64,000 nucleotides of DNA, from contig JAWKTX010000014.1 in the NCBI GenBank assembly GCA_041398825.1, positions 77,110 through 141,109 of the forward strand. The letters run 5' to 3'. Both the position numbers and the translations under genes were made by a program. Under the pieces are notes generated by a model that had not been told where the DNA came from, did not search any database, and saw nothing but the letters and a program-made list of their open reading frames with translations. This stretch comes from Planctomycetaceae bacterium. GTDB taxonomy: Bacteria > Planctomycetota > Planctomycetia > Planctomycetales > Planctomycetaceae. Below are positions 1 to 64,000 of this stretch, one piece after another. How positions within the stretch are numbered: the first letter of the stretch is position 1; the number at the start of each line of letters is the position of its first letter.

Positions 1-968
1 TGCCCTTTGGCGACCAGCGAATAGTCGGCCGCGCCGAGCAGCTGCCGGTATTCCGGCCGGCCATACTTGTGCTGATTGATCACTTCCTGAGGCTGTTCAA
101 TCCGCAAACCCAGCTGAAACGCCTTGGGCTGCAGTGGTAACCCGGCAGCCAGCAGCATCTCGTACGTATCCCGCGCGCTGTGGCCAATGGCCAGAATACA
201 GTGCGATGTCGCCATGAAACCGGACGAGGTCTCAAGCCCGACCAGCTGGTTTCCTTCGAGGCGAATTCCTTCAAGTCGGCATCCGAAACGGTATTCGCCA
301 CCCATCGCCTCAATTCTGCGACGGAAGTTACGGCAAATCATCGGAAGTTTATTGCTTCCGAGGTGCGGCCGGTTTTCATAGACCAGAGACGGCCTGCCTC
401 CGCACTCAACGAATCGTTCCAGAACCCAGTCGACGTCTGGCCCGGTGATTCGGCACGTCAACTTTCCATCGCTGAAGCACCCCGCTCCTCCTTCGCCGAA
501 CAGGTAGTTGTTTTCATTGTCGTGGGCACCACCACGATCGAAGGCTCGAATCGCAGGCACTCGTTCGCGAACAGCCTGACCTCGCTCCAGCACAATCGGC
601 CGAAATCCTCGCAGCGCCAGAAAGTAGCCCGCCAATAGTCCCGCCGGGCCGGACCCCACGACCACAGGCCGGTGGCGCATTGGGTCATTTCCAGGTAAGA
701 CATCTTCGAAGGATGGAGCCTCATAACGTTCTATCCGGACCGGACCGGAATCGCGAAGGGGCACGTTTCTGCCGGCTCCGGGAAGATCGACGACCAGGGT
801 ATAGACAAACTCCAGCCGCTCCCGCTGTCGGGCATCCAGGCTCTTCCTCAGAATTCGTATTCTCTTCAGGTCATCTGGGGAGACCCCGATTGCCCGAGCG
901 ACCAATTTCTGCAGATCTGCCTCGGGCTGCTCAACGCGGCATCGGATATTGGTCAGTCGGATTTGCAT
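1..968 (-). CDS. FAD-dependent dehydrogenase, COG2509-like (3' end outside window)
   Basis: Hand translation of the minus strand from the ATG at 968 stays open to the window edge, so it is absent from the ORF track. It reads MQIRLTNIRCRVEQPEADLQKLVARAIGV...MRHRPVVVGSGPAGLLAGYFLALRGFRPIVLERG...YLFGEGGAGCFSDGKL. A GxGxxG dinucleotide-binding fold follows an ~95-aa N-terminal domain, which is the layout of this family. The listed + strand ORF 180..638 is antisense to it. Confidence 0.7.
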   Translation of the reverse strand, partial: MQIRLTNIRCRVEQPEADLQKLVARAIGVSPDDLKRIRILRKSLDARQRERLEFVYTLVVDLPGAGRNVPLRDSGPVRIERYEAPSFEDVLPGNDPMRHRPVVVGSGPAGLLAGYFLALRGFRPIVLERGQAVRERVPAIRAFDRGGAHDNENNYLFGEGGAGCFSDGKLTCRITGPDVDWVLERFVECGGRPSLVYENRPHLGSNKLPMICRNFRRRIEAMGGEYRFGCRLEGIRLEGNQLVGLETSSGFMATSHCILAIGHSARDTYEMLLAAGLPLQPKAFQLGLRIEQPQEVINQHKYGRPEYRQLLGAADYSLVAKG

Positions 969-1341
969 GGCGAATGGAGCTGAAAGGACTTCCGGGACGA
1001 AATTTGCGCCGCCGGGCAACGGAGATTGGAACAGGAATTTGAGCAGGATACTTTGTGAAGGGGTGATTTTGCCCCGGGCATTCGATATTCCTGCAGATGA
1101 ATCGCACCTGGGCGATCACGATTTCCGATTTTGGAGGCCATTGAGTTAACGTTCGGCGTTCCTGAAAATGGGGGAACCGATCGTGCGGCACTTTTTGCAG
1201 TCTGTGAAGTTGTTTCCCGACGAATTGTGAGACGAAACAGTTGACGTTGTCCGGGAATCTCGCATAATCCGCGAACGTTTGGTTCGAATGAGCCGACAAT
1301 AAAGTGACAATTCGACGCGGTCCGTTCGCGGACTCATTCCT

Positions 1342-1414
1342 GCGGGTGTAGCTCAGTTGGTAGAGCATCACGTTGCCAACGTGAATGTCGACGGTTCGAG
1401 TCCGTTCACCCGCT
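1342..1414 (+). tRNA. tRNA-Gly (anticodon GCC)
   Basis: Cloverleaf read by eye. The acceptor gcgggtg pairs with cacccgc. The D arm is gctc-agttggta-gagc. The anticodon stem tcacg/cgtga carries the loop ttGCCaa. The T arm is gacgg-ttcgagt-ccgtc. Total length is 73 nt, followed by a T-run. Confidence 0.9.
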
Positions 1415-1632
1415 TTTTTTATGGCCTCAAGTTCCTATGGCCAATCTGCGGTCGTATGCTGGCAAGGCTCGGGGAAACATCCGAGCCTGCTTTTTTGGTA
1501 GTCGGCGGGTTTAGGCAGCAAGCCTTGAGCAAGCCGCTCGGCATTTTGCGATTGAGATTGGAAGGGGACAAGGGCGTACCTGATTCTAAGCACGAGTGCC
1601 GCTTGGAATCTTCTAGTGGCTGGTTGTTGTGA

Positions 1633-3096
1633 ATGAGGTTTGTAATGAGTTCAGATGCGGAAGGTGTGCTGACAGAGACTGAAGAGTCGGCCAACCGAAT
1701 GGATTTGAAGGTAGAGATTCGCAACGTCGGTCCATGTAAGAAGCATGTCTCCGTAACCGTTCAGGAAGCGGATATCAATACAATTCGAGAGGATTGTGTT
1801 GGTGAGCTTTCCGACCGTGCACAGGTTCCGGGCTTTCGAACCGGGCGCGTGCCCCGTCAGCTGCTGGTCAAGAAGTTCAAGGACGAAATCTCCGCTCAAA
1901 TCAAGCAGAAGGTTCTGCTGGCCAGCCTGGAGCAGATGTCCGAGGAACATAATCTCGACCCGATCAGTGAACCGAACATTGATGTTGAGAGCTTGGAGAT
2001 CCCGGACGCCGGAGATTTCAGCTATGAATTCGAAGTCGAAGTTCGGCCTGAATTTGACCTTCCGGATTACGCCTCATTTACAATCCGCCGCCCATCCGGT
2101 GATGTTACGGATGAAGAGCTGGCCACCTATCGCGAGCAGTTCCTCAGCTCATACGCCAAGGCAGAAGTTGTAGAGGAGCCTGTTGTTGCTGGTGATGTCA
2201 TTGTTTGTTCCATGACTTTCGAGCACGGCGGGAATCTACTGCGTGAAGTCAAGGGCACCAGTGTTGAAGTCCTGCCGTCTGTCAACTTTCAGGACGCAGC
2301 GCTGGACGGCTTTGACAAGCTGATGGAAGGTGCGAAAGCTGGCGACACTCGAAATGCCACCGTCACCATCTCATTGCAATCGCCTGTTGTGGAAATGCGC
2401 GGCGAGCAGGTGGATCTGAAAATCGAGGTTGAAGAAGTTCGTCGCCGTCAGCCTGTTGTGATCGATCGCGAGTTTCTTGAAAACCTGAGCATCGAGTCTG
2501 AAGAGGATCTGGTTGCTGAACTCAGGTCATCACTCCAGCGTCAGGTGGAGTTTCAGCAGCGACAAACGACGCGTGAACAGGTGCTTGAGAAGATTGTTGA
2601 CGCGGCTGATTGGGATCTTCCGGAAAGCCTGGTCCGCCAGCAGACCGAAAACGCTCTGCGACGTGAGCTGCTCGAAATGGCCCAGGCTGGTTTCACGCGC
2701 GAGCACATTCTTGCTCGGGAAAATGAGCTTCGCCGCAACGCACTGGACACCACACGTCAGGCACTGAAAGAGCATTTCGTTCTGGACCGCATTGCTACCC
2801 AGGAAAACATCGAATGCGAGCCCGGCGATATCGATCGCGAGCTATTGATGATGTCTTTCCAGAGCGGTGAGCCTGTTCGACGAATTCGCGCTCGGCTGGC
2901 GAAAAACGGCATGATCGAGAATCTCGAAGCACAGCTTCGTGAAAGAAAAGCGGTTGACTTCATTCTCAGCAAAGCGACATTTGAAGACGTTGAGCGTGAA
3001 CCCGTTGTTCAGAATAATGCGGCGGGTCTCCGGTTCGCGATCTGCGGCCAGATGAACCCCAGTTTGATTGATGACACCGACGAGACAGAAGAATAG
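1633..3096 (+). CDS. tig: trigger factor (ribosome-associated chaperone / PPIase)
   Basis: The 487-aa ORF carries the N-terminal ribosome-binding signature VPGFRTGRVPRQLLVKKF and has the overall tig length. It sits upstream of clpP in the conserved tig-clpP order. A shorter start at M23 (nt 1699, MDLKVEIRNVG) is possible. Confidence 0.9.
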   Translation: MRFVMSSDAEGVLTETEESANRMDLKVEIRNVGPCKKHVSVTVQEADINTIREDCVGELSDRAQVPGFRTGRVPRQLLVKKFKDEISAQIKQKVLLASLEQMSEEHNLDPISEPNIDVESLEIPDAGDFSYEFEVEVRPEFDLPDYASFTIRRPSGDVTDEELATYREQFLSSYAKAEVVEEPVVAGDVIVCSMTFEHGGNLLREVKGTSVEVLPSVNFQDAALDGFDKLMEGAKAGDTRNATVTISLQSPVVEMRGEQVDLKIEVEEVRRRQPVVIDREFLENLSIESEEDLVAELRSSLQRQVEFQQRQTTREQVLEKIVDAADWDLPESLVRQQTENALRRELLEMAQAGFTREHILARENELRRNALDTTRQALKEHFVLDRIATQENIECEPGDIDRELLMMSFQSGEPVRRIRARLAKNGMIENLEAQLRERKAVDFILSKATFEDVEREPVVQNNAAGLRFAICGQMNPSLIDDTDETEE

Positions 3097-3119
3097 CTGG
3101 CTCGCAAGATGGATGAATG

Positions 3120-3170
3120 AGAACAGGCCGTGCCGGACATCCGTTTCGACACCGCCTGTTCTTTGTGTTT
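3120..3170 (+). terminator. possible terminator/attenuator hairpin between tig and clpP
   Basis: A 9-bp stem (agaacaggc at 3120-3128 pairing with gcctgttct at 3154-3162) encloses a 25-nt loop and is followed by the T-rich ttgtgtttct. The large loop makes it a weak candidate. Confidence 0.35.
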
Positions 3171-3216
3171 CTGATGGAATAGAACTTTGCCCTGCAAGAC
3201 CTAAGAGGAAAAGCGA

Positions 3217-3828
3217 ATGAAGGATCCTCGCACTGATTATATGCCTCTGGCAGCACGTGAGTATTCAGCTCAGCGACAGATGACTGTCGGTGATTTGTTG
3301 CTGGACAACCGGATTATCTTCCTGGATGGTCCAATTCACGACGGCAGCGCGAATCTGATCGTCATGAAGATGCTCTATCTTCAGTCAGAGAATCGCCACC
3401 AGGACATCCATCTGTACATCAACTCACCGGGTGGATCCGTTACGGCGACGCTGGCCATCTACGACATCATGCAGTTCATTGAATGCGATGTCGCGACCTA
3501 CTGCGTTGGCCTCGCCGCAAGCGGTGGTGCGATCCTTGTCGCAGGCGGAACCGCGGGCAAACGATTCGCGCTCAAGCACGCCAAGATGATGATTCACCAG
3601 CCGTATGGTCAAGTCGGTGGACAGGTCTCTGATATTGAAATTCAGGCCAAGGATATTATCGCAACGCGTGAATTGCTCAATGAAATGCTGGCCAGTCACA
3701 CAGGCCAGCCGGTTGAGCGAATTGCAAAGGACACACAACGTGACCATTACCTGACTTCTCTGGAGGCTAAGAACTATGGCCTCGTCGATGAAGTCCTGGA
3801 GCGCCCGGCTAAAGAAAAGAAGAAGTAG
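3217..3828 (+). CDS. clpP: ATP-dependent Clp protease proteolytic subunit, paralog 1
   Basis: The 203-aa ORF contains [10 protein letters not shown]. The Ser-His-Asp triad context is intact: GLAASGG, MMIHQP and DTQRDHYL. Confidence 0.92.
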
Positions 3829-3911
3829 TTTGTCTGGATCGATGCCTGTGGCTCAGATCCGAAACGAATGGATGCCCGACTTCGCTCTCTTTCTTCTTAT
3901 GGAATCAAACG

Positions 3912-4499
3912 ATGACAGTTCTTGTCCCTTATGTTGTTGAAAAAAATGGCCGCGATGAACGGGCCATGGATATCTACAGCCGGCTGCTGAAGGATCGCAT
4001 CGTTATCCTTGGTAGTGGTGTCAATGACGATGTGGCTAACAGCATAGTGGCCCAATTGCTGTTCCTGCAGTTCGATGACCCGAAAGCTGATATCCATTTC
4101 TACATCAATTCACCGGGTGGCTCGATTACCGCTGGTATGGCGATCTACGATACCATGCAGTACATCAGTTGCGATGTTGCCACATACTGCATTGGTCAGG
4201 CCGCATCGATGGGTGCTGTGCTGCTAACCGCGGGGGCGCCAGGCAAACGTCATTCGCTTCCCAACGCCCGGATCATGATTCATCAACCGCTCGCGGGCAT
4301 GGAAGGCACGGCCACAGAGCTGGAGATCCATGCGAAAGAAGTGCTGCGAATTAAGAGAAAGATGAACGAAATCCTTCTGAAGCACACCGGGCAGACTCTG
4401 GAGAAAATTGAAGAAGACACGGATCGGGATAACTTCATGTCAGCAGACGAAGCTCGTTCATACAATTTGATCGATAAGGTTCTGGATCGCCTCGAATAG
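3912..4499 (+). CDS. clpP: ATP-dependent Clp protease proteolytic subunit, paralog 2
   Basis: The 195-aa ORF is canonical ClpP, with [37 protein letters not shown] and DTDRDNFM. Confidence 0.95.
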
Positions 4500-4526
4500 A
4501 CAAACACTTTGCTGCTGCAAAACAAG

Positions 4527-4558
4527 AAGGCCACCGGGGTAACCCGTTGGCCTTTTTC
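4527..4558 (+). terminator. Rho-independent terminator after clpP2
   Basis: An outer 7-bp stem (aaggcca at 4527-4533 pairing with tggcctt at 4548-4554) encloses an inner cggg/cccg stem with a gtaa tetraloop. A T-run follows. It lies 28 nt after the clpP2 stop. Confidence 0.7.
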
Positions 4559-4783
4559 TCGTAGATGCTCCAGCGTCTGATCCCGGTTTGAAAATTCGAT
4601 ACGATCTCTACGGTTGATGCAGGAAAAGGACGATACCACAAAGTGTGGGGAGTCGGCACTTTGCGTTGATCGTAAGTGCTTATGCAGCAGAGGGTTATCG
4701 GCAATTCCTGCTGAATCTGTCCACCTTGACACGGTGAGGCCGAAAACATAACGTTCTGGACCGGCCGCCGCTTCGGCGCCAAT

Positions 4784-6031
4784 TTGAAGCGAATGGAGTC
4801 GCTAATGTCCACACCTCAAACTTCCTCCACTGGCCCCGGGTCAGCGGCGGAATCCAGCCCGGCTGTTCCTTTCATCGATCTTGTCGCACAGTATCAGACG
4901 ATTCGTACGGAAGTGCGAGATGCGGTTGATCACTGCTTCGAAAACCAGTCCTTCATCCTTGGTGATGAAGTTGCTCTGCTCGAGAAGGAGATCGCGGAAT
5001 ACTGCGACTCTCGGTTTGCTATCGGCTGTGCCTCCGGAACAGACGCATTGATCCTCGCGTTGATGGCGCTGGGAGTCGGTCGCGGCGACGAAGTAATCAC
5101 AAGTCCATTCACGTTCTTCGCCTCCGCCAGTTCCATTCATCGCGTTGGGGCCAGACCAGTCCTGGTCGATATTGACCCTGTCACGTTCAATATTTCCCCC
5201 GAGGCGGTGGAACGGGCGATTACGCCCAGAACCAAAGCCATTATGCCGGTCCACATCTTCGGGCAATGTGCTGAGATGGAACCGCTCTGGCGTCTGTCCA
5301 CGCAGTATCAGATTCCAATTGTGGAAGATGCGGCTCAGGCAATTGGTGCTGAGTACCAGGGACGCCGTGCGGGTGTTCTTGGCACGATCGGATGTTTCAG
5401 CTTTTTCCCCACAAAGAATCTCGGCGGTGCCGGCGATGGCGGAATCATGACGACTGATGATCCCGAAATCGCAGCCCGGCTTCGGCGGCTTCGGGTTCAC
5501 GGGGACAAGGGCGGGTATCACCATGTCGAAGTCGGATACAACAGTCGTCTGGACGCAATTCAGGCCGCAGTGCTGCGGGTCAAGCTGAGATATCTGGATT
5601 CGTGGACAGCTGCTCGTAATCAAAATGCTGCCCGTTATGCGGAACTCCTGTCGAATGCTGCAGAGTTACCGGATCTGATTCTGCCGACCGTTCAGCCGGA
5701 TCGACGACACGTTTTCAACCAATACACCACGCGAATCTCAGGCGGCCAGCGTGACCGAGTGATGCAGCATCTGCGATCCCAGCAGATTGGATGTGCCGTC
5801 TATTATCCGGTGCCACTGCATCTGCAGGAGTGTTTCCAGTACCTGGGATACCGCCCGGGAGACTTGCCCGTCGCCGAAAAAGCTGCCGCGGAAGTGCTCT
5901 CATTGCCCATTTACTCTGAACTTCCGGCGGAGCATCTGGAGCGAGTGGTGGGCGGCATCTACGAAGCCATGGCCGTCCGGGGAACCCTTCCGTTTCCACA
6001 AGTGGAAGAGGCGCGCCGCCACGCAGCGTAG
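4784..6031 (+). CDS. DegT/DnrJ/EryC1/StrS-family PLP-dependent sugar aminotransferase
   Basis: The 415-aa ORF contains VPFIDLVAQYQ...ILGDEVALLEKEIAEY...ASGTDAL...ITSPFTFFASA...FSFFPTKNLGGAGDGG (the PLP-Lys region). The track start is TTG; ATG alternatives lie at 4793 and 4805. Confidence 0.88.
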   Translation: MKRMESLMSTPQTSSTGPGSAAESSPAVPFIDLVAQYQTIRTEVRDAVDHCFENQSFILGDEVALLEKEIAEYCDSRFAIGCASGTDALILALMALGVGRGDEVITSPFTFFASASSIHRVGARPVLVDIDPVTFNISPEAVERAITPRTKAIMPVHIFGQCAEMEPLWRLSTQYQIPIVEDAAQAIGAEYQGRRAGVLGTIGCFSFFPTKNLGGAGDGGIMTTDDPEIAARLRRLRVHGDKGGYHHVEVGYNSRLDAIQAAVLRVKLRYLDSWTAARNQNAARYAELLSNAAELPDLILPTVQPDRRHVFNQYTTRISGGQRDRVMQHLRSQQIGCAVYYPVPLHLQECFQYLGYRPGDLPVAEKAAAEVLSLPIYSELPAEHLERVVGGIYEAMAVRGTLPFPQVEEARRHAA

Positions 6032-6142
6032 TTTTTCGGAAGGAAGACCAGTAATAACTATCCGTCGAAGCTGTGTCAGCGACGTTGACACAGCCCCTGC
6101 AACGCCTTAGCATTCGCCACGTCGAAGCTTCGGCTTTGCCCG

Positions 6143-6227
6143 GGAGAGGTGGCAGAGTGGCCGATTGCACCGGTCTTGAAAACCGGCGTCCCGCAAGGGA
6201 CCGTGAGTTCGAATCTCACCCTCTCCG
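6143..6227 (+). tRNA. tRNA-Ser (anticodon UGA)
   Basis: The acceptor ggagagg pairs with cctctcc. The anticodon stem ccggt/accgg carries the loop ctTGAaa. A long variable arm (cgtcccgcaagggaccg) is typical of class II tRNAs. The T arm is gtgag-ttcgaat-ctcac. Total length is 85 nt. Confidence 0.9.
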
Positions 6228-6558
6228 TTTTTGCTCAAATGCACTCAGACAGCCGCAATCCTTATCGAACACAGCGTGTTTAAGCACCGTGTTGATTGGG
6301 GTTGCGGCTGTTGGTGCTTCTACCCCCGAATGATCTGCCAGATCCGGTCGCTCAGTCGCTGGACCGAATGCCGGACGCGGCATGCGGGGGCGTCTTGCGT
6401 CGTCACTGGCGAATCCGGTTATCGTCCAGCAAGCTTTTCACCAACACACTGGGTATCTCTTGCCGTGATTCCATCGCGATGGCGAGGTTTTTTTGCTGCC
6501 ACGGGTTGGTCACTCTCTGACTGATCCTGAATAACCATCTGGACTTCGCAGCTCGGAA

Positions 6559-9153
6559 TCAACCACCTGAATCGATGGCGGCAAAGCTTGTCGACGTTTT
6601 ATGGTCAGCGGCTGAATGCTTCAGTTTCCCGGAATGGAGCAGCCCAATGAGCAGCGACACAATTTTCTGATCTTTTGTGCGTTCATCGGTCGCGGGTCCT
6701 GCTTCAGGGGTACTTTCCGGATTTGCTCCATGCAGTTCGGGTGAAAGGTGTTCCCAGGGAGTAATTTGCCAGCGAGTCTTCCTGAGTTTGCTGTTTGTCT
6801 TGTCGTATCGCCAGCCGCTGATGAGGCGTTCGGCAGTCCAGCGATTGTGCTCCATGATGCGGATCTTTTCACTCGTACTTTCATCGAGCGGCGATAGTGA
6901 ACTGCCTTCGGCGATGTCCTCAGCAACTCCCTCAATTCGATAACCAAGTGCGGCCGCCTTTAACACGGAGTGGATGGCAGCCGATCGGTTGGACGCACGG
7001 TCTTCTTCGGTGATGGTGTTCCAGATGTCGCGAGCAGTCTTCTCGAGGGATTGCCAATCCAGGTGAGAAAATGCCGGTCCCGGATTTGTAGCGCTGCAGG
7101 CTGACTGCAGACTCGCAATGTGAGAGTCAAATCGGCTGTCTGAGCTCTGCATCCAAACCAAATGAATCAGTCTGGCCAGCCAATCGGTCCAGCCCTGTGT
7201 GACTTCCAGGTACGAAACACTGCCGTAGCACTGGCCAAAAGGAAACAGTTCGCATCCTTTACGCGACAGAGTCTGTTCTTTGCTGGTGCGTTGCTCCGTC
7301 AATAACTGAGACAGTTCGCGCTGTCTGGGAATCCAGACGAAAATCGGACAACGTTTTTCTATGGTTCGGAGTTTCGCATTCAGTCGCTCGGCCGTCGCAA
7401 AGTTACGACGATCATCCTCGAAGCAAACCAGAATGACTGGTTTCACTCCTCTTCGTTCAATTGCGGGGACCATCTCACCAAGGAAATTCTCGTCAGTGGC
7501 TTCCGTGTATTTCGCGTAATGGATGTTGCACACATATTCTATTCCCAGCGGAGCATCCTGGTCCGATAGTCGGACGCGTTCCAGGGGTCGATAGATGCGG
7601 GAGGACCAGTGATCTGCATCTTCATTGAAATTCCACTCGCGGATCGCATTCAGGTCGGGACCAAATCGAGGATTCTTTGCGGCGAATTCCTTCGCCTTCT
7701 TTTCGATATCGTCATCAACAACGGTCAGTCTCAGACGCTTGCCGTTCTCAAAATGAGCCAGTTCGCCCAGGTGCAGAGCCAGTGTCTGTCCGAATCGGCC
7801 AAAGCCGAGCATCACAAAATGAGCGACTTCATGCGATTCATTCGGGCGCATTTCATCGCCGAATAATGTTGCGTTCGCGATGTCTGCTAACAGTCGGCGG
7901 GAAGTTCGTTCCAGAGCATTAAAGACCTCGATGTCCATCAGTCGATTCGTGCCGAGTTCGATCGCGTCTGCGCGATTGCGCAATGCAATGGCAAGGTCGC
8001 GATCCATGATGTGAGCGAAGCATCTCAACGGCGCCAGCGTCGATCCATACCAGGTCGTTCTTCTGCCGAATGCGTTCAGGATATCACGAATTTCAACCGT
8101 ACTCTCGATATTGCATTCGTCCCTGCCTGTGACGAGAAATACCTCGGCGGCTCTGGCAACGGCCGATTCGACAAGGTTTTCTCTTTTTGTCGCATCACCG
8201 ACAATGCAAAGGATTCCGTGGTCGCGAGCCCACTTCAGGTTGGGGTTACCCTCGTCCGGTTCGATGACAACAATCAAACGGCGATCTTTCATGTCGATCA
8301 GATCGGCGACCAGTTGACGTCCAATTCGACCGAGCCCGCAGACGATAATATGCCCGGAAACGTTGAGAAGCTGCAACTTCTCCCAGGAGTCATGGAACAA
8401 TACCAGAATACCGCGAGACGCTACGGTGAGCGCCAGCATCATGGCAAATCCAGCTGCCCATTGCAGGCTTTGGTTCGTCAGTCGGCTCGGCTCGACGTTA
8501 AACGCAAAAATCTGAAACGTGTCATAGAGTCCTGCGACGATAGACTCCGCCTTGTACTGATTGTCGGCTGCGAATCCAAAACTGCCAAACGCCAGGACCA
8601 GCAGCCCCAGTGCAATCACGGCAAAGCCACTCCAGCGAATGCACCATGAACTCAGCATTCGATAATGGTAAGGGAACCGTCGGCGCAGAATGGCGATCCC
8701 CATCAACAGCAACAGCACTCCCACAAGGCCATAAAAGTAGAGACTGCTGAAGTAGCCTGAAGCAGTCAGGGGCCGCCCGGTGTTACAGACGGTCGCCTTT
8801 GCAGATTCCGGCATTTGTGATCCCGGCGACCCTCGATCTGGAGATACTTCGGCGGGGCCATCCGTCTTTAAATCACGAGTGTCAGATTTTGCATCCGAAT
8901 GAGTGGTGTCCGGGGGCGGCTGCTTCGTAATTGGCATGCCATCTTCGACCGAACCCTCAGGTTGCTTTGTACGACTCTGCGAAGGTGGTTCGAAGCCGGA
9001 GGCGACAATAACGAACGCCACCACGAAGAGGATCAGTACGCCAATCAGGGCCGACGAGCCGTCTGGGACATTGGCAACAGTCCCGGTGGATTGACGGCCA
9101 TTCGACTGTGAAACGCCACTCTTATCGTTCTCCGGCATGTCCCTTTTCCGCAT
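6559..9153 (-). CDS. polytopic membrane protein with two TrkA-N/RCK-type NAD-binding Rossmann domains and C-terminal RyR-like repeats
   Basis: The 864-aa ORF has about 4-5 N-terminal TM helices, for example LIGVLILFVVAFVIVASGF and WSGFAVIALGLLVLAFGSFGF. The TrkA-N pattern is IIVCGLGRIGRQLVADL...IVGDATKRENLVESAV...EVFLVTGRDECNIES. A second GxGxxG fold begins at FVMLGFGRFGQTLALHL. The C-terminus (KIRIMEHNRWTAERLISGWRYD...ITPWEHLSPE) resembles the RyR domain (Pfam PF02026) consensus. No TVGYG-type K+ selectivity filter is visible. The RyR assignment is from memory of the consensus and needs an HMM check. Confidence 0.6.
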   Translation of the reverse strand: MRKRDMPENDKSGVSQSNGRQSTGTVANVPDGSSALIGVLILFVVAFVIVASGFEPPSQSRTKQPEGSVEDGMPITKQPPPDTTHSDAKSDTRDLKTDGPAEVSPDRGSPGSQMPESAKATVCNTGRPLTASGYFSSLYFYGLVGVLLLLMGIAILRRRFPYHYRMLSSWCIRWSGFAVIALGLLVLAFGSFGFAADNQYKAESIVAGLYDTFQIFAFNVEPSRLTNQSLQWAAGFAMMLALTVASRGILVLFHDSWEKLQLLNVSGHIIVCGLGRIGRQLVADLIDMKDRRLIVVIEPDEGNPNLKWARDHGILCIVGDATKRENLVESAVARAAEVFLVTGRDECNIESTVEIRDILNAFGRRTTWYGSTLAPLRCFAHIMDRDLAIALRNRADAIELGTNRLMDIEVFNALERTSRRLLADIANATLFGDEMRPNESHEVAHFVMLGFGRFGQTLALHLGELAHFENGKRLRLTVVDDDIEKKAKEFAAKNPRFGPDLNAIREWNFNEDADHWSSRIYRPLERVRLSDQDAPLGIEYVCNIHYAKYTEATDENFLGEMVPAIERRGVKPVILVCFEDDRRNFATAERLNAKLRTIEKRCPIFVWIPRQRELSQLLTEQRTSKEQTLSRKGCELFPFGQCYGSVSYLEVTQGWTDWLARLIHLVWMQSSDSRFDSHIASLQSACSATNPGPAFSHLDWQSLEKTARDIWNTITEEDRASNRSAAIHSVLKAAALGYRIEGVAEDIAEGSSLSPLDESTSEKIRIMEHNRWTAERLISGWRYDKTNSKLRKTRWQITPWEHLSPELHGANPESTPEAGPATDERTKDQKIVSLLIGLLHSGKLKHSAADHKTSTSFAAIDSGG

Positions 9154-9655
9154 GACATGGTGAAGTCATCCACCCATCGAAAGCCAATCCAAAACGCTTC
9201 CATATCAACTCGTGGGGGCCATCCGTTCCTTGCGTCACTGAACTCAAGTGAGTCTATTCCGCGCGGATGACTGCCACAAGGGACCCCAGGGAGTTCCAGT
9301 ATCCCCTCTATCAACTCCCGGACACGCAGTGCCAGCGCCACCTGACCTTGCCGTAATCGATTTTCAGGAATCTGTTTGAGATTTGAATACGGGGCTGACA
9401 ACGATGGTGGGTCCGGGAATCAGAAGGTTCAAAGTCCGGCGGAAATTTGCTGTCTGGATGGCTGTGGCAAAGAACCCGGGTCGTGGGTTTCAAACCTGAG
9501 AACAATGGATCAGTATGTGCTCTTCGTGGGGGGAGCGTTGGAGCCAGTGGAATTTGGCACACAGTGCTGGACAAAGCCTGGTTTGTTTCGTTTGATATCA
9601 CGTCATTATTTCTCTCGTGGATCCAGCAGGACGTGAAGATCAAACAGGTCCGGTC

Positions 9656-12600
9656 ATGAAACTGTTTTTCAATTACCGACGCGATGACACAGACGATTTG
9701 GCTGGACGTCTGCATGATCGATTGTCGGTAGAATTCGGCGCGGAGAATATTTTTAAGGACGTCGATTCCATCCGACCGGGCCAAAACTGGCGAGTCGCAC
9801 TGGAGCGGTCGATTGCTTCGTCGGATATCGTTTTGGCGATCATCGGAAAGCAATGGCTGACAATTACGGATGAGTTGGGGCAGCGACGGATCGATGCGGA
9901 AGAGGATTTTGTACGTTTTGAGCTCGAGGCGGCTCGCAGAGCTGGCAAGATCATTTTGCCAGTTGTTGTCAAAGGGGCCAGCATCCCCAATCCGTCGCTG
10001 CTGCCTGAGTCCATCCGGTGGCTTTGTGATTTTCAGCAGTCTGAACTGCGAGCAGATCCATTCTTCAAGGACGATGTTGCCCGACTCCTGGCCGAGCTCG
10101 TGCGAATTCGGGACCGGCTCAAAGATCAGCAGGCTAAAGTCAGTGCTATGCCTGCCGGAAACAGAAATGTCAGCCACGAAGCCGGAGGGATTCTGCGATG
10201 CAGCAGCTGCCATGCCCAGTGTGATCGTTCCAGTCAATACTGTGACGTCTGCGGGGCCGGGTTATGGACGACATGCCCATCGTGCGAATTGCCAGTACCA
10301 CAGAATCAGGTGTTTTGCAGCGGCTGTGGCAGCAATCTTCCAAAGCTGCGAGAGTTGATTGAGTTTACTGAAAAGACCGAAAAGCGGTTTGCAAGAACTC
10401 TGGCGATCGCAGATCCCGGGGAGCGTATGCATTCGATGGCAACCCTGGCTCGTGAGATTGAAGCCGCCATCCGCATTTATCCAAAGCATCAGCCTCTGGC
10501 ACATCTGCATTTTCAGGCGACGGAAGTTCATCGCAGGTCCGCGCGTGACCTGGCGGACGCTGTTTACGAATCCGGAAAGCTGGATCTTGCCCGAGAACAG
10601 TATACCCTGCTCAAGCAAATTGACCCTCTCAGCGAACATGCCAACGTGCAACTCGCGGCAATCGATGCTCGCTTCAAAGCGGACGCGAAAGCCTATCGAG
10701 AGCGGATTGCAAAGGGTGATTTCAAAAGGGCCATCGAAATCATCCTCAAGCTGGTCGATGCTTTCCCGGAGGACAGGCAGCTACGGGAGGACTTGCAGCA
10801 GTGTCAGGCGATACAGGACCGAATTGTTCGACTGATTCCTGAAGGTATCAGAGATCTGAAACGGCGGAAACAGTTTCTGGCGCTGGAGCAGGAGCTGCTG
10901 TGGCTCCGTCAACAAAAGATTCCTGTCAGGAAGCTTGACGAATGGCTTCAGGAAACGAAATCCATCGTTCGGCAGGCAAACCATGAATTCCTGCAGGCAC
11001 AAAGTGAATTGCGAGAGGGCCGCTTTCGACAGACCAGAAAACTTGCAAATGTCGTACTGAATCTTACTGCAGACCACGCAGGTGCCCGGGAACTGCTGGC
11101 TGCAACCAGTGGTACGGAATTAATGATTGCGAAGCTCAACGGATTGCTGCGAAAACAGCAGTACTGTGCGGCTAATCAACTGGTAAAAAAGCTGGCGGAA
11201 GACAACATCTCGGATCCCAGAGTGATACGACTGGCGGCAGCAACAAATGTCGAAATCACGACACTGGATTCGTCGATTCGACTGATACTGATGTTGTTTA
11301 TCGTCGCGTTTGTCCCGGGATATATCATCGGAAACAAAGTCTTTGAACAGCTGCAACTCAGCCCTTCAGCCACTGGTAGTCTTGTACAAACTCTCATCTG
11401 GTTGGCGAGTATTTCTGCGATCCCGGTATTTCTTGCCACTGTGTTGACGTTTGCCTTACCCAATGGCGCAGAAAGAATCTCTCGTTTTGTCTTTGACTGG
11501 CTGCCATTCGGTCGTCTGACAAGAATGAAGAAACCTGCAGGCGAGCAAAATTCCGAATCTGACGAAGAGGAAGAACTGAGCAACACCGCAGAACTGGATT
11601 CACCGGCAATTGAGACGCCCATTCCCGAACATTCCGTTCCCGGACATGATGTCGCCACCGTATCGGATAGTTCTCTGCAGACTTCGCCAGCGGAAGTGCA
11701 GGTCAAAGATGCGGGATCGGTGAACACAACTCGTCTCTCAGGAGACGATCCCCCTGACCCATTGCTGACGGTGGGGGCGGATCGTTCTGCCGGTCTGCTG
11801 GAAATGCTGTCCGTTGGTGTTCTTTTGTATTGCGTGTCCGTCGCGTGCGGAAACAACTTGTGGAACTGGTTACTTGGCCTGCGTTTTGATGCCTCGGTCG
11901 AAACGGATGCCAGGACGGTTGAAATACTCCGTCCGTTTTCAAGCGTCTTTCCATTGCTCGGGGCAGCAGTGATCGCGGTTTTCATCGAATCGGCATCCCG
12001 ATGGCGTCGTATCCTGACCGCTGGTGGAATCGGAATTCTCATCCAACTGCTGACCGCCATCCTTTTTCCGACAGCGGCGAAGTCCATCCAGGCAATCGTT
12101 CTTGGATTGATTCTTCTGTTGGTCATTTCCGAAGTGCGACGCGTATCCGTTGGCCGTGTCCTGCTCGTTCAGTTGGGCGCATTGACTGGAGCAACTTTGG
12201 TGTTTTCGGCAGCAATCCTGCCTCTGTTGCTTGCAGCAATTCTGCTGGGCTTTGAAAGCCGGTCGATTCCAGCGGCGTCTTTTTTGCAGGTGTGCCTGAC
12301 ATCGTTATTAATGTGCCAGATCTACGTTTCTGGTTCTTCTGCTGGTTCACTGCAGATTTCACGACTAGCGGCTGACTATCCGGCAGTTCGCGGCACCATG
12401 TCGATTGGTGCGGGCTGGATCGCTGCGGCAATCATTACGATTTCGGTTAGCTGGCTCACGTCTATTGTCCGTGAAGAATGGCACGGCGTTGCAAAGTGGG
12501 TACTTCTTATCTTCATGCTGCAGATGATACCTTTCGGTTTATCAGGCAGACTCGGACTGCGTTCTCAGCGGCTTTGGTTACTGGTGAGCGTGGTCTGGAC

Positions 12601-12802
12601 CACAACAGTTGCGGCCTTGTGGTGGCTACTGCCGACATCAGCTCTGCTTATGTTCCCCGTCACATTTGCATTCAGTGCGATCAGCCTGCTTCGGCTGGAA
12701 ACCTGCAACGTATTTACTCACTGGAACACTATCTGGCAGCAAATAAGGGTCAGACACTCAAGGCGTATGTTCGTCATCCGGCAAGTTCTTCGCCGCAACT
12801 GA
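9656..12802 (+). CDS. TIR-domain protein fused to a double zinc ribbon, helical repeats and a polytopic membrane domain
   Basis: The N-terminus reads MKLFFNYRRDDTDDLAGRLHDRL...IFKDVDSIRPGQNW...SSDIVLAIIGKQWL...EDFVRFELEAARRAGKIILPVVV, the bacterial TIR_2 pattern. It is followed by CSSC..CDVC..CPSC..CSGC (four CxxC pairs), ~330 aa of helical/TPR-like sequence, 2 TM helices, an acidic linker (SESDEEEELS) and ~8-10 more TM helices. The track ORF starts at GTG 9617. The ATG at 9656 sits directly in front of the TIR core, so it is preferred. Confidence 0.8.
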   Translation: MKLFFNYRRDDTDDLAGRLHDRLSVEFGAENIFKDVDSIRPGQNWRVALERSIASSDIVLAIIGKQWLTITDELGQRRIDAEEDFVRFELEAARRAGKIILPVVVKGASIPNPSLLPESIRWLCDFQQSELRADPFFKDDVARLLAELVRIRDRLKDQQAKVSAMPAGNRNVSHEAGGILRCSSCHAQCDRSSQYCDVCGAGLWTTCPSCELPVPQNQVFCSGCGSNLPKLRELIEFTEKTEKRFARTLAIADPGERMHSMATLAREIEAAIRIYPKHQPLAHLHFQATEVHRRSARDLADAVYESGKLDLAREQYTLLKQIDPLSEHANVQLAAIDARFKADAKAYRERIAKGDFKRAIEIILKLVDAFPEDRQLREDLQQCQAIQDRIVRLIPEGIRDLKRRKQFLALEQELLWLRQQKIPVRKLDEWLQETKSIVRQANHEFLQAQSELREGRFRQTRKLANVVLNLTADHAGARELLAATSGTELMIAKLNGLLRKQQYCAANQLVKKLAEDNISDPRVIRLAAATNVEITTLDSSIRLILMLFIVAFVPGYIIGNKVFEQLQLSPSATGSLVQTLIWLASISAIPVFLATVLTFALPNGAERISRFVFDWLPFGRLTRMKKPAGEQNSESDEEEELSNTAELDSPAIETPIPEHSVPGHDVATVSDSSLQTSPAEVQVKDAGSVNTTRLSGDDPPDPLLTVGADRSAGLLEMLSVGVLLYCVSVACGNNLWNWLLGLRFDASVETDARTVEILRPFSSVFPLLGAAVIAVFIESASRWRRILTAGGIGILIQLLTAILFPTAAKSIQAIVLGLILLLVISEVRRVSVGRVLLVQLGALTGATLVFSAAILPLLLAAILLGFESRSIPAASFLQVCLTSLLMCQIYVSGSSAGSLQISRLAADYPAVRGTMSIGAGWIAAAIITISVSWLTSIVREEWHGVAKWVLLIFMLQMIPFGLSGRLGLRSQRLWLLVSVVWTTTVAALWWLLPTSALLMFPVTFAFSAISLLRLETCNVFTHWNTIWQQIRVRHSRRMFVIRQVLRRN

Positions 12803-13203
12803 GATCAGGGGATCGCTCAGTCGATCGCTGGAATGGATAAGCCTGAGCCATCGCCAGTAATCGAAGGCGACCATCTGCCGCTGTGTCGCGGAAAAGTAAC
12901 CTGCACTGAAGCGGCATTCATTCGTTGCCGCATATTCTGTGACGGGGTGGCGAAGGGTGAGGATTTACTCCGAGGGTTGTGCGACGCCGGACCGCGCTGG
13001 GGGTAGTCGTGTTCCTGACGCCCCGTGATTCTTCAATTTGCTACCGCTTGCCGACAGATCGACAAATGTGGCAGTGTTGAATACCCTTCAAATTTGTGGC
13101 TGATGACACGGCGCGGGCGGCTTCAGCAGAAATCATTTGTGGTGGAACTGGCAACGGCGGAAAAGACCAGAGGGAGTGGACGCTCCTTCGAGGAGACGAT
13201 TTG

Positions 13204-14253
13204 ATGCGGCTACTGGAAGAACTGACACAGGTGCCCTCGGTTCCTGGGCGGGAAGATCGAATTCGAGCCTTTATTCTGGATTACATTCGTGATCGGGAAC
13301 TGTTTGACGAGATCTCGGTCGATCCGATGGGCTCAATCATCGCTTTGCGAAAGGCACGCCCGATTGGCGGAGGGAGACCATCTGAGACTCCCAGGAAAGT
13401 CATGCTGGCAGCCCACATGGATCAAATTGGGTTTCTGGTTCGCCACATTGACGATCAGGGCTATCTGAGAGTCAACCCGGTCGGTGGATTTGACACAAGA
13501 AACCTGTTTGCTCGCCGGGTCAGGGTATGCACATCGAATGGAGATTTCGTTGGGATCATGAATCCGGGTGGCAAGCCGGTTCACATTGCCAGTGAAGCAG
13601 ACAAAAAGAAAGTGCCTGAGATTGGTGAATTCTTTATCGACCTGGGTATGTCCGCCGATGATGTCCGGGCCAACGTAGTTATTGGCGACATGGTTGTGCT
13701 CGATGGACCATTTTCGCACGTTGGACACAGCGTTGTTTCACAGTGCCTGGATAATCGTGTGGGGTGCTGGGCTCAATTGAAGGCCATTGAAAACATCCAG
13801 CACCACAATTGTGACATTTATGCTGTATTCTGTGTGCAGGAAGAAGTTGGCTTGCGTGGCGCACAGCCAGCGGCATTCGAGGTGGCTCCGGATATTGCAA
13901 TTGCCTGTGACACCACATTGTGCTGCAGGACGCCGGGAGTTCCTGAGGAAGATCGGGTTTCAGTAGCGGGTGACGGTGTCGTTCTTCACGTGATGGACTC
14001 GTCGATGATATCGGATATCCGACTCATTGAAGAACTGGAACAAATTGCACGGCAGCATTCGATTCCCTGCCAGCGGGCTATTCTTCCTCGCGGCGGCCAG
14101 GACGGCGCTGTCATCCAGCGAAGTCGTTCGGGAGTCAGAACCTTAGCCATGGCCTGCCCTGTCAAGTACATACATACGGTGACTGAAATGGCGCACAAGC
14201 TCGATCTGGAATCATATCATCAACTGTTGACGCGATGGCTTGAGAGTCTTTGA
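13204..14253 (+). CDS. M42-family metallo-aminopeptidase (FrvX / glutamyl aminopeptidase-like)
   Basis: The ORF contains MRLLEELTQVPSVPGRE...VMLAAHMDQIGFLVRHIDDQGYLRVNPVGG...DNRVGC...VQEEVGLRGA, the typical M42 motifs. The track ORF begins at GTG 13096; the ATG at 13204 matches the usual family N-terminus. Confidence 0.85.
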   Translation: MRLLEELTQVPSVPGREDRIRAFILDYIRDRELFDEISVDPMGSIIALRKARPIGGGRPSETPRKVMLAAHMDQIGFLVRHIDDQGYLRVNPVGGFDTRNLFARRVRVCTSNGDFVGIMNPGGKPVHIASEADKKKVPEIGEFFIDLGMSADDVRANVVIGDMVVLDGPFSHVGHSVVSQCLDNRVGCWAQLKAIENIQHHNCDIYAVFCVQEEVGLRGAQPAAFEVAPDIAIACDTTLCCRTPGVPEEDRVSVAGDGVVLHVMDSSMISDIRLIEELEQIARQHSIPCQRAILPRGGQDGAVIQRSRSGVRTLAMACPVKYIHTVTEMAHKLDLESYHQLLTRWLESL

Positions 14254-14429
14254 CAAGTTACGCAATCAGAATGCGCGATGGGAGGGGGTTCGCAGCCGTA
14301 AGTTCGCAAGGCCACAGGATGCGAAGGCCGCAACCCGGCGTGCCCCGGACTTTCTGAATCTGATCGTTCTGACTCGTTCCTTCCAGGTGTCGGTCATTTA
14401 AGTGGCCTTCTCAAGACAGGACCCGGTGT

Positions 14430-15131
14430 ATGCTGCCAAGAACGCCTGAACCCGAAGTCATGGATACTGTGGACGACGCTGTCGACTACGATCAAATGGA
14501 TCATAGTCATGTCAATCAGTTGTTTGTGGATGATTTTCTGGAGGCCTTGAGGGAATGGGCGGGCGGTGATCTGAACAGCTTATCCGCTTCATTACAAATC
14601 GTGGATCTGGGGACAGGAACGGCGCAGATTCCTGTGCGCCTGCTTCAGTCTTGGCCTCAATGCCGTCCGATCTCCGCCTGCGACCTGTCGGTCGAAATGC
14701 TCCGACTCGCAAAACGCAACATCTGCAACAGTGGATTCGACGGGCATATTCACCCGGTATTTTGCGACGCAAAGCGACTTCCATTCGGGGATCATTCTGT
14801 CGACGTAATTGTGTCGAACAGTATCGTGCACCACATTCCGGAACCCGCAGCGATTTTTGCAGAGGTGGCCCGGTGCCTGGTGAAAGGTGGCCTTTTGTTC
14901 TTCCGTGACCTGCTTCGACCAGCTACCCAGAATCATGTGGAAGAATTGGTGATGCTGTATGCCGCAAACGAAGCGCCTCATGCGCAGACGATGTTTCGGG
15001 AATCGCTCCACGCTGCGCTCACCATCGATGAAGTAAAACAGTTGCTTGCCGATGCCGGACTTCACGGTGCAAAGGTTCACCAGACCAGCGATCGGCACTG
15101 GACAGCGATCGTCGGCAAGGCCAATGCCTGA
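14430..15131 (+). CDS. class I SAM-dependent methyltransferase
   Basis: The 233-aa ORF has motif I IVDLGTGTAQIP and post-I/II elements (DVIVSNSIVHH, LVKGGLLFF). Confidence 0.8.
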   Translation: MLPRTPEPEVMDTVDDAVDYDQMDHSHVNQLFVDDFLEALREWAGGDLNSLSASLQIVDLGTGTAQIPVRLLQSWPQCRPISACDLSVEMLRLAKRNICNSGFDGHIHPVFCDAKRLPFGDHSVDVIVSNSIVHHIPEPAAIFAEVARCLVKGGLLFFRDLLRPATQNHVEELVMLYAANEAPHAQTMFRESLHAALTIDEVKQLLADAGLHGAKVHQTSDRHWTAIVGKANA

Positions 15132-15216
15132 ATGTGATTCACATCCAGTCAGTTGTTGTGGCGCGTGTTCTCCCCGTCGCTGACGGCTGGCTATCACGTA
15201 CGGACGGCAACACTTT

Positions 15217-17565
15217 CTAATTCGTCTTGTCTGCTGTCTGGCTGTATCCGCTTCGAATGAGACGGCGAGTGACGAAGAGTTCGAGCAGCAGAAAGCAGGG
15301 AAACAGGAAAATCAGAATCGCCCACAGTTCTGTGCGCGATTCGTCTCCGTACATCGACTTCGCCAGTTCAAGCACATTATCCACAAAGCGAACACGGTCG
15401 TTGACCCGCAGTCGTCCTCGATCATCCGCAGTGAGTTCCGTAAAGTCGTCTTCAGCGTGATCGTAGTTGACCACGAATCGATCCAGTCGGTCATCGGACA
15501 AGACTTCGGCACCAGTGGCATCTGGCGATGACCGAACGAAATCGTAGACTCCCGGCAGCCATGTTCGGGACAGAAGAAAAGTCGATGGATCGCCGACTTC
15601 GTTTCCTTTGGGAGCCTCAGCGGCGTGAAACTCCCTGGACGGATCGACAAAGCCAGCCAGCGACAGATCAACGGAAATGTTGTCCGTCTGTGGCGGCGCT
15701 GATGCCATCAGTGGTGCGCCGACCTCGACATTGTGGCGGATGCGCGAAGACGCGGACTGAAGGACAGCTTCATACAGGAACGGAACGAAATCGGCGGTGG
15801 TCGGGAGGTTGTTCCATTGACGAGTCAGTGACGAATTAAAAAGCAGCACATTTCCTTCTCCGTGACTGCATTGAAGCAACAGAGGGTCGCCCGTGGTCAG
15901 AGAGATGAGTACGTTAGGGCGTGGATTCACTTCGTCTGGATCCGTCAGGGTCGGACTCAGATCGATGCTGGTCTCGTCCGTGGCATCCGGCGGATCTGAG
16001 GAATTCGTGGCACTGAACAGTGGGTTCGGAATCGGTTCTGTGAGCAACGACAGCCACCATTTTTCGTAACTGGCAGTCAGAAATGAGCGAGCGGTGTCAG
16101 AGCGAAATCGGCTCAACCATCCCGTCTGCAGCGAATTCTGATCGACATGAACCCGTCGAGTATCATCCGGAGGAGCTTCGCGAAGACGATCAAGCTTTAC
16201 TCCGGCCAGTAAGCCGGTCGCCCCGAACAGTTCCTGAAAGTTGTCTGAGTTCGTCTGGGGTCCTGGCGAAATAAAGATACCGTTTCCTCTGCTGGCGTAC
16301 TCTGCCAGATAAGAGGCAATGCCTTCCGGTAGAGAGACCACATCAGCCAGAATCACCATCGCAGCCCGATCGATATCAGCTCGCGTGACGTCATGCTGAT
16401 CAACCGTTTTCGCTGAGATCCAGGGGGTTTCTTCGGACGCCCCGAGTGCGGTTTCCACGAAAAACGTCTCACGTTCGAAAGGATCCAGGGATGGACGACC
16501 ATTGACCAGCAGAACAGGTAATGCGGTGGTTACGACAATCGCGCAATGACTGACGTCATCTGCCTGAATTGCATCGTCTGCAGCGCTGGCGGCAACACTT
16601 AGCACCTGAGTCCCGACCTGGTTCAGGCGGACTTCGAATTCAACCGATGCCGCGCTTTGGCCCGGGATTCGAATCTTCTGCGTATGTTCGGCAAGTGGCT
16701 GGCCATTCAGCAGCAATCGAATGTCTGTATCCCGATCATCCGCTCCACTATTGTGGATCCGGGTATTGAGTCGCACCGGAAAACCGGGAACGGTCAAATC
16801 GCGGGGCAGTTCGATTTTCCCGATGGCGATGTTCTGTCGGACAGGAGCCAGATGCTGTGATACGTCGATGGACCAAAACCTGGGTTTGATGGTCGGGAAA
16901 GTCATGAGGTCTTCTATGCGAGCCCAGCTGGCATCATCTGCTGCATCCCAGCCCGCTCGCTGTCGGTCCGTGAGCAAGACAATCTCGCGAGCCGAGGCGC
17001 TGGACTTTGACAAAACGGCTATTGCCTGTTCCACGGAAGTCCTGACATCGATCGACCCTCCCGCATCGGGAATGGCATCAATTGCTTTTTTCACCAACTG
17101 GAGATCCTGCAGTGGAGATTCAACGACAAGCCTCGGTTGGTCGCGCGCGTCAATGACAGAAACACTGTCTCCTGGACCGAGCGTCTCCAGAAATTCGGCC
17201 GCACGTCGTTTTGCATTCTGGTGCAGTGTGTTTAATCCATCACCTCGCGTCATCGAATTGGAACCGTCAATGACGAGGACGATTGCGCGCGATCCCATGG
17301 ATCGGTAACCCGAAAAAAGGCCGCTTGGCAGCCAGGGCCGTGTAACTGCCATAACAAGCAGCGCAATCATGCTCATACGGATGAGCATCAGCAGCAGTTC
17401 TTCGAGTTTGAGCTTGCGGCGCGTCTTTCGGGCCGGGTTCAGAAACTGCATGGCTCCCCACTGGACAACATCAAACCGTCGGCGACTGATCAGATGGGCA
17501 ATGACGGCCAGGCTTACGCCAAGCAGACCAGTCAGCGCCAGGGGATTCATGAAGTACTGGAGCAT
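15217..17565 (-). CDS. BatA-type N-terminal double-TM protein with a VWA domain
   Basis: The 782-aa ORF has the N-terminus LALTGLLGVSLAVIAHLISRRR, followed by a second TM helix. The VWA MIDAS-like motif is AIVLVIDGSNSMT. A C-terminal TM anchor is also present. This is a common planctomycete architecture. Confidence 0.8.
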   Translation of the reverse strand: MLQYFMNPLALTGLLGVSLAVIAHLISRRRFDVVQWGAMQFLNPARKTRRKLKLEELLLMLIRMSMIALLVMAVTRPWLPSGLFSGYRSMGSRAIVLVIDGSNSMTRGDGLNTLHQNAKRRAAEFLETLGPGDSVSVIDARDQPRLVVESPLQDLQLVKKAIDAIPDAGGSIDVRTSVEQAIAVLSKSSASAREIVLLTDRQRAGWDAADDASWARIEDLMTFPTIKPRFWSIDVSQHLAPVRQNIAIGKIELPRDLTVPGFPVRLNTRIHNSGADDRDTDIRLLLNGQPLAEHTQKIRIPGQSAASVEFEVRLNQVGTQVLSVAASAADDAIQADDVSHCAIVVTTALPVLLVNGRPSLDPFERETFFVETALGASEETPWISAKTVDQHDVTRADIDRAAMVILADVVSLPEGIASYLAEYASRGNGIFISPGPQTNSDNFQELFGATGLLAGVKLDRLREAPPDDTRRVHVDQNSLQTGWLSRFRSDTARSFLTASYEKWWLSLLTEPIPNPLFSATNSSDPPDATDETSIDLSPTLTDPDEVNPRPNVLISLTTGDPLLLQCSHGEGNVLLFNSSLTRQWNNLPTTADFVPFLYEAVLQSASSRIRHNVEVGAPLMASAPPQTDNISVDLSLAGFVDPSREFHAAEAPKGNEVGDPSTFLLSRTWLPGVYDFVRSSPDATGAEVLSDDRLDRFVVNYDHAEDDFTELTADDRGRLRVNDRVRFVDNVLELAKSMYGDESRTELWAILIFLFPCFLLLELFVTRRLIRSGYSQTADKTN

Positions 17566-17752
17566 GATTCAGAAGGGCATCGCCCCTCCCCCGAATTTCG
17601 CGTTCGCCAAAGACAGCGTCAGCATGCAACTGATGCCGAACACTGGTTTGGAAGCAGACATTCTGTGGAAGCAGGAAGTCTCGTCGAACCCATGCAAGGT
17701 CCGGAATCTCATCCGGGACGGCCTGCACTGAGACTAACTTCCCTTCGGGACT

Positions 17753-18346
17753 CTATTGGACGAATGCAACGTAGTAAAACAAAAGCCCCGTGACAGAAGT
17801 CATCGTGATGTCGATTGTCGAAGCCCAGCCGAGTCGTTGATGTAATCGGCTGTGTGGTCCGGGCGACGGAGGATTGGGAAACTTCTTCAGAGCCAGCACA
17901 ATGGTTGCAATCCAAAGCAGCGGTGTGGTTACCGCGAACACCAGATGCAGCCACAGCCACGGCCGTACCTCAGCAATGCGAGCCGCAAATGCTGCGTCGT
18001 CAAGTCCCTGCTTTGCGACAATGTTTTCCCATCCGCCGTGAACGATTTGCAGGTCAATTTCAAAGGCGCCCACAGCCACGAGGAGGACAATTCCCAACAG
18101 CAATTGCATCGTTCGATGGAGGCCGTAGTTCTTGCGGACACGCACCATCCACAGGCTGTACAGCAGACAGGGAACAATAACCACCAAAGCTGTGACCACG
18201 AAGTCCAGCATGAATGATGTCTTGTATCCCAGAAATCCATCATTCAGCATGATTCGAGTTCTTCCCGTCGGTTCCCTGGAGGCAAACAGTGCATTTCGGC
18301 ATTTGATCCGATTGAGAATCTGCCTGGAAGCTTTCGGCATATTCAC
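17753..18346 (-). CDS. DUF420-like four-TM membrane protein
   Basis: The 197-aa ORF has 4 predicted TM helices. The His-containing segment before the last helix (HSRLHQRLGWASTIDITMTSVTGLLFY) resembles the DUF420/YozB family layout. The assignment is from memory. Confidence 0.55.
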   Translation of the reverse strand: MNMPKASRQILNRIKCRNALFASREPTGRTRIMLNDGFLGYKTSFMLDFVVTALVVIVPCLLYSLWMVRVRKNYGLHRTMQLLLGIVLLVAVGAFEIDLQIVHGGWENIVAKQGLDDAAFAARIAEVRPWLWLHLVFAVTTPLLWIATIVLALKKFPNPPSPGPHSRLHQRLGWASTIDITMTSVTGLLFYYVAFVQ

Positions 18347-18479
18347 GTCGGGGTTATAGCGATGCGACCGAGGCGTTCAAACAGGCATACAGCGAACTGG
18401 TGCATTTTCCACTCTCCGACAAACTCCCCCCCGAACAGCATCCGGTTTCGGAGGTAAAACCAGCGGATGAGATGTTTGG

Positions 18480-18851
18480 TCAGGATTCACTGGTGTTCAG
18501 GGCGGCATCCATCGCGGGGAAGCGGTTGCGGTGCCACCATCGCTCCCACCAGGTTGCCTTTCGCAGTAACGGGTCGCTCGCCGGGACGCTCCGCGTTTTC
18601 CCGCGTCGAGTCTTCAGATGGATGGTTCCATCATCTCCAACCGCATCAACAACCCAGAATTTGTCCACCACGTACGCGTAATCGTCTCCCATCTGCGCAG
18701 GGTGAATGGACCGGGCCCGAGGCCCCGGATGCCGACTGCGCTTGGGCATGGTGTAGATGACCAGGTCGCCTGGCCGGAATGAGATGTGCGGTTCCAAATC
18801 CGTTTTCCTTCGATCGGCGGAAATGAGCACGTCTTTCCGCCAACGGTCCAT
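18480..18851 (-). CDS. hypothetical small basic protein
   Basis: The 123-aa ORF lies on the same strand as, and upstream of, the DUF420 gene. Its composition is non-repetitive. No family was recognised. Confidence 0.4.
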   Translation of the reverse strand: MDRWRKDVLISADRRKTDLEPHISFRPGDLVIYTMPKRSRHPGPRARSIHPAQMGDDYAYVVDKFWVVDAVGDDGTIHLKTRRGKTRSVPASDPLLRKATWWERWWHRNRFPAMDAALNTSES

Positions 18852-19133
18852 TGAAGAATGGGTCTGACGCTCAGGAGCTGCCAGTGCGGGTCAGAACTCT
18901 TGTTTCAACAGCCTGCCGACCCATCTTTCAAACTGGTTTTATCCATGTGAATGTCACTGCACAACACGAATTCTCTCGTTTGTCACCCAAATTGCGACTG
19001 CGGGAGTTTCGGCAATTGCTGCTGCACGGGGATTTTCGGTCTGTATCGTTTTTCATCAGGAGTAGGGCACAGGTCGAACAACTTCTGGCCGATACTCAGG
19101 ATGTACCAGGTTCCTTAAAGTCTGCTGAGTTGA

Positions 19134-20477
19134 GTGATCGCAATGTCTTCAAACTCCACCATTGCCGGATTCTCCCGCCTTCGAATTCTTGCACTGCTCG
19201 CCGCGTTACTCGTGGCCAGCAACCAGGCCAGCGCGGACGAATTGCCCTGGTCGACAGACATCGAAGGGGCACTGCAACAGGCAGCTTCGACTGGCCGGCC
19301 TGTCCTGATGGAATTTACGGCAGAATGGTGCGTCTATTGTAAGCGAATGGAGAAAAACACTTTTACCGATCCTGCTGTGGCGCAGGCGATCCGAAGTTCG
19401 TTTATCCCTGTTCGGGTGGATGCAGACCAGTACAAAGATCTGGTCAAGCAACTGCAGATTAAAGGACTCCCCGCGATTCTGGTGGTGGCTCCTGACCTCG
19501 CTATTCTGGAACGTATTTCGGGCTTTCAGACTCCCGAAGCACTCATCAAAAAACTGGCTCGGTTTCAGCAACCCCTGAATAGTGCTGCCCCATCTGCTCA
19601 ATTCGCTTCGGCAAATCCTGCCGCTGCCGCACAGCCAACACACCGCGTTTCCAGTACAAACGGTTTCAATGCGGTCCCGGCCTCTCAGCCGGAGCCTGTG
19701 CGTTCGCCGTCCCCACAGCAGTTCGCCGCCCAAACCGCTGCACCGCAGCCACAACAATCGAATAATGAACTGCCCAATTTCGATTTGTTCGCGGGCGTTC
19801 CTCAGGCGGAATCAGGTATGCGACCTGGGGTGCCGCAGCCAGCTATTCAGGCTGCCGAGCAACCAAATCCTTTCTCACAGGAAAGCTTCGATGCTTTTGT
19901 AGACAGTCAGCAAACCAGCGCTCCGCAGCCGTCGGCCACCGTTAGCGCGAGTGCGGCCACAACACCCGCTCCTCAGAATGCCTTTGAGGATGCGACGTTT
20001 CAATGGAATACTCCGGCAGCCAACCCCTCAGCTCAGAATGGCGCAACGGGTACGCTGGCCTCGGACGAACGGGCTCAGGTTTCCGCGAATCCGTTTCAGT
20101 TGTCGAGCCAGACCCGTGAGCAGACGGACCGGCTGATACGGCCATCATTTGGGGGTATTTGCCTGGTCAGCGCACTGGATGACCGAGCTATCGTTCAGGG
20201 GCAATTGAAGGTTGGGACGGTTTATCGAAACAAGAGAATCGTGTTTCACTCCCCCGAGTACCGGGATCGTTTCCTTGCGAATCCCGAAAAATACTGGCCT
20301 ATGCTGGACGGTATTTGCAGCGTCACACTCGCACAAAGCGGTAAGCAGATCGAGGGACGCTTTGAGTATGCATCCGTGTTCCGAAATCGGGTCTGGCTGT
20401 TCACGAACGAGCAGAACATGAATCTGTTTCTGGAAGAACCGGCTGAAGTTGTCGAAGAGGCGCTTGAGCAGCTGTGA
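19134..20477 (+). CDS. secreted thioredoxin-fold protein with a Q/P/A-rich linker and two C-terminal YHS-like repeats
   Basis: The signal peptide is RILALLAALLVASNQASA. The thioredoxin-like region is GRPVLMEFTAEWCVYCKRME...GLPAILVV (a CxxC motif). A ~200-aa low-complexity linker follows. Two repeats of the form C.V....G.......Y...(V/I).F.......F...P..Y (YHS/TRASH-like) close the protein. Confidence 0.75.
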   Translation: MIAMSSNSTIAGFSRLRILALLAALLVASNQASADELPWSTDIEGALQQAASTGRPVLMEFTAEWCVYCKRMEKNTFTDPAVAQAIRSSFIPVRVDADQYKDLVKQLQIKGLPAILVVAPDLAILERISGFQTPEALIKKLARFQQPLNSAAPSAQFASANPAAAAQPTHRVSSTNGFNAVPASQPEPVRSPSPQQFAAQTAAPQPQQSNNELPNFDLFAGVPQAESGMRPGVPQPAIQAAEQPNPFSQESFDAFVDSQQTSAPQPSATVSASAATTPAPQNAFEDATFQWNTPAANPSAQNGATGTLASDERAQVSANPFQLSSQTREQTDRLIRPSFGGICLVSALDDRAIVQGQLKVGTVYRNKRIVFHSPEYRDRFLANPEKYWPMLDGICSVTLAQSGKQIEGRFEYASVFRNRVWLFTNEQNMNLFLEEPAEVVEEALEQL

Positions 20478-20713
20478 TCGACGCAGTTGCTGGTTCTCTG
20501 GGCCGGCCGAACTCTTTCTGCCTGCCGCCTGCCGCTGTAAGAATGAGATGCAACCCGACACTTGTGAGGGATAAATTCTCTGGTCTTCAAGGGCCAGCAA
20601 TCCCCTGACGCATCGGGTTCCTTGTTCGCTGTCTGTTGAAAATCGGGACAGGCACGCTGGACGGTTGTAAGCCGTCAAGTTTTCAGGTCTCCCGCTCGAG
20701 CCAGTCCCGGTTT

Positions 20714-21517
20714 TCAACGGGCTGTCCAGCCCCCATCGACAGTGAGCATGCTACCGGTCATATAGCTGCTGGCGGGACTGGCAAGCAGCAGTGCTGCCCC
20801 CTGAATCTCGTTCAGATAGCCCCATCGCTCCAGTGCGACGGCTCCAACGATGGATTTCTTTGCTTCCTCTGTGTCTGCGATGGGAATGTTCATCGGTGTG
20901 AGGAAGGGACCCGGACAAATGGCATTGCACGTAATTCCGAAGGGGGCCAGTTCCAGTCCAAGGGCTCTTGTGAGCTGAACAACGGCCCCTTTGCTGGTGG
21001 TGTAGGGCGTTCGATTTGAAAGTCCAACAAGCCCAAGAGTACTTGCAAGGTTCACAATACGACCATAACCCCTCGACTTCATATGGGGAATCACAGCTTT
21101 GCAGCAGAGCCAGGTGCCATCGACATTGGTTTTTTGCACCTGCTGAAACTGCTCGTAAGTAATCTCTTCAATGCTGCCACGGATGTTGATGCCAGCGCTG
21201 TTGATCAATGCGTCAATGCGTCCGAATTGCTTGAGTGTCTGATCAACCATCTCTCGAGCATCTGCCGGCTTTGTCACGTCGGCGGCCAGCGCCAGCGTCT
21301 GAACGTCAAATCCACTGGCGATCTCATCAGCAACAGCCTGACCTTCCGTCTGATCCCGGCTGACCAGCACTACGGTGGCTCCGGCAGATGCCAGACCGGC
21401 GGCCATCGCTGCACCAAGGCCTTTCGAGCCTCCTGTGATGATGGCAACGTGTTCGTCCAGGCGGAACTGTTTGATGCCCGGCAGAGATTTCAGATCCGTG
21501 CTGGTAGGGTTGGTCAT
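20714..21517 (-). CDS. SDR-family oxidoreductase (FabG / gluconate-5-dehydrogenase-like)
   Basis: The 267-aa ORF contains ITGGSKGLGAAMA (TGxxxGxG), NSAG and the YTTSKGAV (YxxxK) catalytic motif. Confidence 0.9.
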   Translation of the reverse strand: MTNPTSTDLKSLPGIKQFRLDEHVAIITGGSKGLGAAMAAGLASAGATVVLVSRDQTEGQAVADEIASGFDVQTLALAADVTKPADAREMVDQTLKQFGRIDALINSAGINIRGSIEEITYEQFQQVQKTNVDGTWLCCKAVIPHMKSRGYGRIVNLASTLGLVGLSNRTPYTTSKGAVVQLTRALGLELAPFGITCNAICPGPFLTPMNIPIADTEEAKKSIVGAVALERWGYLNEIQGAALLLASPASSYMTGSMLTVDGGWTAR

Positions 21518-21922
21518 GCGCTGACGATTTCTATACAGACGATTTTAAACAAGATGAGTCGGGTGTCAGGATTCCGCTGAAACAGCGGCTTCAGCAGAAA
21601 CTCGTGGAACATAGCTCGGTTGCAGCAGCAGCTCAATGCCACCGCATCATCACGCGGCTTGTGCGTGGAGATTTTCGGCTTGGAAGGACGGCAGAATCGC
21701 ATTTGTCACCGGAGAGCTCGGCTTCAGCAAAGCCATGGGACCCGTTGGATGGTTTGCCGATGGACCTGGCAAATACACGTCGTTCTATGGTTCCCTTTCG
21801 GATGGCGGAAGCAAATAATAGCATCAGCCATCATCTGACGCCTGCAGCAGTCTGAGGCGATGTCGGTGGAGAACCATTCCATCGCGTTCTTCCGTTTTCC
21901 AAAAACAAAGGAGTACTCAATC

Positions 21923-23020
21923 ATGCGCAAGTGGGTTTTGGTAACTGGTGCCGTTGTTCTTCAAATGGCTGCGACCGCACAGGCAGCGGATGTCTGGGGG
22001 CTTGACAGAGGCACTCCCGAACTGAAGTCTGCGACCTGTCTGGCGTTTGGGCCGGATGACATTCTTTTTGTCGGCGATGCGAAGGCGGCAACTGTTTACG
22101 CAATCGCGACCGGCAACAAGGAAGGTGACGCAGCAAAGGCCCAGATCAACATCCAGGATCTGGATGCCGCATTGTCAGAAACACTTGGCGCTACGACTGT
22201 CAAGGTCAACGATGTGGCTGTAAATCCGGATACGGGCTGTGCATTTCTGGCGGTGACGGCCGATGAAAAACCGTGCCTTGTTCAGGTTGATAGTGATGGT
22301 AAGCGTCTGACAAGGATGGACCTGAAAGACGTACGATGCGCCAAAGTCGACCTGGCGGATGCACCTGAAGACAAGGTTACCGGGGAGGGGCGTCGTGCGA
22401 GGAATAATCGTGGAGATTCCATTACAGACCTCGCTTATTTCGAAGGCAAGCTTCTGGTCTCTGGCTTGAGTTCTTCTCAGTCTCCATCGGCGTTGCGAGA
22501 GCTGAATTTTCCTTTCGCTGCTGCTGACAAGGGAATCAGCGTGGAAATCTACCATGCTGCTCACGGACGAAGCGAAGACTATGCCGCGATGCGAACTTTT
22601 GTTCCGATGATGATTGATGGCGAGCCTAACATTCTTGGCGCTTATGTCTGCACGCCATTGGTGCGAATTCCTGTGAAGGATTTGTCTGCGGCAGGCGACA
22701 AAGTCAAGGCAACCACTGTTGCAGAACTTGGCAATCGCAACCAGCCGCTTGACATGATCACGTACGAAAAGAATGGTCAGGAGTTTCTGTTACTCAGCAA
22801 TAGTGCTCGCGGTGTCATGAAAATTACGACTGCCGGGCTCCGCAGCAACAAAGGACTGACAGAACCTGTCAAAGGCGGTGGAACGGCCGGACAGAGTTAC
22901 GAAAGCGTTGACTCCTTCCAGGGAGTTGCTCAGATGGATAAGTTGAACGAGACATCCGCCCTGATCCTCGCTCAGGCAGAAAGCGGTAAGCTTTCTCTGA
23001 AAACGATTGCCCTTCCATAA
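21923..23020 (+). CDS. hypothetical secreted protein (beta-rich)
   Basis: The ATG at 21923 is preceded by a strong SD (aaaggag at 21907-21913). The signal peptide is MRKWVLVTGAVVLQMAATAQA. No family was recognised. The track ORF starts earlier, at 21860. Confidence 0.6.
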   Translation: MRKWVLVTGAVVLQMAATAQAADVWGLDRGTPELKSATCLAFGPDDILFVGDAKAATVYAIATGNKEGDAAKAQINIQDLDAALSETLGATTVKVNDVAVNPDTGCAFLAVTADEKPCLVQVDSDGKRLTRMDLKDVRCAKVDLADAPEDKVTGEGRRARNNRGDSITDLAYFEGKLLVSGLSSSQSPSALRELNFPFAAADKGISVEIYHAAHGRSEDYAAMRTFVPMMIDGEPNILGAYVCTPLVRIPVKDLSAAGDKVKATTVAELGNRNQPLDMITYEKNGQEFLLLSNSARGVMKITTAGLRSNKGLTEPVKGGGTAGQSYESVDSFQGVAQMDKLNETSALILAQAESGKLSLKTIALP

Positions 23021-23442
23021 GGCTTGTTTCAGGTCGCAACAGGGACAGCCAGCTTCATTCGGGTCTGCTTCGACAGTTGTCGAAGTGGCCTGACTGAAGC
23101 TTTTTTGTTGTTTTGCGCAACGGGGCTGATCCGGGCGGGCGAACCGCCAGGTCGTTGCCTGGTGGAAACACTTGTTGTCGCAAGTCATCAACAGGCGTCT
23201 TGGTGTCAAGAACATTGAGCGCAAGACCGTCTACTTCAGAATTGCTGTTGTCTGCTTCCTCGCCGGTTTTCTGTGTGAATGTGTCCCGGCAGAGGGCTGT
23301 TGTTCGTCCATCAGGATGAGTTCGCTGTCTGTTTGGGTCCGGTGATGGCATGGGTTGTGCAACGTTCGGCATTGTGGCACTTGTTCGCGATTGATGTTGC
23401 GAAATATCACCACACCAAATCTTACCCGTTGCGAGTGAACTG

Positions 23443-24018
23443 ATGCCCATCTTAACTTCGCGCAGATTGTTCTACACGGCTGCGGCCATCGGCCTGTTGA
23501 TCATTTCGTCACTAAATGCCTCGGGCATGGATGACAAAAGCACGGGCAACCAGCATGGGTTACGACGTGCTTCGTTGCGTGACCGATTGCAGGGGCTTGA
23601 TTCCGGACTGTGGAAGACCGTTTTCGGCACAAGAAACGAAATATCTGATTCGTCCGATCAGGGCGGCGAAAGTACGGACGCGGATTCCACCGGGGAACCA
23701 TCTGTTTCGATCGTGCTGCCCAATCCCGAACTGACTGAACAAACCACGGGACTGGCAGACCTGAGTACCGGGCAATTGCCCGCCGTATTAAAGAATGATT
23801 CAAACGCGACGGATCGTCTGGTGAACACTGCCATCAATGGCGAATCGGATGGTGGTAGTTCGGACGAGATTCCGATGAATAATCTGGAGATAGCGTCAAC
23901 AACTCAGATGCAGGCCGATCCATTCGCGAATTATGGCGGGCCTTCGCTCACAACGCTTCTTGTTGCTTTTGTCGCTGTCATCGTTGTTGCAGGTGCGTTA
24001 CTGTCGCCCAAGAAATGA
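23443..24018 (+). CDS. hypothetical protein with an N-terminal signal/anchor and a C-terminal TM anchor
   Basis: The 191-aa ORF has an N-terminal hydrophobic segment (LFYTAAAIGLLIISSLNASG), a Ser/Asp/Glu-rich middle and the C-terminal LTTLLVAFVAVIVVAGALLSPKK. Confidence 0.5.
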   Translation: MPILTSRRLFYTAAAIGLLIISSLNASGMDDKSTGNQHGLRRASLRDRLQGLDSGLWKTVFGTRNEISDSSDQGGESTDADSTGEPSVSIVLPNPELTEQTTGLADLSTGQLPAVLKNDSNATDRLVNTAINGESDGGSSDEIPMNNLEIASTTQMQADPFANYGGPSLTTLLVAFVAVIVVAGALLSPKK

Positions 24019-24026
24019 GTTGTTTG

Positions 24027-24959
24027 CTACGACGGCACCGGGAAACTGTCCAGCATCGCTCGGATGATCTGACCAGCGCGGTGTCGATGTCCTTCCCGGA
24101 TAGCACCTTTGCAGACAACACGGTGGGCGAGCACAGGAATGGCGACTTCTTTCACGTCGTCAGGGATAACGAAACTTCGTCCTTCCGCCATGGCGAGGGC
24201 CTGAGCAGCACGGTAAAACGTCAATGCCCCGCGGGTGCTGACACCCAGCACCAATTCGCTGTGATTGCGTGTCTTCGTCACCAGGTCGAGCATGTAATCG
24301 GCAACGGAATCTTCAACGGTGATGGCGGTGACGTCTTTTTGTAATGCGACCACTTGTTCGGCATCGACGACAGCCTGCAGAGTATCGACAGGCTGCCCTT
24401 CACGGTGTTGTGTCAGAATCTGTCGTTCCACGCTGCGTTCCGGGTAGCCCAGATCCAGACACATCATGAATCGGTCCAGTTGGTTTTCGGGCAAAGGATA
24501 AGTTCCCTCAAACTCAAACGGATTCTGAGTCGCGATGACTAAGAACGGCGTCCCGAGCTTATGGGTAACCCCTTCTATCGACGCCTGATTTTCACTCATC
24601 GCTTCCAGCAATGCGCTTTGAGTCCTGGGTGTCGTACGATTAATTTCGTCTGCAAGCAGGACGTTGGTAAAGACGGGACCGGGTCGGAATTCGAACTCAC
24701 CAGTCCCTGGTCGGTAGACGTTGGCCCCCAGGATATCACTGGGAAGGAGATCCGGCGTAAACTGCAGACGACTGAACTGACAACCGAGGGTTTTTGCCAG
24801 CGCGCGGGCCAGCGACGTTTTTCCGAGCCCCGGCGCATCTTCCAGCAGAATATGGCCACCTGCCAGAAGTGCAACCACCGACAATTTAATCGTCTTTTCC
24901 TTGCCGAGTACCGCCGATTCAACATTCGCGCGGATCTTTCCAATCACTTCGTGGCCCAC
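24027..24959 (-). CDS. MoxR-family AAA+ ATPase
   Basis: The 310-aa ORF has Walker A APGLGKTS, Walker B VLLADEINR and the typical MoxR (AAA_3) length and C-terminal lid. Confidence 0.92.
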   Translation of the reverse strand: MGHEVIGKIRANVESAVLGKEKTIKLSVVALLAGGHILLEDAPGLGKTSLARALAKTLGCQFSRLQFTPDLLPSDILGANVYRPGTGEFEFRPGPVFTNVLLADEINRTTPRTQSALLEAMSENQASIEGVTHKLGTPFLVIATQNPFEFEGTYPLPENQLDRFMMCLDLGYPERSVERQILTQHREGQPVDTLQAVVDAEQVVALQKDVTAITVEDSVADYMLDLVTKTRNHSELVLGVSTRGALTFYRAAQALAMAEGRSFVIPDDVKEVAIPVLAHRVVCKGAIREGHRHRAGQIIRAMLDSFPVPS

Positions 24960-25054
24960 TCGGCTTTCCTCTCACTGATTGAGTTACAATTCTGTTCAAA
25001 ACCGCTGAAGGGTAGAGTCTGACGGGATAAAGATGAACCCACACCACACTCATC

Positions 25055-25095
25055 TTTGACAAAGCGACCCACAGTTTTGACAAAGCGACCCACAG
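25055..25095. repeat. two tandem copies of tttgacaaagcgacccacag (21-bp period) in the moxR/bioF divergent intergenic region
   Basis: Exact 20-nt copies lie at 25055-25074 and 25076-25095, separated by one T. Each contains TTGACA. The second copy is ~100 nt upstream of the bioF ATG. Confidence 0.9.
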
Positions 25096-25194
25096 CTGCC
25101 GATTCCCTTCTGCGATACTCTCATACCTGCCCAACTCGTTGCTGCAGGACTGCAACCTGGTTGATGCAGATTCGACTGCCCGATTCAAATCTTC

Positions 25195-26367
25195 ATGCTA
25201 CCCTCAGAATTTCAACGCCGCCTTCATAAAAAGCTGGATTCGCTTACGGATGAACACCGTCTGCGCCCGCGCCGAACAGTAATCGCTCAGGATTCTACGA
25301 CGTGCACTGTCGATGGCCAGATCTGTGTCAATTTTGCCTCCAACGATTATCTTGGCCTGGCGTTCCATCCCGAAACGACTGCCGCATTTGCCGAAGCTGC
25401 TGGGACGCAGGCCGGTTCGACAGCCAGCGCACTGGTCGCTGGTCGGACAGACTGGCATTGTCGCCTGGAAACCGAACTGCGCTGCTTTGAAGAGGCCGAA
25501 GGAGTCTTATTGTTTCCATCGGGGTTCGCTGCCAATCTCGGTACACTGACAAGTCTTGTCACTGCAAACGACGCGGTCTTCTGTGATCGCGACAATCACG
25601 CCAGCATCATCGATGGTTGTCGAGCCGCGGATGGCAGAATGTTTGTCTACCATCGAGACTCTCTTGACCATCTTGCTGCTTCCCTGGAACGCCGCCGAAA
25701 CGAATACGACCAGCTGTTTATCGTCACGGATACTGTTTTCAGCATGGACGGTGTTCTTGCTCCGCTGCCCCGGTTGTGTGACATTGCGGAATCGACGGGA
25801 GCGGTCCTGATCGTTGACGAAGCCCATGGGACCGGCATCTTCGGGAGCCGGGGACAAGGTGTTTGCGAACTCATGGGGGTTCACAACCGTGTCCCCGTTC
25901 GCATCGGGACTCTCAGCAAAGCGGTCGGCGCGATGGGAGGATTTGTCGCGGGGGACAGCAACCTGATCGATGTTCTCTGGAATACGGCTCGTACCCAGTT
26001 TTTCAGCACGGCATTGCCGCCTGCGGTTTGTGCGGCCGCCGTGGCTTCTCTTCGGGTGATGCGGCGAGATCAGGATCGTCTCCGGCGACTGCACGATCGC
26101 TGCCAACTGGCTCGCCAGATTGTTGCGGATCGAGGGCTTGTGAGCATTGATGGCAGCCAGGGGCCAATTGTCCCCATTGTGACAGGGGCTGACGATTTGG
26201 CGGTAGAAGCCAGCCAGAAACTCATGAACGCGGGATTCTTCGTTCCGGCGATTCGACCTCCCACCGTGCCAACCGGGACAGCTCGCCTGCGAATGTCCAT
26301 CAACTGCGAGCATTCTGAGTCTCAAATTGAACAGGCCGTCTCCGAAATCTGCAAAGCTGTGAACTGA
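25195..26367 (+). CDS. bioF: 8-amino-7-oxononanoate synthase (alpha-oxoamine synthase family)
   Basis: The 390-aa ORF contains FASNDYLGL, SGFAANLG, VDEAHGTG and the PLP-Lys motif GTLSKAVGAMGG. Other alpha-oxoamine synthases (KBL, SPT-like) cannot be excluded by eye. Confidence 0.8.
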   Translation: MLPSEFQRRLHKKLDSLTDEHRLRPRRTVIAQDSTTCTVDGQICVNFASNDYLGLAFHPETTAAFAEAAGTQAGSTASALVAGRTDWHCRLETELRCFEEAEGVLLFPSGFAANLGTLTSLVTANDAVFCDRDNHASIIDGCRAADGRMFVYHRDSLDHLAASLERRRNEYDQLFIVTDTVFSMDGVLAPLPRLCDIAESTGAVLIVDEAHGTGIFGSRGQGVCELMGVHNRVPVRIGTLSKAVGAMGGFVAGDSNLIDVLWNTARTQFFSTALPPAVCAAAVASLRVMRRDQDRLRRLHDRCQLARQIVADRGLVSIDGSQGPIVPIVTGADDLAVEASQKLMNAGFFVPAIRPPTVPTGTARLRMSINCEHSESQIEQAVSEICKAVN

Positions 26368-26515
26368 GCCGTTCGCGTTTGCTGGAACCCGGCGTCGCGC
26401 CAACATACCCTCCGCCCGCCACCGGATTACCTTTCTCCACCGTTGGCTGAAAATCGGACACCTCTTTCAGTTTCGTTTGCCATTGAAACAGTGATTCCAC
26501 GAAAACAGTGATTCC

Positions 26516-27457
26516 ATGAATACTGATCGTTCGGTGCCAGCTACACTCCTCAGCTCTGATGAAGTTGATTCGACTCTTCGCGCTCGTGCGGCCCGCCGTG
26601 ACGGCTTTGCGGATCAGTATCCTTTTGAATCCCACTGGTTCGCAACGGAAGGAAATGTGCAGCACTATGTGGACGAAGGCACCGGGCCAGTGCTGTTGAT
26701 GGTCCACGGAAACCCCACCTGGAGCTTTGCCTGGCGGAGGCTGGTTTCGGAACTGTCACGCGATCATCGTGTCATCGCCATCGACCATCTTGGCTGTGGG
26801 TTTTCCGCAAAACCACAGAATCCAGATCTTTACACTCTGGACGGCCACATCCGCCGCCTTGCTTCTCTGGTTGAGGCGCTGGACCTTCAGAAGATCACAC
26901 TGTTTGGTCATGACTGGGGTGGAGCCATCGGGATGGGATGTGCAGGTCGACTGGCCAGTCGGTTCAAACAGTTCGTGCTGATGAATACCGGGGCATTTCG
27001 AAGTCAGGCGATCCCATTTCGTATTTCTCTTTGCCGAATTCCGCTTCTCGGGCAAATCGGAGATCAGGCGTTCAATCTGTTTGCCCGGGCTGCTTTGACG
27101 ATGGCGGTGGAGAGGCCACTGGAATCGCAGGCCCGCGCTGGAATGATTGCTCCGTATGATTCCTGGGCGAATCGAATTGCTGTGCATCAGTTTGTGCAGG
27201 ACATTCCGCTCCATTCTTCTCATCGAAGCTACAGGACGCTGCTGGAAGTTGAGAACGGTTTAATGCAATTCGCCAGACATCCCATGTTGTTGATTTGGGG
27301 GATGAAGGACTGGTGTTTTACGCCGGCGTTCTACGATGAATTCCGCGAACGATTCCCGGACGCAGAGACGATGCCCATCGACGATGCGGGGCACTATGTT
27401 TTCGAAGACGCCTACGAACAAATGCTGCCACGTATCCGGACCTTTCTGGGAAGGTAG
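26516..27457 (+). CDS. alpha/beta hydrolase of the haloalkane-dehalogenase-like subfamily (Asp nucleophile)
   Basis: The 313-aa ORF contains VHGNPTWSFAWRRL and LFGHDWGGAIG. The latter is a GHDWG nucleophile elbow carrying Asp rather than Ser, which is the hallmark of HLD/OleB-type enzymes. Confidence 0.85.
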   Translation: MNTDRSVPATLLSSDEVDSTLRARAARRDGFADQYPFESHWFATEGNVQHYVDEGTGPVLLMVHGNPTWSFAWRRLVSELSRDHRVIAIDHLGCGFSAKPQNPDLYTLDGHIRRLASLVEALDLQKITLFGHDWGGAIGMGCAGRLASRFKQFVLMNTGAFRSQAIPFRISLCRIPLLGQIGDQAFNLFARAALTMAVERPLESQARAGMIAPYDSWANRIAVHQFVQDIPLHSSHRSYRTLLEVENGLMQFARHPMLLIWGMKDWCFTPAFYDEFRERFPDAETMPIDDAGHYVFEDAYEQMLPRIRTFLGR

Positions 27458-27763
27458 ACTGTCGTTCCACAGGACAACAATCACTTCGATTTCTGGTGCC
27501 GTCTGTTTTGCGTCTGCATGGTGTGGTGAGTGGCTGTCGGGGCGGCGACGAGTACCGCATCGATGAATCTGCACCCTGCGTAAACGCTGATGTTGCTGTG
27601 CCACTCCGGTTTCCGGCTTGCGGTGTGAACTCACTGCGAAAATTGGTAACGCAAAAATCCACACTGTGTTGACGCGGCCTCCCCTGCCTTGTCCAATGCG
27701 GTTTCCCTCCAGCAGCGAAGGCTGATTTCGACAGTCTTCGCCCGTTCACAGGAACCCGCCCTG

Positions 27764-29284
27764 ATGAAGTCTCGCCCTCGTGTCCTGGTTGCCGCGATCT
27801 TTCACGAAACGCATACGTTTCTGGAAGGCGTTACAAAGTGGTCGGATTTTCAGGTGATGATCGGGCAGCAAATGCTGTCGATTGCCGGCGACAGCAGTCC
27901 ACTTGGAGGCGCGTTAGAGGCTGGTGATGAACTGGGTTGGGAGATTTGTCCTGCGCTGGCGGCGACGGCGTCCCCGAGCGCAATTGTTTCGGACGAAGTG
28001 TATCAGCTTTATCTGCAGCGTCTGTTGATGGCTCTGGAGATGCACCGGCAGCAGGGACCACTGGATGCTGTCTTTCTGGTGCTGCACGGGGCCATGGTTT
28101 GCGAATCGATTGAAGATGTCGAAGGGCAATTGCTGGAAGACCTCGCCGCGCATCTTGGACCGTTAGAGCTCCCTGTATTTGGTGTTTACGATCTGCATGC
28201 GAATTTCACGCAGCGAATGGCGCAATTTGCCGACTGTCTGGTGGCCTATCGTCAGAATCCTCATGCTGACGCGCGTGAATCTGCTGTCCGCGCGGTTCGA
28301 TTGCTCGACGATTGTCTGAAAAGCAAGACCAGGCCTCGCATGCTGTTGTCTCAACCCAGCCTGATGTGGCCGCCCACGGGGACAGGAACAGCAACCGAGC
28401 CAATGGCGTCTCTGCTGGAAAAGGCTCGGCATCTGCAGCTTCGTTACCCGGAATTTCTCGAAGTCAATGTCAATGCGGGCTTCAGCTTTGCGGACACGCC
28501 TGAAACCGGAGTCAGTTTTTCGATTGCAACAACCGGCGACGATGCCTCCGCAGAATCAGCCCTGCAGGAATTGACCCAGATGGCTGTTGAGCTTGCAGAA
28601 AAAGGAAATGTCCTGGAACGACCCGTTGATAATGTGTTGGCAGAACTCCCCCGGGATCAAGCCGGTTTATTGGTTGTTGTCGAACCGTCGGACAATATCG
28701 GCGGCGGAGCTCCCGGCGATTGCACCGGCTTGCTGCGGGCATTTCTCAGGCACGGTTTCAGGAACACGGCCATCTGCATCAATGATCCGGAGGTTGTGGG
28801 TGCGTTACAAAAGCATACAACGGGAGATCAGATTCGGATCCAGCTGGGCGGTAAAGGAAGTCAACTTGATCCGGGCCCGGTCGAGCTGGAGGTGGTGCTG
28901 GTGAGCCTGCATGCGGGGAAATTTGAACTGGTGGACAAGCAAAGCCACCTCGCTTCGATGGTTGGCGATTTCTTCGATATGGGCGACTGTGCCGTTATCA
29001 GAGTGGAAGGTATTACCATCCTGGTCACGAGCAATAAGACACCGCCGATGGATCTTGGTCAATGGCTGCACGTGGGCCTGGATCCGTCCCGGTTCTCATT
29101 CGTTGGCGTCAAGGCTGCTGTCGCTCATCGAAAAGCGTGGGACACAATATCTGTGGGAAACGTCTGGGTCGGCACACCAGGGCCATGTTCGAGTGATCTG
29201 GCACAGTTGCCTTACCGCAGGATTCGACGGCCCATTTTTCCGTTAGACGACTGTCTGAAACCAGACTGTCTGAAGTCTGACTGA
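27764..29284 (+). CDS. M81-family metallopeptidase (MlrC-like)
   Basis: The N-terminus PRVLVAAIFHETHTF (DUF1485/MlrC N-domain signature) and a length of ~506 aa fit the family. The ATG at 27764 is preferred over the longer track ORF that starts at 27689. Confidence 0.8.
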   Translation: MKSRPRVLVAAIFHETHTFLEGVTKWSDFQVMIGQQMLSIAGDSSPLGGALEAGDELGWEICPALAATASPSAIVSDEVYQLYLQRLLMALEMHRQQGPLDAVFLVLHGAMVCESIEDVEGQLLEDLAAHLGPLELPVFGVYDLHANFTQRMAQFADCLVAYRQNPHADARESAVRAVRLLDDCLKSKTRPRMLLSQPSLMWPPTGTGTATEPMASLLEKARHLQLRYPEFLEVNVNAGFSFADTPETGVSFSIATTGDDASAESALQELTQMAVELAEKGNVLERPVDNVLAELPRDQAGLLVVVEPSDNIGGGAPGDCTGLLRAFLRHGFRNTAICINDPEVVGALQKHTTGDQIRIQLGGKGSQLDPGPVELEVVLVSLHAGKFELVDKQSHLASMVGDFFDMGDCAVIRVEGITILVTSNKTPPMDLGQWLHVGLDPSRFSFVGVKAAVAHRKAWDTISVGNVWVGTPGPCSSDLAQLPYRRIRRPIFPLDDCLKPDCLKSD

Positions 29285-29397
29285 TTCTTGCGGGACCACC
29301 CGATTGGTTTCACGCAACAGCCCAATCATTCGTCCCTTGGCTGCCGCAACTTATTCAACAACCAGTTTACGACGAACCGCAACCGAGGCACTGTTCT

Positions 29398-30768
29398 ATG
29401 TCCGGCGACTCTAACGACAATCAGGTGCCGAGTCCGTATGTCTCTCCCCTGCCATCGGATCCTTCCACGCGGCCCACAGTGGTGCGTTATCAGATCGTTG
29501 CGATCAGTGTTCTGATGGCTTTTATTCTGTACCTCGATCGCATCTGTCTGGGAGAGATCGTAAAAACGGATGCCTTTATTGAAGACATGAATCTTCCGCC
29601 GGAAGAGGCGAAGAGTCGGATCGGCAGTATTCTGGGAGCCTTCTTTTTTACCTACGCCCTTTTTCAGGTGCCGGCAGGATGGATGAGTGATCGGCTGGGG
29701 GCGAGGAAGGTTCTGGCATTCTATATCTTCCTCTGGTCGCTGCTGACAGGTCTCACAGGATTTGTGGCGGGGACAGCCGGATTGTTGGTCATGCGTCTGG
29801 GTGTGGGTGTCGCTCAGGCTGGCGCGTACCCGACGAGCAGTGCGATTGTGCGACGCTGGGTACCACTGAATGGCCGGGGTCTGGCGAGTTCCCTTGTGTC
29901 ATTTGGTGGCCGCCTCGGTGGAGCAGCCGCACCCTATCTGACCATGTTCTTGATTTTAACTGTCGGCGGGTGGCGGCAGACTCTCTGGATATATGGCGGG
30001 GCAGGGATCGGCATTTCGCTGATCTATTTCCTGGTGGTTCGGGATCGACCGTCCGAACATGGCTCATGCAACGAAGCGGAGAAGAATCTGATCGGTCAAC
30101 CAGTGGATGATCGCAAACCGGAACTGAGTGATGTTCTGAAGATGATTCTGGCGTTTTGCAGAAGTCGTAGTCTCTGGCTGAATTCACTGGGCCAGTTCTG
30201 CATCAACGTCGGCTGGGCTTTTCTGATCACCTGGCTTCCGACGTATTTGAAGGAAGTACACAAAGTGTCGGACGCGGAAGGCGCAAAAATGGTGTCGATC
30301 GTGCTTTCGACCGGTATGCTGGGGCAGTTAATCGGCGGGCGGGCAACGGACTGGAGCGTTCGGCGATTTGGACTTCGTTTTGGTCGTGTTCTACCGATCA
30401 CAGTGGCTAATTTTGTCGCCGGAGGGGCGTATCTGATGTGTATGACGCTCGATTCGCCGTGGGCCATTGTCGCGTGCTGCTCCATGGTTTCAATGATGAC
30501 CGATGTCGGTAATCCATCCATTTGGGCATTCATGCAGGATGTGGGTGGGCGCAATACGGGGGCCATCTTCGGATGGGCAAACATGTGGGGAAATTTTGGT
30601 GCAGCAGCCAGCGCGAAAATGGTGCCATTGTTAGTGGCAGCCGGTGCTGCTAACGGATCTGGCCAGAATCTGGTCTTCATCGCCTGTGCAAGTGCATTCT
30701 TTATTGCAGGAACTGCCGCATTGGGAATGGACGCGACGAAGCCACTAAAAGCGACCTCCGGCGATTAA
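29398..30768 (+). CDS. MFS transporter (anion:cation symporter-like)
   Basis: The 456-aa ORF has ~12 TM helices. MFS motif A (GWMSDRLGARKV) lies between TM2 and TM3. Confidence 0.88.
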   Translation: MSGDSNDNQVPSPYVSPLPSDPSTRPTVVRYQIVAISVLMAFILYLDRICLGEIVKTDAFIEDMNLPPEEAKSRIGSILGAFFFTYALFQVPAGWMSDRLGARKVLAFYIFLWSLLTGLTGFVAGTAGLLVMRLGVGVAQAGAYPTSSAIVRRWVPLNGRGLASSLVSFGGRLGGAAAPYLTMFLILTVGGWRQTLWIYGGAGIGISLIYFLVVRDRPSEHGSCNEAEKNLIGQPVDDRKPELSDVLKMILAFCRSRSLWLNSLGQFCINVGWAFLITWLPTYLKEVHKVSDAEGAKMVSIVLSTGMLGQLIGGRATDWSVRRFGLRFGRVLPITVANFVAGGAYLMCMTLDSPWAIVACCSMVSMMTDVGNPSIWAFMQDVGGRNTGAIFGWANMWGNFGAAASAKMVPLLVAAGAANGSGQNLVFIACASAFFIAGTAALGMDATKPLKATSGD

Positions 30769-30923
30769 TTGCACACAACGTCCGCTGAATAGAAAACTTG
30801 TTTCAACGATTGTGAATCGGTAGCCTTTGTCCGCAGCAAGCGAGATTCAAGACACCCGGACTGCCGCACCTGTCTGTTGCAGAAAAGGCGTCCATGTAAC
30901 GACCTCGGGAAGTTAGTCCCCCC

Positions 30924-31304
30924 ATGAATTCACCGAAGAATGTTTTTGAGTTTGACCAGCAAGGGAATGTCCTGGTTGTCACACCGAATGGGCCATTCAT
31001 GGAATTCCGCGACAATGATATTCGCAATGCCTACAACGATGCCTACCGACTCTTGTGTGCAGAAGACGTGAAGCACCTGCTGATCGATTTTTCTCGTCTG
31101 GATTATTTTGGTTCTACCTTTGTAGGAATACTGATTCGGCTGTCAAAGAAAGTTCGTGGCGATGGAGGTGAGGCGTATCTCTGCCATCTGACCGACAACA
31201 TGCGACAGATGATGAAAACTTTGATGTTGCTTGAAAACACGAAGACAGACTTCTTCTGGCGGCAGTGTGGGTCTCTGGAAGAAGGCCTGGCTTCGCTGAA
31301 ATGA
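30924..31304 (+). CDS. STAS-domain protein (anti-sigma-factor antagonist-like)
   Basis: The 126-aa ORF reads VLVVTPNGPF...LLIDFSRLDYFGSTFVGILIRLSKKV...MMKTLML, the typical SpoIIAA/STAS layout. Confidence 0.75.
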   Translation: MNSPKNVFEFDQQGNVLVVTPNGPFMEFRDNDIRNAYNDAYRLLCAEDVKHLLIDFSRLDYFGSTFVGILIRLSKKVRGDGGEAYLCHLTDNMRQMMKTLMLLENTKTDFFWRQCGSLEEGLASLK

Positions 31305-31397
31305 CAGCCTGCGGGTCAGCCAGGTCAGACTGTTTTCCAGCCCATAACTGTTTGCAGGGCTCCATTCCGCAGATGGGCTGCAGCCGCTCTTATGGCA

Positions 31398-33731
31398 TCA
31401 CGTTTTCTGTTCGCGCCGGGCAATCAGAATTGCCGGCAATAACAGCAGATCGCCGACCAGAGCCAGCAGGAGCAGAGTGACCATCAGGATCGCAAAGCGA
31501 CTGGTAGGTACAAAATCACTGAATGAGAAGATGAACAGGCCCAGCCCGCACGAGACAGATGTCTGTATCATGGCAGCGCCGCAGTGCTGCAGGGCGTAAA
31601 GTGTGGCGTGTTTTCGATCGTAACCTTGTGCGGAACCGCGACGAAAAAACGTGAGGAAATGAAGTGTGTCGTCGACGGCCACTCCGAGGGCCACACTTGC
31701 TGTCATGACGGAGCCAATATCCAGCGGCTGATTCAGCCATCCCATCATTCCAAACGCAACAACAATAGGAAAGACATTTGAAACCATGGCGACGAGACCA
31801 TTGATGATTCCTGCTTCGACGATTGTCATGGTCAGAGTAATAACCGCCAGTGCCGACAGCAGACTAGAGAACAGGTCCTTTAGTAACCGCCCCTGAATCT
31901 CGTGTACGAGCGGCATGATGCCGGATGTCGAAACCGAGACCGAAGAATACTTGTCGGCATTCTGGATCAGGAATTCCTGCGATGCCTGATCTACCTCCCG
32001 CAACAGTTGACCGTAATCGACCGGATGAAGTGCGCTTGTGCGGGCCGTCATTCGCCAGTATTCGCCGTTTTCGTCAACCCGAAGCATGTCCGCCTGCTGG
32101 AATCCGGCTTTCGACAAAGCGATGGCACGGTTCAGAGCATTGATGCGCATGACTCGTGGAAGATTGCTTTCTTCCGGGATGGGAGGGAAGAAGGCCAGTG
32201 CAGAGGTTGTGCGCGAGAGTGATGGCCGTTTTGAAAGGGATCGATCAATTTCGTATAACAATTCCATACGCTGGCGGTCGTGCAGCCTGCAGTCTTTTTG
32301 AAATGTGACCAGGATTTCGATGGGAACCAGCGGTCCGATATGATCTTCGAGCCATTGGTAATCCTGCAGAATTCGGCTGTCGCCTGGAAACAGCGTCTCA
32401 ACACGGATTGAGGTTTTCACACGCGGCAGACCACAGGCACAGATGATCATGAACAGAATCAGAATGACCAAAGGTAACCGTGTTCGCTGAAGCAGACCGG
32501 CCAGAAATCGCCATGCGTCTGTGTGTTGTTTTGTCTGATCATGGGCAGTCTCCAAACGTGCAGATGCTGTGTTCAGGCTCGAAGTTCTCTTCACGGGAAA
32601 CAGCAGCAGCAATCCCGGGACGAGTGTGAGTACAACGGCGGCGGTGAGAATGACTCCGATAGTCGCATAGATGCCGAACTGTCGAATGGGGGTCAATTCG
32701 CTGACGATCAGAGAAGCACTGCCCATTGCGGTTGTGAGAGCAGAAAGCACACAGGGAAGCCAGCCCTTTTGAATTGCGGCTATAGCCGGGGAAGATGGAT
32801 GGGTTTCGCTGGCAAGTGATTCGAAGTAATAGTTGGACAGATGAATTCCGCCCGCGACGGCAAGGACCTGAATCAGTGGCGGAAGAATAATCAACAGGGC
32901 CGACAGGGTTTCGCCGGTGTAGTAGATCACTGCCAAAGTTGCTCCCTGGCAGAACGTTGCACATCCAAACACAATCAGTGCCGCACGAAATGACCGAAGC
33001 GACAGCCAGCAGAGCAGCATGATCATCAGTGACGAAGGGGCTGCGAATGTCGCGAGAGATTTTTGCGAGGCTTCATCAACCGTGAGTCCGTCAATGACCG
33101 GCCCGGCAAGCTTCAGCTCGGACTCTGCCTGACCTGTGATGCTGGTGCAGATTGTTTTGAGTTCAGCGACCAGTTCGGCACGGTGCCGAAGTCCTTCTTT
33201 TGTGACCGTGACAATCAGGCAGGTCGTCAATCCGTCCGGCCCGATCAGGAAACCCTGCATTCTCTGGACCGCAACATCCGCGGGAATGGCTCGTTGAGAC
33301 GAAGGCGAGTCTATTGCGTCGGAATCAGAATCGATCACACCGGACACAGATGAAGAACGACCGGTTCCGCCCCTGGTCATTTGGAGGAGAGTTTCTCGTC
33401 CGCTCAGTACAGAATATATCCAGGGTTTGGGGTCTGCATTATGCAATGCGGATTCGCTGCGCAGCTGTGCGAGAAGTTCGTCGAGAACGGGGTTCTTCCA
33501 GGTGCAGCCTTTCCAACTGAGCACGACGACATCACCGGGGCCAAACTGTTCCACGAACGCATCGTATTTCATTCGAGGTGCGAATGAATGCCCCACCCAG
33601 TCCAGCGGTGAATTGTTGTTTGATTGCAGTGCCTGGCTGGCGCCATAAACGACAAAGGGAACAAGGATGCCCGTATAAATCAGGAGCAGGCGCAATCTTG
33701 CAGTCAACGCAGGAGCCAGCTGTGTGTTCAT
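31398..33731 (-). CDS. MMPL/RND-superfamily (sterol-sensing-domain type) lipid exporter
   Basis: The ~777-aa ORF has two 6-TM bundles, each preceded by a large loop; this is the HpnN/MmpL-like topology. The start at 33731 gives an ATGA overlap with the stop of the upstream ICMT-like gene. The track start is 33746. Confidence 0.8.
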   Translation of the reverse strand: MNTQLAPALTARLRLLLIYTGILVPFVVYGASQALQSNNNSPLDWVGHSFAPRMKYDAFVEQFGPGDVVVLSWKGCTWKNPVLDELLAQLRSESALHNADPKPWIYSVLSGRETLLQMTRGGTGRSSSVSGVIDSDSDAIDSPSSQRAIPADVAVQRMQGFLIGPDGLTTCLIVTVTKEGLRHRAELVAELKTICTSITGQAESELKLAGPVIDGLTVDEASQKSLATFAAPSSLMIMLLCWLSLRSFRAALIVFGCATFCQGATLAVIYYTGETLSALLIILPPLIQVLAVAGGIHLSNYYFESLASETHPSSPAIAAIQKGWLPCVLSALTTAMGSASLIVSELTPIRQFGIYATIGVILTAAVVLTLVPGLLLLFPVKRTSSLNTASARLETAHDQTKQHTDAWRFLAGLLQRTRLPLVILILFMIICACGLPRVKTSIRVETLFPGDSRILQDYQWLEDHIGPLVPIEILVTFQKDCRLHDRQRMELLYEIDRSLSKRPSLSRTTSALAFFPPIPEESNLPRVMRINALNRAIALSKAGFQQADMLRVDENGEYWRMTARTSALHPVDYGQLLREVDQASQEFLIQNADKYSSVSVSTSGIMPLVHEIQGRLLKDLFSSLLSALAVITLTMTIVEAGIINGLVAMVSNVFPIVVAFGMMGWLNQPLDIGSVMTASVALGVAVDDTLHFLTFFRRGSAQGYDRKHATLYALQHCGAAMIQTSVSCGLGLFIFSFSDFVPTSRFAILMVTLLLLALVGDLLLLPAILIARREQKT

Positions 33732-34777
33732 GACGCGCGACGCCATGCGATGGCTTCGTCATTCCCGATCTGATCTTCCGTTTCCGCATTCCCAGCTTGC
33801 GATGCATTTTCAGAATCACTGCACGCTTCCGCAAACGAGAGTATTCTGCAGGAGGGATTGGTGAGTGAGTTGCTGGCCGGCATGGTGTTGGCTGCCGTCT
33901 GCCGGCGCCCGAGAGCTGCCAGGGGAAAGAAGGGGTAGCCAGGGACGTCTTCACAATATGTCTGGTACGATCGGCCCAGATAGAACTCGAGTCGCCGATC
34001 TTTGAGCACACTGCCGACAAAGATGTAGATGGTCCATGTGCCGGTTAGCAGAGCATGGTCGAAGGACATCCGGGGAGTAAACCAAATCAGCCCAAGGAAA
34101 CTCAGGTAAACGGGATGCCGAAGTATGAGGTACAGGCTGGTTGGCACAAAATCGCGTCGTGGTTGTCGGGTTCCGTTCCACCAATGCATCCATTGTGTCC
34201 AGCCTGTCTGATAACCGAGTCCCGTAAGACTGATACTGTAAAGAAGTGAGATCCATGACAACAGAAATGCCGCAAGCATGAGATTGGCCGGGAGCCCGGA
34301 CAGATCCCAGATCAAATGGGGAGTGGATTTCCAGAATCCAAACATCAGCATCAGACTCGCGCAGGTCGCCAGACAGAAGAAGGCTCCATAGAACTCCGGG
34401 GATATCCATTTACGGAGGCGATTCCGTGTAAACGGGTGAAGCAGGATGCTGTGCGGAATTGCGAACTGCAAAGCCAGCAGGGCATCAGTCAGAACCCAAT
34501 GACTGCTGTCTCTGAATGCGCCAAATCGCAGAAACGAAAACAGATAGACAACGGTCAGGGCAAACACGGCCTGGGTACCGACGCCAACGACGAGCCCGAC
34601 GGTTCTCTGCCATTGCTGCCCGTCCCCTGTCCTGTCAACGGAAGGGTTTTTCAGCAGATCAGGGTGTCCTGTCAGCTCGTTCGGTTCCTTCCGGGCTGCG
34701 GGGCGCATCTGTTCGTCAGGGCCCGTTTCCGCTGGTTCTGGTGTTGGTAGCTGATTGTTGATGGAAAGATGATTCAA
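33728..34777 (-). CDS. membrane-embedded ICMT/PEMT-family methyltransferase
   Basis: The 349-aa polytopic ORF has the C-terminal motif LYLILRHPVYLSFLGLIWFTP, typical of the isoprenylcysteine carboxyl / phospholipid methyltransferase family. Confidence 0.65.
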   Translation of the reverse strand: MNHLSINNQLPTPEPAETGPDEQMRPAARKEPNELTGHPDLLKNPSVDRTGDGQQWQRTVGLVVGVGTQAVFALTVVYLFSFLRFGAFRDSSHWVLTDALLALQFAIPHSILLHPFTRNRLRKWISPEFYGAFFCLATCASLMLMFGFWKSTPHLIWDLSGLPANLMLAAFLLSWISLLYSISLTGLGYQTGWTQWMHWWNGTRQPRRDFVPTSLYLILRHPVYLSFLGLIWFTPRMSFDHALLTGTWTIYIFVGSVLKDRRLEFYLGRSYQTYCEDVPGYPFFPLAALGRRQTAANTMPASNSLTNPSCRILSFAEACSDSENASQAGNAETEDQIGNDEAIAWRRAS

Positions 34778-34792
34778 GAACGGATCACCTGA

Positions 34793-35635
34793 TCACAGGG
34801 ACGATTGTTTTTCGGCGATGAAGCATCCGTACTTCATCGCTCTCGTCTGATAGGCATCCAGAATCGTCTGGAACCGATCAAGAAAAATAAGCTGGCCCCG
34901 ATCTACGATTTTGGCAACCGATCGCATGGCTGTCCTGTTCACTCGGTCACGGCAGATTTCCCAGGTGCGGTACACCTGATCGGTCCAGTCGAAGACCTTC
35001 GTAACGGTGAGACCTGAATCGCTCAGCCATTGCACATAGTCTGCTTCATTGCCAAGAGATGGACAAAAGAAGCCTTCGCAGACATCGTAGACTTGTTGTC
35101 GTCCCACGTCGGTCAGCGGATCATCGCCAGCAAGCCACGCGCAAATTCCAACCCGTCCGTCGGGGCGCAACCAGTTCGTCATTCTCCTGAAGAAAGCTGG
35201 CTTGTCGAACAGATGTTCGGTGCACTCAATGCTCCAGGCAACATCGAAAGAGTTGTCTGCGAATTCCACAGTCTCAGCATCGTGGCAAATAAATTTTGTA
35301 CGACTGGAGGTCCGATGCCATCGGGATGACAGGGATGCCCAGTTTCGCTGAAAGGGGCTGAGGGTCACGCCGGTCACACGGCACTGGTGGTGTTTTGCCA
35401 GATGGATCGAGGATCCTCCCATGCCACATCCAATGTCGATCACGTCTGACTGATCGCGAATGTCGATCTCTTGAATCATTCTTTCTGTAAGCTGCCGGGC
35501 CGCAATATCAGGTGCTTCGTCTGCTTCCCACAGACCGTGGTGAATGTGTTGTCCCCACAGCAGTCTGTAGAACAACGTCGAAACGTTGTAATGGGAACGG
35601 ATAACCTTCTTCTGGACATCAGGGCACGAGATCAT
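34793..35635 (-). CDS. class I SAM-dependent methyltransferase (tocopherol/CFA-synthase-like N-terminus)
   Basis: The 280-aa ORF reads HYNVSTLFYRLLWGQHIHHGLW...VIDIGCGMGGSS...RPDGRVGI. Confidence 0.8.
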   Translation of the reverse strand: MISCPDVQKKVIRSHYNVSTLFYRLLWGQHIHHGLWEADEAPDIAARQLTERMIQEIDIRDQSDVIDIGCGMGGSSIHLAKHHQCRVTGVTLSPFQRNWASLSSRWHRTSSRTKFICHDAETVEFADNSFDVAWSIECTEHLFDKPAFFRRMTNWLRPDGRVGICAWLAGDDPLTDVGRQQVYDVCEGFFCPSLGNEADYVQWLSDSGLTVTKVFDWTDQVYRTWEICRDRVNRTAMRSVAKIVDRGQLIFLDRFQTILDAYQTRAMKYGCFIAEKQSSL

Positions 35636-35688
35636 GAAAGGTCTTCGACATGAAGGGGGCAGACGGGTCGATCAGGAGGCTGCTGTCA

Positions 35689-36486
35689 CTATGGAGTCAC
35701 GGAAAGGACACCATGAATTGTCAGTTGGTCGGTGACACCAACTGCGCCGAATGCCTTTGAAAATGGGCGAATGCCATACTGGGTCTGCAGGATCGCGAAG
35801 CGAGTTCGCAGCAGGTGCTTGCCATCCTTCTCTTCAAGTTCCGCGTTCAGCTGAAGTGGCCGTGTGACGCCATGCAGAGTAAACTTTCCGTTAAGAACGT
35901 ACTGCGGAAGTCCCCGGCGACTTTTCTGTGATGATGCCTTTGATGAATCGATTTGGAACGTTGCCGTCGGAAAGCGCTGAACATCCAGTACTCCTGAACC
36001 TTTCATATTTGCGTTCACCTGCTGTCGGGTCGAGGCGTCTGTGGAACCGGACAGCCCTACTGCGCGTCGGGCGGCGTTCGTATCTGCGTCAAACGAACGC
36101 ATATCGAATACCACGGAGCCCGCGTTCTGATCGGTATCCAGTTTGACAGAACCGCTTTTAATTCGTCCTTCGACGCCGTGATCGTGCCCCAATCCTGTTT
36201 TACCAACAAAGATATAGACGCGACTGGCGACCGTGTCGATATCACCGGACTGTGCTGCGGGTTGCTGGCTGGTTTCAGGTTGCTGTCCGGGGGCAGTTGT
36301 CTGAGGATTCGCCGGGTCGACGACCACTGTGCCTGCGGGATTGCCGAACACCGCTGTCACAAGTGAGGTCATGGCCAACATCATCACGCTCAGACCGATC
36401 AACCATGGGTTGATGACTGGGCGGAATGTGTCGTGCACGACGTTTGTTGAATCGAGGTCTGTGAATTGACTGGCTGGTATCGACAA
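35689..36486 (-). CDS. YceI-family (polyisoprenoid/lipid-binding) periplasmic protein
   Basis: The 265-aa ORF has an N-terminal TM/signal segment. YceI motifs are RVYIFVGKTGLGHDHGVEG..., MRSFDADT and LNGKFTLHGVTRPLQL. The TTG start is preceded by a strong SD (gggaggaag). Confidence 0.8.
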   Translation of the reverse strand: MSIPASQFTDLDSTNVVHDTFRPVINPWLIGLSVMMLAMTSLVTAVFGNPAGTVVVDPANPQTTAPGQQPETSQQPAAQSGDIDTVASRVYIFVGKTGLGHDHGVEGRIKSGSVKLDTDQNAGSVVFDMRSFDADTNAARRAVGLSGSTDASTRQQVNANMKGSGVLDVQRFPTATFQIDSSKASSQKSRRGLPQYVLNGKFTLHGVTRPLQLNAELEEKDGKHLLRTRFAILQTQYGIRPFSKAFGAVGVTDQLTIHGVLSVTP

Positions 36487-36571
36487 AGTCTTCCTCCCTG
36501 AATTGATCCTGGCAGTTGCCGACAGCTATGTCTGGTTTTGAAACATCCTGAGCATTACGCGAAAGACGTGC

Positions 36572-36589
36572 CACAATCTGTGGATTGTG
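36572..36589. repeat. 18-bp palindrome CACAATC-tgtg-GATTGTG in the divergent promoter region of the PKS cluster
   Basis: Perfect 7-bp inverted arms with a 4-nt spacer, read directly from the sequence. It lies 86-103 nt upstream of the yceI-like start and ~325 nt upstream of the methyltransferase ATG. Confidence 0.6.
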
Positions 36590-36914
36590 CCCATGGAACA
36601 CCTGGTCTCAATTGCGTCTCTCGCAGGCTGTGCAACAACTGCGTCTGTCGAACGTTGAACAACAATTGAGAAGATGCCATCAAAGTCAACGGATCAGCCA
36701 ACCAGTTGTTTTCACGCCTTTTCGCATTGCGTTGGATACTATAAAAGGCCTCCGCACGTCGATGTGAATTCCAATCGGAACTCAGGAAACTTTGATTCCT
36801 TCTTGTTTTTCCCGAGTATCTGGTCAAGCGTTGGCCACTTTGGCATTCTCTTCTCCATGGAAAAGATTGCGCTAACCGTTTCCCGCTTAGCGCTTGAAGC
36901 AGAAGGACGCCCGG

Positions 36915-37649
36915 ATGGCCTTTTTGCGCGATCGCAATCGTCAGCCAGAATTGATGGATCAGCCGGAACTGGATGACGATCAGCATCGCGCGGCATTGGC
37001 GGGGCTTGGGCGGGTCAACAAATTCAGTCGAACGGATGCCGTGTTGTGGAGTGTGTTGAGACCCCTTGCGGAATCACAGCCGCATCCTCTGCGAATTCTG
37101 GACGTAGCCTGTGGAGGAGGCGATCTGGCAATTCGGCTGGCTCGCCGGTCACGTCGAACGGGCTTGCAGCTGCAGATTGAAGGCTGTGATATGAGCGCCA
37201 CGGCGATTCAGTTCGCATCGGAAAACGCCGCTCATCATGGCCTGACATCTCTGCGATTTACACAACGCAATATTCTTGCGGAACCGCTGGATCATGGCGC
37301 CTATGATATCGTCATGTGTACGTTGTTTCTTCATCACCTGGACGAGGACGATGCTGTCAAAGTTCTGCAAACGATGCAGAACGGAGCGTGTCGGATGGTT
37401 GTCGTTGATGATTTGCTTCGCACGCAGTTCGGGTACTGGCTTGCGTGGCTGGGAACGCGGCTGCTTACGCGATGCCATGTGGTGCATGTTGACGGGCCGA
37501 TGTCAGTCGAGGGCGCGTTCACGTGGAATGAGGCGAAGAATCTTGCTCGCAAGGCCGGTTTGAGTAACGTTCGACTCTCAACACACTGGCCACAGCGGTT
37601 TCTGCTCACCGCAGCGGTTCAAAACGAAGCTTCCCGCGATGAATCATGA
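36915..37649 (+). CDS. class I SAM-dependent methyltransferase (type III PKS-associated type)
   Basis: The ORF reads MAFLRDRNRQPELMDQPELD...LRILDVACGGGDLAIRLA...DIVMCTLFLHHL. The ATG at 36915 has the SD aagga upstream. The track start is TTG 36894. Confidence 0.8.
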   Translation: MAFLRDRNRQPELMDQPELDDDQHRAALAGLGRVNKFSRTDAVLWSVLRPLAESQPHPLRILDVACGGGDLAIRLARRSRRTGLQLQIEGCDMSATAIQFASENAAHHGLTSLRFTQRNILAEPLDHGAYDIVMCTLFLHHLDEDDAVKVLQTMQNGACRMVVVDDLLRTQFGYWLAWLGTRLLTRCHVVHVDGPMSVEGAFTWNEAKNLARKAGLSNVRLSTHWPQRFLLTAAVQNEASRDES

Positions 37650-38916
37650 ATCGAACGGTGTGTACGATGTCATCGTCATTGGAGCCGGAGTTGCCGGTTG
37701 TTTTTCCGCTGCTCTGGCAGCGCGCAGCGGTCTGAGAGTTGCTCTGCTTGAAAAAGAAATCATGCCCCGCCCCAAAGTGTGCGGCGGATGTCTGAACCGG
37801 CGTGCGACGCAGTTGCTGCGTCAGGCAGGAGCCGGAAAGGTTCTGGAACAATCGGATGCGAAGCCATTGCGAAATATGGTGATCTGCCTTGCTGGACGCA
37901 GAGCGACCCTTGCGATGAACGATTCTGTTGTTATCGGTCGGGAACAGTTTGACTTCGCACTGATGAAGCTGGCAGTGGAGGCTGGCGTAGACTTCAGGCA
38001 GGGAGTCATTGCGGAAGTGCTCCCCGAAGAACAGGGCTCGTCCGGGAAGTCTGATCAGGCGATTTCCACCCGATGCGTTCGTATTGTTGCAACTGAACTG
38101 GCGCATCTCCCTTTGCCTGATGGTGGGGACTGTGGCCGGGAAACATCGCTTCGAGGACGAGTTGTGCTTGTCTGTGACGGGCTAAGCCAGTCTTCACTTG
38201 GCAGACTCACGGAATTCCGAACGGATGTCCGTCGCGGATCTCGGATTGGCGCATCCATCGTGTGTGATGCGACGCCGGCGGACGGGCATTTGATGAATGC
38301 AGATTTGCTGATGGCTGTCTGCAGTTCGGGCTACGCAGGAAGTGTCTTTCGAAGCGATGGCCGGGTGAATCTGGCTGTCTCCATGGATGCGGAATTCCTC
38401 CGGCAGCAATCATCCATAGCGCATGCTGCTGCCGCGATCCTGAAGAGCGCCGGAGTTCGCCCACCGGAACGACTGAGTGAGCTGATTAGAAGTCGGGAGA
38501 ACGCGGCGAGCCATGCTGCATGCGATGGCATCTGGGTCAAAGGGACTCCGCCTTTAACACGAAGCAGTCCGCGTCTTTCTGCGGATCGTGTTTTTTTGCT
38601 CGGTGACAGTACAGGCTATGTCGAACCGTTTACGGGCGAAGGGATGGCGTGGGCACTTACAGCCGCATCAGCGGTCCAGCCGGTCATTGCAGACGTCGTT
38701 GCATTTGGCTGGACCCCTCAATCTGAACAACGGTGGAACACCATCTTCTCTGCGTCCGTCGGGCGTTCCCAGAGCCTATGCCGCTCACTTTCGAACAACC
38801 TGCGTCGAAAATGGCTTCTGCACCCGATGATGACGCTGTGCCAGTTATTTCCGTTTGCCGCTCAGTCACTTGTCAAGAGAATGAACCGCATGCCTGCCAT
38901 GCTGGAGCAATCATGA
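37639..38916 (+). CDS. FAD-dependent oxidoreductase/monooxygenase (geranylgeranyl-reductase-like fold)
   Basis: The 425-aa ORF has the N-terminal dinucleotide fold YDVIVIGAGVAGCFSAALAARSGLRVALLEKE and a later GD motif (FLLGDSTGYVEPFTGEGM). It overlaps the upstream gene by 11 nt. Confidence 0.85.
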   Translation: MNHESNGVYDVIVIGAGVAGCFSAALAARSGLRVALLEKEIMPRPKVCGGCLNRRATQLLRQAGAGKVLEQSDAKPLRNMVICLAGRRATLAMNDSVVIGREQFDFALMKLAVEAGVDFRQGVIAEVLPEEQGSSGKSDQAISTRCVRIVATELAHLPLPDGGDCGRETSLRGRVVLVCDGLSQSSLGRLTEFRTDVRRGSRIGASIVCDATPADGHLMNADLLMAVCSSGYAGSVFRSDGRVNLAVSMDAEFLRQQSSIAHAAAAILKSAGVRPPERLSELIRSRENAASHAACDGIWVKGTPPLTRSSPRLSADRVFLLGDSTGYVEPFTGEGMAWALTAASAVQPVIADVVAFGWTPQSEQRWNTIFSASVGRSQSLCRSLSNNLRRKWLLHPMMTLCQLFPFAAQSLVKRMNRMPAMLEQS

Positions 38917-40073
38917 ACAGACCCTTCCGGATTCTTGGTCTCGGAACCGCACTGCCAACCCACCATATTGTTCAGACAGAGGCTGCTTCGTTTGCGGAAA
39001 CGTGCCTTGCGGGTCAGGGGGGCGAGGCCCGACGATCATCCACTCTGGTTCAGGCGTTGTACCGTCGCTCGGGTGTAAAGACGCGACACAGCGTCGTTTT
39101 GAATTCGTCCACAAACGGCACCGCTGCGACCCAGGATTTTTACTGGCCGTCAGACACGGAACAGGACCTGGGGCCGGGGACCGCGGCACGTATGTTGCGG
39201 TACGAAACCGAATCTCCACTCCTGGCCCACGATGCAGCATCGCGTGCGATGGAAGAAAGCGGCGTTCGTGCAGATCAGGTAACCCACCTGGTCACGGTTT
39301 CGTGCAGTGGATTTTCGGCGCCAGGTTTTGATTTATCGCTCATCGATTCGCTTGGTTTGTCGCCGCGCACTGCGCGTACACATGTTGGCTTCATGGGATG
39401 CCATGGAGCGTTGAATGGCCTTCGTGTGGCCGCGGCGTTTGCCAGTTCTGATCCGAATGCTGTCGTTCTGGTTTGTGCGGTAGAGATTTGCACACTGCAC
39501 CATCAGTACGGATGGGACCCTCAACGTATCGTTGCAAATTCGCTGTTTGCAGATGGTGCCGCAGCCGTTGTGGGTCGTGCCGCAGACAGTAAACATACGT
39601 CTTCGTCGGACGAGACATCCGAATCAGGGGGACACGCGACAGGGCCATCCCTCGCGGTGATCGCGCATGACTGTTGCGTGATCCCTGACACTCGGGAAAT
39701 GATGACCTGGCGCATTGCCGATCATGGGTTTCAGATGTCGCTTTCTCCGGAAGTGCCCGATGTTATTACTCGCCAGTTGGCTCCCGTACTGATCGCTTTT
39801 CTGGCCAGGCACCAACTGACGATCGAGCAGGTAGGAAGCTGGGCAGTTCATCCAGGTGGGCCGCGAATCCTGAAGGCTGTTGCAGATGTGGCTGGGCTGA
39901 CCGATGAGCAGCTGGCCCCTTCACTGGGAATTCTGGAGCGATGCGGCAACATGAGTTCGCCCACCGTTCTGTTTATCATTGACGAATTGCGTCGTCGGTC
40001 CGCGCCAATGCCCTGCGTTGTGATGGGATTTGGTCCGGGACTGAACGTCGAAATCGCCCTGATCAACCACTGA
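38913..40073 (+). CDS. type III polyketide synthase (chalcone-synthase-like)
   Basis: The N-terminus MNRPFRILGLGTALP is present. The Cys-His-Asn triad contexts are VSCSGFSAPG, WAVHPGGPRIL and CGNMSSPTVLF. The ATG at 38913 overlaps the upstream stop (ATGA). The longer track ORF from 38733 is an out-of-gene extension. Confidence 0.9.
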   Translation: MNRPFRILGLGTALPTHHIVQTEAASFAETCLAGQGGEARRSSTLVQALYRRSGVKTRHSVVLNSSTNGTAATQDFYWPSDTEQDLGPGTAARMLRYETESPLLAHDAASRAMEESGVRADQVTHLVTVSCSGFSAPGFDLSLIDSLGLSPRTARTHVGFMGCHGALNGLRVAAAFASSDPNAVVLVCAVEICTLHHQYGWDPQRIVANSLFADGAAAVVGRAADSKHTSSSDETSESGGHATGPSLAVIAHDCCVIPDTREMMTWRIADHGFQMSLSPEVPDVITRQLAPVLIAFLARHQLTIEQVGSWAVHPGGPRILKAVADVAGLTDEQLAPSLGILERCGNMSSPTVLFIIDELRRRSAPMPCVVMGFGPGLNVEIALINH

Positions 40074-40138
40074 GATCAACCACTGAGATCAACCACTGAG
40101 ATCAACCACTGAGATCAACCGCTGAGATCAACCGCTGA
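40061..40138. repeat. 13-bp tandem repeat x6 (4x gatcaaccactga + 2x gatcaaccgctga)
   Basis: Read directly from the sequence. Unit boundaries are 40061, 40074, 40087, 40100, 40113 and 40126. The first unit supplies the PKS stop codon and the last unit supplies the stop of the convergent SLC13 gene. Confidence 0.95.
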
Positions 40139-42014
40139 ATGGGAACAACATCGGAATCAGGATTGTGGCGGTTAGCCACAGCAGAGTGTTCAGTGGCAGT
40201 CCGACTCGCAGGAAGTCGCTGAAACGGTAACCGCCGGGCCCGTAAACCATCATGTTTGTCTGATAGCCGATCGGCGTTGCGAAACTGGCAGACGCCGCAA
40301 ACATCAGAGCGATCAGGAAAGGCCGCGGGCTGACTTCCAGCAGTCTGGCAGTTTCCAGGCAAAGTGGAAACATCAGTGAAGCGACCGCATTGTTGGAAAC
40401 CATTTCCGTCAGGATGGATGCGATCAGATAGAAACAGATGAGCGCCGCTACGGGCCCGAATGATTCGGTGGCTTTGACCAGGGTTTGAGCGACCGCCGCA
40501 GCGGCCCCGGAATTTCGCAGTGCGTCGCCCACGGCAAATGAAGCAGCAATGGTGATCAGTACCTGCCACTCGACACTTCGTCGAGCATCGCCCGATGAAA
40601 GACAGCCGGTCACTACAACCGCGCTTGCGATCAGCAGAGCGGCAACGGCCGTGTCAACCAGTCCGGTCGTCATCAGAATCAAAAGAATGGCAAACAGGCT
40701 GAGCGCGATCCAGGCGCGATCGCTTCGAAGTGGCCGCCAGTCTTCCACGCTGCTGACCAGATAGAAATCCGTACTGTTTCGGTTCGCTCGAATGAAGTGG
40801 GGACGCGTTTGCATGAGCAGTGTATCGCCCGGGCGCAGTTCGATGTCGCCCACTTTGTTTGTCAGGCGAGCTGCGTTTCGATGGACGGCAAGCACCGCTG
40901 CATTGTAGGTCGCCCGGAAATCCGCTTCCCGAATCGTCTTGCCCACCAGCGGCGACGTTTCGGAGACGACGGCTTCCACCAGTTGCCGTCGGCGTTGCTG
41001 ACCGGGAGAAACCTGATACTCAGGATCCGCCGCAGGCAACAGGCCACCGATCCGTTCAAGTTCAACAATGCTCGAGACGACTCCTGTAAAGACCAGCCTG
41101 TCACCAGCGACCAGCATTTCTTCCGGACTCACCGGTGCGATGATGCGACCTTCCCGATCGATCTCAATCAGAAACAGTCCTGGCAGGTGACGGAGGTTGG
41201 CCTGTTCGACGGATTGCCCAATCAATCTGCATTCGGGCTGGACCATCATTTCGACGAGGTATTCGCGACGCGAATCGCCCAGTTGTTCCAGCAGTTCCTT
41301 TCGCTCGGGCAGCAGGCGTGTTCCCAGCAGCAGCAGATATCCCATGCCAATCAAAGCATAGGGGATCCCAATCACAGAGATCTCGAACAAGCCCAGTGGT
41401 TTCAGTCCTTCGCGGAATCGCTTTGCTGCAATGGACTCAGGGGCGGGTTGTGAATCCGATGACTGTGTGTCTGAGTTGATCTGATCTGGCTGCTGTTCCT
41501 GCAGCAATGCATATTCGTCCCGAATCTTCCCATCGATCAACAGATTTGTACTGGTGCCAATCAGAGTGCAGGTACCACCAAGGATTGCCATGTAAGAAAT
41601 AGGGATCAGCAGTTTTGATGGAGAGATGTTTCGGCGGCGACACCATTCGATCACGATGGGCATCATCATCGCAACGATGGGGGTGTTGTTCAGAAACCCG
41701 GACAGCGGCACAATCAGGAAAGACAGACGCGCGATCGCGCGGCGCTGTGAACGAACGCTGCCCAGTACTCGCTGACCGATAAAGTCAAGAAGTCCGGTTT
41801 CCCGCAAAGCAGCCGAAATGATGAACATTCCTGCGACCGTCAACATGCCGGGGTTCGCAAATCCTTTGGTAACCTCAGCCGGCGAAATGATGCCAGCTAC
41901 GGAAAGCACGGCCGCCGCAAATACAAAAACAACATCCGGCGTAGCCCAGTCCCGTACAAGCGCGATAAATACCATCAGTGTGGTAATGAGCGTGAACCAA
42001 GCTTCCCAACCCAT
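40128..42014 (-). CDS. SLC13/DASS-family anion permease with two central TrkA-C (RCK_C) domains
   Basis: The 628-aa ORF has polytopic N- and C-terminal halves flanking two RCK_C-like repeats (...VQPECRLIGQSVEQANLR...VAGDRLVFTG and ...VSETSPLVGKTIREADFR...RPGDTLLMQ). Confidence 0.85.
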   Translation of the reverse strand: MGWEAWFTLITTLMVFIALVRDWATPDVVFVFAAAVLSVAGIISPAEVTKGFANPGMLTVAGMFIISAALRETGLLDFIGQRVLGSVRSQRRAIARLSFLIVPLSGFLNNTPIVAMMMPIVIEWCRRRNISPSKLLIPISYMAILGGTCTLIGTSTNLLIDGKIRDEYALLQEQQPDQINSDTQSSDSQPAPESIAAKRFREGLKPLGLFEISVIGIPYALIGMGYLLLLGTRLLPERKELLEQLGDSRREYLVEMMVQPECRLIGQSVEQANLRHLPGLFLIEIDREGRIIAPVSPEEMLVAGDRLVFTGVVSSIVELERIGGLLPAADPEYQVSPGQQRRRQLVEAVVSETSPLVGKTIREADFRATYNAAVLAVHRNAARLTNKVGDIELRPGDTLLMQTRPHFIRANRNSTDFYLVSSVEDWRPLRSDRAWIALSLFAILLILMTTGLVDTAVAALLIASAVVVTGCLSSGDARRSVEWQVLITIAASFAVGDALRNSGAAAAVAQTLVKATESFGPVAALICFYLIASILTEMVSNNAVASLMFPLCLETARLLEVSPRPFLIALMFAASASFATPIGYQTNMMVYGPGGYRFSDFLRVGLPLNTLLWLTATILIPMLFPFSG

Positions 42015-42533
42015 GATGAATTCTCTTCTTCCCTGTTGGTCAGGGATGCCCGAAACTTTTTCTTGCTGTCGTTCGTGTTAAGCAGGTTGATTCACATCGG
42101 AACACATTCAGGTTCGAGTGAGCAATTGTAAGAATACAGTCCCTGCTCTCTCAGACGTCGGATTACCCGGATTTGTTCTTCACGCCAGCTAGGCACTACC
42201 TGCCCGTGCTGCCAGCGTGGTGAAGCCCCACGATGCCTGCCAAAGCCCTCAATGCAGAGTTCCAAGTGCGGAGATTCACGGAGAACGTCTCCCGGTTTGT
42301 GGTTTCAGATTGTACGACAGGTGTTCATTAGAAGGGAATTGGCCTCATGGGCGGTATCCAATTCGGGATTCGAACCGGGAATTCTACCTGCTGACACAGG
42401 GAGGCGTTGGGGTTAAGATGGCCGGACCTGCCATTACGTCGTGTCTGGCGATGGCAGGAAGATACGACTGATTCGTCCTGTTGTTTCCAGCGGTTGGGAT
42501 GAGTTCATCAATCCGCATTGCGAGAATTCAATC

Positions 42534-43973
42534 ATGTTCCCCAGCTTCATGAACCGCCGCACGTTTCTGGGCCAGGCAGGATTAAGCCCCGGAGCTGCTG
42601 CTCTGGCGGCAATGATGGCCGCAGATTCAAACGTCGGCAAAGGAGCGACCCCCGAATCAGCCGGGTCAGCTGTGGTCGGCCATCAATCGGGATCTCATTT
42701 TCGGGCCCGGGTGAAGCGAGTCATCTTTCTGTGTATGGCAGGTGGTCCGTCGCACCTGGAGACTTTTGACCCAAAGCCGGCACTGGCGAAACTGGATGGT
42801 CAGCCAATGCCCGAATCCTACACGGCAGGCCAGCCTATCGCTCAGTTGCAGGGCCAGGCACTCAAGTGTCTGGGACCTCAGACCCGATTCCGTTCGTGCG
42901 GCCAGAACGGCCTGGAGATCAGTGAATTTCTGCCGTGGCATCAGAAGATGGCAGATGACATTTGCGTCCTGCGGTCGCTGGTGACTGAGCAAATCAACCA
43001 CGACCCGGCCCACACATTCATGAATACCGGGACGGCCATCAGTGGTCGCCCCTCTATGGGATCGTGGGTGAACTACGGACTTGGAAGTGAGGCACAGAAT
43101 CTTCCGGGGTTTGTTGTTATGACCAGTGTTGGAGGGCGAAATCCGCAGCCGATCGCATCACGACAATGGTCTGCTGGATTTCTTCCGGGCCGTTTTCAGG
43201 GTGTGGAGTTCAATTCTACGGGTTCTCCCGTGCACTATCTTGACACGCCCCCGGGTGTCAGCATGGAAAGTCAGCGAAGACTGCTGGATACGGTTCGCGA
43301 GCTCAACCTGCATCGCAATCGCAGCCATCCCAATCCTGAACTGGAAACTCGCGTGAGCGCATACGAGATGGCATTTCAGATGCAGATGTCGGTGCCAGAA
43401 CTGGTTGATATGTCAGATGAACCGAGGCATATTCTGGAAATGTACGGGGCAACTCCAGGAGACGGATCGTATGCATCCAACTGTTTGCTTGCCCGTCGAA
43501 TGGCAGAACGCGGGGTGCGGTTTATTCATCTTTATCATCGCGGCTGGGACCATCACGGAGGATTAGTCCAATACATGAATACCTGTTGCGGCCTGACGGA
43601 TCGACCCACCTGGGCTTTGATTCAGGACTTAAAACAACGCGGCCTGCTCGATGACACTCTGGTTATCTGGGGTGGAGAATTCGGTCGTACACCAATGTTC
43701 CAGGGAAAAGGCGGAGCGGGTCGGGACCATCACATTAAAGGGTTTTCGATGTGGATGGCAGGTGGTGGCATCAAAGGCGGGACCTCTTACGGGGCGACAG
43801 ACGAATTGGGATACAACGCTGTTTCGGATGTTGTACATGTGCGTGATTTACATGCGACAATGCTGTACATGCTTGGCCTGCAGCATGACCGACTGTCTCT
43901 GAAGTATCAGGGGTTGGACATGCGGTTGACAGGTGTCGAACCGGCACGCGTGATTCATGACATTCTGACATAG
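42534..43973 (+). CDS. DUF1501-domain (sulfatase-like) protein with a Tat signal
   Basis: The ORF begins MFPSFMNRRTFLGQAGL with a twin-Arg motif. It contains MAGGPSHLETFDPKP, RGWDHH and WGGEFGRTP, the hallmark DUF1501 motifs. The ATG at 42534 is preferred over the track start at 42441. Confidence 0.88.
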   Translation: MFPSFMNRRTFLGQAGLSPGAAALAAMMAADSNVGKGATPESAGSAVVGHQSGSHFRARVKRVIFLCMAGGPSHLETFDPKPALAKLDGQPMPESYTAGQPIAQLQGQALKCLGPQTRFRSCGQNGLEISEFLPWHQKMADDICVLRSLVTEQINHDPAHTFMNTGTAISGRPSMGSWVNYGLGSEAQNLPGFVVMTSVGGRNPQPIASRQWSAGFLPGRFQGVEFNSTGSPVHYLDTPPGVSMESQRRLLDTVRELNLHRNRSHPNPELETRVSAYEMAFQMQMSVPELVDMSDEPRHILEMYGATPGDGSYASNCLLARRMAERGVRFIHLYHRGWDHHGGLVQYMNTCCGLTDRPTWALIQDLKQRGLLDDTLVIWGGEFGRTPMFQGKGGAGRDHHIKGFSMWMAGGGIKGGTSYGATDELGYNAVSDVVHVRDLHATMLYMLGLQHDRLSLKYQGLDMRLTGVEPARVIHDILT

Positions 43974-43987
43974 ACGTAGTGGAATGA

Positions 43988-45520
43988 ATGAACGGAAGCG
44001 TTGATGTCATGGAATTCTATCCCGTAGCTTTCAGGCATTTTCTCATGACACCTGTTTCTCGCCGCAGCGTTCTGAAATCGGCCATTCAATCCATGACGAC
44101 CGCTGCATCTCTGCCTGCTCTTGCTGTTGCGGGTTCAGGGGTACCTCGAATGCTGTCATCATCGTCGGCCATATCGGCCGTGGTTACAGAAGACGGGATG
44201 GCGGGAGAACGTCCGATGCAGGATGCGGCTGTGTCGGTCATCAATCCACGTGCTCGAGTTCCCGTGTCTTTTATCATTGACGACTCGACGTGCCTGGTAA
44301 ATCTCGCTCATTACGCGATGCCTCAGTTTGCCGAAACGTGGCCTGATCGAAAAGACTATCAAAAGCCATGGTGGACATGGCCTCGTGAAATTCCCGACGC
44401 TTTTGTTCGTAAATTCGGAGAATGGTGCGCGGAGCGAGAGATTAAAGGCAAATACAGCATTGTGCCTCAGCCGGCCTGTGTGGGATGGGTGGATCGTGAA
44501 TTGCCCGGCTGGTCTCACAAGCAGCTCGAATCCAGCCTGGATCTTGTCCGGACGCTGATGCTGCCCAACTGGGATATTCATCCGGAAATGGCTACCCATA
44601 CCCGAGTGATTGACGTGAGGACAGGCCGACCGTTTCCGGATCGCGGCGAGAACTGGATGGAGAACTGGGGCTGGACCACGGGGAAGTCCGTGGAGCAGTT
44701 GACAGAGTACCTTGCCTATTCCCTGAATATTCTGAAAGAGGCGGGGCTGCCATGCGAAGGTGTAACAACGCCTGGTGGATTTGCTGGTCGTGTGGTTTCC
44801 GAGTTGTCGCAGGCAACATTACGTTCTGTTCGCGAAGTCTTTCGTGCAGAGATTCCGCACTATTTCAAGTTTCTCTACACGGGCGAACAGAGTGTTGTAC
44901 CTCGCGTTGAGTATGCAGCCGGGTTGAATTCGGAGAGACCGGAGTGTGTTGTTTCGGTCATCGGCTGCACGGGTGACTGGTTCGGAGGCTGGGATGGCGA
45001 CGAAGCGGGCGACCCCGACAGATTCATCACTGAGGACTTGCAGACCGGCCGTATGGTGGAAGTCATCGATCGTGGCGAACCGGCGATCATGGTCTGCCAT
45101 TGGCCCGGCATTTATTTCAACGGAACGGAGCACGGATTCAACGTGTTCAGGACCGTGGTCGAACGGATGCATGCTCGATACGACCACCTGCTTTGGATGA
45201 AGCTCAGCGAGATTTCACGCTACTGGGCAGCCAAAGAACTCACCGCGATTCACTTTCAGCAGGAAGAGAACATCACCGCCGGATCGACCCTTCAGTTTCG
45301 TGCTCCTTTTTCCTGCCCGGATTTTACCGTTCAGTGGAAGAGGGACGCGGCATCAACGGTTGGCCGACTGATAGTTCGGACGGACGATTCGAATGTCGAA
45401 CTTCAGCCTGTCAGTGGCCTCCTGAATCTGAGGGCTGGAACGTACCACCAGCATGGTGAAACAGTAACGGCCTGCTTCAACCTGTTCAGGGGGCCGTCAA
45501 CATTGGTCTGTCAGACATAG
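43988..45520 (+). CDS. hypothetical Tat-signal protein (possibly deacetylase/glycoside-hydrolase-like fold)
   Basis: The 510-aa ORF carries the twin-Arg signal TPVSRRSVLKSAI...ALAVAG. It lies 14 nt downstream of the DUF1501 gene. The fold suggestion is weak. An alternative start is M20 at 44045. Confidence 0.55.
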   Translation: MNGSVDVMEFYPVAFRHFLMTPVSRRSVLKSAIQSMTTAASLPALAVAGSGVPRMLSSSSAISAVVTEDGMAGERPMQDAAVSVINPRARVPVSFIIDDSTCLVNLAHYAMPQFAETWPDRKDYQKPWWTWPREIPDAFVRKFGEWCAEREIKGKYSIVPQPACVGWVDRELPGWSHKQLESSLDLVRTLMLPNWDIHPEMATHTRVIDVRTGRPFPDRGENWMENWGWTTGKSVEQLTEYLAYSLNILKEAGLPCEGVTTPGGFAGRVVSELSQATLRSVREVFRAEIPHYFKFLYTGEQSVVPRVEYAAGLNSERPECVVSVIGCTGDWFGGWDGDEAGDPDRFITEDLQTGRMVEVIDRGEPAIMVCHWPGIYFNGTEHGFNVFRTVVERMHARYDHLLWMKLSEISRYWAAKELTAIHFQQEENITAGSTLQFRAPFSCPDFTVQWKRDAASTVGRLIVRTDDSNVELQPVSGLLNLRAGTYHQHGETVTACFNLFRGPSTLVCQT

Positions 45521-45828
45521 TCCATCCGCCGGGAACGTTCGCTTCCCGAGGGATGTCCCGCCGGATGTTCAGGCATCGAAATCGGGCCTTCGGATTTAGC
45601 CTGTTGCCTGCGGCTCAAAGAACGCACCATTTTGAATTCCGGGCGTGTGTGGGTGGGACGAACAGAGTCTCAGTTCACCAAACTCCGGCCTTCGTGGCAG
45701 TCTGCGGACAACGTCGGTTGAGTTAAGAACGAGCGACGGTAAGATCTCGCGGGTCGCAGTTTTCGAGCTTTCTGCCGCCCGAAACGGCCCGGAGTTACAG
45801 TGGACGGGCCAAAGGATCTTACTCGTTC

Positions 45829-46845
45829 ATGAATTCTGACTCTGCCTCTGCTGGCAACCGCCCTGGCCCACGCCTCCAGCATTTTCAGGCTCCTCAGGGT
45901 GATTTGGCAATTCTGCCGGGTTCCGGGAACCCAGTCTTCGCCGGGAAAATTGCGGAAGAACTGGGCGTCAAACTCGTGCCGTGTGAAGCCCAGATTTTCA
46001 GTGAAGGAAACGTCTTCGTTCGAATTCTCGAAAACGTGCGTGGGCGAGATACCTTTGTCATCCAGGGTGTACATCGACCTGTCAATGATAACTTTGTAGA
46101 GCTGCTGTTCTGGATCGACGCGCTCAAGCGGGCCAGCGCGCAGCACATTACCGCGGTCATTCCGTATTTCAGCTATGCGAAGGGGGATAAGAAAGACGAG
46201 CCACGTGTGTCGATCCGCGCTCGTGTTTGTGCCGATGCACTTGAAGCTGCCGGAGCGGATCGGGTGCTCACCATGGATTTACACAGTCCGCAGATTCAGG
46301 GATTCTTTAGCGTGCCTGTTGATCACTTGTACGCTCGCGCTGTGATCTGTGAACATGTGCAAACGCTGGGCATCGATAACCTTGTCGTCTGCAGCCCTGA
46401 TGTTGGCTTTGCAAAATCTGCGTCGGCCTATGCGAAGATTCTGGGTGTGCCGGTTGTCATTGGCAACAAAGAACGCAAGGATCACAGTGAACGAGCGGAA
46501 GTGCTGGAAGTAATCGGTTCGGTCGAAGGACGCAATGTGCTGATGGTGGATGATTTTACCATCACAGGCGGCTCGCTCTGCAGTATGGCGGGCGTCCTGA
46601 AAGCACGGGGGGCGAAAGACATTTACGCTGCCGTTTCACACGGAGTGCTTTCGAAAGGAGCGGTTGCCCGCATTGAGGCCAGTGAAATTCGAAAGCTGTT
46701 CATGACGGACACGATCGAGCCCAGCGACGAGCCACTTGGCGATCGCATTGAAATTATCAGTGTCGCACCGCTGTTCGCGCAGGCGATTCGATCGATTCAC
46801 GATCGAACAAGCGTCAGCATGCTGTTTCCGGATGGAACCAGCTAA
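45829..46845 (+). CDS. prs: ribose-phosphate pyrophosphokinase
   Basis: The 338-aa ORF contains GSGNPVFAGKIAEELGV, DLHSPQIQGFF and the PRPP-binding loop LMVDDFTITGGSL. Confidence 0.92.
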   Translation: MNSDSASAGNRPGPRLQHFQAPQGDLAILPGSGNPVFAGKIAEELGVKLVPCEAQIFSEGNVFVRILENVRGRDTFVIQGVHRPVNDNFVELLFWIDALKRASAQHITAVIPYFSYAKGDKKDEPRVSIRARVCADALEAAGADRVLTMDLHSPQIQGFFSVPVDHLYARAVICEHVQTLGIDNLVVCSPDVGFAKSASAYAKILGVPVVIGNKERKDHSERAEVLEVIGSVEGRNVLMVDDFTITGGSLCSMAGVLKARGAKDIYAAVSHGVLSKGAVARIEASEIRKLFMTDTIEPSDEPLGDRIEIISVAPLFAQAIRSIHDRTSVSMLFPDGTS

Positions 46846-46905
46846 CGGCGTGTTGCAGGACGTTCTCCCCTCCCACTGGCATTTGTTTACATGTGATCTT
46901 CTGTT

Positions 46906-49542
<2,637 letters not shown>

Positions 49543-49722
49543 CAGGAAAGAACACCCACACCCCAAGGTACACTGGACGTGCCAGTGGGATTCGGCGAGT
49601 TGCACCAGCAAATCGCAGTTGATGCATCCTCAGGCAGATCCAGATCATCACCACCGAACGTATCCGTAATGTGGACCGACCGCCCAGTGTTGGAGACCAT
49701 CGCAGGAATTGTCTGTTGGGAA

Positions 49723-52167
49723 TCAGTGCTGGAAAAGGAATTCCTTGCTGTTGATGATGGCCCATGCAATGTCTTCCAGAGCGCGGGTGCGGTCGTCATT
49801 GGCGGCAATGTGGGCTGCGGCAATTTCCTGTTCGCGCGGAGAAGCTTCTCGACTGAGTGCAGCCAGGTAGAGAGAGTTGATGATCTCCGCGTCCGATTTT
49901 CCTGCCGTGATCATTTGATGGACAACCCCGGCATCGGATCGGAGTTTGTTATGGACAGTTGGCCCATTGATCAGCTGGAGAGCCTGGCTGAGGTTGCTGT
50001 CCGTACTGCGTTCGCATTCACAGGGTAGTTCGCGTTGTGGCTGCCCGAAGACCTGAAGAAACTTATGGCCTTCCGGCGGGTCAACCAGATCGACAGCACA
50101 TGTGCCTGCCGGCATTCCCGGGAATTCTTCCTGAAGGCCGGTGACGGTGCAAATTGCATCGAGCAGTTGTTCTGCGGTTAACATCCGTGTTGTTGCATGG
50201 CTGAAATAAATTTCGTCGTCTTCATTGAACTGATTTCGCCGGGAACTGAGCTGGTAGACGCGGCTTGCCATGATTGTGCGAATCAGGTGCTTTGCGGAGA
50301 ACCCGCTCTTGACAAGTTCGTCGGCAAGATAGTTCAGCAGTTCCGGGTTGGAAGGTGGATTAGAATCGCGGAAATCATCGACGGGATCAACAATTCCCCT
50401 GCCAACGACGTGTCCCCAGATGCGATTGGCAACGGATTTTGCGAAGAAGGGATTCTTCGGGCCGGTTAACCAGTTGGCAAAGATGACTCGACGATCCTGA
50501 TCAGCAGGAACATCAACGTCGCCTTCCAGTAGAAGTCGCGTCTTCATGACCTGGCCGGTCCGTGGCTGAGTCACCTCACCACCTCCGCTCACGAAGATGA
50601 ATTCATCATCCGGTAGTCCGGTTTCTTTTCGTCCAACTCGTTTGAACGCTGCTGCCAGGCCGTAATAGTCGTCCTGTGTCCATTTTTCGAAAGGATGATT
50701 GTGACACTTGGCACACTGGATACGAACGCCCATAAACAGCTGGGCAGTTGTCTCTGTCGCATCGATTTCGTCACGGCTGGCCTTCCAGTAATAGGCAGCG
50801 GGGTTGGCTTGGGTGCTTCCGGTGGCGGTCAGGAGTTCTCGCGTGAACTGATCCAGCGGGGTATCCTGATTGACCACATCAAATAACCACCGTCGGAACT
50901 TATGAACGCCGGTCGCGGACATCTTGCGGCTGTTGCTGCGAAGAAGGTCGGCCCATTTCATGGACCAGAAGCGAGCGTAGTCGTCGCTTGCCAGCAGACG
51001 CTCGACCAGTTGTGCTCGCTTGTCCGGGGATGCATCCGAAATGAACTGCAGAGTTTCATTTGTGTTCGGCAGGCGTCCGGCAAGGTCCAGTGTGGCCCGT
51101 CGAAGGTAGTCTGTATCACTGCATAATTCGGAGGGCTGAATCTGAAGTTGCTGCAGTTTTCCAAAGACGAGCTCGTCGATCCGATTGTTTGGTGATGGGT
51201 TGGGCCACTGAAAATCCGGTCGGTCGGTCAGGAATGTAATCATGGTGGTCGACATGCGATCCAGGTACCGGGCCAGAATAGTTGCTTCACCGCGCCCTTC
51301 TCGCCGAACGACTCCGGCAGCCGAAATCGTAGCAATGTTTTCGTCAGAAGAATCGAAAGCGGTCAGGGCAGTCACGTCGCGGATGGTGCCATCGCTGTAG
51401 TAGCCGTTTACGACCAGTTGCTGGCGGTCTGCCCCATCCCGCAAAACGCGAGGCGATGGCAGCAGTTCGATGCGATCCAGCGTCGGAGTTCCTTCTGGTT
51501 CGGTTCGCATTCCTTCCGCAATCCATTGCCGCAGGACAACGTGGCTGGCATCGTTAGCGTCGAGTCGACGACCACCACCATGCGCGACTTCCATCAGCGG
51601 CTTTCTCAGCAACAGACTTTCATCCGGTTGAAGCACATTGGAACGACGATTGAAGAACTCACCGCGAAGAGTGACCAGATCCAGTTCCGGATCGTACCCA
51701 CGCAGCGACAGGCGAAAACCGCCTTTTCCAGACGGTGAACCATGGCAAGCTCCCATGTTGCAACCAGACTTTGTCAGCGCAGCGAGAACTTCCGTGTGAA
51801 ACAGAACAGGGCTCGATTGTTCAAAGCCAGTCACAGTCACGGTTGCGGAAGACTCTTTACCATCGACGACGGCTTTGATGGTGGCGGTTCCGTTGCCCGT
51901 CGCTTTCGCGATTCCATGGTCAACAGTGACAACGGCCGGGTTATCCGATTCGATGGTGACTTCGTGAGTCATGTCGCGAATGGTCAGGGTGTCCGGGTTG
52001 GCGGTCACCATCAGTTGTTGGGTTGCACGCGGCCCCTGCAGTACGAATTCTGCTGGTTGAAGTTGCACACTGTCAGCAGTTGGGGCGTCTTCGGCAGCAG
52101 CGAATGCCGAAGTGATGCTCAGGCAAACGATTGCGACGCATCGAGATTTGAAAACGGTCGTCATCAT
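49723..52167 (-). CDS. DUF1549/DUF1553 protein with Big_2 domains (planctomycete PSD family)
   Basis: The signal peptide is MMTTVFKSRCVAIVCLSITSAFAAA, with GAGG 7 nt upstream of the ATG at 52167. Big_2-like sequence is present (NGTATIKAVVDG). DUF1549 is represented by CAKCHNHPFEKWTQDDYY and DUF1553 by FAKSVANRIWGHVVGRGIVDPVDDF. The track ORF extends to 52434. Confidence 0.85.
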   Translation of the reverse strand: MMTTVFKSRCVAIVCLSITSAFAAAEDAPTADSVQLQPAEFVLQGPRATQQLMVTANPDTLTIRDMTHEVTIESDNPAVVTVDHGIAKATGNGTATIKAVVDGKESSATVTVTGFEQSSPVLFHTEVLAALTKSGCNMGACHGSPSGKGGFRLSLRGYDPELDLVTLRGEFFNRRSNVLQPDESLLLRKPLMEVAHGGGRRLDANDASHVVLRQWIAEGMRTEPEGTPTLDRIELLPSPRVLRDGADRQQLVVNGYYSDGTIRDVTALTAFDSSDENIATISAAGVVRREGRGEATILARYLDRMSTTMITFLTDRPDFQWPNPSPNNRIDELVFGKLQQLQIQPSELCSDTDYLRRATLDLAGRLPNTNETLQFISDASPDKRAQLVERLLASDDYARFWSMKWADLLRSNSRKMSATGVHKFRRWLFDVVNQDTPLDQFTRELLTATGSTQANPAAYYWKASRDEIDATETTAQLFMGVRIQCAKCHNHPFEKWTQDDYYGLAAAFKRVGRKETGLPDDEFIFVSGGGEVTQPRTGQVMKTRLLLEGDVDVPADQDRRVIFANWLTGPKNPFFAKSVANRIWGHVVGRGIVDPVDDFRDSNPPSNPELLNYLADELVKSGFSAKHLIRTIMASRVYQLSSRRNQFNEDDEIYFSHATTRMLTAEQLLDAICTVTGLQEEFPGMPAGTCAVDLVDPPEGHKFLQVFGQPQRELPCECERSTDSNLSQALQLINGPTVHNKLRSDAGVVHQMITAGKSDAEIINSLYLAALSREASPREQEIAAAHIAANDDRTRALEDIAWAIINSKEFLFQH

Positions 52168-52336
52168 GATGGAACCTCGGATTACGATTTGTTCGCTTTT
52201 CGGCGAGCAACAGGCGAGTCGTCGTTTCGGAGCTGTTGGCACAAGTCTGTGACAAGTTTGCAAAGACTCTTTCGACTTCTCCAGAGACACGAGATTCTCA
52301 CGAATCCCGTAACCGTGACGCTTTACAATGGGTCTT

Positions 52337-54232
52337 CTATTCAACGATTTCCACCGTAATCGGTGGAAGAGGGTAGGTGGCTGTTTCCTTGTCTTTCCTG
52401 GCTGTTCCCTGCACGAAGACGGAGCACTTGCCAACGGCGGCGTCAGCGGCCGCAGTGACCGTCAGTATGGCTTCGGACTTCTCATTTTCGAACTTGATGT
52501 TCGGCACAGTGAGACCTGGCAACAATTGATCTGCTGGCGCTGCGAGGGCGATTTCTATCTCCATTTTCCAGTCATTGTTTCGTACGGCTTTCAATGCAAC
52601 TGTCGAGGATTCTCCTCGCTTGAGTGTGACGACTGCAGGATCCGGCGTGATGGAAAACTGAGCCGCAGGACGGATCGCAGCAAAGACGTCGGATCGAGCC
52701 AGGATTGATTGAAACCGTTCCCCGGCTTTGGCCTTTGTCGGTGGTGGTGCCGTTCGGGTGAAGACCAACGGGGGAGTTTCCCGCCCAGGCGACGTGAGCT
52801 GAAACTGAAGAGCTCCAAATTCTGTGGTAACGTCTTCACTGGCTGCATTCGTCGCGGTCAGTGTGATGGGGACCACGGATTGCTTTGGACCCAGGAAGAT
52901 CGGCATCATCACCAGGGCATCTGGTAAATTCACGGGCTCCAGGACCAGTGGTCCGTCAAAGTGAATTCGTTTGACCGTCGCTGCCAGCGAAAGGCTGCCT
53001 CCCCGCGGGACATTCATTCGGTCTGAAGGGATGGTCAGCTCAATTCGACCTTCGCCTCGGTTCAGCTGCAGTTCGTACGTCCATTCAGGTCCACCCCGCC
53101 CGGCCAGCTCCTTCACCAGAAGCAGATACTCACCAGCTGCCGGAAGCGACGTGATCAGCTGGGCATCCAGCGGACCGTTGTCGTCTGCCTCTGCCAGCTT
53201 CTTTCCATCGGACGACCACAACTGCAATACCAGGTCTGCTGCGCTGCCAATGTCACGCGTGGATGACGTGACGCAGAGTGGCGATGCGTCAGTGGCCTGA
53301 ATGCGATACCAGTCAATATCTCCCGGTTCCTGAAGTGAGCCGGTGATGAACTGAGTCTCAGCGGACACCAGCGAGGCCGACTCCTGATTGTTGTTGGGTT
53401 CGGCGTCGTTGGCAGCTTCGGACTGCTGCCAGGGGTGCATGCGGGCATCGATGGACTTCAATGGAAAATCACCGATGCGAAGATGGAAGAAGTGCCTCCC
53501 GCCTCCCGTGTATTTGACATCACGAAGTTCGATGTTGTATTCCCCCGATGCCGGCGCCTCAAAGCGAAGGGCAGCGTCTCCCTGTAAACCGGGGACATCG
53601 TCAGAGAATCCCACTTCTCTCCCTTGTGGATCTGTGATTCGCAGGACGGGATCCAGGTCCGATCCAAGCCGTCTGGCCAGCACTTCCAGCGACAGCCCCT
53701 GGCCCTGTTGCAGCGGGATCCTGAAGAAACGTGACTTGACCGGATTCAGCTGCCCGACCACAAACGCGGACTCCGGAATCAATTGTGGAGTGGTGGAAAC
53801 TTCAGACTCCGCTGCCAGTTGAACTCCGGGAAGGACATCAACCACCAGAAGCTGCGAAGCTGACGAACCCTGGTCGGTGATAACCCGTGCCGAATAAACA
53901 TCCGGTTCAACGTCTTTCGGGACATCGCCTTCAAAAACCACCAGATTGTCCACATTTTGGTCGTGCCCTGCTGTCGGGGACATGACTCCGAAGGGTAGCC
54001 ACAGTCGGCGAACGTTCTTCAGGCCTTTTCCGTAAACCGCCAATGTCGAGTGGCTTCCGGGCTGGAGAGACGAATACTCAATCCGGTCAATCGTCGGTTC
54101 CTGCGATCGTGCATCGATGCCGGGGAAAACGGAGACGGCAAGGACCGACAACCAAATGCAGGTGCGAATGGTGGCAGCAAGACGAGGATTGTTAGTGAGT
54201 TCAGCCATGGAAGGCAGGTTTTCGAAGAACAA
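52337..54232 (-). CDS. secreted protein with pre-peptidase C-terminal (PPC)-like domains
   Basis: The 631-aa ORF has an N-terminal signal/anchor. Repeated beta-rich modules carry PPC-type motifs (EPGDIDWYRIQAT, SGEYNIELRD). It lies upstream of, and on the same strand as, the DUF1553 gene. Confidence 0.6.
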   Translation of the reverse strand: MFFENLPSMAELTNNPRLAATIRTCIWLSVLAVSVFPGIDARSQEPTIDRIEYSSLQPGSHSTLAVYGKGLKNVRRLWLPFGVMSPTAGHDQNVDNLVVFEGDVPKDVEPDVYSARVITDQGSSASQLLVVDVLPGVQLAAESEVSTTPQLIPESAFVVGQLNPVKSRFFRIPLQQGQGLSLEVLARRLGSDLDPVLRITDPQGREVGFSDDVPGLQGDAALRFEAPASGEYNIELRDVKYTGGGRHFFHLRIGDFPLKSIDARMHPWQQSEAANDAEPNNNQESASLVSAETQFITGSLQEPGDIDWYRIQATDASPLCVTSSTRDIGSAADLVLQLWSSDGKKLAEADDNGPLDAQLITSLPAAGEYLLLVKELAGRGGPEWTYELQLNRGEGRIELTIPSDRMNVPRGGSLSLAATVKRIHFDGPLVLEPVNLPDALVMMPIFLGPKQSVVPITLTATNAASEDVTTEFGALQFQLTSPGRETPPLVFTRTAPPPTKAKAGERFQSILARSDVFAAIRPAAQFSITPDPAVVTLKRGESSTVALKAVRNNDWKMEIEIALAAPADQLLPGLTVPNIKFENEKSEAILTVTAAADAAVGKCSVFVQGTARKDKETATYPLPPITVEIVE

Positions 54233-54594
54233 ATGGCTGGGGTGGGCGCGTAGGAAGAGTGCCAGTCTACGCAGCTGACAGCGGCTTCGTCAAAGCGAAA
54301 GCCCCTTCTGAGGGAGTTGCCGGCTGTTTTGATTCGGGCATTCGTCACATTCGAACGGGATCAAACCACAGTCCCCGGAGAATGACGAAACCATAGGAAG
54401 GACGGTTTTGACAACTGGGCGCAAAACGGTCATTCTTAAAACAGCGGCAGGGGATTTGCCCCTGTCAGATCAGATTTCAGACCGAGAAGAACTGCTGCCT
54501 GAGCCGCCGGGCTGTTTCCCTTGATGGCCCGTCCTGAGCTTTGTGGTGTGATTTGGCAGCGACCGGCTCGGAGGGATTTCGCAGGGTGAGATCG

Positions 54595-56436
54595 ATGAAG
54601 ACTGTCTTTGCGTTCGCATTAATTCTGGTGTTCTGCTGCACGCTTATTTTTAGTGGCCCGGCGGTTCTTAGTGGCCCGACTGTGTCTGCAGCATTGCCAC
54701 CTGAAGTCCGGAAGGAACTGGCCAGTCTGCAGAAGGACCTGCGATCCGTGACGACGCTGGTGCGAAAAAAAGAAGTGGATGAAGCCAAGGCCTTGATTCG
54801 GAAAGTCGAAGATCGACTCGCCGAATTGGCGATCAGCGACGACGAAAAGGACCGGAGCTTCACAGCGCTCAAAAGCACTTTGGAGCGGTCGAAGCTCCTG
54901 ATTCCGGTGAGTTTCGAACAGCAGGTGGCCCCGATATTGAAGGACAATTGTGTGAGTTGCCACGACGCCGATAGTGCTGGAGGCATGCTGCGTCTGGATA
55001 CCTATACAAATATGACGCGCGGAAGCCGAAGTGGTCCCCTGGCAATTCCCGGGCGTCCACTGAATAGTTTGATTATGGCTAAAATCATGACGCCGGATAT
55101 GCGGCAACGAATGCCCAGGAACGCGGCGAAACTGTCAGACGAAGACATCAGCTTGATCGGCCGGTGGATTGAGCAGGGTGCGGAATTTGATGGCGAAGAC
55201 AAGGACGCCATGATTGGCGAATCCACAACTCCGAAAAAGCCACCTGTTAAAGTTGTCATGGCCGATGGATCCGAAACCGTATCCTTTATGAAGGATGTTG
55301 CCCCGTTCCTGGTCACAATCTGTCTGGGCTGTCATTCAGGAAACAACCCTCGGGGCGGTTACAACGTGACCACATTCGAACAGTTACTTTCGGATGGCGA
55401 CACCGGCAGCACGATTGTCCCTGGCAATCCGGACGAGAGTTACATTGTCGATCTTGTCCTTCGACAGGACCCATTGAAGATGCCGGCGGGCCAGGCCCGA
55501 ATCAAGCAGTCGCAGGCTCTGGCGCTGGAAAAGTGGATCCGTGAAGGTGCCCATTTCGATGGTCGGGATCCGAAAGCACCATTGCGAAGTCTGGTGCCCA
55601 CCGATGCAGAAATCGAAGCGGCCCGTCTGGCTGCGATGTCCGACGAAGACTTCAGCAAACGCAGAATCGATCAGGCTGCCAGCATTTGGAAGCAGGTTTC
55701 ACCAAGAGCCGAAGGCGTGACTCATACAACTGATAATCTTGTCGTTCATGGTAACGTCACGGACGCTCGATTGAAGCAGTTCGGCGAATGGGGCGAATCG
55801 CACCTGGCTGGCCTGATGGAGAAATACAAGCTTCCGTCCGGTAGTCAGCCATGGCGTGGACGGTTGATCGTATTTGTCACGAAGGATCGTTTCGACTACG
55901 AAGAATTCAATACTGTCTTAATGGATGGCAGAAGGACGCCCAAAAGTATTTCGGGACACGCATTCCTGACGCCTCGCTTCGAAACGATGTATGTTGCGAT
56001 GCATGACGTGGGCGATACTGAATCCGCAAATTCCATGTCTGCACAGCAATTGCTGAATTCACTGCTCAGCGAAGCCTATCTGAATCGTAGTGGTGCAAGT
56101 CTTCCGGACTGGCTGCGACAGGGTTTTGGGATGATGGAATCCGGCATGGCGCCCGGTTCTGAGTTTGCAAAGGCGCTGCCAGGCCGCGCGATTCAGGCTT
56201 TATCGACCATCACAGACGCCAGCAGAATCTTCGAAAACAATACGTTCGCTCCGGATGAAGTGGGCCCCGTTGGTTATCTGCTGGTCCGGTTTTTGATTTC
56301 GAACGGAGGTGTCGGAAAGATTCAGCAACTGATCGGCTCGCTCAGCACAAATCCGAATGTTGGCCAGGCGATCCAGCAGGCTTATGGAACATCGGCTGCG
56401 AATCTGGGGCAGGCATTCATGAAAAATGGCCGTTGA
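54595..56436 (+). CDS. PSCyt1-type protein with two CxxCH motifs
   Basis: The signal peptide is MKTVFAFALILVFCCTLIF. Two planctomycete cytochrome-c-like motifs are present: CVSCHDADSAGGMLRLDTY and CLGCHSGNNPRGGYNVTTFEQL. The C-terminal ~250 aa are unassigned. The ATG at 54595 is preferred over the track start at 54541. Confidence 0.7.
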   Translation: MKTVFAFALILVFCCTLIFSGPAVLSGPTVSAALPPEVRKELASLQKDLRSVTTLVRKKEVDEAKALIRKVEDRLAELAISDDEKDRSFTALKSTLERSKLLIPVSFEQQVAPILKDNCVSCHDADSAGGMLRLDTYTNMTRGSRSGPLAIPGRPLNSLIMAKIMTPDMRQRMPRNAAKLSDEDISLIGRWIEQGAEFDGEDKDAMIGESTTPKKPPVKVVMADGSETVSFMKDVAPFLVTICLGCHSGNNPRGGYNVTTFEQLLSDGDTGSTIVPGNPDESYIVDLVLRQDPLKMPAGQARIKQSQALALEKWIREGAHFDGRDPKAPLRSLVPTDAEIEAARLAAMSDEDFSKRRIDQAASIWKQVSPRAEGVTHTTDNLVVHGNVTDARLKQFGEWGESHLAGLMEKYKLPSGSQPWRGRLIVFVTKDRFDYEEFNTVLMDGRRTPKSISGHAFLTPRFETMYVAMHDVGDTESANSMSAQQLLNSLLSEAYLNRSGASLPDWLRQGFGMMESGMAPGSEFAKALPGRAIQALSTITDASRIFENNTFAPDEVGPVGYLLVRFLISNGGVGKIQQLIGSLSTNPNVGQAIQQAYGTSAANLGQAFMKNGR

Positions 56437-56545
56437 AAACGCTGCCCGCCAGACAGATCAGCAGTTCTCACCGAGCCTGATGGTTCGGTTGAGTGGTAAA
56501 CACGACTCTACTGGTGTTGAAGGTGTTGAATTGAAGGTGCAGAAA

Positions 56546-57361
56546 ATGAATCGGATTGTCGTGGCGTTGCTTTGGCACCTTCTGTTCGTGCCTGTGGTCT
56601 GTGGTCAAAGTTCGGAGTATTCCCTGGAAGAGAATGTCCCGTATCGATCGGGCGATGAGCTGACCGACTACATGAGGGAACGTTGCCGGCTGGACGTGTA
56701 CTACCCCCGAAACAAGACTCAGTTTTCCACCGTGGTGTGGTTTCACGGCGGCGGAATCAGTGCCGGAGAAAAGTCGATACCGCCGGGGTTAAAAGAAAAA
56801 GGGATTGCGGTTGTCGCCGTCAACTATCGATTGAGCCCCCATGTTCGGGCTCCGGCCTATCTGGAAGATGCCGCAGCGGCCGTTGCATGGACCTTCCGTA
56901 ATATTGAGCGATTCGGGGGCTCCCGAGCCAGGATCTTTGTCAGTGGGCATTCTGCAGGCGGCTACCTGACCAGCATGATTGGGCTGGATAAGTCGTGGCT
57001 GCAGGCGGAGGGCGTGGATGCTGATGATATTGCCGGGTTAATTCCGTACAGCGGTCACACCATCACTCACTTTACCATTCGAAGTGAGATGGGGCTGAGC
57101 AGGACCCAGCCGCTGGTCGACCGGTATGCCCCCCTGTTTCATGTCAGGGACGATGCGCCGCCGCTGTTGCTGATCACGGGGGATCGAGACATGGAGATGC
57201 TGGGGCGGTATGAAGAAAACGCTTATCTTTGGAGGATGATGAAGGAAGCCGGGCATGCGAAAACTGAATTGTTTGAGCTGGAAGGGTACGATCACGGTGG
57301 AATGGCCGAGCCCTCTCACCCACTGCTGCTGAAGTTCATTCGACAGCACGCGTCCCGCTGA
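56546..57361 (+). CDS. secreted alpha/beta-hydrolase esterase/lipase
   Basis: The signal peptide is MNRIVVALLWHLLFVPVVCG. The HGG oxyanion motif is VVWFHGGG and the GxSxG nucleophile is SGHSAGGY. A C-terminal DHG supplies the catalytic His. The track ORF starts at 56426. Confidence 0.85.
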   Translation: MNRIVVALLWHLLFVPVVCGQSSEYSLEENVPYRSGDELTDYMRERCRLDVYYPRNKTQFSTVVWFHGGGISAGEKSIPPGLKEKGIAVVAVNYRLSPHVRAPAYLEDAAAAVAWTFRNIERFGGSRARIFVSGHSAGGYLTSMIGLDKSWLQAEGVDADDIAGLIPYSGHTITHFTIRSEMGLSRTQPLVDRYAPLFHVRDDAPPLLLITGDRDMEMLGRYEENAYLWRMMKEAGHAKTELFELEGYDHGGMAEPSHPLLLKFIRQHASR

Positions 57362-57850
57362 CCTTGACGTAGGAACTGTTCCAGAAACCTGGAATTGGTT
57401 GTGCATGAACAGCAACAGGAGTTTGCACATCCTTCAGGCCGGTCTATGAGGCGGTTTACCTTGTGAAAGGCCCGGAACTTGTTCTCTGGCTTTCGGAATA
57501 TCGGATAAGGGAACGGTATCTGGTGTTGAATGGCGGCAGTATCGTCGGTATTCTCCCGCGTTTCCGCGATTTTTGCCGTGTCTGGGATCACCATCGTACG
57601 GCTTGATGGAATCACTTGAAGAGAATCTCTGGTCGGTGTGTACGCAAAGCGGGCGTGCCGGAGCTGAGATTCTTCCTGTTTGATGTCTGGAATTCTTTCC
57701 GGCGGAGACCTGATTCCAGTTTGCGGGCCGAAATGGCCGAAACAACGCTGCATCCACCCATTTGGTTACAGGACGCGTTTGTTGGTGGCGTTTTGTCGGT
57801 ATACCCGACTTGTGAATACATTTGACAGAATTTGAATTGGGATATCCTCG

Positions 57851-58405
57851 ATGTCCGAAGATCTTCGACTTCCAGTGGAACGCCGCGGTAAGCTGGGTTC
57901 AGCAGAAAGCCGGCGCCTGCGAATTGCTGGTCGTACGCCTGCAAATCTTTACGGAATGGGTAAATCGCCCGAATCCGTGACTGTTTGTTCAGAGCTTGTT
58001 GAAAAGCTTGTCGCGACTCGATCATCTGTTGTTGATGTCGAGCTGGACGGGCAGACTGAAAAGGCTGTGGTGCAGGAGCTGCAGTGGGATGTCTTCAGTA
58101 CGCATGTTCATCACCTGGACCTGAAGCGGGTCGATCCTGATGGTGTGGCGACTCTGGATGTTCCTATTGAGCTGCGTGGTGAGGCGGTTGGTTTGAAGGA
58201 CGGCGGTGCAATTCGCCAGTTGTCCAAAACCATCCGAATTACTTGTCCGGATTACCGGATACCTCGGTCAATCGTAGTTCGAACAGGGGCTTTGCGGATT
58301 GGCGATTCTGTGAAAGCGGGCGATGTTCAGTTGCCTGAGCACGCGACCCTGGCAGGTGATGCAGGGGCCGTTCTTGTTGAATTGTACGACCCCCGAAAGG
58401 TTTGA
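57851..58405 (+). CDS. rplY: 50S ribosomal protein L25 / general stress protein Ctc
   Basis: The 184-aa ORF contains RGKLGSAESRRLRIAGRTPANLYG. It sits directly upstream of pth, the conserved order. Confidence 0.88.
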   Translation: MSEDLRLPVERRGKLGSAESRRLRIAGRTPANLYGMGKSPESVTVCSELVEKLVATRSSVVDVELDGQTEKAVVQELQWDVFSTHVHHLDLKRVDPDGVATLDVPIELRGEAVGLKDGGAIRQLSKTIRITCPDYRIPRSIVVRTGALRIGDSVKAGDVQLPEHATLAGDAGAVLVELYDPRKV

Positions 58406-58434
58406 TCGTCGCTTGTGTCGGGTTGTGCAGACTG

Positions 58435-59007
58435 ATGAAATTAATCGTAGGCCTCGGGAATCCCGGGGCGCAGTATGCAGGTACTCGGCACAACGTTGGG
58501 TTTGATGTGATTTCGGATCTGTGCCAGCGATGGCAGGTTGGGAAATCACAGCTGAAATATCAGTCAGAGATGTGGGAGTCTTTTCAGGGGGGCCAAAAGG
58601 TCCTTCTGGTAGCCCCTCAGACATACATGAATCGAAGCGGAGAATCTGTTCAGCAGATTGCCCGCTTTTTTCAGGTTCCGTCGGAGCAGGTTCTTGTGAT
58701 CTGCGACGATATGAATCTGCCGGTGGGGCAGCTCCGATGGCGGGCTGCGGGATCGGCTGGTGGTCAAAAAGGATTGGCGGACATCATTCTTCGTTTGGCA
58801 ACGGAGCAAGTTCCCCGGTTGCGGATCGGGGTTGGTCGGCCACCCGGAAGAATGGACGCAAGTTCATGGGTTCTGGGGCGATTTCGCCCTGATGAACAGG
58901 ATGTGATAGGCGTTGCCCTGAAAAGAGCTGCAGATTCTGTGGAAACAGCGGTCTGTGAATCGGTAGTGGCAGCGATGAATAAGTACAATCGTGCTGACGA
59001 AGGCTGA
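58435..59007 (+). CDS. pth: peptidyl-tRNA hydrolase
   Basis: The ORF begins MKLIVGLGNPGAQYAGTRHNVGFDV and contains TYMNRSGESV. The track ORF starts earlier, at 58402. Confidence 0.92.
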   Translation: MKLIVGLGNPGAQYAGTRHNVGFDVISDLCQRWQVGKSQLKYQSEMWESFQGGQKVLLVAPQTYMNRSGESVQQIARFFQVPSEQVLVICDDMNLPVGQLRWRAAGSAGGQKGLADIILRLATEQVPRLRIGVGRPPGRMDASSWVLGRFRPDEQDVIGVALKRAADSVETAVCESVVAAMNKYNRADEG

Positions 59008-59082
59008 CCCCGTTCTTCCGAGCGGGGGTGGCAGATAGAATTTGCCCTGGTTTGTAACCTGTTGTTGAGGAGCGTGAGTTAG

Positions 59083-59508
59083 GTGTCTGTTGCAGAAGCA
59101 AAACCGGTTCGAGAGAACCAATACGAAGGCATGTTCCTTGTTGACAGTGGCAAGTTCGCCATGGATTCAGAAGGCGTCGTGGCCCAGATCATGGCGGTTC
59201 TGAAGCGTGCGGGGGCCAATGTTGTGGCTCATCGTCCCTGGCAGGACGGAAAGCTGGCCTATGAAATTGAAGGCATGAAAAAGGGCCTGCATTACATCGT
59301 CTGCTTTACCATGCCAAGTCAGGGGATGACGGTCCTCAACCGTCAGGCACATTTGAACGAAACAATCGTTCGGCACATGGTTATTCGCCATCCGAAAGAA
59401 GTGTTCGAAGCAACTGTGGCTGCAATCACTGGTTCCGGTGCGAGCGAAGAATCGGCCGAAGAAGGTGAATCTGCCCCTACTGACGAAGGCTCTGAAGCAG
59501 CAGAATGA
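59083..59508 (+). CDS. rpsF: 30S ribosomal protein S6
   Basis: The 141-aa ORF reads YEGMFLVDS...WQDGKLAYEIEGMKKGLHYIVCF and ends in an acidic C-terminal tail. Confidence 0.9.
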   Translation: MSVAEAKPVRENQYEGMFLVDSGKFAMDSEGVVAQIMAVLKRAGANVVAHRPWQDGKLAYEIEGMKKGLHYIVCFTMPSQGMTVLNRQAHLNETIVRHMVIRHPKEVFEATVAAITGSGASEESAEEGESAPTDEGSEAAE

Positions 59509-59593
59509 TGCTGCACCTCCGTCCAGAGTTTCCGTCCCGTACACGTGGCGTTGTGGCTCTGTCTGAGGATCATCAACCGCGGAGTGTCCTGCG

Positions 59594-60097
59594 ATGGCAT
59601 CGTTCAACAAGGTGATTTTGGTCGGAAACCTGACTCGTGACCCCGAAGTTCGCTACACAACCGGCGGAACAGCGGTAACTGAGCTGGGGATGGCCGTGAG
59701 TCGTCAGTGGACCGATAAAGGTTCGAATGAACGAAAAGAGGAAACCACGTTTGTCGACGTGACACTCTGGGGCCGAACTGCAGAGATTGCAGGAGAGTAC
59801 CTTTCGAAGGGGCGACCCGTCCTGATCGAGGGTCGATTGCAACTGGATCAGTGGGAAGACCGGGAAACGGGTCAAAAACGATCGAAGCTGAAGGTGGTTG
59901 GTGAGTCCATGCACATGCTTGGTGGGCGCAATGACAGCGGATCTGGCGGAGCTCCCCAGTCAGCTGGTCAGGGGCGACCTGCCAGCAATCGTTCATCGAT
60001 TGGAGCAGGCGGAGACGAAGATCACAGCGGCGGGCGATCACCGGATCAAACGTTTTACGACGACGTACCGAGTTCGGATGACGACGTGCCGTTCTAG
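59594..60097 (+). CDS. ssb: single-stranded DNA-binding protein
   Basis: The ORF begins MASFNKVILVGNLTRDPEVRYT, has a Gly/Ser-rich linker and ends in the acidic tip DDDVPF. Confidence 0.93.
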   Translation: MASFNKVILVGNLTRDPEVRYTTGGTAVTELGMAVSRQWTDKGSNERKEETTFVDVTLWGRTAEIAGEYLSKGRPVLIEGRLQLDQWEDRETGQKRSKLKVVGESMHMLGGRNDSGSGGAPQSAGQGRPASNRSSIGAGGDEDHSGGRSPDQTFYDDVPSSDDDVPF

Positions 60098-60161
60098 CAT
60101 TGTTTGGAATCAAAAGGCTGAGGTCATAGCCTCGTTTAAGATTTAAGGAATTGGTGATTCA

Positions 60162-60650
60162 ATGGTTGGTCAGTCTTCATCTGCTTCCCGCTCAATCGAA
60201 GTGTTGCTGGTTCACGACGTTAACAATCTTGGCCACCGGGGCGAAATTGTCCGAGTGAAGCCGGGCTACGCCCGTAACTATCTGCTGCCGCAGGGCAAGG
60301 CAACTGTGGCCACGGCTCAGAATAAGCGTTTGGTCGAGCGCCACAAAGAGCAACTGGCTGCTCTGGAAGCTGATCGTATTCGCAGCTTCGTCAAGATCGC
60401 TGAAGCTGTTGGCAAATACAGTGCAACGATTGAAGCTAATGCAACCGCAGACAACCATCTTTATGGTTCTGTTGTTGCCAAGGATATCAGTGAAGCTCTG
60501 AAGGCTGCAGGCCACCCTGTTGAGGCAGAACATGTTCGCCTCGAAGGACCAATCAAGGAACTGGGTATGTACACAGTGAAGCTGAAGTTTCACGAGAAGG
60601 TACAAGCCGAAGTCAAAGTCTGGGTCGTTCCATCAGCAACCAGTGCATAA
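60162..60650 (+). CDS. rplI: 50S ribosomal protein L9
   Basis: The ORF contains IEVLLVHDVNNLGHRGEIVRVKPGYARNYLLPQGKA. An ~11-aa N-terminal extension precedes the usual start. Confidence 0.92.
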   Translation: MVGQSSSASRSIEVLLVHDVNNLGHRGEIVRVKPGYARNYLLPQGKATVATAQNKRLVERHKEQLAALEADRIRSFVKIAEAVGKYSATIEANATADNHLYGSVVAKDISEALKAAGHPVEAEHVRLEGPIKELGMYTVKLKFHEKVQAEVKVWVVPSATSA

Positions 60651-60700
60651 ACAATCACTCTGGTGAACGGACTTTGTCTGTCACTCCCCAAAAGACTCTG

Positions 60701-60736
60701 ATCCTCAGCTGGTGCAAACCGGCTGAGGATTTTTTC
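60701..60736 (+). terminator. Rho-independent terminator after rplI
   Basis: A perfect 9-bp stem (atcctcagc at 60701-60709 pairing with gctgaggat at 60722-60730) encloses a 12-nt loop and is followed by TTTTT. Confidence 0.8.
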
Positions 60737-60749
60737 TCGGATTCGTGCA

Positions 60750-62171
60750 ATGGCTGAACGCTTCGATTCCTCTTCCCGAGGCCGCAGAAAACGCTTTGAC
60801 CGATCTCGGAGCGAAGACGATGCAGCGATCGATCCTGTTCGATTACCGCCTCAGAATCTGGATGCCGAACGTGGTGTGCTCGGTAGTATATTGCTCATCA
60901 ATGAAGCGATTGACGAAATCGGTGAAGCGCTTCGCGCAGAACACTTCTATGTGGACGCTCATCAAAAGATCTTTGCCGCAATCATCCGAATGTACGAGGA
61001 AGGCGTTCGTGGTATCGATGGTGTGACACTGGCGGAAGAGCTCCAGCGGCACGGTCATCTTGAAGAGATCGGTGGCACTGCGTACCTGGCTGAGATTCTG
61101 GAAGCCGTACCCCACGCTGCCCACGTCCGTTATTACGCGAAAATCGTGCGTGAAAAGTGGATGTTGCGAACGCTCATTTACAACTGTACGGAAATCCTGG
61201 CGGACAGCTATGCGCTCACTGAAGATGTCGAAGAGCTTCTTCAGTCCGCTGAGAAGCGGATTTTCAGCATTATGGAGCAGCAAACGAATACTGGTAATAT
61301 CGCCATCAGTGATATTCTGATCGAAACGTTCAATCGCCTGGATGAACGGATGAAGACAGAAGGCGACGTGACCGGTATTACCACCGGGTTCGCTGACCTC
61401 GACCAACAGACCACCGGGCTTCAGCCAACCGAGTTAATCATTCTGGCGGCTCGTCCTTCCATGGGGAAAACGGCGTTGGTTTGTAATGTTGCAGAAGCTG
61501 TGGCGAGGCGTTCAGGAAAGGGCGTCCTGCTGTTCAGTCTTGAACAGTCTAATCTGGAGCTTGCCGAAAGGTTTCTTGCGATCACCGCTCGAATCAATGG
61601 TCACGATTTGCGGTCGGGCAATCTGACTGACGAACAACGTGATCTGCTCTACCAGGCATCTGATGAATTATCCCGCATGCCGTTGTTTATTGACGACAAA
61701 CCCGGGAGAACGATGACGCAGGTGGCCGCCATTTCCCGGCGTCTGCATCGCAAGAGCCCCCTTGGCGTGATCATCATCGACTACCTTCAGCTGATTGAAC
61801 CGGATGAAAAAGGCATTCCGCGTGAACAGCAGATTGCTCAGATTTCACGTCGCCTGAAGTTTCTTGCGAAGGAGCTGAGAGTTCCCGTGATTGCACTGGC
61901 CCAGCTGAATCGTGGTGTTGAGCTGCGCGAAGACAAACGACCACGTCTGGCGGACCTCCGCGAGAGTGGTTCCATCGAGCAGGACGCCGACATGGTGATG
62001 TTTCTGCACCGGCCTGATGCTTATGATCCGGAAGATCGTCCCGGGGAAGCTGAAATTGTTGTCGCCAAACACAGAAGCGGTCCCACAGGTATCGTCCGAT
62101 TGACCTGGCGAAAAGAGTACATGCGATTTGAAAACTACAGCCCAGTCGCCGACATCGATATTGATATCTGA
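60750..62171 (+). CDS. dnaB: replicative DNA helicase DnaB
   Basis: The 473-aa ORF contains PPQNLDAERGVLGSILL, Walker A ARPSMGKTA, IIDYLQLI and SGSIEQDADMVMFLHR. No intein insertion is visible. Confidence 0.95.
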   Translation: MAERFDSSSRGRRKRFDRSRSEDDAAIDPVRLPPQNLDAERGVLGSILLINEAIDEIGEALRAEHFYVDAHQKIFAAIIRMYEEGVRGIDGVTLAEELQRHGHLEEIGGTAYLAEILEAVPHAAHVRYYAKIVREKWMLRTLIYNCTEILADSYALTEDVEELLQSAEKRIFSIMEQQTNTGNIAISDILIETFNRLDERMKTEGDVTGITTGFADLDQQTTGLQPTELIILAARPSMGKTALVCNVAEAVARRSGKGVLLFSLEQSNLELAERFLAITARINGHDLRSGNLTDEQRDLLYQASDELSRMPLFIDDKPGRTMTQVAAISRRLHRKSPLGVIIIDYLQLIEPDEKGIPREQQIAQISRRLKFLAKELRVPVIALAQLNRGVELREDKRPRLADLRESGSIEQDADMVMFLHRPDAYDPEDRPGEAEIVVAKHRSGPTGIVRLTWRKEYMRFENYSPVADIDIDI

Positions 62172-62381
62172 ATCATCGTTTTCAGTGATGTTTCAATTGA
62201 TTTCAGAGGTACAGAACTGCCCTGAATCCACCTTAAACTGAGCTGTTGACCTGAGCAGAATGACATGTTGATCTGTGGGTGAGGATTGACACTCTTCGCA
62301 CTTGTGTCAGCACCAGCCATTGATATACCAATCCATTCCGAATGAACATCGTAAACTCCACCGGATGTCTGGTTAGGACCA

Positions 62382-63017
62382 ATGTCAATGCAGGCAATCA
62401 TTGATGCAATAAACGATCTTATCACCGATCACTGGGTGAAGTTTGTTTCCGCCGCCGCATTCACCATTGTGGGATGGATGGTGGCGCGCTGGCGAGCAGA
62501 CCGCGAATGGCGAAAGCGGGAATTCTTTAACCGACTCAATATCTCATTGAATTCGATTGTGGATGGTAAACTCAGGATCCGGACTGTCAGTGAAAAACTA
62601 TGCTCTGAAATCTTTCTTAATCGCGTGGCGGTTGATCGACTGATATCCACAGCTCAGGCAACAACCAAAGAGAACCCGATTATTCCCATCCCTCGGGATG
62701 ACTGCTGGTTCTATCTGAATTCGGTCCTCAATGAACTCTCAGAGCAGTTTGCTGATGGGCTTTTTCGGCGCGAAGCCGGACTCAATCACACGTCAGTGAC
62801 ATACCTGATCTGCCTGACAAATGAATGTGACGGTGAAGTTCGAACTCGAAAAGTTCGGGCAATGGTGATTCGGAAAGAACTACTGGAGACACTGCCGGAA
62901 GAATCGCCGGAGCTGGAAAGTCCGAACCACGCCATCCGATGGAAGACCATTCAGAAGATGCAGGCAGTCTGGAAATCCGAGCCCTGGAAGTTTCTGCAGG
63001 CGGAAATCGTCGTCTGA
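62382..63017 (+). CDS. hypothetical N-terminally anchored protein
   Basis: The 211-aa ORF has one N-terminal TM helix (FVSAAAFTIVGWMVARW) followed by a soluble domain with no recognisable motif. The local sequence is noticeably AT-richer than its neighbours. Confidence 0.5.
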   Translation: MSMQAIIDAINDLITDHWVKFVSAAAFTIVGWMVARWRADREWRKREFFNRLNISLNSIVDGKLRIRTVSEKLCSEIFLNRVAVDRLISTAQATTKENPIIPIPRDDCWFYLNSVLNELSEQFADGLFRREAGLNHTSVTYLICLTNECDGEVRTRKVRAMVIRKELLETLPEESPELESPNHAIRWKTIQKMQAVWKSEPWKFLQAEIVV

Positions 63018-63080
63018 TTGCTGCTGTCCTTCAGGGACGCTCACCATCCCTGCAAATAGCCTGCCGCGCGGATTTGTATT

Positions 63081-64000
63081 ATGTCCGACTGCATCATCGT
63101 GATGTCGCGCTATCCGGTGCCGGGTTTGGCCAAGACGCGGTTGATCCCCGCCATAGGTGCCATGCGCGCTGCAGCACTTCATGAACGCATGGTTCGGCAC
63201 ACCCTGAACACTGTGGATGAATTTCGTCGAAGCAGAAGCGTCGACGCATGTGTTTGTTATACAGGCGGAACAGCCGAGCAGATGCGTGAGCGATTCGGGA
63301 GCCATTTCCGGTACGAGAAGCAATCCGAAGGCGACCTCGGCCATCGAATGCATAGGGCGATCATCCAGGCGATTCAATCGGGGGCCACTCGTGTCGTGGT
63401 CATTGGAACGGATTGTCCCAGCCTGAATACGTCATTCATTGAACTCGCTTTTGATCGCCTCATGGATGCAGATCTGGTTTGGGGGCCCGCCAGGGACGGC
63501 GGATATTACCTGCTGGGATGTCGTCGCGTCCATGAAGTGATTTTCAACGACATCCATTGGGGTACTGCAGGCGTGCTGTCTCAATCGATCCGAAGCGCAG
63601 AATCGGCCGGACTGATTTCGGCCAGATTGCCTGCACTTTCAGATGTTGATTTTGCAGAAGACCTGGTGAGTTGTCGGAGACTGTTCGTCGATGCGAGCGA
63701 CGTATTCCCGCCGTGTATTCAGGACCGGCTGTCGGTAATTATTCCAACGCTTAACGAAGAATCATGCCTGCCTCGCACCCTGAAACAATTCTCGTCTTTG
63801 CCTGACGACAGTTCACTTGAAGTAATTGTGGCTGACGGAGGGAGCTGCGATAAAACGATCTCAATTGCTGAAAGTTTTGGCGCACGCGTGGTTTCGTGCA
63901 ACAGTGGACGTGGGCCTCAACTCAATTCCGGGGCCTGTATCAGTACCGGAGAATGGTTGCTGTTTCTGCATGCTGACACGCTTCTTCCGCCAGACTACCG
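63081..64000 (+). CDS. fusion of a DUF2064 (TIGR04282-like) domain and a family-2 glycosyltransferase (TIGR04283-like) domain; 3' end outside window
   Basis: Hand translation from the ATG at 63081 is open to the window end, so the ORF is not in the track. It reads MSDCIIVMSRYPVPGLAKTRLIPAIG...VVVIGTDCPSL...ARDGGYYLLG (DUF2064 motifs), then RLSVIIPTLNEE...VIVADGGSCDKT...WLLFLHADT (a GT2 DxD-type core). Confidence 0.75.
   Translation, partial: MSDCIIVMSRYPVPGLAKTRLIPAIGAMRAAALHERMVRHTLNTVDEFRRSRSVDACVCYTGGTAEQMRERFGSHFRYEKQSEGDLGHRMHRAIIQAIQSGATRVVVIGTDCPSLNTSFIELAFDRLMDADLVWGPARDGGYYLLGCRRVHEVIFNDIHWGTAGVLSQSIRSAESAGLISARLPALSDVDFAEDLVSCRRLFVDASDVFPPCIQDRLSVIIPTLNEESCLPRTLKQFSSLPDDSSLEVIVADGGSCDKTISIAESFGARVVSCNSGRGPQLNSGACISTGEWLLFLHADTLLPPDY

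Follow-up and report, generated by a model that had tools for sequence, protein, structure and literature searches.

Between a tRNA-Ser(tga) gene (6143..6227, + strand; ARAGORN, Rfam tRNA 58.4 bits) and a gene for an M42 peptidase (13096..14253, + strand; Pfam Peptidase_M42, 1.2e-80) lie two divergent genes, in the window that is analysed here, a stretch of DNA of 64 kb. The tRNA and the peptidase are the left and right boundaries and serve as context only, the tRNA standing outside the module. The first gene (6559..9153, - strand), which ends 331 nt from the tRNA, encodes an 864-aa TM-RCK-RCK-RyR protein, and the second (9656..12802, + strand) a 1048-aa protein with a TIR domain, a zinc ribbon, a TPR-like region and multiple TM segments. 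They have in common a 502-bp intergenic spacer (9154..9655), in which a sigma-70 and terminator scan returned nothing above chance, and no further coding was found between the tRNA and the peptidase. The layout given in the preliminary description, with its coordinates, its 331-nt gap and its divergent spacer, is therefore accurate. Among the 60 ORFs of the window, there is a single TIR gene and a single TrkA/RyR gene, and they adjoin each other, which argues against a coincidental adjacency. Two features count against a module: the genes are divergent and so not co-transcribed, and the G+C content is flat (0.51-0.56) and locally core-like. An acquired island at the tRNA, as the same description had suggested, is not supported: the segment shows neither an integrase nor a direct repeat (a second copy of the tRNA-Ser 3' end was sought in the window and not found) nor a compositional break; the caveat it had attached, that neither integrase nor repeat was visible, was borne out.

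The + strand ORF of the TIR protein spans 9617-12802 from a GTG, and the consensus of its homologues starts at the ATG at 9656 (MKLF.NYRR), giving 1048 aa. Its family, hereafter TIR-TM, holds 22 clusters. Pfam identified TIR_2 (2.1e-10), DZR and Zn_Ribbon_1, and the AF2 model has a pLDDT of 79. The TIR domain (residues 1-160, 9656..10135, + strand; Pfam and Foldseek) has the TIR of SARM1 as its best Foldseek match (TM-score 0.83-0.86, normalised by target length), AbTir being also matched, and it carries a catalytic-type glutamate, E89, in the motif FVRFELEAA; across the 22 family members, the conservation of E89 and of E91 reaches 90% or more. From the fold match and the conserved E89, the domain looks enzymatic. 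PADLOC gave only a weak ThsB match for it. It is followed by a double zinc ribbon (residues 180-230, 10193..10345, + strand; Pfam DZR and Zn_Ribbon_1) with eight invariant cysteines (C182, C185, C196, C199, C207, C210, C221 and C224), and by an all-helical TPR-like region (residues 231-530, 10346..11245, + strand) defined by AF2 helices and Foldseek TPR matches. The C-terminal membrane region (residues 531-1048, 11246..12799, + strand; AF2 secondary structure and hydrophobicity scan) consists of about 11 long hydrophobic helices broken by a disordered loop at 624-699, and has no structural relative in the PDB according to Foldseek.

In its AF2 model (pLDDT 82, pTM 0.78), the 864-aa protein has a 2TM pore-like module, then two RCK domains in tandem and two RyR repeats, with an N-terminal TM helix and a disordered loop as additions. 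The best PDB folds are GsuK (4gx5/4gx2), the TrkA ring (4j9v), MthK and Slo1, with 6oly among the matched entries. The pore-like module (residues 131-263, 8365..8763, - strand) is composed of a TM helix, M1, a pore helix, a 'filter' and M2; its helices fall at 138-159, 161-197, 203-216 and 228-252 in the AF2 model, and its hydrophobic segments are also recovered by the hydrophobicity scan. As read from the sequence, the pore helix GLYDTFQIFAF resembles SLYWTFVTIAT of MthK, Y210 and Q214 being kept in 59/73 and 60/73 members of the channel family, and a non-canonical NVEPS (FAFNVEPS) stands where the K+ selectivity filter is expected, TVGYG being absent. Ion_trans_2 has no Pfam match in this protein, the TrkA and Kef models of NCBIfam match it only far under their cut-offs, and PADLOC has no model for it. 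RCK1, a TrkA_N Rossmann domain (residues 265-440, 7834..8361, - strand; Pfam TrkA_N, E 3.7e-17 over residues 269-358), carries G273-x-G275-x-x-G278 and an acidic E298 (G273 in 72/73, G275 in 68/73, G278 in 67/73, E/D298 in 69/73). The second domain of Rossmann type, RCK2 (residues 443-640, 7234..7827, - strand), is delimited by a weak Sacchrp_dh_NADP match and by the resemblance of the tandem RCKs to the folds of GsuK (4gx5/4gx2) and of the TrkA ring (4j9v), and carries G450-x-G452-x-x-G455 and D480 (G450 in 73/73, D480 in 56/73). The GxGxxG motifs are intact in both domains. The protein thus has a 2TM module with pore helix and a Rossmann GxGxxG in common with GsuK, MthK, Kch and the TrkA ring, and two RCKs per chain as in GsuK, but it differs from these RCK-gated channels by its extra C-terminal tandem RyR module and by the lack of TVGYG. 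Its family comprises 41 clusters in the homologue search, species-representative genomes carry it at 489 loci or more, and the RCK2+RyR half alone retrieves 1543 clusters at 50% identity.

RyR repeat 1 (residues 648-745, 6919..7212, - strand; phmmer against the PDB and model helices) reads IH664LVW667 ... EEDR ... GYRIE. Its residues 713-742 align to the C-terminal half of a B. thetaiotaomicron RyR repeat (phmmer against the PDB), and its ligand motif is only partly conserved (H664 in 49/73, an aromatic at 667 in 71/73). RyR repeat 2 (residues 755-848, 6610..6891, - strand; Pfam RyR and PDB sequence matches) reads MEH769NRW772TAERLISGW781 ... R794 ... K827D828. Its Pfam RyR match (E 2.3e-4, residues 753-808) lies under the gathering score (21.8 vs 27.4 bits), which counts against the assignment; PDB sequence matches are 6uhi (7e-7), RyR2 R12 and 6uag/3nrt, and the repeats match the R12 of RyR1/2/3 by sequence. 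Conservation is close to complete for H769 (73/73), W772 (70/73), E775 and R776 (73/73 each), W781 (72/73) and D828 (67/73).

These residues coincide with a characterised ligand site. According to the preliminary description, cADPR is not known to bind at the RyR domain; this is overturned by two preprints of 2026, in which RyR domains of phages are shown to bind or cleave 2'cADPR, 3'cADPR and cADPR made by TIR (PMC13232231; 10.64898/2026.06.04.730250). The residues that bind 2'/3'cADPR are H75, W78, H100 and D117 in RyDEP (PMC13232231), and H129, W132, H154, K170 and D171 in RyR Tad (gp68; 10.64898/2026.06.04.730250). Both proteins have the Pfam domain PF02026 (R12 repeat) in common with the 864-aa protein. 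In an alignment of repeat 2 to the phage RyR Tad homologue, the ligand His, Trp, Lys and Asp and the GW motif are identical (H129=H769, W132=W772, K170D171=K827D828), and H154 corresponds to R794. This replacement of the phosphate-binding His by Arg counts against an equivalent site, as does the variability of this position across the family (of 73 members, 29 have R, 15 S, 15 N and 8 H). We propose RyR repeat 2, from residue matches, as a candidate binding site for a TIR-made ADPR-type ligand. The earlier idea that the gating ring reads NAD+ or a TIR product is compatible with the intact RCK Rossmann motifs, but the RyR repeats are the better candidate sensor, because phage RyR domains bind or cleave cADPR isomers and the ligand residues H, W and D are essentially invariant in the family.

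The two genes may also be linked without any gating of the pore by RyR, a scenario that we regard as quite unlikely even when its two variants are taken jointly. In the first, the 864-aa protein would be an enzyme or sponge like RyDEP or RyR Tad, acting as signal terminator, threshold setter or NAD+-recycling partner; in the second, its RCK domains would sense the fall in NAD+ that follows TIR NADase activity. The catalytic dyad of RyDEP, His and Asp, corresponds to the nearly invariant H769 and D828, and a TIR-NUDIX fusion adjoining one channel gene (L020) hints at ADPR turnover nearby; both RCKs keep the GxGxxG and acidic residue typical of dinucleotide binding, and GsuK binds NAD. However, phage RyR proteins of the sponge type have these residues too and yet are not catalytic, so that the dyad is no proof of enzymatic activity, and comparable systems as a rule have a membrane protein as effector. 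Moreover, buffering would leave unexplained the invariant fusion of RyR to a pore-like TM module and two RCKs in more than 400 clusters. Whereas the phage proteins, which are soluble and form small homodimers, degrade or sequester the signal of their host, the 864-aa protein is cellular and joins, in each chain, two repeats to a pore-like module and two RCKs, which suggests signal reception rather than evasion. No relatives were found on viral contigs, nor did tblastn of the window RyR repeat find anything in phage genomes.

Co-occurrence beyond this lineage had been named as a check of the pairing, and it was found. The TIR-TM and TrkA/RyR families, divergent in the window, recur in tandem on the same strand with a 41-bp gap, TIR-TM first (L009), and in a third arrangement (L091/L097/L098/L018) where a TrkA/RyR gene is followed by a 182-aa gene, a 455-aa TIR gene and the TIR-TM gene. 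The channel proteins of these recurring pairs are only 30-33% identical to that of the window and the TIR-TM proteins 44-53%, which points to independent pairings. In six of nine independent contexts (L001/L002, L010, L093, P0051, P0059 and P0052), all housekeeping-like, the TIR-TM gene has no TrkA/RyR gene within 8-10 kb, so that the pairing is facultative. Likewise, about half of the TrkA/RyR loci lack a TIR-like gene within 10 kb, including two (L003 and L004) whose channel homologues are 50% identical to that of the window. These solitary occurrences, together with the divergent genes, core-like composition and housekeeping neighbours, favour a coincidental adjacency, in which the TIR-TM protein would work alone, as a sensor and NADase in the membrane (or as a scaffold with no enzymatic activity), and the TrkA/RyR protein would be a housekeeping cation channel regulated by adenine nucleotides, with ordinary ATP, ADP or NAD(H) at the RCK and RyR sites. 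GsuK, the best fold match, was deposited NAD-bound (4gx2), and the eukaryotic RyR R12 binds ATP and adenine ligands according to work cited in PMC13232231. We nevertheless consider coincidence unlikely, given the three different arrangements of the same two families and the family-wide association of the channel with TIR genes.

This association was surveyed at 72-73 dereplicated loci of the TrkA/RyR family, with genes at least 6 kb away as control. Within 1 kb, TIR_2 outnumbers every other Pfam family among the neighbouring genes (6 + 15 = 21/168), where DUF4062, AAA_16, NACHT, WD40 and TPR also recur, against 6/150 in the far control (Fisher p = 0.008), although that control is still 4% TIR and the enrichment may therefore partly reflect TIR-rich regions or TIR-rich phyla. 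The TIR-like fraction decays with neighbour rank: it is 14%, 8.9% and 7.5% at the first three positions and about 2% at rank 4 and beyond (odds ratio 6.5, p = 6e-6). Of the 73 loci, 18 have a TIR gene within 1 kb and 25 have one within 2.5 kb, and channel-TIR gaps are often operon-like (41-201 bp on the same strand in L009, L020, L033, L040, L090, L012, L070 and L027). The taxa concerned are Planctomycetota, Verrucomicrobiota (L070 and L090) and Gammaproteobacteria, the last with a TIR neighbour at both Vreelandella loci (L044 and L046) and TIR genes flanking the channel on both sides in Marinobacter (L048). The top rank of TIR, the decay, the gaps and the recurrence in Gammaproteobacteria all speak against coincidence. 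Across the loci, one conserved channel partner is accompanied by variable TIR sensors: TIR alone or fused to nSTAND1/HEAT, NUDIX, WD40, TPR, NB-ARC, RHS, CHASE2 or Sel1. Many are STAND-type, which counts against a signal maker; TIR domains in such proteins are usually read as NAD+-depleting effectors.

The combination of a catalytic-Glu TIR with a separate membrane effector, predicted to be ion-channel-like, is also that of Thoeris, in which one conserved effector is likewise accompanied by variable and sometimes multiple TIR genes, as in the channel loci with two or three (L011, L048 and L091). Type X is a validated pair of a TIR (ThsB) and an ion-channel effector (ThsK), and types II, V and VII have membrane effectors (10.64898/2025.12.03.692087). 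An assignment of the window pair to type X was rejected: the type X effector (L154:3369-3995) has 208 aa, no Pfam match and neither RCK nor RyR, keeps a K-channel-like TLTYGGF filter where the 864-aa protein has no K+ filter, and shows no BLASTP similarity to it, and the type X TIR is of the small ThsB_TIR type, unlike the TIR_2 within a 1048-aa membrane protein. Neither TrkA nor RyR appears as a word in the text or the available supplements of the Thoeris preprint (10.64898/2025.12.03.692087).

On balance, we favour for the window pair a signalling module that resembles Thoeris, works through an NAD-derived signal and has a new type of effector, channel-like and built on RCK and RyR. More generally, because the pairing recurs across bacterial phyla, the TIR/RyR-channel combination probably represents a novel type of module for NAD-derived signalling or for defence, with RyR repeats that read the TIR product, in line with the signal generator and membrane effector originally put forward. 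This reading draws on the domain architectures, on the conservation of catalytic and ligand residues and on the recurrent TIR adjacency across phyla that we observe, and, by analogy, on RyR binding of cADPR isomers and on Thoeris TIR signals with membrane or channel effectors; from these we infer a ligand, a mode of gating and a possible role in phage defence. The TPR-like and multi-TM parts of the membrane-embedded TIR protein would sense a stimulus; the protein would oligomerise, and its SARM1-like TIR would make from NAD+ a signal of the ADP-ribose type, most probably a cADPR isomer, that would diffuse to the 864-aa protein. The latter probably assembles like GsuK or MthK, with the 2TM pore-like module over a cytoplasmic tandem-RCK ring. 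Its C-terminal RyR repeats may bind the signal via the conserved H769/W772/D828 pocket, and binding would be passed through the ring to open the pore. Flux would probably be non-selective because the K+ filter is missing, and the membrane potential would be lost, with growth arrest or abortive infection as the outcome.

The proposed arrangement recalls eukaryotic ryanodine receptors and their cADPR-linked Ca2+ release; there, tandem RyR repeats are cytoplasmic to a cation channel, and an enzyme predicted to be able to make cADPR-type molecules is encoded beside the window channel. However, pore and gating are unrelated (six-TM RyR/IP3R core vs RCK/2TM), the sizes differ more than fivefold, and we know of no established direct binding of cADPR to the eukaryotic R12.

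A defence role, also raised in the preliminary description, is only suggested, as the defence genes of the wider neighbourhoods are scattered. TIR-to-channel signalling could be real and yet non-antiviral, a physiological second-messenger pathway native to Planctomycetota and relatives in which, for example, envelope or osmotic stress would elicit an NAD-derived messenger and then ion flux. The core-like composition, the housekeeping flanks and the lack of viral relatives would fit, as would the CHASE2 and periplasmic-binding-protein-like Peripla_BP_4 modules of partner TIR proteins and a PAS histidine kinase downstream of one channel gene (L012). We hold this to be improbable, since TIR-plus-separate-effector systems validated so far are all anti-phage and the partners include many STAND NTPase/TIR, WD40 or TPR proteins of the sort that characterises conflict systems. 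In addition, GajA, DpdF and PD-T4-6 have matches in some neighbourhoods, and one locus (L011) carries its three TIR genes together with SLATT and ParDE.

Every element of the locus was recovered where the preliminary description had placed it. The gene of an 864-aa protein with transmembrane (TM), RCK and RyR parts, hereafter the channel protein (6559-9153, minus strand), ends 331 nt from a tRNA-Ser(tga) (6143-6227, ARAGORN and Rfam). A 502-bp spacer separates it from the divergently transcribed gene of a 1048-aa protein with TIR and multi-TM parts, hereafter the TIR-TM protein (9656-12802, plus strand), which is followed by a gene for an M42 peptidase recognised with Pfam (13096-14253). The ATG at 9656 is the likeliest start of the TIR-TM gene, because the consensus of 22 family members opens with MKLF.NYRR. 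Among the 60 ORFs of the 64-kb window there is a single TIR gene and a single TrkA/RyR gene, and each is the other's neighbour. A promoter and terminator scan of 6000-13200 gave counts at the level of shuffled sequence, and the spacer was empty. On the left, downstream of a tRNA-Gly (1342-1414), an ORF at 3912-4499 has a translation of the ClpP-protease type as read by eye, so this flank appears to be ordinary housekeeping sequence.

The position next to a tRNA had suggested an acquired island, an idea that has to be abandoned. As already remarked from the sequence, there is no integrase, since the Pfam domains of the only two genes between tRNA-Ser and the M42 peptidase include none, and no repeat of the tRNA 3' end, a 25-mer searched with up to 3 mismatches matching the tRNA itself only. 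G+C stays between 0.51 and 0.56 over 1-24 kb, with no step at the segment boundaries. The missing repeat, the flat G+C and the lack of space for an integrase together rule out a tRNA-linked island.

The TIR-TM protein matches TIR_2 (2.1e-10) and a double zinc ribbon in Pfam. Its AlphaFold2 model (pLDDT 79) consists, in order, of an N-terminal TIR domain, the zinc ribbon, TPR-like helices and about 11 long hydrophobic helices split by a disordered loop. In Foldseek searches of the PDB, the TIR domain is closest to the TIR of SARM1 (TM-score ~0.85, normalised to target length) and to AbTir, and no structural relative was found for the membrane part. Eight cysteines of the zinc ribbon are invariant in the family, and E89, in the motif FVRFELEAA, is at least 90% conserved. 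In analogy to the SARM1 motif WVHKEI, we take it to occupy the position of the catalytic glutamate.

The channel protein was modelled as a monomer with AlphaFold2 on 36 homologues (pLDDT 82, pTM 0.78). An N-terminal TM helix (residues 33-52) and a disordered loop (54-126), both outside the coverage of many shorter homologues, precede a membrane module of four helices (138-159, 161-197, 203-216 and 228-252), two consecutive Rossmann-type RCK domains (approximately 265-440 and 443-640) and an all-helical C-terminal module (648-848). The closest structures found by Foldseek in the PDB were the GsuK channel, the TrkA gating ring, full-length MthK and Slo1; the GsuK entries have two tandem RCK domains per chain, and one of them is NAD-bound. 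Pfam agrees with a TrkA_N match (3.7e-17). Read from sequence, the helix at 203-216 (GLYDTFQIFAF) resembles the pore helix of K+ channels (SLYWTFVTIAT in MthK), yet it is followed by NVEPS instead of TVGYG, and the K+ selectivity filter is therefore missing; Ion_trans_2 had no Pfam match in the protein. The channel protein thus shares RCK/TrkA_N domains with the RCK-gated K+ channels MthK, GsuK and Kch but differs from them in lacking the T-V-G-Y-G filter. Both RCK domains keep the GxGxxG motif, nearly invariant in the 73-member family, and an acidic residue (G273, G275, G278 and E298 in RCK1; G450, G452, G455 and D480 in RCK2). This acidic residue usually binds the ribose of a dinucleotide. 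The half of the protein formed by RCK2 and the RyR module is widespread, with 1543 clusters at 50% identity for E ≤ 1e-3, 417 for 1e-10 and 71 for 1e-30.

Two RyR repeats make up the C-terminal module. In the window protein, the Pfam match to PF02026 (E = 2.3e-4, 21.8 bits) lies below the gathering score of 27.4; several homologues carry precomputed PF02026 matches. A phmmer search of PDB sequences matched 6uhi (7e-7), along with 3nrt/6uag and the R12 domains of RyR1, RyR2 and RyR3; residues 761-806 align to the first half, and 713-742 to the second half, of the RyR repeat of B. thetaiotaomicron.

Phage proteins with the same domain indicate which ligand such repeats may bind. RyDEP, an anti-Thoeris protein, contacts its ligand through H75, W78, H100 and D117, and other phage RyR-domain proteins sequester TIR-made signals with nanomolar affinity (PMC13232231). 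One of these anti-Thoeris proteins, RyR Tad (gp68 of Pectobacterium phage CB1), binds 1''-3' gcADPR with a Kd of 43 nM, as well as 1''-2' gcADPR and cADPR, through H129/W132, K147/H154 and K170/D171 (10.64898/2026.06.04.730250). A 183-aa homologue from phage CB4 has exactly these contact residues at the same numbers, and its alignment with the window protein pairs H129 with H769, W132 with W772, G140W141 with G780W781, H154 with R794, and K170D171 with K827D828. Among the 73 family members, repeat 2 keeps H769 and E775 and R776 in all, W772 in 70, W781 in 72 and D828 in 67. The phosphate-binding histidine of the phage proteins corresponds to R794 and is variable across the channel family. Repeat 1 is less conserved, with H664 in 49/73 and an aromatic residue at position 667 in 71/73. 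By these counts, the phage-type pocket for cADPR isomers is the most conserved feature of the channel family, and sequence conservation thus points to the RyR module as the likely sensor of a TIR product in the channel protein. The tie between RyR domains and cADPR had been set aside beforehand as a mere coincidence, a judgement revised in the light of two 2026 preprints on phage RyR domains together with the conserved ligand residues.

The same residues admit another reading, in which the two proteins do belong together but the signal is broken down or buffered by the RyR repeats, or NAD+ depletion is sensed at the RCK sites. The His/Asp catalytic dyad of RyDEP is indeed conserved in the channel family, but sponge-type homologues keep this dyad too, and we regard a degrading, buffering or depletion-reading role as distinctly unlikely compared with that of a receptor for the TIR product.

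A phage or prophage origin was considered and rejected; viral contigs scanned with the channel-family alignment yielded no relatives. Searched with tblastn against 50,697 phage genomes, the RyR repeat of the window protein gave no match, a null that reflects a limit of sensitivity and is silent on homology, because the B. thetaiotaomicron repeat matched 290 phage records (from phages of Salmonella, Pseudomonas, Aeromonas, Arthrobacter, Gordonia and others), mostly annotated as hypothetical proteins.

We then asked of the available contexts, examined in flanks of up to 10 kb, whether the pairing occurs elsewhere. Both families are centred on Planctomycetota. No TrkA/RyR gene occurs within 10 kb of two TIR-TM homologues of about 50% identity (L001, L002), and two channel homologues of similar identity (~50%; L003, L004) have no TIR gene nearby. 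The same two families are nevertheless paired again, outside the lineage of the window, in two further settings. In L009, the gene of a 53%-identical TIR-TM orthologue and, 41 bp further on, that of a 663-aa TrkA_N+RyR protein lie on the same strand; in the group L091/L097/L098/L018, the cluster reads channel gene, 182-aa gene, 455-aa TIR gene, TIR-TM gene. Across the three family pairs, the channel proteins share 30-33% identity and the TIR-TM proteins 44-53%, so the pairings look independent, not one inherited block. Of the interpretation first placed on the locus, then, the pairing stood and the island did not. Adjacency of TIR and channel genes is facultative, the channel gene being present in 3/9 TIR-TM contexts and absent from 6/9.

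In L097, L018 and L091, two further genes without Pfam match accompany the pair, one of 571 aa overlapping the start of the channel gene (L097:3964-5679) and the 182-aa gene between the channel and 455-aa TIR genes (L097:7918-8466); both may be extra components.

The association was then measured from the side of the channel. Scanning one genome per GTDB species with the channel-family alignment gave at least 489 relatives, and the best 79 loci were fetched and dereplicated at 80% identity to 73. Pfam was run on every ORF of 120 aa or more lying no further than 1 kb from the anchor (168 proteins, 72 loci), and TIR_2 was the top family with 21 members (6 + 15); the other recurring families were TIR, ThsB_TIR, DUF4062, AAA_16, NACHT, nSTAND1, WD40 and TPR. 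As a far control, 150 genes were taken from the same loci at a distance of 6 kb or more, and 6 of these were TIR_2 members (Fisher p = 0.008). TIR genes generally make up well under 1% of the genes in bacterial proteomes. The far control still has 4% TIR genes and is not a clean genomic background; it is conservative, because in several loci the richness in TIR genes extends past 6 kb. A rank-decay test was therefore added. It uses an iterated local TIR profile, which picks up 19 of the 21 neighbours that are positive in Pfam. By this profile, TIR-like genes make up 14% of first neighbours, 8.9% of second and 7.5% of third neighbours, and about 2% from the fourth outward (rank 1 versus rank ≥ 4: odds ratio 6.5, p = 6e-6). 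At least 18/73 loci have a TIR gene within 1 kb, at least 25/73 have one within 2.5 kb, and at least 29/73 have a TIR or DUF4062 gene within 2.5 kb; these counts are lower bounds, since many loci end at contig ends. Same-strand gaps of 41-201 bp (L009, L020, L033, L040, L090, L012, L070 and L027) indicate operons. The association extends over three phyla, with loci from Planctomycetota, Verrucomicrobiota (L070, L090), Phycisphaerae (L051) and Gammaproteobacteria, the latter with both loci of Vreelandella sedimenti (L044, L046) and a Marinobacter locus with a TIR gene on each side (L048).

A functional link between the channel family and TIR proteins is, in our estimation, quite likely. It could be held instead that the adjacency in the window is coincidental and that both proteins act alone, and several observations fit this: the two genes are divergent and core-like in composition, a channel gene is missing from six of nine TIR-TM contexts, and many channel loci have no TIR gene. 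Set beside the renewed pairing of the two families and the decay of TIR genes with neighbour rank, coincidence strikes us as unlikely.

The linked TIR proteins vary widely in architecture. TIR is combined with nSTAND1 and HEAT (L012), NUDIX (L020), WD40 (L027, L051), TPR (L033), NB-ARC (L040), RHS (L044), Sel1 and DUF2610 (L032) or AAA_16 (L090), and follows CHASE2 in L070; other partners are proteins of 400-640 aa in which TIR is the sole recognisable domain. In L020, the TIR_2-NUDIX fusion (3487-5853) follows the channel gene on its strand, 45 bp downstream; the NUDIX domain could act on ADPR-type molecules by hydrolysis, a hint of built-in turnover of the signal. A profile seeded with the N-terminal DUF4062 domain of a STAND/TPR protein (L009:9980-12994) reached the TIR set in three iterations, and 98 of its 107 hits over all fetched loci were common to that set; DUF4062 therefore behaves as TIR-like, and DUF4062-STAND proteins also belong among the neighbours of this family. 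The near neighbours are unusually long: in the 72 loci, genes no more than 1 kb from the channel gene average about 487 aa, as against about 340 aa at distances of 6 kb or more, and several of them, STAND, WD40 or PAS-kinase giants, are longer than 1,500 aa.

One conserved membrane partner accompanied by many variable, sometimes several, TIR 'sensor' proteins is a pattern that the channel family shares with Thoeris. The window module likewise has a TIR domain with a conserved catalytic-type glutamate and, adjacent to it, a separate candidate effector whose adjacency is recurrent. A December 2025 preprint proposed 29 putative Thoeris types and validated types V-XI, among which type X combines a TIR with an 'ion channel' effector whose signal is not known (10.64898/2025.12.03.692087). 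We retrieved a Vibrio type X locus (L154) with the published type X TIR sequence. Its effector has 208 aa, a K-channel-like TLTYGGF filter, no Pfam match and neither RCK nor RyR domains, and shows no similarity to the 864-aa channel protein in BLASTP (E above 1). Type X TIRs are ThsB_TIR proteins (PF08937) of 155-170 aa, whereas the window TIR is a TIR_2 domain in a 1048-aa membrane protein. Effector and TIR type thus rule out that the window module is type X. In the Vibrio sp. locus, the effector gene lies between two ThsB_TIR genes (L154:2740-4468), giving two TIRs and one effector.

PADLOC and NCBIfam do not place the pair in a catalogued defence system: PADLOC has no family for the channel protein and matches the window TIR only to ThsB (8.4e-4, sub-threshold), and NCBIfam gives nothing for the channel protein and, for the TIR, only ThcB4 at 22.5 bits against a cut-off of 220. 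The terms 'TrkA', 'RCK' and 'RyR-domain effector' are absent from the text of the Thoeris preprint, and 'TrkA' and 'RyR' from its supplements, one of them as far as covered (10.64898/2025.12.03.692087). The RyDEP paper mentions neither TrkA nor transmembrane proteins, and its 'effector' always denotes known Thoeris or NADase effectors (PMC13232231). This channel architecture was not found described beside TIR genes in the full texts searched, an absence that is no proof of novelty. By analogy, the window module would work in a Thoeris-like, possibly type X-like manner, yet fits no catalogued effector. We read it as putative Thoeris-like TIR signalling with a new family of RCK/RyR channel-like effectors.

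The mechanism that we propose would begin with activation of the TIR protein through its membrane and TPR-like parts. The active TIR would convert NAD+ to an ADPR-type messenger, which would bind the RyR repeats of the channel-like protein, and the tandem-RCK ring would relay binding to the pore-like module. With the K+ filter absent, flux would probably be non-selective; the membrane would depolarise and growth would stop, as abortive infection or as a stress response. With its Rossmann sites intact, the protein could also take a second input, such as NAD+, NADH or ADPR, as first proposed from the sequence. Architectures, conservation and gene association are observed, and from them we infer the remaining steps; the full sequence from TIR through RyR and RCK to the pore seems to us somewhat favoured. 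Signalling from TIR to channel might also be real but serve physiology instead of antiviral defence. Consistent with this are the weak defence context, with only scattered PADLOC matches among near and far neighbours (GajA, DpdF, PsyrT, PD-T4-6, PDC-S66) that we do not count in favour of a defence island, and the viral contigs, which yielded no relatives when scanned with the channel-family alignment; we hold a purely physiological role to be improbable.

Only tentatively do we extend the proposed TIR-to-channel mechanism to all RCK-gated channel-like proteins of this family, which is widespread and comprises over 400 clusters at 50% identity. Its tandem RyR repeats might be the receptor for cADPR-type messengers of neighbouring TIR enzymes, which would make it an undescribed class of Thoeris-like effectors and a prokaryotic prototype of the long-debated axis 'cADPR acts on the ryanodine receptor', the R12 repeat being a direct nucleotide sensor that gates a cation pore. 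If so, TIR immune or stress signalling would gain an effector joining a ligand-sensing RyR module, an RCK gating ring and a pore, in Planctomycetota and Verrucomicrobiota, which are poorly covered by defence-system catalogues built on relatives of E. coli and Bacillus. The bacterial RyR domain, so far without a known bacterial role, would acquire a cellular function, and phage RyR-domain sponges and glycosidases would be explained, since phages may have captured a host receptor domain. It would also provide a small, tractable system for the decades-old question in eukaryotic calcium signalling of whether cADPR-type molecules gate a cation channel directly via RyR repeats, and the ligand-binding domain and channel could become biosensor parts.

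Some channel loci have contexts of their own. In L006 (863-9496), as in L007 and L008, a 61%-identical channel homologue lies amid sugar genes (ROK, PfkB, GH32), and two genes upstream a TIR of the CAP12-PCTIR type is fused to a domain resembling periplasmic binding proteins (Peripla_BP_4), possibly a TIR that senses a metabolite. L011 is the most island-like of the contexts; three TIR_2 genes, SLATT_1 and ParD/ParE (2707-8923) lie there just upstream of a 47%-identical channel homologue (10001-12667). RyR domains were detected with Pfam in 6/94 near neighbours of distant channel-family members, and a Verrucomicrobia MAG has three TrkA/RyR-like paralogues within 10 kb (L079:1795-11695).

Follow-up and report, generated by a model that had tools for sequence, protein, structure and literature searches.

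A pore module that leads directly into an RCK domain is found in GsuK, the multi-ligand-gated K+ channel of Geobacter sulfurreducens (4gx0/4gx5), and in MthK, and GsuK carries two RCK domains per subunit. A P-loop pore with a tandem-RCK gating ring is also found in the eukaryotic, Ca2+-regulated channels CASTOR/POLLUX/DMI1, where the CASTOR filter is non-canonical or modified, and BK (Slo1), all of them without an RyR module. In animal ryanodine receptors, an adenine-nucleotide-binding RyR module of two repeats forms part of a channel of 5,000 aa with a 6-TM pore. In the SARM1/CD38-cADPR-RyR axis, a TIR enzyme is a possible source of cyclic ADPR, and the direct binding of cADPR to the receptor is unsettled in the literature. 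The oomycete PKDRR proteins are described as likewise joining an RyR domain to a small cation channel other than a ryanodine receptor, with a polycystin-type eukaryotic TRP/PKD pore and neither an RCK domain nor a TIR context (PMC7399828).

RyDEP from mycobacteriophage DyoEdafos and RyR Tad from Pectobacterium phage CB1 (gp68) are small, soluble anti-defence proteins that form homodimers and have the PF02026/Repeat12 fold. They bind 2'/3'-cADPR and cADPR with nanomolar affinity or cleave them (PMC13232231; 10.64898/2026.06.04.730250), and most of the RyDEP homologues tested, which have the same residues, bind without cleaving. In type X Thoeris, a TIR protein with a catalytic Glu adjoins a channel-like membrane protein, the ion-channel effector ThsK (10.64898/2025.12.03.692087).

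Here, we analysed a window of 64,000 nucleotides from a Planctomycetaceae bacterium (contig JAWKTX010000014.1, positions 77,110 to 141,109), in which the ORF list and translation give an 864-aa protein at 6559-9153 on the minus strand. In one chain, it joins a pore-like membrane module, two RCK domains and a C-terminal module resembling RyR Repeat12, beside a divergently oriented TIR gene.

Domain architecture of the membrane protein

The gene has homologues of up to 69% identity (n=40), and its family amounts to about 1,470 clusters at 50% identity (E <= 1e-30). With the AF2 model of the whole protein (single chain, pLDDT 81.4, pTM 0.77), Foldseek gave matches to GsuK (3e-8), TrkA (1e-7), full-length MthK (4e-6), the LjCASTOR ring (6o7a) and Slo1. 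The following features were assigned:

6559..9153, minus strand: whole gene, coding for a first TM helix, a linker, the pore-like module, RCK1, RCK2 and tandem RyR repeats (ORF list, homologues, AF2 model)
8992..9048, minus strand: extra N-terminal TM helix, residues 36-54 (hydropathy scan)
8764..8991, minus strand: low-complexity linker, residues 55-130, predicted to be disordered (pLDDT <50 at residues 51-126)
8368..8763, minus strand: pore-like membrane module, residues 131-262 (DSSP of the model, Foldseek, hhalign)
8473..8544, minus strand: pore-helix and filter-equivalent segment SIVAGLYDTFQIF-AFNVEPSRLTN, residues 204-227 (alignment A1, site table of 50 homologues)
7834..8367, minus strand: RCK1, a TrkA-N Rossmann domain, residues 263-440 (PF02254, A1, PDB profile search)
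8320-8337, minus strand: GxGxxG of RCK1, G273-L-G-R-I-G278 (A1)
7234..7833, minus strand: RCK2, a divergent second Rossmann domain, residues 441-640 (weak PF03435, fold matches, hhalign)
7789-7806, minus strand: GxGxxG of RCK2, G450-F-G-R-F-G455 (A1)
6910..7233, minus strand: RyR repeat 1, degenerate in sequence, residues 641-748 (C-terminal model against Repeat12 structures)
6598..6909, minus strand: RyR repeat 2, residues 749-852 (PF02026 match)
6847-6849, 6838-6840, 6772-6774 and 6670-6675, minus strand: pocket residues H769, W772, R794 and K827-D828 of repeat 2 (A1)

The N-terminal TM helix is present in the closest relatives only, most homologues in A1 beginning at about residue 130, and the linker, which is not conserved, probably lies outside the cytoplasm. 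A preliminary description of this DNA had seen an atypical N-terminal TM bundle without the TVGYG filter. The absence of the filter holds for every member of A1, where the equivalent segment reads A-F-N-V-E-P, but the membrane part looks like a degenerate P-loop pore (M1-P-M2) rather than a mere bundle. In the model, DSSP assigns a TM helix (138-156), an outer helix (161-197), a short helix of 13 residues (204-216), a loop (217-227), an inner helix (228-252) and a linker helix (254-262). RCK1 starts straight after the inner helix, with its beta-1 at residue 269, which is the M1-P-M2-RCK layout, and this order of outer, pore and inner helix leading directly into RCK agrees with the fold matches to full-length MthK and GsuK.

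Where those two channels have TVGYG, the family has the conserved signature Y-E/D-T-F-Q-I-F-A-F-N (A1). Y210 and Q214 are invariant in A1 and widely kept across the wider family (site table, 50 homologues), and F216 and N219 are almost invariant within the clade of the window protein, whose filter-equivalent loop contains no glycine. Thus, the T-V/I-G-Y/F-G that follows the pore helix in RCK-gated 2TM K+ channels is absent. The outer and pore helices gave a weak hhalign match to planctomycete Ion_trans_2 channels (P = 5.9e-4, probability 29%), in register with their S-x-x-x-A-x-Y pore-helix motif. A Pfam search gave no PF07885 match in the protein, a profile of the TM part alone (A2) retrieved nothing among PDB sequences at E <= 10, and hhalign of the family against one canonical RCK K+ channel (P0041) aligned RCK1 alone. 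It is the predicted fold and topology that argue for homology with P-loop pores. As the same genome encodes a separate, canonical Ion_trans_2 + TrkA_N channel, the RyR-domain gene is not its ordinary RCK K+ channel, in agreement with the preliminary description.

The TrkA-N/RCK domain proposed there was recovered with a strong PF02254 match at residues 269-358 (E 3.7e-17, 63 bits against a cut-off of 23.8), and PDB profile matches of RCK1 include TrkA, MthK and KTN domains. G273, G275, G278 and D320, the latter within the GDAT motif, are invariant in A1, and E298 is conserved at the end of beta-2. The second GxGxxG fold that had been claimed was also found, with an invariant D480 at the end of its beta-2. 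Pfam matches RCK2 weakly (Sacchrp_dh_NADP, 20 bits; weak PF03435 in 24/33 homologues), whereas the model gives tandem-RCK fold matches (GsuK, TrkA, CASTOR ring, Slo1), and hhalign places RCK1 and RCK2 in register (P = 0.0025). Both copies, therefore, combine GxGxxG with an acidic beta-2 residue, and both remain intact in the TIR-linked clades, while they are degenerate in an alphaproteobacterial clade without TIR. In comparison with GsuK and MthK, the best Foldseek matches, the protein has one or two extra N-terminal TM helices and the C-terminal RyR-like domain, gives no match for the TrkA_C lobe, and shares detectable sequence similarity in RCK1 only; with CASTOR/POLLUX/DMI1 and BK, no sequence relationship was detected beyond the RCK fold. 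A KefC/antiporter-type transporter was also considered and ruled out: the NCBIfam Kef/Trk matches span the RCK domain only, and the membrane part has 3-4 helices.

The C-terminal RyR assignment of the preliminary description stands at the level of family and fold, although the single window sequence falls below the PF02026 cut-off (21.8 against 27.4 bits, E 2.3e-4, residues 753-808). In fact, 26/33 homologues match PF02026 (E <= 0.01, best 2.6e-9), and the family profile finds the RyR1 Repeat12 chimera 6uhi in the PDB at 5e-13, in two stretches, and RyR1/2/3 at 1e-9 to 1e-10. A model of the 225 C-terminal residues (pLDDT 88) matches RyR Repeat12 structures only: 6uhi (1.9e-4) and RyR3 9ls7/6uhh. 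As the matches extend over about 220-240 columns, both repeats of the helical Repeat12 fold are covered. The degenerate first copy that had been suspected is, thus, supported by the predicted structure, whereas repeats 1 and 2 have no significant sequence similarity in hhalign; repeat 1 has its own invariant residues (E716/R719/S721/N722/S724) and an H664-x-x-W667.

The pocket of repeat 2 is the most conserved C-terminal feature across all clades. H769, W772 and D828 are invariant in A1 and K827 is almost invariant, and the short-loop homologues, from which the exact spacing is read, have Trp at +3 from the His, His or Arg at +25, and Lys-Asp at +41/+42. The same spacing is present in RyDEP (H75/W78/H100/D117) and RyR Tad (H129/W132/H154/D171), and the catalytic His/Asp pair of RyDEP corresponds to H769 and D828. 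By contrast with those phage homodimers, two unequal repeats lie here in one chain of a host membrane protein. Solved RyR3 Repeat12 structures carry ATP/ADP analogues, according to their descriptions. The homology with animal ryanodine receptors is confined to this module, their 6-TM pore being unrelated to the 3-4-TM part described here. At position +25, the window clade has Arg (R794) in place of the phosphate-binding His of the phage proteins, other clades keeping His, and this substitution counts against an effector reading.

TIR and DUF4062 genes beside the family

The channel gene is the sole RyR-like gene of the 7.09-Mb genome, and its divergent neighbour, about 0.5 kb away and in no operon with it, is one of only two TIR_2 genes there. 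The features of this neighbourhood are:

9154..9655, no strand: divergent intergenic region between channel gene and TIR gene (read directly)
9656..12802, plus strand: partner gene, with TIR_2, a double zinc ribbon, a helical region and about 12 TM helices (Pfam, hydropathy scan)
9659-10099, plus strand: TIR_2 domain (Pfam, 2.1e-10)
9920-9922, plus strand: predicted catalytic Glu of the TIR domain, E102 in GTG-start numbering (conserved among TIR neighbours)
about 10199-10330, plus strand: double zinc ribbon, DZR (Pfam)
about 11249-12691, plus strand: about 12 TM helices (hydropathy scan)
6143..6227, plus strand: tRNA-Ser(TGA), 331 nt past the 3' end of the channel gene (ARAGORN)

A TIR gene with its predicted catalytic Glu, therefore, stands beside the candidate effector, and at least 80% of the TIR proteins encoded next to homologues keep this Glu. 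The preliminary description had drawn no link between the channel gene and this TIR neighbour. The intergenic region has no convincing promoter consensus or repeat, since scans for sigma-70 promoters, terminators and repeats did not rise above shuffles. Around the pair are housekeeping genes (tig, clpP1P2, DegT, M42 peptidase) and no other defence gene, so that the window locus does not have a defence-island context, while some other homologue loci are rich in TIR, DUF4062-STAND and SLATT genes. The channel gene is without a PADLOC match, and its surroundings show no anomaly in a flat G+C profile. The tRNA is a possible island border; in an empty-site test, the M42-peptidase orthologues of the relatives G043 and G285 had neither the tRNA nor any further flanking gene in common with this locus.

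Across the family, genes for TIR or TIR-like DUF4062 NADases flank homologues at at least 18 loci in at least five phyla, the TIR neighbours being called by an iterative TIR HMM and checked against Pfam. TIR genes lie directly beside the homologue in L004, L007/L084, L019, L026, L028, L031, L032, L034, L036, L039, L040, L042, L050, L053, L080 and L117, and in L115/L116 the homologue is separated by two genes' distance from a TIR of the CAP12 type. The pairs are on the same strand and tightly spaced in L019, L028, L031, L032, L034, L036, L040, L042 and L050, and divergent in L004, as at the window locus. In L038 and L057, DUF4062-NACHT-TPR proteins take the position of the TIR; DUF4062 is described as a TIR-like NADase that produces linear ADPR (10.64898/2026.05.01.722283).

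This linkage is not random. Over 16 genomes, 12 adjacencies were observed against about 0.075 expected by chance, and in two genomes of 6-9 Mb (G424, G427) the only TIR_2 gene is the neighbour of the channel. Of 80 immediate neighbours, 11 carry TIR_2, more than any other Pfam family; STAND/TPR and DUF4062 (4) come next. Additionally, as the TIR label requires at least nine changes on the family tree and the partners differ in architecture (TM, STAND-HEAT, kinase-WD40, TPR, short), the pairing is a recurrent one and no single accident handed down by descent. On the other side, a TIR/DUF4062 neighbour is absent from about half of the loci with sufficient flanking sequence, and many homologues, close ones included (L001, L002, L003, L021, L024, L035), have no TIR within 8-10 kb; in the four of these genomes that were searched (L001, L021, L024, L035), TIRs are encoded elsewhere. 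In the alphaproteobacterial clade, the neighbours are conserved PhoX/SelO genes, and no member adjoins a TIR gene.

Proposed function and its alternatives

The preliminary description had suggested a membrane effector gated by a ligand, with a cytoplasmic module that senses nucleotides, and the comparative evidence points the same way. As predicted from sequence and models, the RyR and RCK modules and the pore-like module would fit the effector pattern of signal binding and toxic output, and it seems to us somewhat probable that the protein is a nucleotide-gated cation channel, the effector of a Thoeris-like TIR system in which, as in Thoeris, a TIR-made nucleotide would activate a membrane effector. 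The protein would be one subunit of a P-loop cation channel, probably tetrameric, whose inner helix runs into RCK1-RCK2 to form a gating ring, as in GsuK, BK and CASTOR, with the two-repeat RyR Repeat12-like domain joined to it as a nucleotide-binding part. Once activated, the adjacent TIR, most likely the source of the ligand, would convert NAD+ to ADPR or a cyclic ADPR isomer; this nucleotide would bind the H-x-x-W / R(H) / K-D pocket of RyR repeat 2, and the RCK GxGxxG sites might bind nucleotide too. The ring would then open a pore without the K+ filter, and the resulting ion leak would depolarise the cell. We hold more tentatively, and find rather doubtful, the bolder version in which TIR-made cyclic ADP-ribose gates the channel directly through Repeat12. 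The protein would then be the prokaryotic equivalent of the disputed cADPR-RyR pathway in animals, whose sensor module may have evolved from it, and the representative of a new, widespread class of Thoeris-like effectors.

An ordinary physiological channel, gated by NAD+/NADH or ATP/ADP like GsuK, Kch and the Ktr/Trk regulators, would have no functional tie to TIR, and its RyR module would be a metabolic adenine-nucleotide sensor. This would suit the close homologues without TIR neighbours, the PhoX/SelO-linked alphaproteobacteria, the ATP/ADP analogues in RyR3 structures, and the housekeeping context, normal G+C and lack of a PADLOC match at the window locus. However, TIR/DUF4062 genes adjoin the family far more often than expected by chance, repeatedly in different phyla and with differing partners, a canonical RCK K+ channel is encoded elsewhere in the genome, and the family is patchily distributed (10/401 Planctomycetota genomes; 2/20 within the same family), which makes such a role unlikely. 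It is also improbable, in our view, that the TIR partnership is real but read by the RCK domains, their Rossmann sites sensing the loss of NAD+ or a rise in linear ADPR, with TIR/DUF4062 as a plain NADase and the RyR module as an accessory that, for instance, clears or buffers the product. The conservation of the RyR pocket in all clades argues against this, as do RyR modules that travel with TIR/DUF4062 genes in proteins without RCK1 or pore (RelA_SpoT-SLOG-RyR family, P0039). In its favour are the RCK sites kept in TIR-linked clades and lost in the TIR-less one, KTN/RCK domains solved with NAD+ (1lss), and the DUF4062 partners, which are described as yielding linear ADPR and no cyclic signal (10.64898/2026.05.01.722283).

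A non-conducting, membrane-anchored sensor or enzyme, in which the RyR module sequesters or hydrolyses cADPR-type signals like the RyDEP glycosidase and thereby damps TIR signalling as a regulator or off switch, appears to us very unlikely. The M1-P-M2-RCK layout, the pore-helix-like motif and the full-length MthK/GsuK fold matches speak for a channel. A sponge would have no evident use for a tandem RCK ring, and binding without cleavage is seen in most of the tested RyDEP homologues that share these residues. In favour of this reading are the conserved catalytic His/Asp pair (H769, D828), the missing canonical filter and the failure of the membrane part to match any known channel by sequence.

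TIR-made ADP-ribose signals are an immune currency common to bacteria, plants and animals, and each new effector class is another route from the TIR signal to cell arrest. To our knowledge, no function had been assigned to the RyR domain beyond the ryanodine receptor until 2026. The preprints of that year, which have overtaken the statement of the preliminary description that the function of bacterial RyR domains is unknown, cover only phage proteins that sequester or destroy the signal (PMC13232231; 10.64898/2026.06.04.730250). If the preferred reading, a channel opened by a TIR-made signal, is true, a host protein that couples the same pocket to a channel would supply the receiver side that has been missing. 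Such a protein, with about 650-860 aa against 5,000 aa, would also be a small and tractable system for studying how nucleotide binding to Repeat12 gates a channel, could bear on whether cADPR acts directly on ryanodine receptors, and would add a P-loop channel with an unexplored filter sequence. In the literature searched, including the conflict-system papers of the Aravind laboratory, no host RyR-plus-TrkA or RyR-plus-TIR effector is described, and a channel opened by a TIR-made signal is probably an effector type new to that literature.

Relation to type X Thoeris

Identity with the type X effector was considered and rejected. A plasmid search for the TIR of type X Thoeris found type II (Macro) systems only, and the effector P0162 (208 aa, beside a Vibrio type X TIR) was reached through a homologue search and contig look-up. 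Against it, the family gave an hhalign E of 0.29, and P0162 has neither RCK nor RyR. The text and tables of the type X paper, with Table S1 in part, contain no mention of RyR, TrkA or RCK (10.64898/2025.12.03.692087). Additionally, P0162 has a TLTYGGF filter, and the type X TIR is of the ThsB_TIR type, whereas the partners here are TIR_2 or DUF4062 proteins fused to TM, STAND, WD40 or TPR regions.

Layout of the probable channel protein

The gene examined and its surroundings comprise the following features.

Features in the window
6559-9153, reverse strand: channel gene, a single open reading frame of 864 aa
9656 (ATG) to 12802, forward strand, upstream of the channel gene: partner gene, with TIR_2, a double zinc ribbon, a helical region and about 12 TM helices
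6143-6227: tRNA-Ser(TGA), just beyond the 3′ end of the channel gene
Further neighbours: tig, two clpP genes, a DegT aminotransferase, an M42 peptidase and a methyltransferase

In Pfam, the channel protein matches TrkA_N over residues 269-358 (E 3.7e-17), with a weak NAD(P)-Rossmann match over residues 447-497, while its Trk/Kef matches in NCBIfam are confined to the RCK domain and PADLOC returned no match. The source names of 40 homologues are Pirellulaceae or Planctomycetaceae "NAD-binding protein" or "Kch". In a 33-sequence alignment of homologues (A1), the conserved core of the family starts at about residue 130, and the N-terminal TM helix (36-54) and disordered linker (55-130) that precede it are found in the closest relatives only. 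A confident AF2 model, built on A1 (pLDDT 81.4, pTM 0.77), arranges the core as follows.

Segments of the AF2 model (residues)
138-159: TM helix
161-197: outer helix
204-216: 13-residue helix
217-227: loop
228-252: inner helix, then linker helix
269 (first beta strand): Rossmann domain 1
443 (first beta strand): Rossmann domain 2, then the helical C-terminal domain

The top PDB match of this fold in Foldseek is the GsuK channel (3e-8), followed by TrkA (a tandem RCK protein), full-length MthK, the LjCASTOR gating ring, KtrA, KefC and Slo1. The order of helices and Rossmann domains, together with these matches, therefore indicates that the protein is laid out like a P-loop channel gated by RCK domains, of which each chain has two. 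The two tandem Rossmann domains reported in the preliminary description were indeed found: RCK1, which gives the TrkA_N match, carries G273-x-G275-x-x-G278, E298 and G-D320-A-T, RCK2 carries G450-F-G-x-F-G455 and D480 invariant in A1, and hhalign aligns the two in register (P = 0.0025).

For the segment of the pore helix and filter, the sequence is S-I-V-A-G-L-Y-D-T-F-Q-I-F / A-F-N-V-E-P; all members of A1 share Y210 and Q214, and nearly all share F216 and N219. TVGYG is absent from this segment, as had been noticed, and A-F-N-V-E-P is read there. A family profile of the TM part alone had no match in the PDB; compared with 27 planctomycete Ion_trans_2 channels, the family gave P = 5.9e-4 and a probability of 29% (hhalign), in an alignment that takes in the outer helix, continues through the S-x-x-x-A-x-Y motif with which the pore helix begins, and ends at the filter. 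Because the sequence evidence for pore homology is thin, we regard the modelled membrane module only as likely to be a pore. The source genome separately encodes one canonical K+ channel (G000:C10:151183-151725, locus L006), where a 345-aa frame carries Ion_trans_2 ahead of TrkA_N.

The ryanodine-receptor module

The RyR domain proposed in the preliminary description stands on the family profile and the fold, but not on the single sequence, which reaches 21.8 bits at residues 753-808, below the Pfam cut-off of 27.4. PF02026 is matched by 26 of the 33 homologues (best 2.6e-9), and the A1 profile matches 6uhi, a Bacteroides/human RyR Repeat12 chimera, in two stretches at 5e-13, with RyR1/2/3 matched at about 1e-9. 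When the C-terminal 225 residues were modelled separately (pLDDT 88), the only matches were to RyR Repeat12 structures, over 220-240 columns: 6uhi at 1.9e-4, human RyR3 Repeat12 with ATP, AMP-PCP or dantrolene, and RyR1/2, together with the single-repeat Bacteroides protein 3nrt over about 95-104 columns. The RyR assignment is thus secure at the family level, and the length of the fold match implies two repeats in one chain.

RyR repeats of the channel protein (residues)
641-748: repeat 1, unrecognisable by sequence
749-852: repeat 2, which keeps H769-x-x-W772, R794 and K827-D828

The degenerate first copy that had been suspected is accordingly visible in the model fold, although not in the sequence.

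The ligand pockets of two phage RyR-domain proteins have been described in two 2026 preprints. In RyDEP, H75, W78, H100 and D117 bind and cleave the cyclic ADP-ribose isomers 2′/3′-cADPR, while most homologues only bind them (PMC13232231), and in RyR Tad, H129/W132, K147/H154 and K170/D171 bind 3′cADPR, 2′cADPR and cADPR (10.64898/2026.06.04.730250). Short-loop channel homologues have pocket spacings identical to both (+3, +25, +42), whereas the clade of the window has Arg instead of the +25 His and a 17-residue loop inserted ahead of K-D.

A 680-aa soluble protein, P0039, joins a TPR-S-type N-terminal domain (PF20308) to an RCK2-like Rossmann domain and RyR, without pore or RCK1; its make-up suggests that RCK2 plus RyR is a portable sensor cassette.

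Searched with a profile, 1.84 billion cluster representatives yielded 1,473 proteins at E <= 1e-30, mostly of 600-750 aa. The family is patchy within Planctomycetota (10 of 401 genomes; 2 of 20 in the taxonomic family of the source genome), and members also occur in Verrucomicrobiota, Lentisphaerota, Chloroflexota, Acidobacteriota, Actinomycetota, Bacteroidota and Pseudomonadota.

TIR and DUF4062 neighbours

The longest frame of the partner TIR gene begins at GTG 9617 (window 9617-9655), but ATG 9656 is the more likely start, as the first TIR strand (MKLFFNYRRDD) begins right after it. The TIR domain is placed at about residues 14-175, and the predicted catalytic Glu is E102 when counted from the GTG. 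The channel-TIR module is flanked by tRNA-Ser(TGA) and the M42 peptidase gene, flanks that are common to no relative compared; G+C around the channel gene is unremarkable, and besides the TIR gene nothing defence-like lies near it in the window. The whole 7.09-Mb source genome has just one RyR-like gene, and of its two TIR_2 genes one lies about 0.5 kb away from it.

Homologue loci were drawn from assemblies, 185,579 species genomes and a phylum sample, and their TIR neighbours were found by an iterative TIR HMM seeded with the TIR of the window. By this HMM, a TIR lies directly beside the channel in L004, L007/L084, L019, L026, L028, L031, L032, L034, L036, L039, L040, L042, L050, L053 and L080. 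Pfam confirmed TIR_2 in all five neighbours scanned (TIR-nSTAND1-HEAT, TIR-TPR, TIR-AAA_16 and short TIR), and the catalytic Glu is kept in the partner TIR domains. The Pfam family found most often among 80 immediate neighbours, drawn from about 46 loci, is TIR_2 (11); it is followed by PhoX (5, every one of them in a single alphaproteobacterial clade), AAA_16/TPR and DUF4062 (4). In a 2026 report (10.64898/2026.05.01.722283), DUF4062 is described as a TIR-like NADase that makes ADPR; DUF4062-NACHT-TPR proteins are encoded immediately upstream of the channel in L038 and L057, and at least seven more loci carry DUF4062-like domains. In genomes G424 (8.7 Mb) and G427 (6.2 Mb), the sole TIR_2 gene is the neighbour of the channel. 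About 0.075 chance adjacencies were expected against 12 seen in 16 genomes, a figure that is illustrative, because these genomes were chosen knowing the outcome. The TIR label has to change at least nine times across a tree built from 46 homologues, and therefore the pairing recurs in many lineages, with differing TIR architectures.

Several loci have settings of their own. The TIR partner in two Mariniblastus MAGs (L032:12305-16891, L034:12124-16695) is a 1,520-aa protein with a Ser/Thr-kinase-like part of the PADLOC PD-T4-6/mad6 type and a WD40 multi-propeller; in L032, TIR was assigned by the HMM and PF13676, the kinase by PADLOC, and WD40 is among the Pfam matches listed. A TIR-kinase-WD40 gene is the only TIR_2 gene of G427. 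Upstream of a 47%-identical homologue (L117) lie three TIR genes and a SLATT gene. The second-closest homologue (61% identical; L115:863-6170, L116:2657-7964; in 32 contig-index blocks) has, two genes away, a CAP12/Pycsar-type TIR in fusion with a periplasmic-binding-protein fold (Peripla_BP_4), with a ROK kinase next after it and PfkB and a GH32 hydrolase downstream, an odd, sugar-metabolism setting for a defence system. In a Victivallales MAG (L038:1206-19893), the channel homologue lies amid four large DUF4062-like/STAND/TPR genes, and several TIR and DUF4062-like genes surround two paralogues in Verrucomicrobia (L039/L040).

Proposed signalling role and alternatives

We consider most likely, with moderate confidence, a nucleotide-gated, non-K+-selective P-loop channel that would be the receiver of an NAD+-derived signal made by the neighbouring TIR protein, the RyR Repeat12-like domain being its probable sensor. 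This supports and extends the earlier reading of the protein as a ligand-gated membrane effector; what had been observed of the gene was confirmed. A housekeeping nucleotide-gated channel, which we consider unlikely, has to be weighed against the recurrent TIR pairing and alongside the limits of that pairing. Of the loci with good flanks, roughly half lack any TIR or DUF4062 neighbour, close relatives included (L001, L002, L003, L021, L024, L035), and the genomes of L001, L021, L024 and L035, the four searched, hold 4-13 TIR_2 genes elsewhere. In the window, the TIR and channel genes are divergent; same-strand pairs of a short TIR and the channel occur, for example, in L042 and L040. No TIR neighbour was found in a nine-member alphaproteobacterial clade (L044, L046-L048, L051, L052, L055, L056, L061), where PhoX alkaline phosphatase and SelO are the conserved neighbours and the channel keeps HxxW, with degenerate GxGxxG in both RCKs and Gly/Ala for Q214; this branch is probably functionally distinct.

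Sensing of NAD+ loss or ADPR by the RCK domains would draw on their conserved Rossmann motifs and leave the preserved RyR pocket aside, and we hold it to be similarly improbable. A non-conducting sink or hydrolase, for which RyDEP offers a cleaving relative and against which the modelled pore layout speaks, seems more doubtful still.

The favoured TIR-gated channel would be a variation on TIR signalling with an effector class for which we could not find a description in the literature searched. Among the 29 types of TIR-associated effector that Yirmiya et al. (10.64898/2025.12.03.692087) describe, type X has an "ion channel" effector; the text and the table portions covered contain no mention of RyR, TrkA or RCK, and neither do the Aravind-lab conflict-system papers. 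The type X effector, reached from the Vibrio TIR sequence in their Table S1, consists of a pore alone, with 208 aa and TLTYGGF as its filter; it has neither RCK nor RyR and, by hhalign (E 0.29), is unrelated to the channel family.

Two tandem, same-strand channel paralogues occur in one planctomycete genome (L077:8494-12413, G361:C46), on a 17-kb contig that holds no TIR. Another family with an RyR domain, its members about 830-870 aa long, combines a RelA_SpoT nucleotide pyrophosphokinase, prokaryotic LSDAT/SLOG and a C-terminal RyR (PF02026, 6.9e-11). Its gene at L053:7775-10393 (forward strand) has relatives in L030, L032, L034, L042, L043 and L050, and the family adjoins a channel homologue in seven loci; in L054, L062, L063 and L065 it occurs without the channel, near DUF4062-like genes. 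The protein may be a second signal maker or reader of the same systems.

Follow-up and report, generated by a model that had tools for sequence, protein, structure and literature searches.

A SARM1-like TIR domain on a predicted polytopic membrane protein of a planctomycete, and its RyR-domain neighbour, suggest an undescribed bacterial signalling pair

ADPR derivatives made by TIR domains are immune signals across bacteria, plants and animals. Thoeris systems combine the TIR protein ThsB with an effector protein that senses the ADPR derivative made by the TIR. A recent report gives types I to XI, with about 29 predicted (bioRxiv 10.64898/2025.12.03.692087). In animals, SARM1 and TIR-1 act as NAD+ hydrolases and cyclases. 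Whether RyR repeats sense cADPR-type nucleotides is a long-standing question of animal physiology, and it has been raised anew by a 2026 preprint on phage RyR-domain proteins (PMC13232231). There, phage RyDEP and six of its eight tested homologs bind TIR-made 2'/3'cADPR, and RyDEP also cleaves it (PMC13232231). Multicellular bacteria carry TIR-TM-sensor, or 'receptor-like', proteins with FGE-sulfatase/CLec, SBP or SH3 domains, which are predicted conflict systems (PMC7159879, PMC10907252). E. coli has single-gene TIR+TM and TIR+TPR proteins whose function depends on the TIR active site (PMC11350192).

The window analysed here is the whole stretch of 64,000 nucleotides taken from a contig of a Planctomycetaceae bacterium. 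It contains a gene for a TIR protein and, beside it, a gene for an RyR-domain protein. These neighbours suggest an undescribed bacterial signalling pair that resembles the animal SARM1/cADPR/RyR axis. The features of the TIR gene are as follows.

9656..12802, plus strand: coding sequence of a 1048-aa TIR / double zinc ribbon / TPR-like / 12-TM protein (open reading frame, homologs, Pfam, AF2)
9656..10105, plus strand: TIR domain (aa 1-150), SARM1-like by Pfam TIR_2, PDB phmmer, clade profile and Foldseek
9920..9922, plus strand: GAG codon of Glu89, aligned with the catalytic E642 of SARM1 (SARM1 alignment)
10193..10339, plus strand: double zinc ribbon (aa 180-228) with four CxxC pairs (Pfam, alignment, DZANK1 double zinc ribbon E 9e-4)
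10340..11215, plus strand: all-helical region (aa 229-520), predicted cytoplasmic (AF2 pLDDT 81-92)
11216..11458, plus strand: long helix leading into a TM hairpin (TM1 aa 541-559, TM2 aa 583-601; hydropathy, AF2)
11501..11755, plus strand: acidic Ser/Glu/Pro linker (aa 616-700), predicted disordered (AF2 pLDDT below 40)
11759..12694, plus strand: membrane bundle of ten helices (aa 702-1013) with an orphan fold (AF2 pLDDT 88, pTM 0.86)
12722..12796, plus strand: basic C-terminal helix (aa 1023-1047), predicted cytoplasmic (hydropathy, AF2)

The initial annotation had described an open reading frame from 9656 to 12802 with an N-terminal TIR domain, four CxxC pairs, a helical or TPR-like stretch, two TM helices, an acidic Ser/Glu linker and 8-10 further TM helices, in an architecture that it could not place among known types. 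Nearly all of this description stands. The reading frame and its ATG at 9656 fit the MKLF(F/I)NYRR N-termini of 21 homologs; the GTG at 9617, which opens the longest reading frame, gets no support from homolog N-termini. Along the 1048-aa protein the order is TIR_2, double zinc ribbon, about 300 aa of helical/TPR-like sequence, TM hairpin, acidic linker and 10-helix bundle. Hydropathy gives 2 + 10 TM segments, and the AF2 model contains the same 10-helix bundle (pLDDT 84-94), which sets the number of further helices at ten. The linker is present, with disorder predicted over aa 620-699 (AF2 pLDDT below 40), and it is hypervariable among family members (6-33% identity). All eight cysteines of the four pairs (C182/185, C196/199, C207/210 and C221/224) are invariant in the family. 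Zn_Ribbon_1 passes its cut-off (25.6 bits against 25), and Pfam DZR (PF12773) falls narrowly below its own (26.2 bits against 27.3) and is annotated in most homologs. The helical stretch is upheld in part: it is helical throughout in the AF2 model, but its TPR character is backed only for about aa 295-393, where the family profile matches consensus TPRs and BamD in the PDB. Pfam TPR models match the single sequence weakly (E 0.1-0.2), and Foldseek matches to TPR superhelices have a probability of 0.99 but low TM. The full architecture fits no PADLOC or NCBIfam model, in keeping with the difficulty of placing it. Those two collections return weak TIR-only matches to the protein and nothing more, and Pfam, PADLOC and NCBIfam give no match to a STING, SAVED or cNMP-binding domain.

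From these models, the protein is predicted to lie in the cytoplasmic membrane with the TIR domain, zinc ribbons, TPR-like region, linker and C-terminal tail all on the cytoplasmic side. Hydropathy and AF2 place 12 TM segments with short external loops only and no extracytoplasmic domain. With every soluble part predicted on that inner side, any sensing of the envelope would need the membrane bundle itself.

The N-terminus scores as TIR, as initially annotated: Pfam TIR_2 (PF13676) covers aa 4-129 above its cut-off (E 2e-10, 41.6 bits against 28), and homologs are also annotated as TIR_2. The AF2 model of the domain (pLDDT 83-92) has the flavodoxin-like beta-alpha fold of solved TIRs, and Foldseek aligns it best with SARM1 (TM 0.83, rmsd 2.7 Å, probability 1.00), ahead of AbTir (0.65) and RPS4 (0.62). 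SARM1/TIR-1 are the only solved TIRs found in the PDB by phmmer (E 5e-4) and by the clade profile (E 6e-10). The glutamate that had been proposed as catalytic, E89, does align with E642 of SARM1, and it is invariant in the family and its sister clades (A1 and A3; 21 + 25 sequences). Y7-R8-R9 is the equivalent of SARM1 SYRR, D35, D37 and G42 align in the BB-loop region, and an aromatic residue four positions ahead of Glu89 is aligned as well. Judged by alignment and model, the TIR domain is specifically SARM1-like, which goes beyond the initial annotation. It is also the most conserved part of the protein, with 52-87% identity in the family against 12-51% for the membrane bundle. The catalytic Glu is kept in >70% of all TIRs, non-enzymatic ones included (PMC7075850). 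Such a Glu is necessary but not sufficient for enzyme activity. The nearest TIR clade is formed by TIR-TM-sensor proteins, which share 41-47% identity and the motifs FGxxNIFKDVD and DFVRxExE. Receptor-like in build, the closest TIR relatives carry extracytoplasmic SBP, PBP or FGE-sulfatase domains. The TIR-TPR protein of L048 was weighed as a possible soluble relative of the window protein but discarded for its weak similarity.

The ten-helix bundle has no detectable relatives outside the family by sequence. Pfam has no match to it, and a search of 1.84 billion representatives with the family profile returned 30 matches, all of them family members or fragments apart from one TIR-kinase fusion. 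In P0032, a relative, this bundle is combined with a Ser/Thr kinase. Foldseek finds no fold match in the PDB (best E 0.04, TM at most 0.21) or in BFVD (best E 0.36); the transporter, channel and toxin names in its lists are noise. No internal repeat is seen when one half is aligned with the other by hhalign. Conserved residues of the bundle are E716, G721, W783, R912, G913, W948, Q956 and P993. Confidently modelled and with no detectable kin in sequence or fold, the bundle is a candidate for a new membrane fold, one that is also present behind a TIR + Ser/Thr-kinase module.

The family is rare and its distribution very patchy, with only 3 planctomycete loci among 185,579 GTDB species representatives. 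A ubiquitous planctomycete core gene, which the initial annotation had weighed as an outcome, does not fit this rarity or the neighbours that vary between loci. Neighbours differ from locus to locus, so a conserved operon across the whole family was rejected. The surroundings of the window locus and the homolog contigs consist of housekeeping genes and contain no defence island, and no mobile-element signal is present at the locus. Recent horizontal transfer is likewise unsupported, since the GC content of the gene equals that of its surroundings.

The gene next to the TIR gene is the candidate partner. Its features are as follows.

6559..9153, minus strand: candidate partner, an 864-aa TM-KTN-RyR protein, divergent from the TIR gene (Pfam, profile searches, PDB matches)
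6598..7191, minus strand: tandem R12-type RyR repeats, roughly aa 655-852 of the partner (Pfam, PDB matches, RyDEP alignment)
8080..8349, minus strand: TrkA_N domain of the partner (KTN/RCK-type, NAD-binding fold), aa 269-358 (Pfam 63.2 bits; weak TrkA/Kef matches)
9154..9655, no strand: divergent intergenic region of 502 bp between the TIR and partner genes (ORF map)

Besides the tandem RyR repeat, the partner has 4 predicted TM helices and a KTN/TrkA_N Rossmann domain, as well as another Rossmann-like stretch with GxGxxG. Pfam RyR (PF02026) scores 21.8 bits on the window protein, below the cut-off of 27.4, and 33.4 bits, above it, on the L027 ortholog. In the PDB the repeat matches RyR1/2/3 and a Bacteroides RyR-like protein. 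H769, W772 and the Asp of ERTKDQ align with H75, W78 and D117 of RyDEP and are invariant in the repeat; of the four named RyDEP ligand residues three are thus kept, and H100 is replaced by Arg. Given that it retains the H/D dyad of RyDEP in this alignment, the partner could degrade the nucleotide instead of sensing it. PADLOC and NCBIfam defence models do not match the partner. The intergenic region contains no convincing sigma-70 site, and a scan for promoters and terminators there did no better than on shuffled sequence.

An RyR-domain gene adjoins the TIR gene in 5 of the 11 family loci for which DNA was available, in four arrangements. In the window the TM-KTN-RyR gene is divergent from the TIR gene and lies about 500 bp off. 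In L027 it is co-directional and 41 bp downstream, with a second RyR ORF besides. L030 and L025 have the order TM-KTN-RyR gene, PGDYG gene, second TIR gene, family gene. In L112, which belongs to a distant subclade, a stand-alone RyR gene of 98 aa, small and RyDEP-like, lies 51 bp downstream. Four of the five RyR-linked loci fall in a single family subclade (P0001-P0009). The available flanks of the remaining six loci (L001/L028, L002, L003, L029, L111) contain no RyR gene, so the family may need no partner, or one whose gene lies elsewhere. None is recorded at P0010, P0011 or P0018, and 265 kb around TIR genes of the sister clade contain no RyR ORF.

The linkage was also examined from the side of the partner, in 48 metagenomic TM-KTN-RyR loci matched via the RyR domain, 39 of which have usable flank. 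A TIR ORF lies within 3 kb of the TM-KTN-RyR gene in 19 of these 39 loci, and in 8 of the 17 where at least 3 kb is present on both sides. TIR ORFs number 25 in the 202 kb near the TM-KTN-RyR gene, whereas the 244 kb beyond contain 7. These counts come from an iterated profile, as the first one (A3) was too narrow and missed most TIR neighbours; when the iterated profile was checked for drift, all ten sampled ORFs were TIR_2 by Pfam. The sampled TIR neighbours differ in their sensor-like C-termini, which include TPR, NACHT+TPR, SH3 and an HsdR-like helicase. By analogy, a variable TIR beside a constant effector is the Thoeris pattern. L031, the closest metagenomic homolog of the window partner, has no TIR within 9-10 kb. 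The RyR linkage, which likewise goes beyond the initial annotation, moves the likeliest role of the gene from stand-alone depletion of NAD+ to generation of an ADPR-type signal for the partner.

The likeliest reading, to which we give about even chances, is that the gene is the signal-generating half of a two-gene, Thoeris-like signalling pair that uses an NAD+-derived signal. The analysis itself shows the domains, the conservation of catalytic and ligand residues, how rare the family is and that the genes are statistically linked. That the TIR is an active enzyme, what it makes, the binding of this product by the RyR repeat, the action of the effector and the trigger are inferred. The fast-evolving membrane bundle, the helical region or both would sense a trigger, which would gather the N-terminal SARM1-like TIR domains, as in SARM1 and bacterial TIR effectors. 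The assembled TIR site with Glu89 would cleave or cyclise NAD+ to an ADPR-type nucleotide, e.g., cADPR or a 2'/3' isomer. Through its tandem RyR repeat, the TM-KTN-RyR partner (6559-9153) would bind that nucleotide and then alter membrane or ion-flux properties as an abortive-infection-type or stress effector. More tentatively, and as a possibility that we would not call probable, TIR proteins may signal in an undescribed Thoeris-like system through a cADPR-type nucleotide to host-encoded TM-KTN-RyR membrane proteins, here with a SARM1-like TIR on an orphan 10-helix fold. Such a system would be the prokaryotic equivalent of the SARM1/cADPR/ryanodine-receptor axis of animals, perhaps even its antecedent, and RyR repeats would gain a native ligand-sensing role.

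The same protein may instead be a membrane-anchored NADase effector that acts on its own, detecting a trigger and then killing or arresting the cell through NAD+ depletion; RyR neighbours, where present, would only buffer or recycle cyclic by-products as an anti-autoimmunity sponge or glycosidase. The RyR neighbour is absent at most family loci and no other conserved partner was seen, all aligned catalytic features are present in the SARM1-like TIR, and single-gene TIR+TM and TIR+TPR proteins do protect E. coli against phages (PMC11350192). The H/D glycosidase dyad of RyDEP persists in the RyR repeats, and the L112 neighbour is small and RyDEP-like. However, the window partner is a large KTN-bearing membrane protein, effector-like rather than sponge-like, and the pairing of about half of its family with variable-sensor TIR genes is the signature of a shared effector. 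We regard depletion without a partner as rather unlikely.

A messenger pathway outside immunity appears still less probable. In it the bundle would report the state of the membrane or envelope, the TIR would make a cADPR-type messenger, and RyR/KTN proteins would tune ion homeostasis in a housekeeping-like role rather than in phage defence. The chromosomal context is indeed of the housekeeping kind, with native GC and no mobile-element or defence-island signal, the partner has KTN/RCK domains of the kind typical for regulators of K+ transport, the nearest TIR relatives are receptor-like with extracytoplasmic SBP, PBP or FGE-sulfatase domains, and P0032 links the bundle with a Ser/Thr kinase. 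Set against these are the very patchy distribution, the hypervariability of the presumed sensor parts and the presence, among the TIR genes paired with the RyR family, of NACHT/STAND and restriction-helicase fusions such as conflict systems typically have. A non-catalytic role of the TIR, in assembly or as a scaffold, together with an RyR adjacency owed to synteny or coincidence, is very improbable. Non-enzymatic TIRs often carry this Glu too (PMC7075850), and one subclade holds four of the five linked loci, but the adjacency persists over four arrangements and recurs in the distant subclade of L112 with a different RyR protein. Coincidence is also at odds with the independent enrichment on the partner side, and a scaffold with the constraint on the TIR, which is stronger than elsewhere in the protein, and with the conserved NAD-pocket motifs of SARM1.

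If the signalling pair is real, it brings Thoeris-like signalling a new effector class, and in it a SARM1-like TIR acts from the membrane. The RyR/cADPR question would then become testable with two bacterial proteins, the host-encoded TIR/RyR pair that is present at about half of the loci of a widespread TM-KTN-RyR family.

Among described systems, the E. coli single-gene antiphage proteins (PMC11350192) also have a TIR with TM or TPR in one polypeptide, but they are much smaller and lie inside defence islands. TIR-TM-sensor proteins share the N-terminal cytoplasmic TIR followed by a membrane span. They have one TM and a large extracytoplasmic ligand-binding domain, whereas the window protein has 12 TM and no external domain; a Toll-like-receptor topology is thus seen in the sister-clade proteins and not in the window protein. 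Our searches of the literature on Thoeris with TrkA and on TIR with FGE-sulfatase found nothing. SARM1/TIR-1 share the catalytic Glu, the Y-R-R motif, the BB-loop Asp/Gly and the aromatic residue. Likeness to SARM1 is confined to the TIR domain, as Pfam finds no ARM or SAM domains here; in addition the TIR is N-terminal and membrane-tethered, BB-loop K597 is replaced by Ser, and identity is about 20-30% only.

As in Thoeris, a TIR gene adjoins a gene with a domain of a family that binds cADPR isomers (binding: PMC13232231), and a constant effector family has TIR partners with variable sensor domains. Membrane-spanning effectors are also common in Thoeris types II, V, VI, VII and X. Unlike in Thoeris, the TIR protein here is a 1048-aa polytopic membrane protein outside a defence island, and the genes are linked at about half of the loci only. 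The partner matches no described Thoeris effector family (ThsA, ThsC-ThsL) in PADLOC or NCBIfam, and a TM + KTN + RyR effector (RyR, TrkA, PF02026) is not named in the text and part of the tables of bioRxiv 10.64898/2025.12.03.692087. The TIRs listed there for type X, whose 'ion channel' effector might be the same as the TM-KTN-RyR family, are of another, ThsB-like kind. Phage RyDEP and other RyR (R12) PF02026 proteins share the fold family and the H75/W78/D117 equivalents with the partner repeat and with the 98-aa neighbour in L112. In the fused form H100 is Arg or Asn. The domain here is encoded by the host and, in the window protein, joined to TM helices and KTN domains, and its presumed role is the sensing or regulation of a signal rather than phage counter-defence.

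The ORF at 9656-12802 (+) encodes a protein of 1048 aa. Its start codon is likely to be ATG 9656, since 21 full-length homologs open with MKLF(F/I)NYRR at that point of the alignment. The initial annotation had proposed an N-terminal TIR domain, and Pfam bears this out with a TIR_2 match at aa 4-129 (41.6 bits; cut-off 28). For the double zinc ribbon the scores lie close to the Pfam thresholds, with DZR at 26.2 bits, slightly below its cut-off of 27.3, and Zn_Ribbon_1 at 25.6 bits, slightly above its cut-off of 25. All eight cysteines of the four CxxC pairs noted earlier are invariant in the family alignment. TPR models give marginal scores in Pfam with the single window sequence; a profile of aa 172-540 matches TPR consensus proteins and BamD over approximately aa 295-393, as well as the double zinc ribbon of DZANK1, and TPR superhelices are among the Foldseek matches of the protein model. 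The membrane topology first read from the sequence (two TM helices, an acidic linker and 8-10 further TM helices) agrees with Kyte-Doolittle hydropathy, which resolves a hairpin (aa 541-559 and 583-601), an acidic linker of 110 aa, ten TM segments and a basic C-terminal tail. AlphaFold2 on the family alignment yields a domain layout consistent with hydropathy, with pLDDT in the full-length model at 83-92 in the TIR, 81-92 in the helical region, 84-94 in the ten-helix bundle and 64-74 in the zinc ribbons, and aa 620-699 of the linker are predicted to be disordered (pLDDT < 40). All soluble parts of the protein should face the cytoplasm, because the number of TM helices is even, the N-terminal TIR requires NAD+ and the C-terminal tail is Arg-rich.

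The TIR domain resembles that of human SARM1, which is the sole match of aa 1-175 in a phmmer search of all PDB sequences. In this alignment NYRR lies over SARM1 SYRR, DVDSIRPG over the BB-loop DVEKLEAG, and DFVRFE89 over DWVHKE642, so that Glu89 occupies the position of SARM1 E642. A profile of the TIR clade, built from the family and its sister clades, retrieves only SARM1 and Caenorhabditis elegans TIR-1 at E < 0.01 (best E 6e-10). SARM1 TIR structures are also the top-ranked Foldseek matches of the full-length model (E 1e-5, TM-score 0.83, rmsd 2.7 A), with TM-scores of 0.65 for AbTir and 0.62 for RPS4. Glu89, earlier singled out as the putative catalytic residue, is encoded by GAG at 9920-9922 and is invariant in the family alignment. 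More than 70% of TIRs keep a glutamate at the catalytic position, and its presence alone is no proof of activity (PMC7075850); for this reason we infer, rather than assert, that the window TIR is catalytic. The case is strengthened because the TIR evolves under the tightest constraint in the protein: across the family, the TIR shares 52-87% identity with that of the window protein, the helical region 25-61%, the bundle 12-51% and the linker 6-33%.

The membrane bundle has few conserved residues (E716, G721, W783, R912, G913, W948, Q956 and P993). Modeled separately, it reaches a pLDDT of 88 and a pTM of 0.86. It has no match in Pfam, Foldseek searches of PDB and BFVD give nothing significant, and hhalign finds no internal repeat. 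A bundle profile searched against 1.84 billion cluster representatives recovers 30 proteins, all of them family members or fragments save P0032, a protein of 903 aa that carries a different TIR and a Ser/Thr kinase N-terminal to the same bundle. These results make the bundle an orphan module with cytoplasmic signaling domains at its N-terminus, and P0032 indicates that it is reusable behind such domains.

A search of 5.8 billion proteins returned 22 full-length relatives with 26-58% identity, one of them labeled Planctomycetaceae. Among 185,579 GTDB species representatives the family is found in only three planctomycete loci, one frameshifted, one with an in-frame stop and one cut at a contig end; it is therefore rare, and the possibility raised earlier that it is a ubiquitous core gene falls away. 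In the long-read MAG locus L002 (7983-11077) the family gene lies in four overlapping frames, probably through sequencing frameshifts rather than decay. In L003 (8001-10400), from a Planctomycetota MAG, an in-frame stop separates a 172-aa TIR from a 620-aa zinc-ribbon/helical ORF in the same frame, which could reflect a split gene, read-through, a pseudogene or sequencing error. The closest TIRs outside the family (41-47% identity) occur in Anaerolineae, cyanobacteria, Thiolinea and Acidimicrobiales. In these sister-clade loci (L004-L024 and L026) an N-terminal TIR is followed by mostly one TM helix and then by an FGE-sulfatase, SBP_bac_5, Peripla_BP_6 or SH3 (SH3_3) domain. This receptor-like layout sets a SARM1-like TIR in a Toll-like-receptor-style topology. 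L026 encodes a TIR with six TM helices. Earlier work predicts that such TIR/FGS proteins belong to conflict systems of multicellular bacteria (PMC7159879, PMC10907252).

The GC content of the window gene is that of its surroundings, which are ordinary planctomycete chromosome (tig, two clpP, MutS, DnaB, PSCyt, DUF1501), and no defence-island context is seen at the locus. A housekeeping cluster, the trigger factor gene followed by two clpP paralogs, lies just upstream (1633-4499). A BatA/VWA (aerotolerance-type) membrane protein is encoded at 15217-17565 (-); the homolog P0010, too, has BatD/VWA genes nearby, probably by coincidence. Directly after a DUF1501 gene, amid planctomycete PSCyt/PSD1 genes, a 510-aa ORF (43988-45520, +) has no Pfam match at E < 1e-5.

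Across homolog contigs the neighbors mostly vary, and one gene type, encoding an RyR domain, recurs:

6559-9153, minus strand: the window partner (TM-KTN-RyR), 864 aa, upstream of and divergent from the family gene; an RyR domain at the C-terminus, a Rossmann domain of TrkA_N/KTN type, a second GxGxxG stretch and, by prediction, four TM helices
L027: family gene followed, 41 bp downstream, by a TM-KTN-RyR ortholog
L030 and L025: TM-KTN-RyR ortholog upstream, in the order TM-KTN-RyR, PGDYG, second SARM1-like TIR gene, family gene
L112, in the distant subclade: stand-alone 98-aa RyR gene (4069-4365), 51 bp downstream of the family gene

The three further TM-KTN-RyR orthologs share 30-33% identity with the window partner (E 1e-55 to 1e-111), and L027 holds one more RyR-containing ORF. 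The four-gene cluster spans 62-7576 in L030 and 3666-8430 in L025; its PGDYG protein is PF14083, and the extra TIR_2 protein (440-455 aa) is on the opposite strand. Altogether, an RyR gene stands beside the TIR gene in 5 of the 11 family loci with DNA, in four arrangements. No RyR ORF was found in 265 kb of flanks of sister-clade TIR genes.

The association is also seen from the partner side. Scanned with the partner alignment, metagenomes yielded 80 loci, from a total of at least 388 relatives, and an iterated TIR profile detects TIR ORFs in 28 of them. The RyR domain is matched in 48 loci, 39 of which have a flank of 1.5 kb or more on one side; a TIR ORF lies within 3 kb in 19 of these 39, mostly at < 1 kb, and in 8 of the 17 loci whose flanks both reach 3 kb or more. 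TIR ORF density is 25 per 202 kb near the TM-KTN-RyR gene versus 7 per 244 kb farther away. All ten sampled TIR ORFs are TIR_2 in Pfam, and their C-termini vary (TPR, NACHT/STAND with TPR, SH3, HsdR-like helicase, and others of no known type). Both co-directional and divergent layouts are present, so the divergent layout of the window has precedents. Unusual TIR fusions adjoin TM-KTN-RyR genes in L076 (6183-9599), L034 (5161-8826) and L039, including a TIR with an HsdR-like type I restriction helicase and a TIR-NACHT/STAND-TPR protein; in L039 four TIR ORFs surround one partner gene.

The phage RyR-domain protein RyDEP binds and cleaves TIR-made 2'/3'cADPR. Six of eight tested homologs bind these signals, two characterized ones do so with nanomolar affinity, and the ligand residues are H75, W78, H100 and D117 (PMC13232231). 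The 98-aa protein of L112 matches RyDEP itself along with 204 phage records, including DyoEdafos gp78, and retains the H/W/H/D ligand residues. When RyDEP is aligned with the L112 protein, an RyR-like protein from Bacteroides and the RyR repeat taken from each of three TM-KTN-RyR partners, the residues H75, W78 and D117 do not vary; in the window partner they correspond to H769, W772 and the Asp in ERTKDQ. At the H100 position the small proteins have His, and the fused ones have Arg or Asn. The partner C-terminus also matches repeat structures of RyR1/2/3.

The best-supported reading, to which we give about an even chance, is that the membrane-resident SARM1-like TIR, on activation, would generate an ADPR-type nucleotide, which would be received by the RyR repeat of the adjacent TM-KTN-RyR protein, and that this protein would then act at the membrane. 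Its weaknesses are that about half of the family loci lack RyR linkage and that a defence-island context is absent. A stand-alone membrane NADase, with the RyR proteins serving as buffers, is an unlikely account; the putatively catalytic Glu89 and the retained RyR ligand residues speak for it, the clustering of TIR ORFs around TM-KTN-RyR genes against it. The same pairing could serve a non-immune second-messenger pathway, which we consider rather doubtful; the ordinary chromosomal setting of the window speaks for it, and the TIR fusions with NACHT/STAND and restriction-helicase domains beside TM-KTN-RyR genes speak against it. That the TIR is a scaffold and the RyR adjacency coincidental appears highly improbable: the linkage recurs in four arrangements and in both directions of search, and the TIR is the most constrained part of the protein.

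The nucleotide-signaling reading invites comparison with Thoeris. In a systematic Thoeris survey, about 29 effector types are predicted, types V-XI are validated, and the validated effectors include several membrane proteins and an 'ion channel'; neither its text nor the supplementary tables consulted, Table S1 in part, mention RyR, TrkA, PF02026 or PF02254 (10.64898/2025.12.03.692087). A literature search found no paper joining Thoeris with TrkA, PADLOC and NCBIfam hold no model for the partner, and the RyDEP preprint covers viral and animal RyR domains only (PMC13232231). On the strength of these sources, including the consulted parts of the survey, we rate the TIR/RyR pairing as previously undescribed, with a residual risk that it is listed under another label. 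Its organization matches the Thoeris pattern, in which the putative effector is constant and the TIR sensors are variable.
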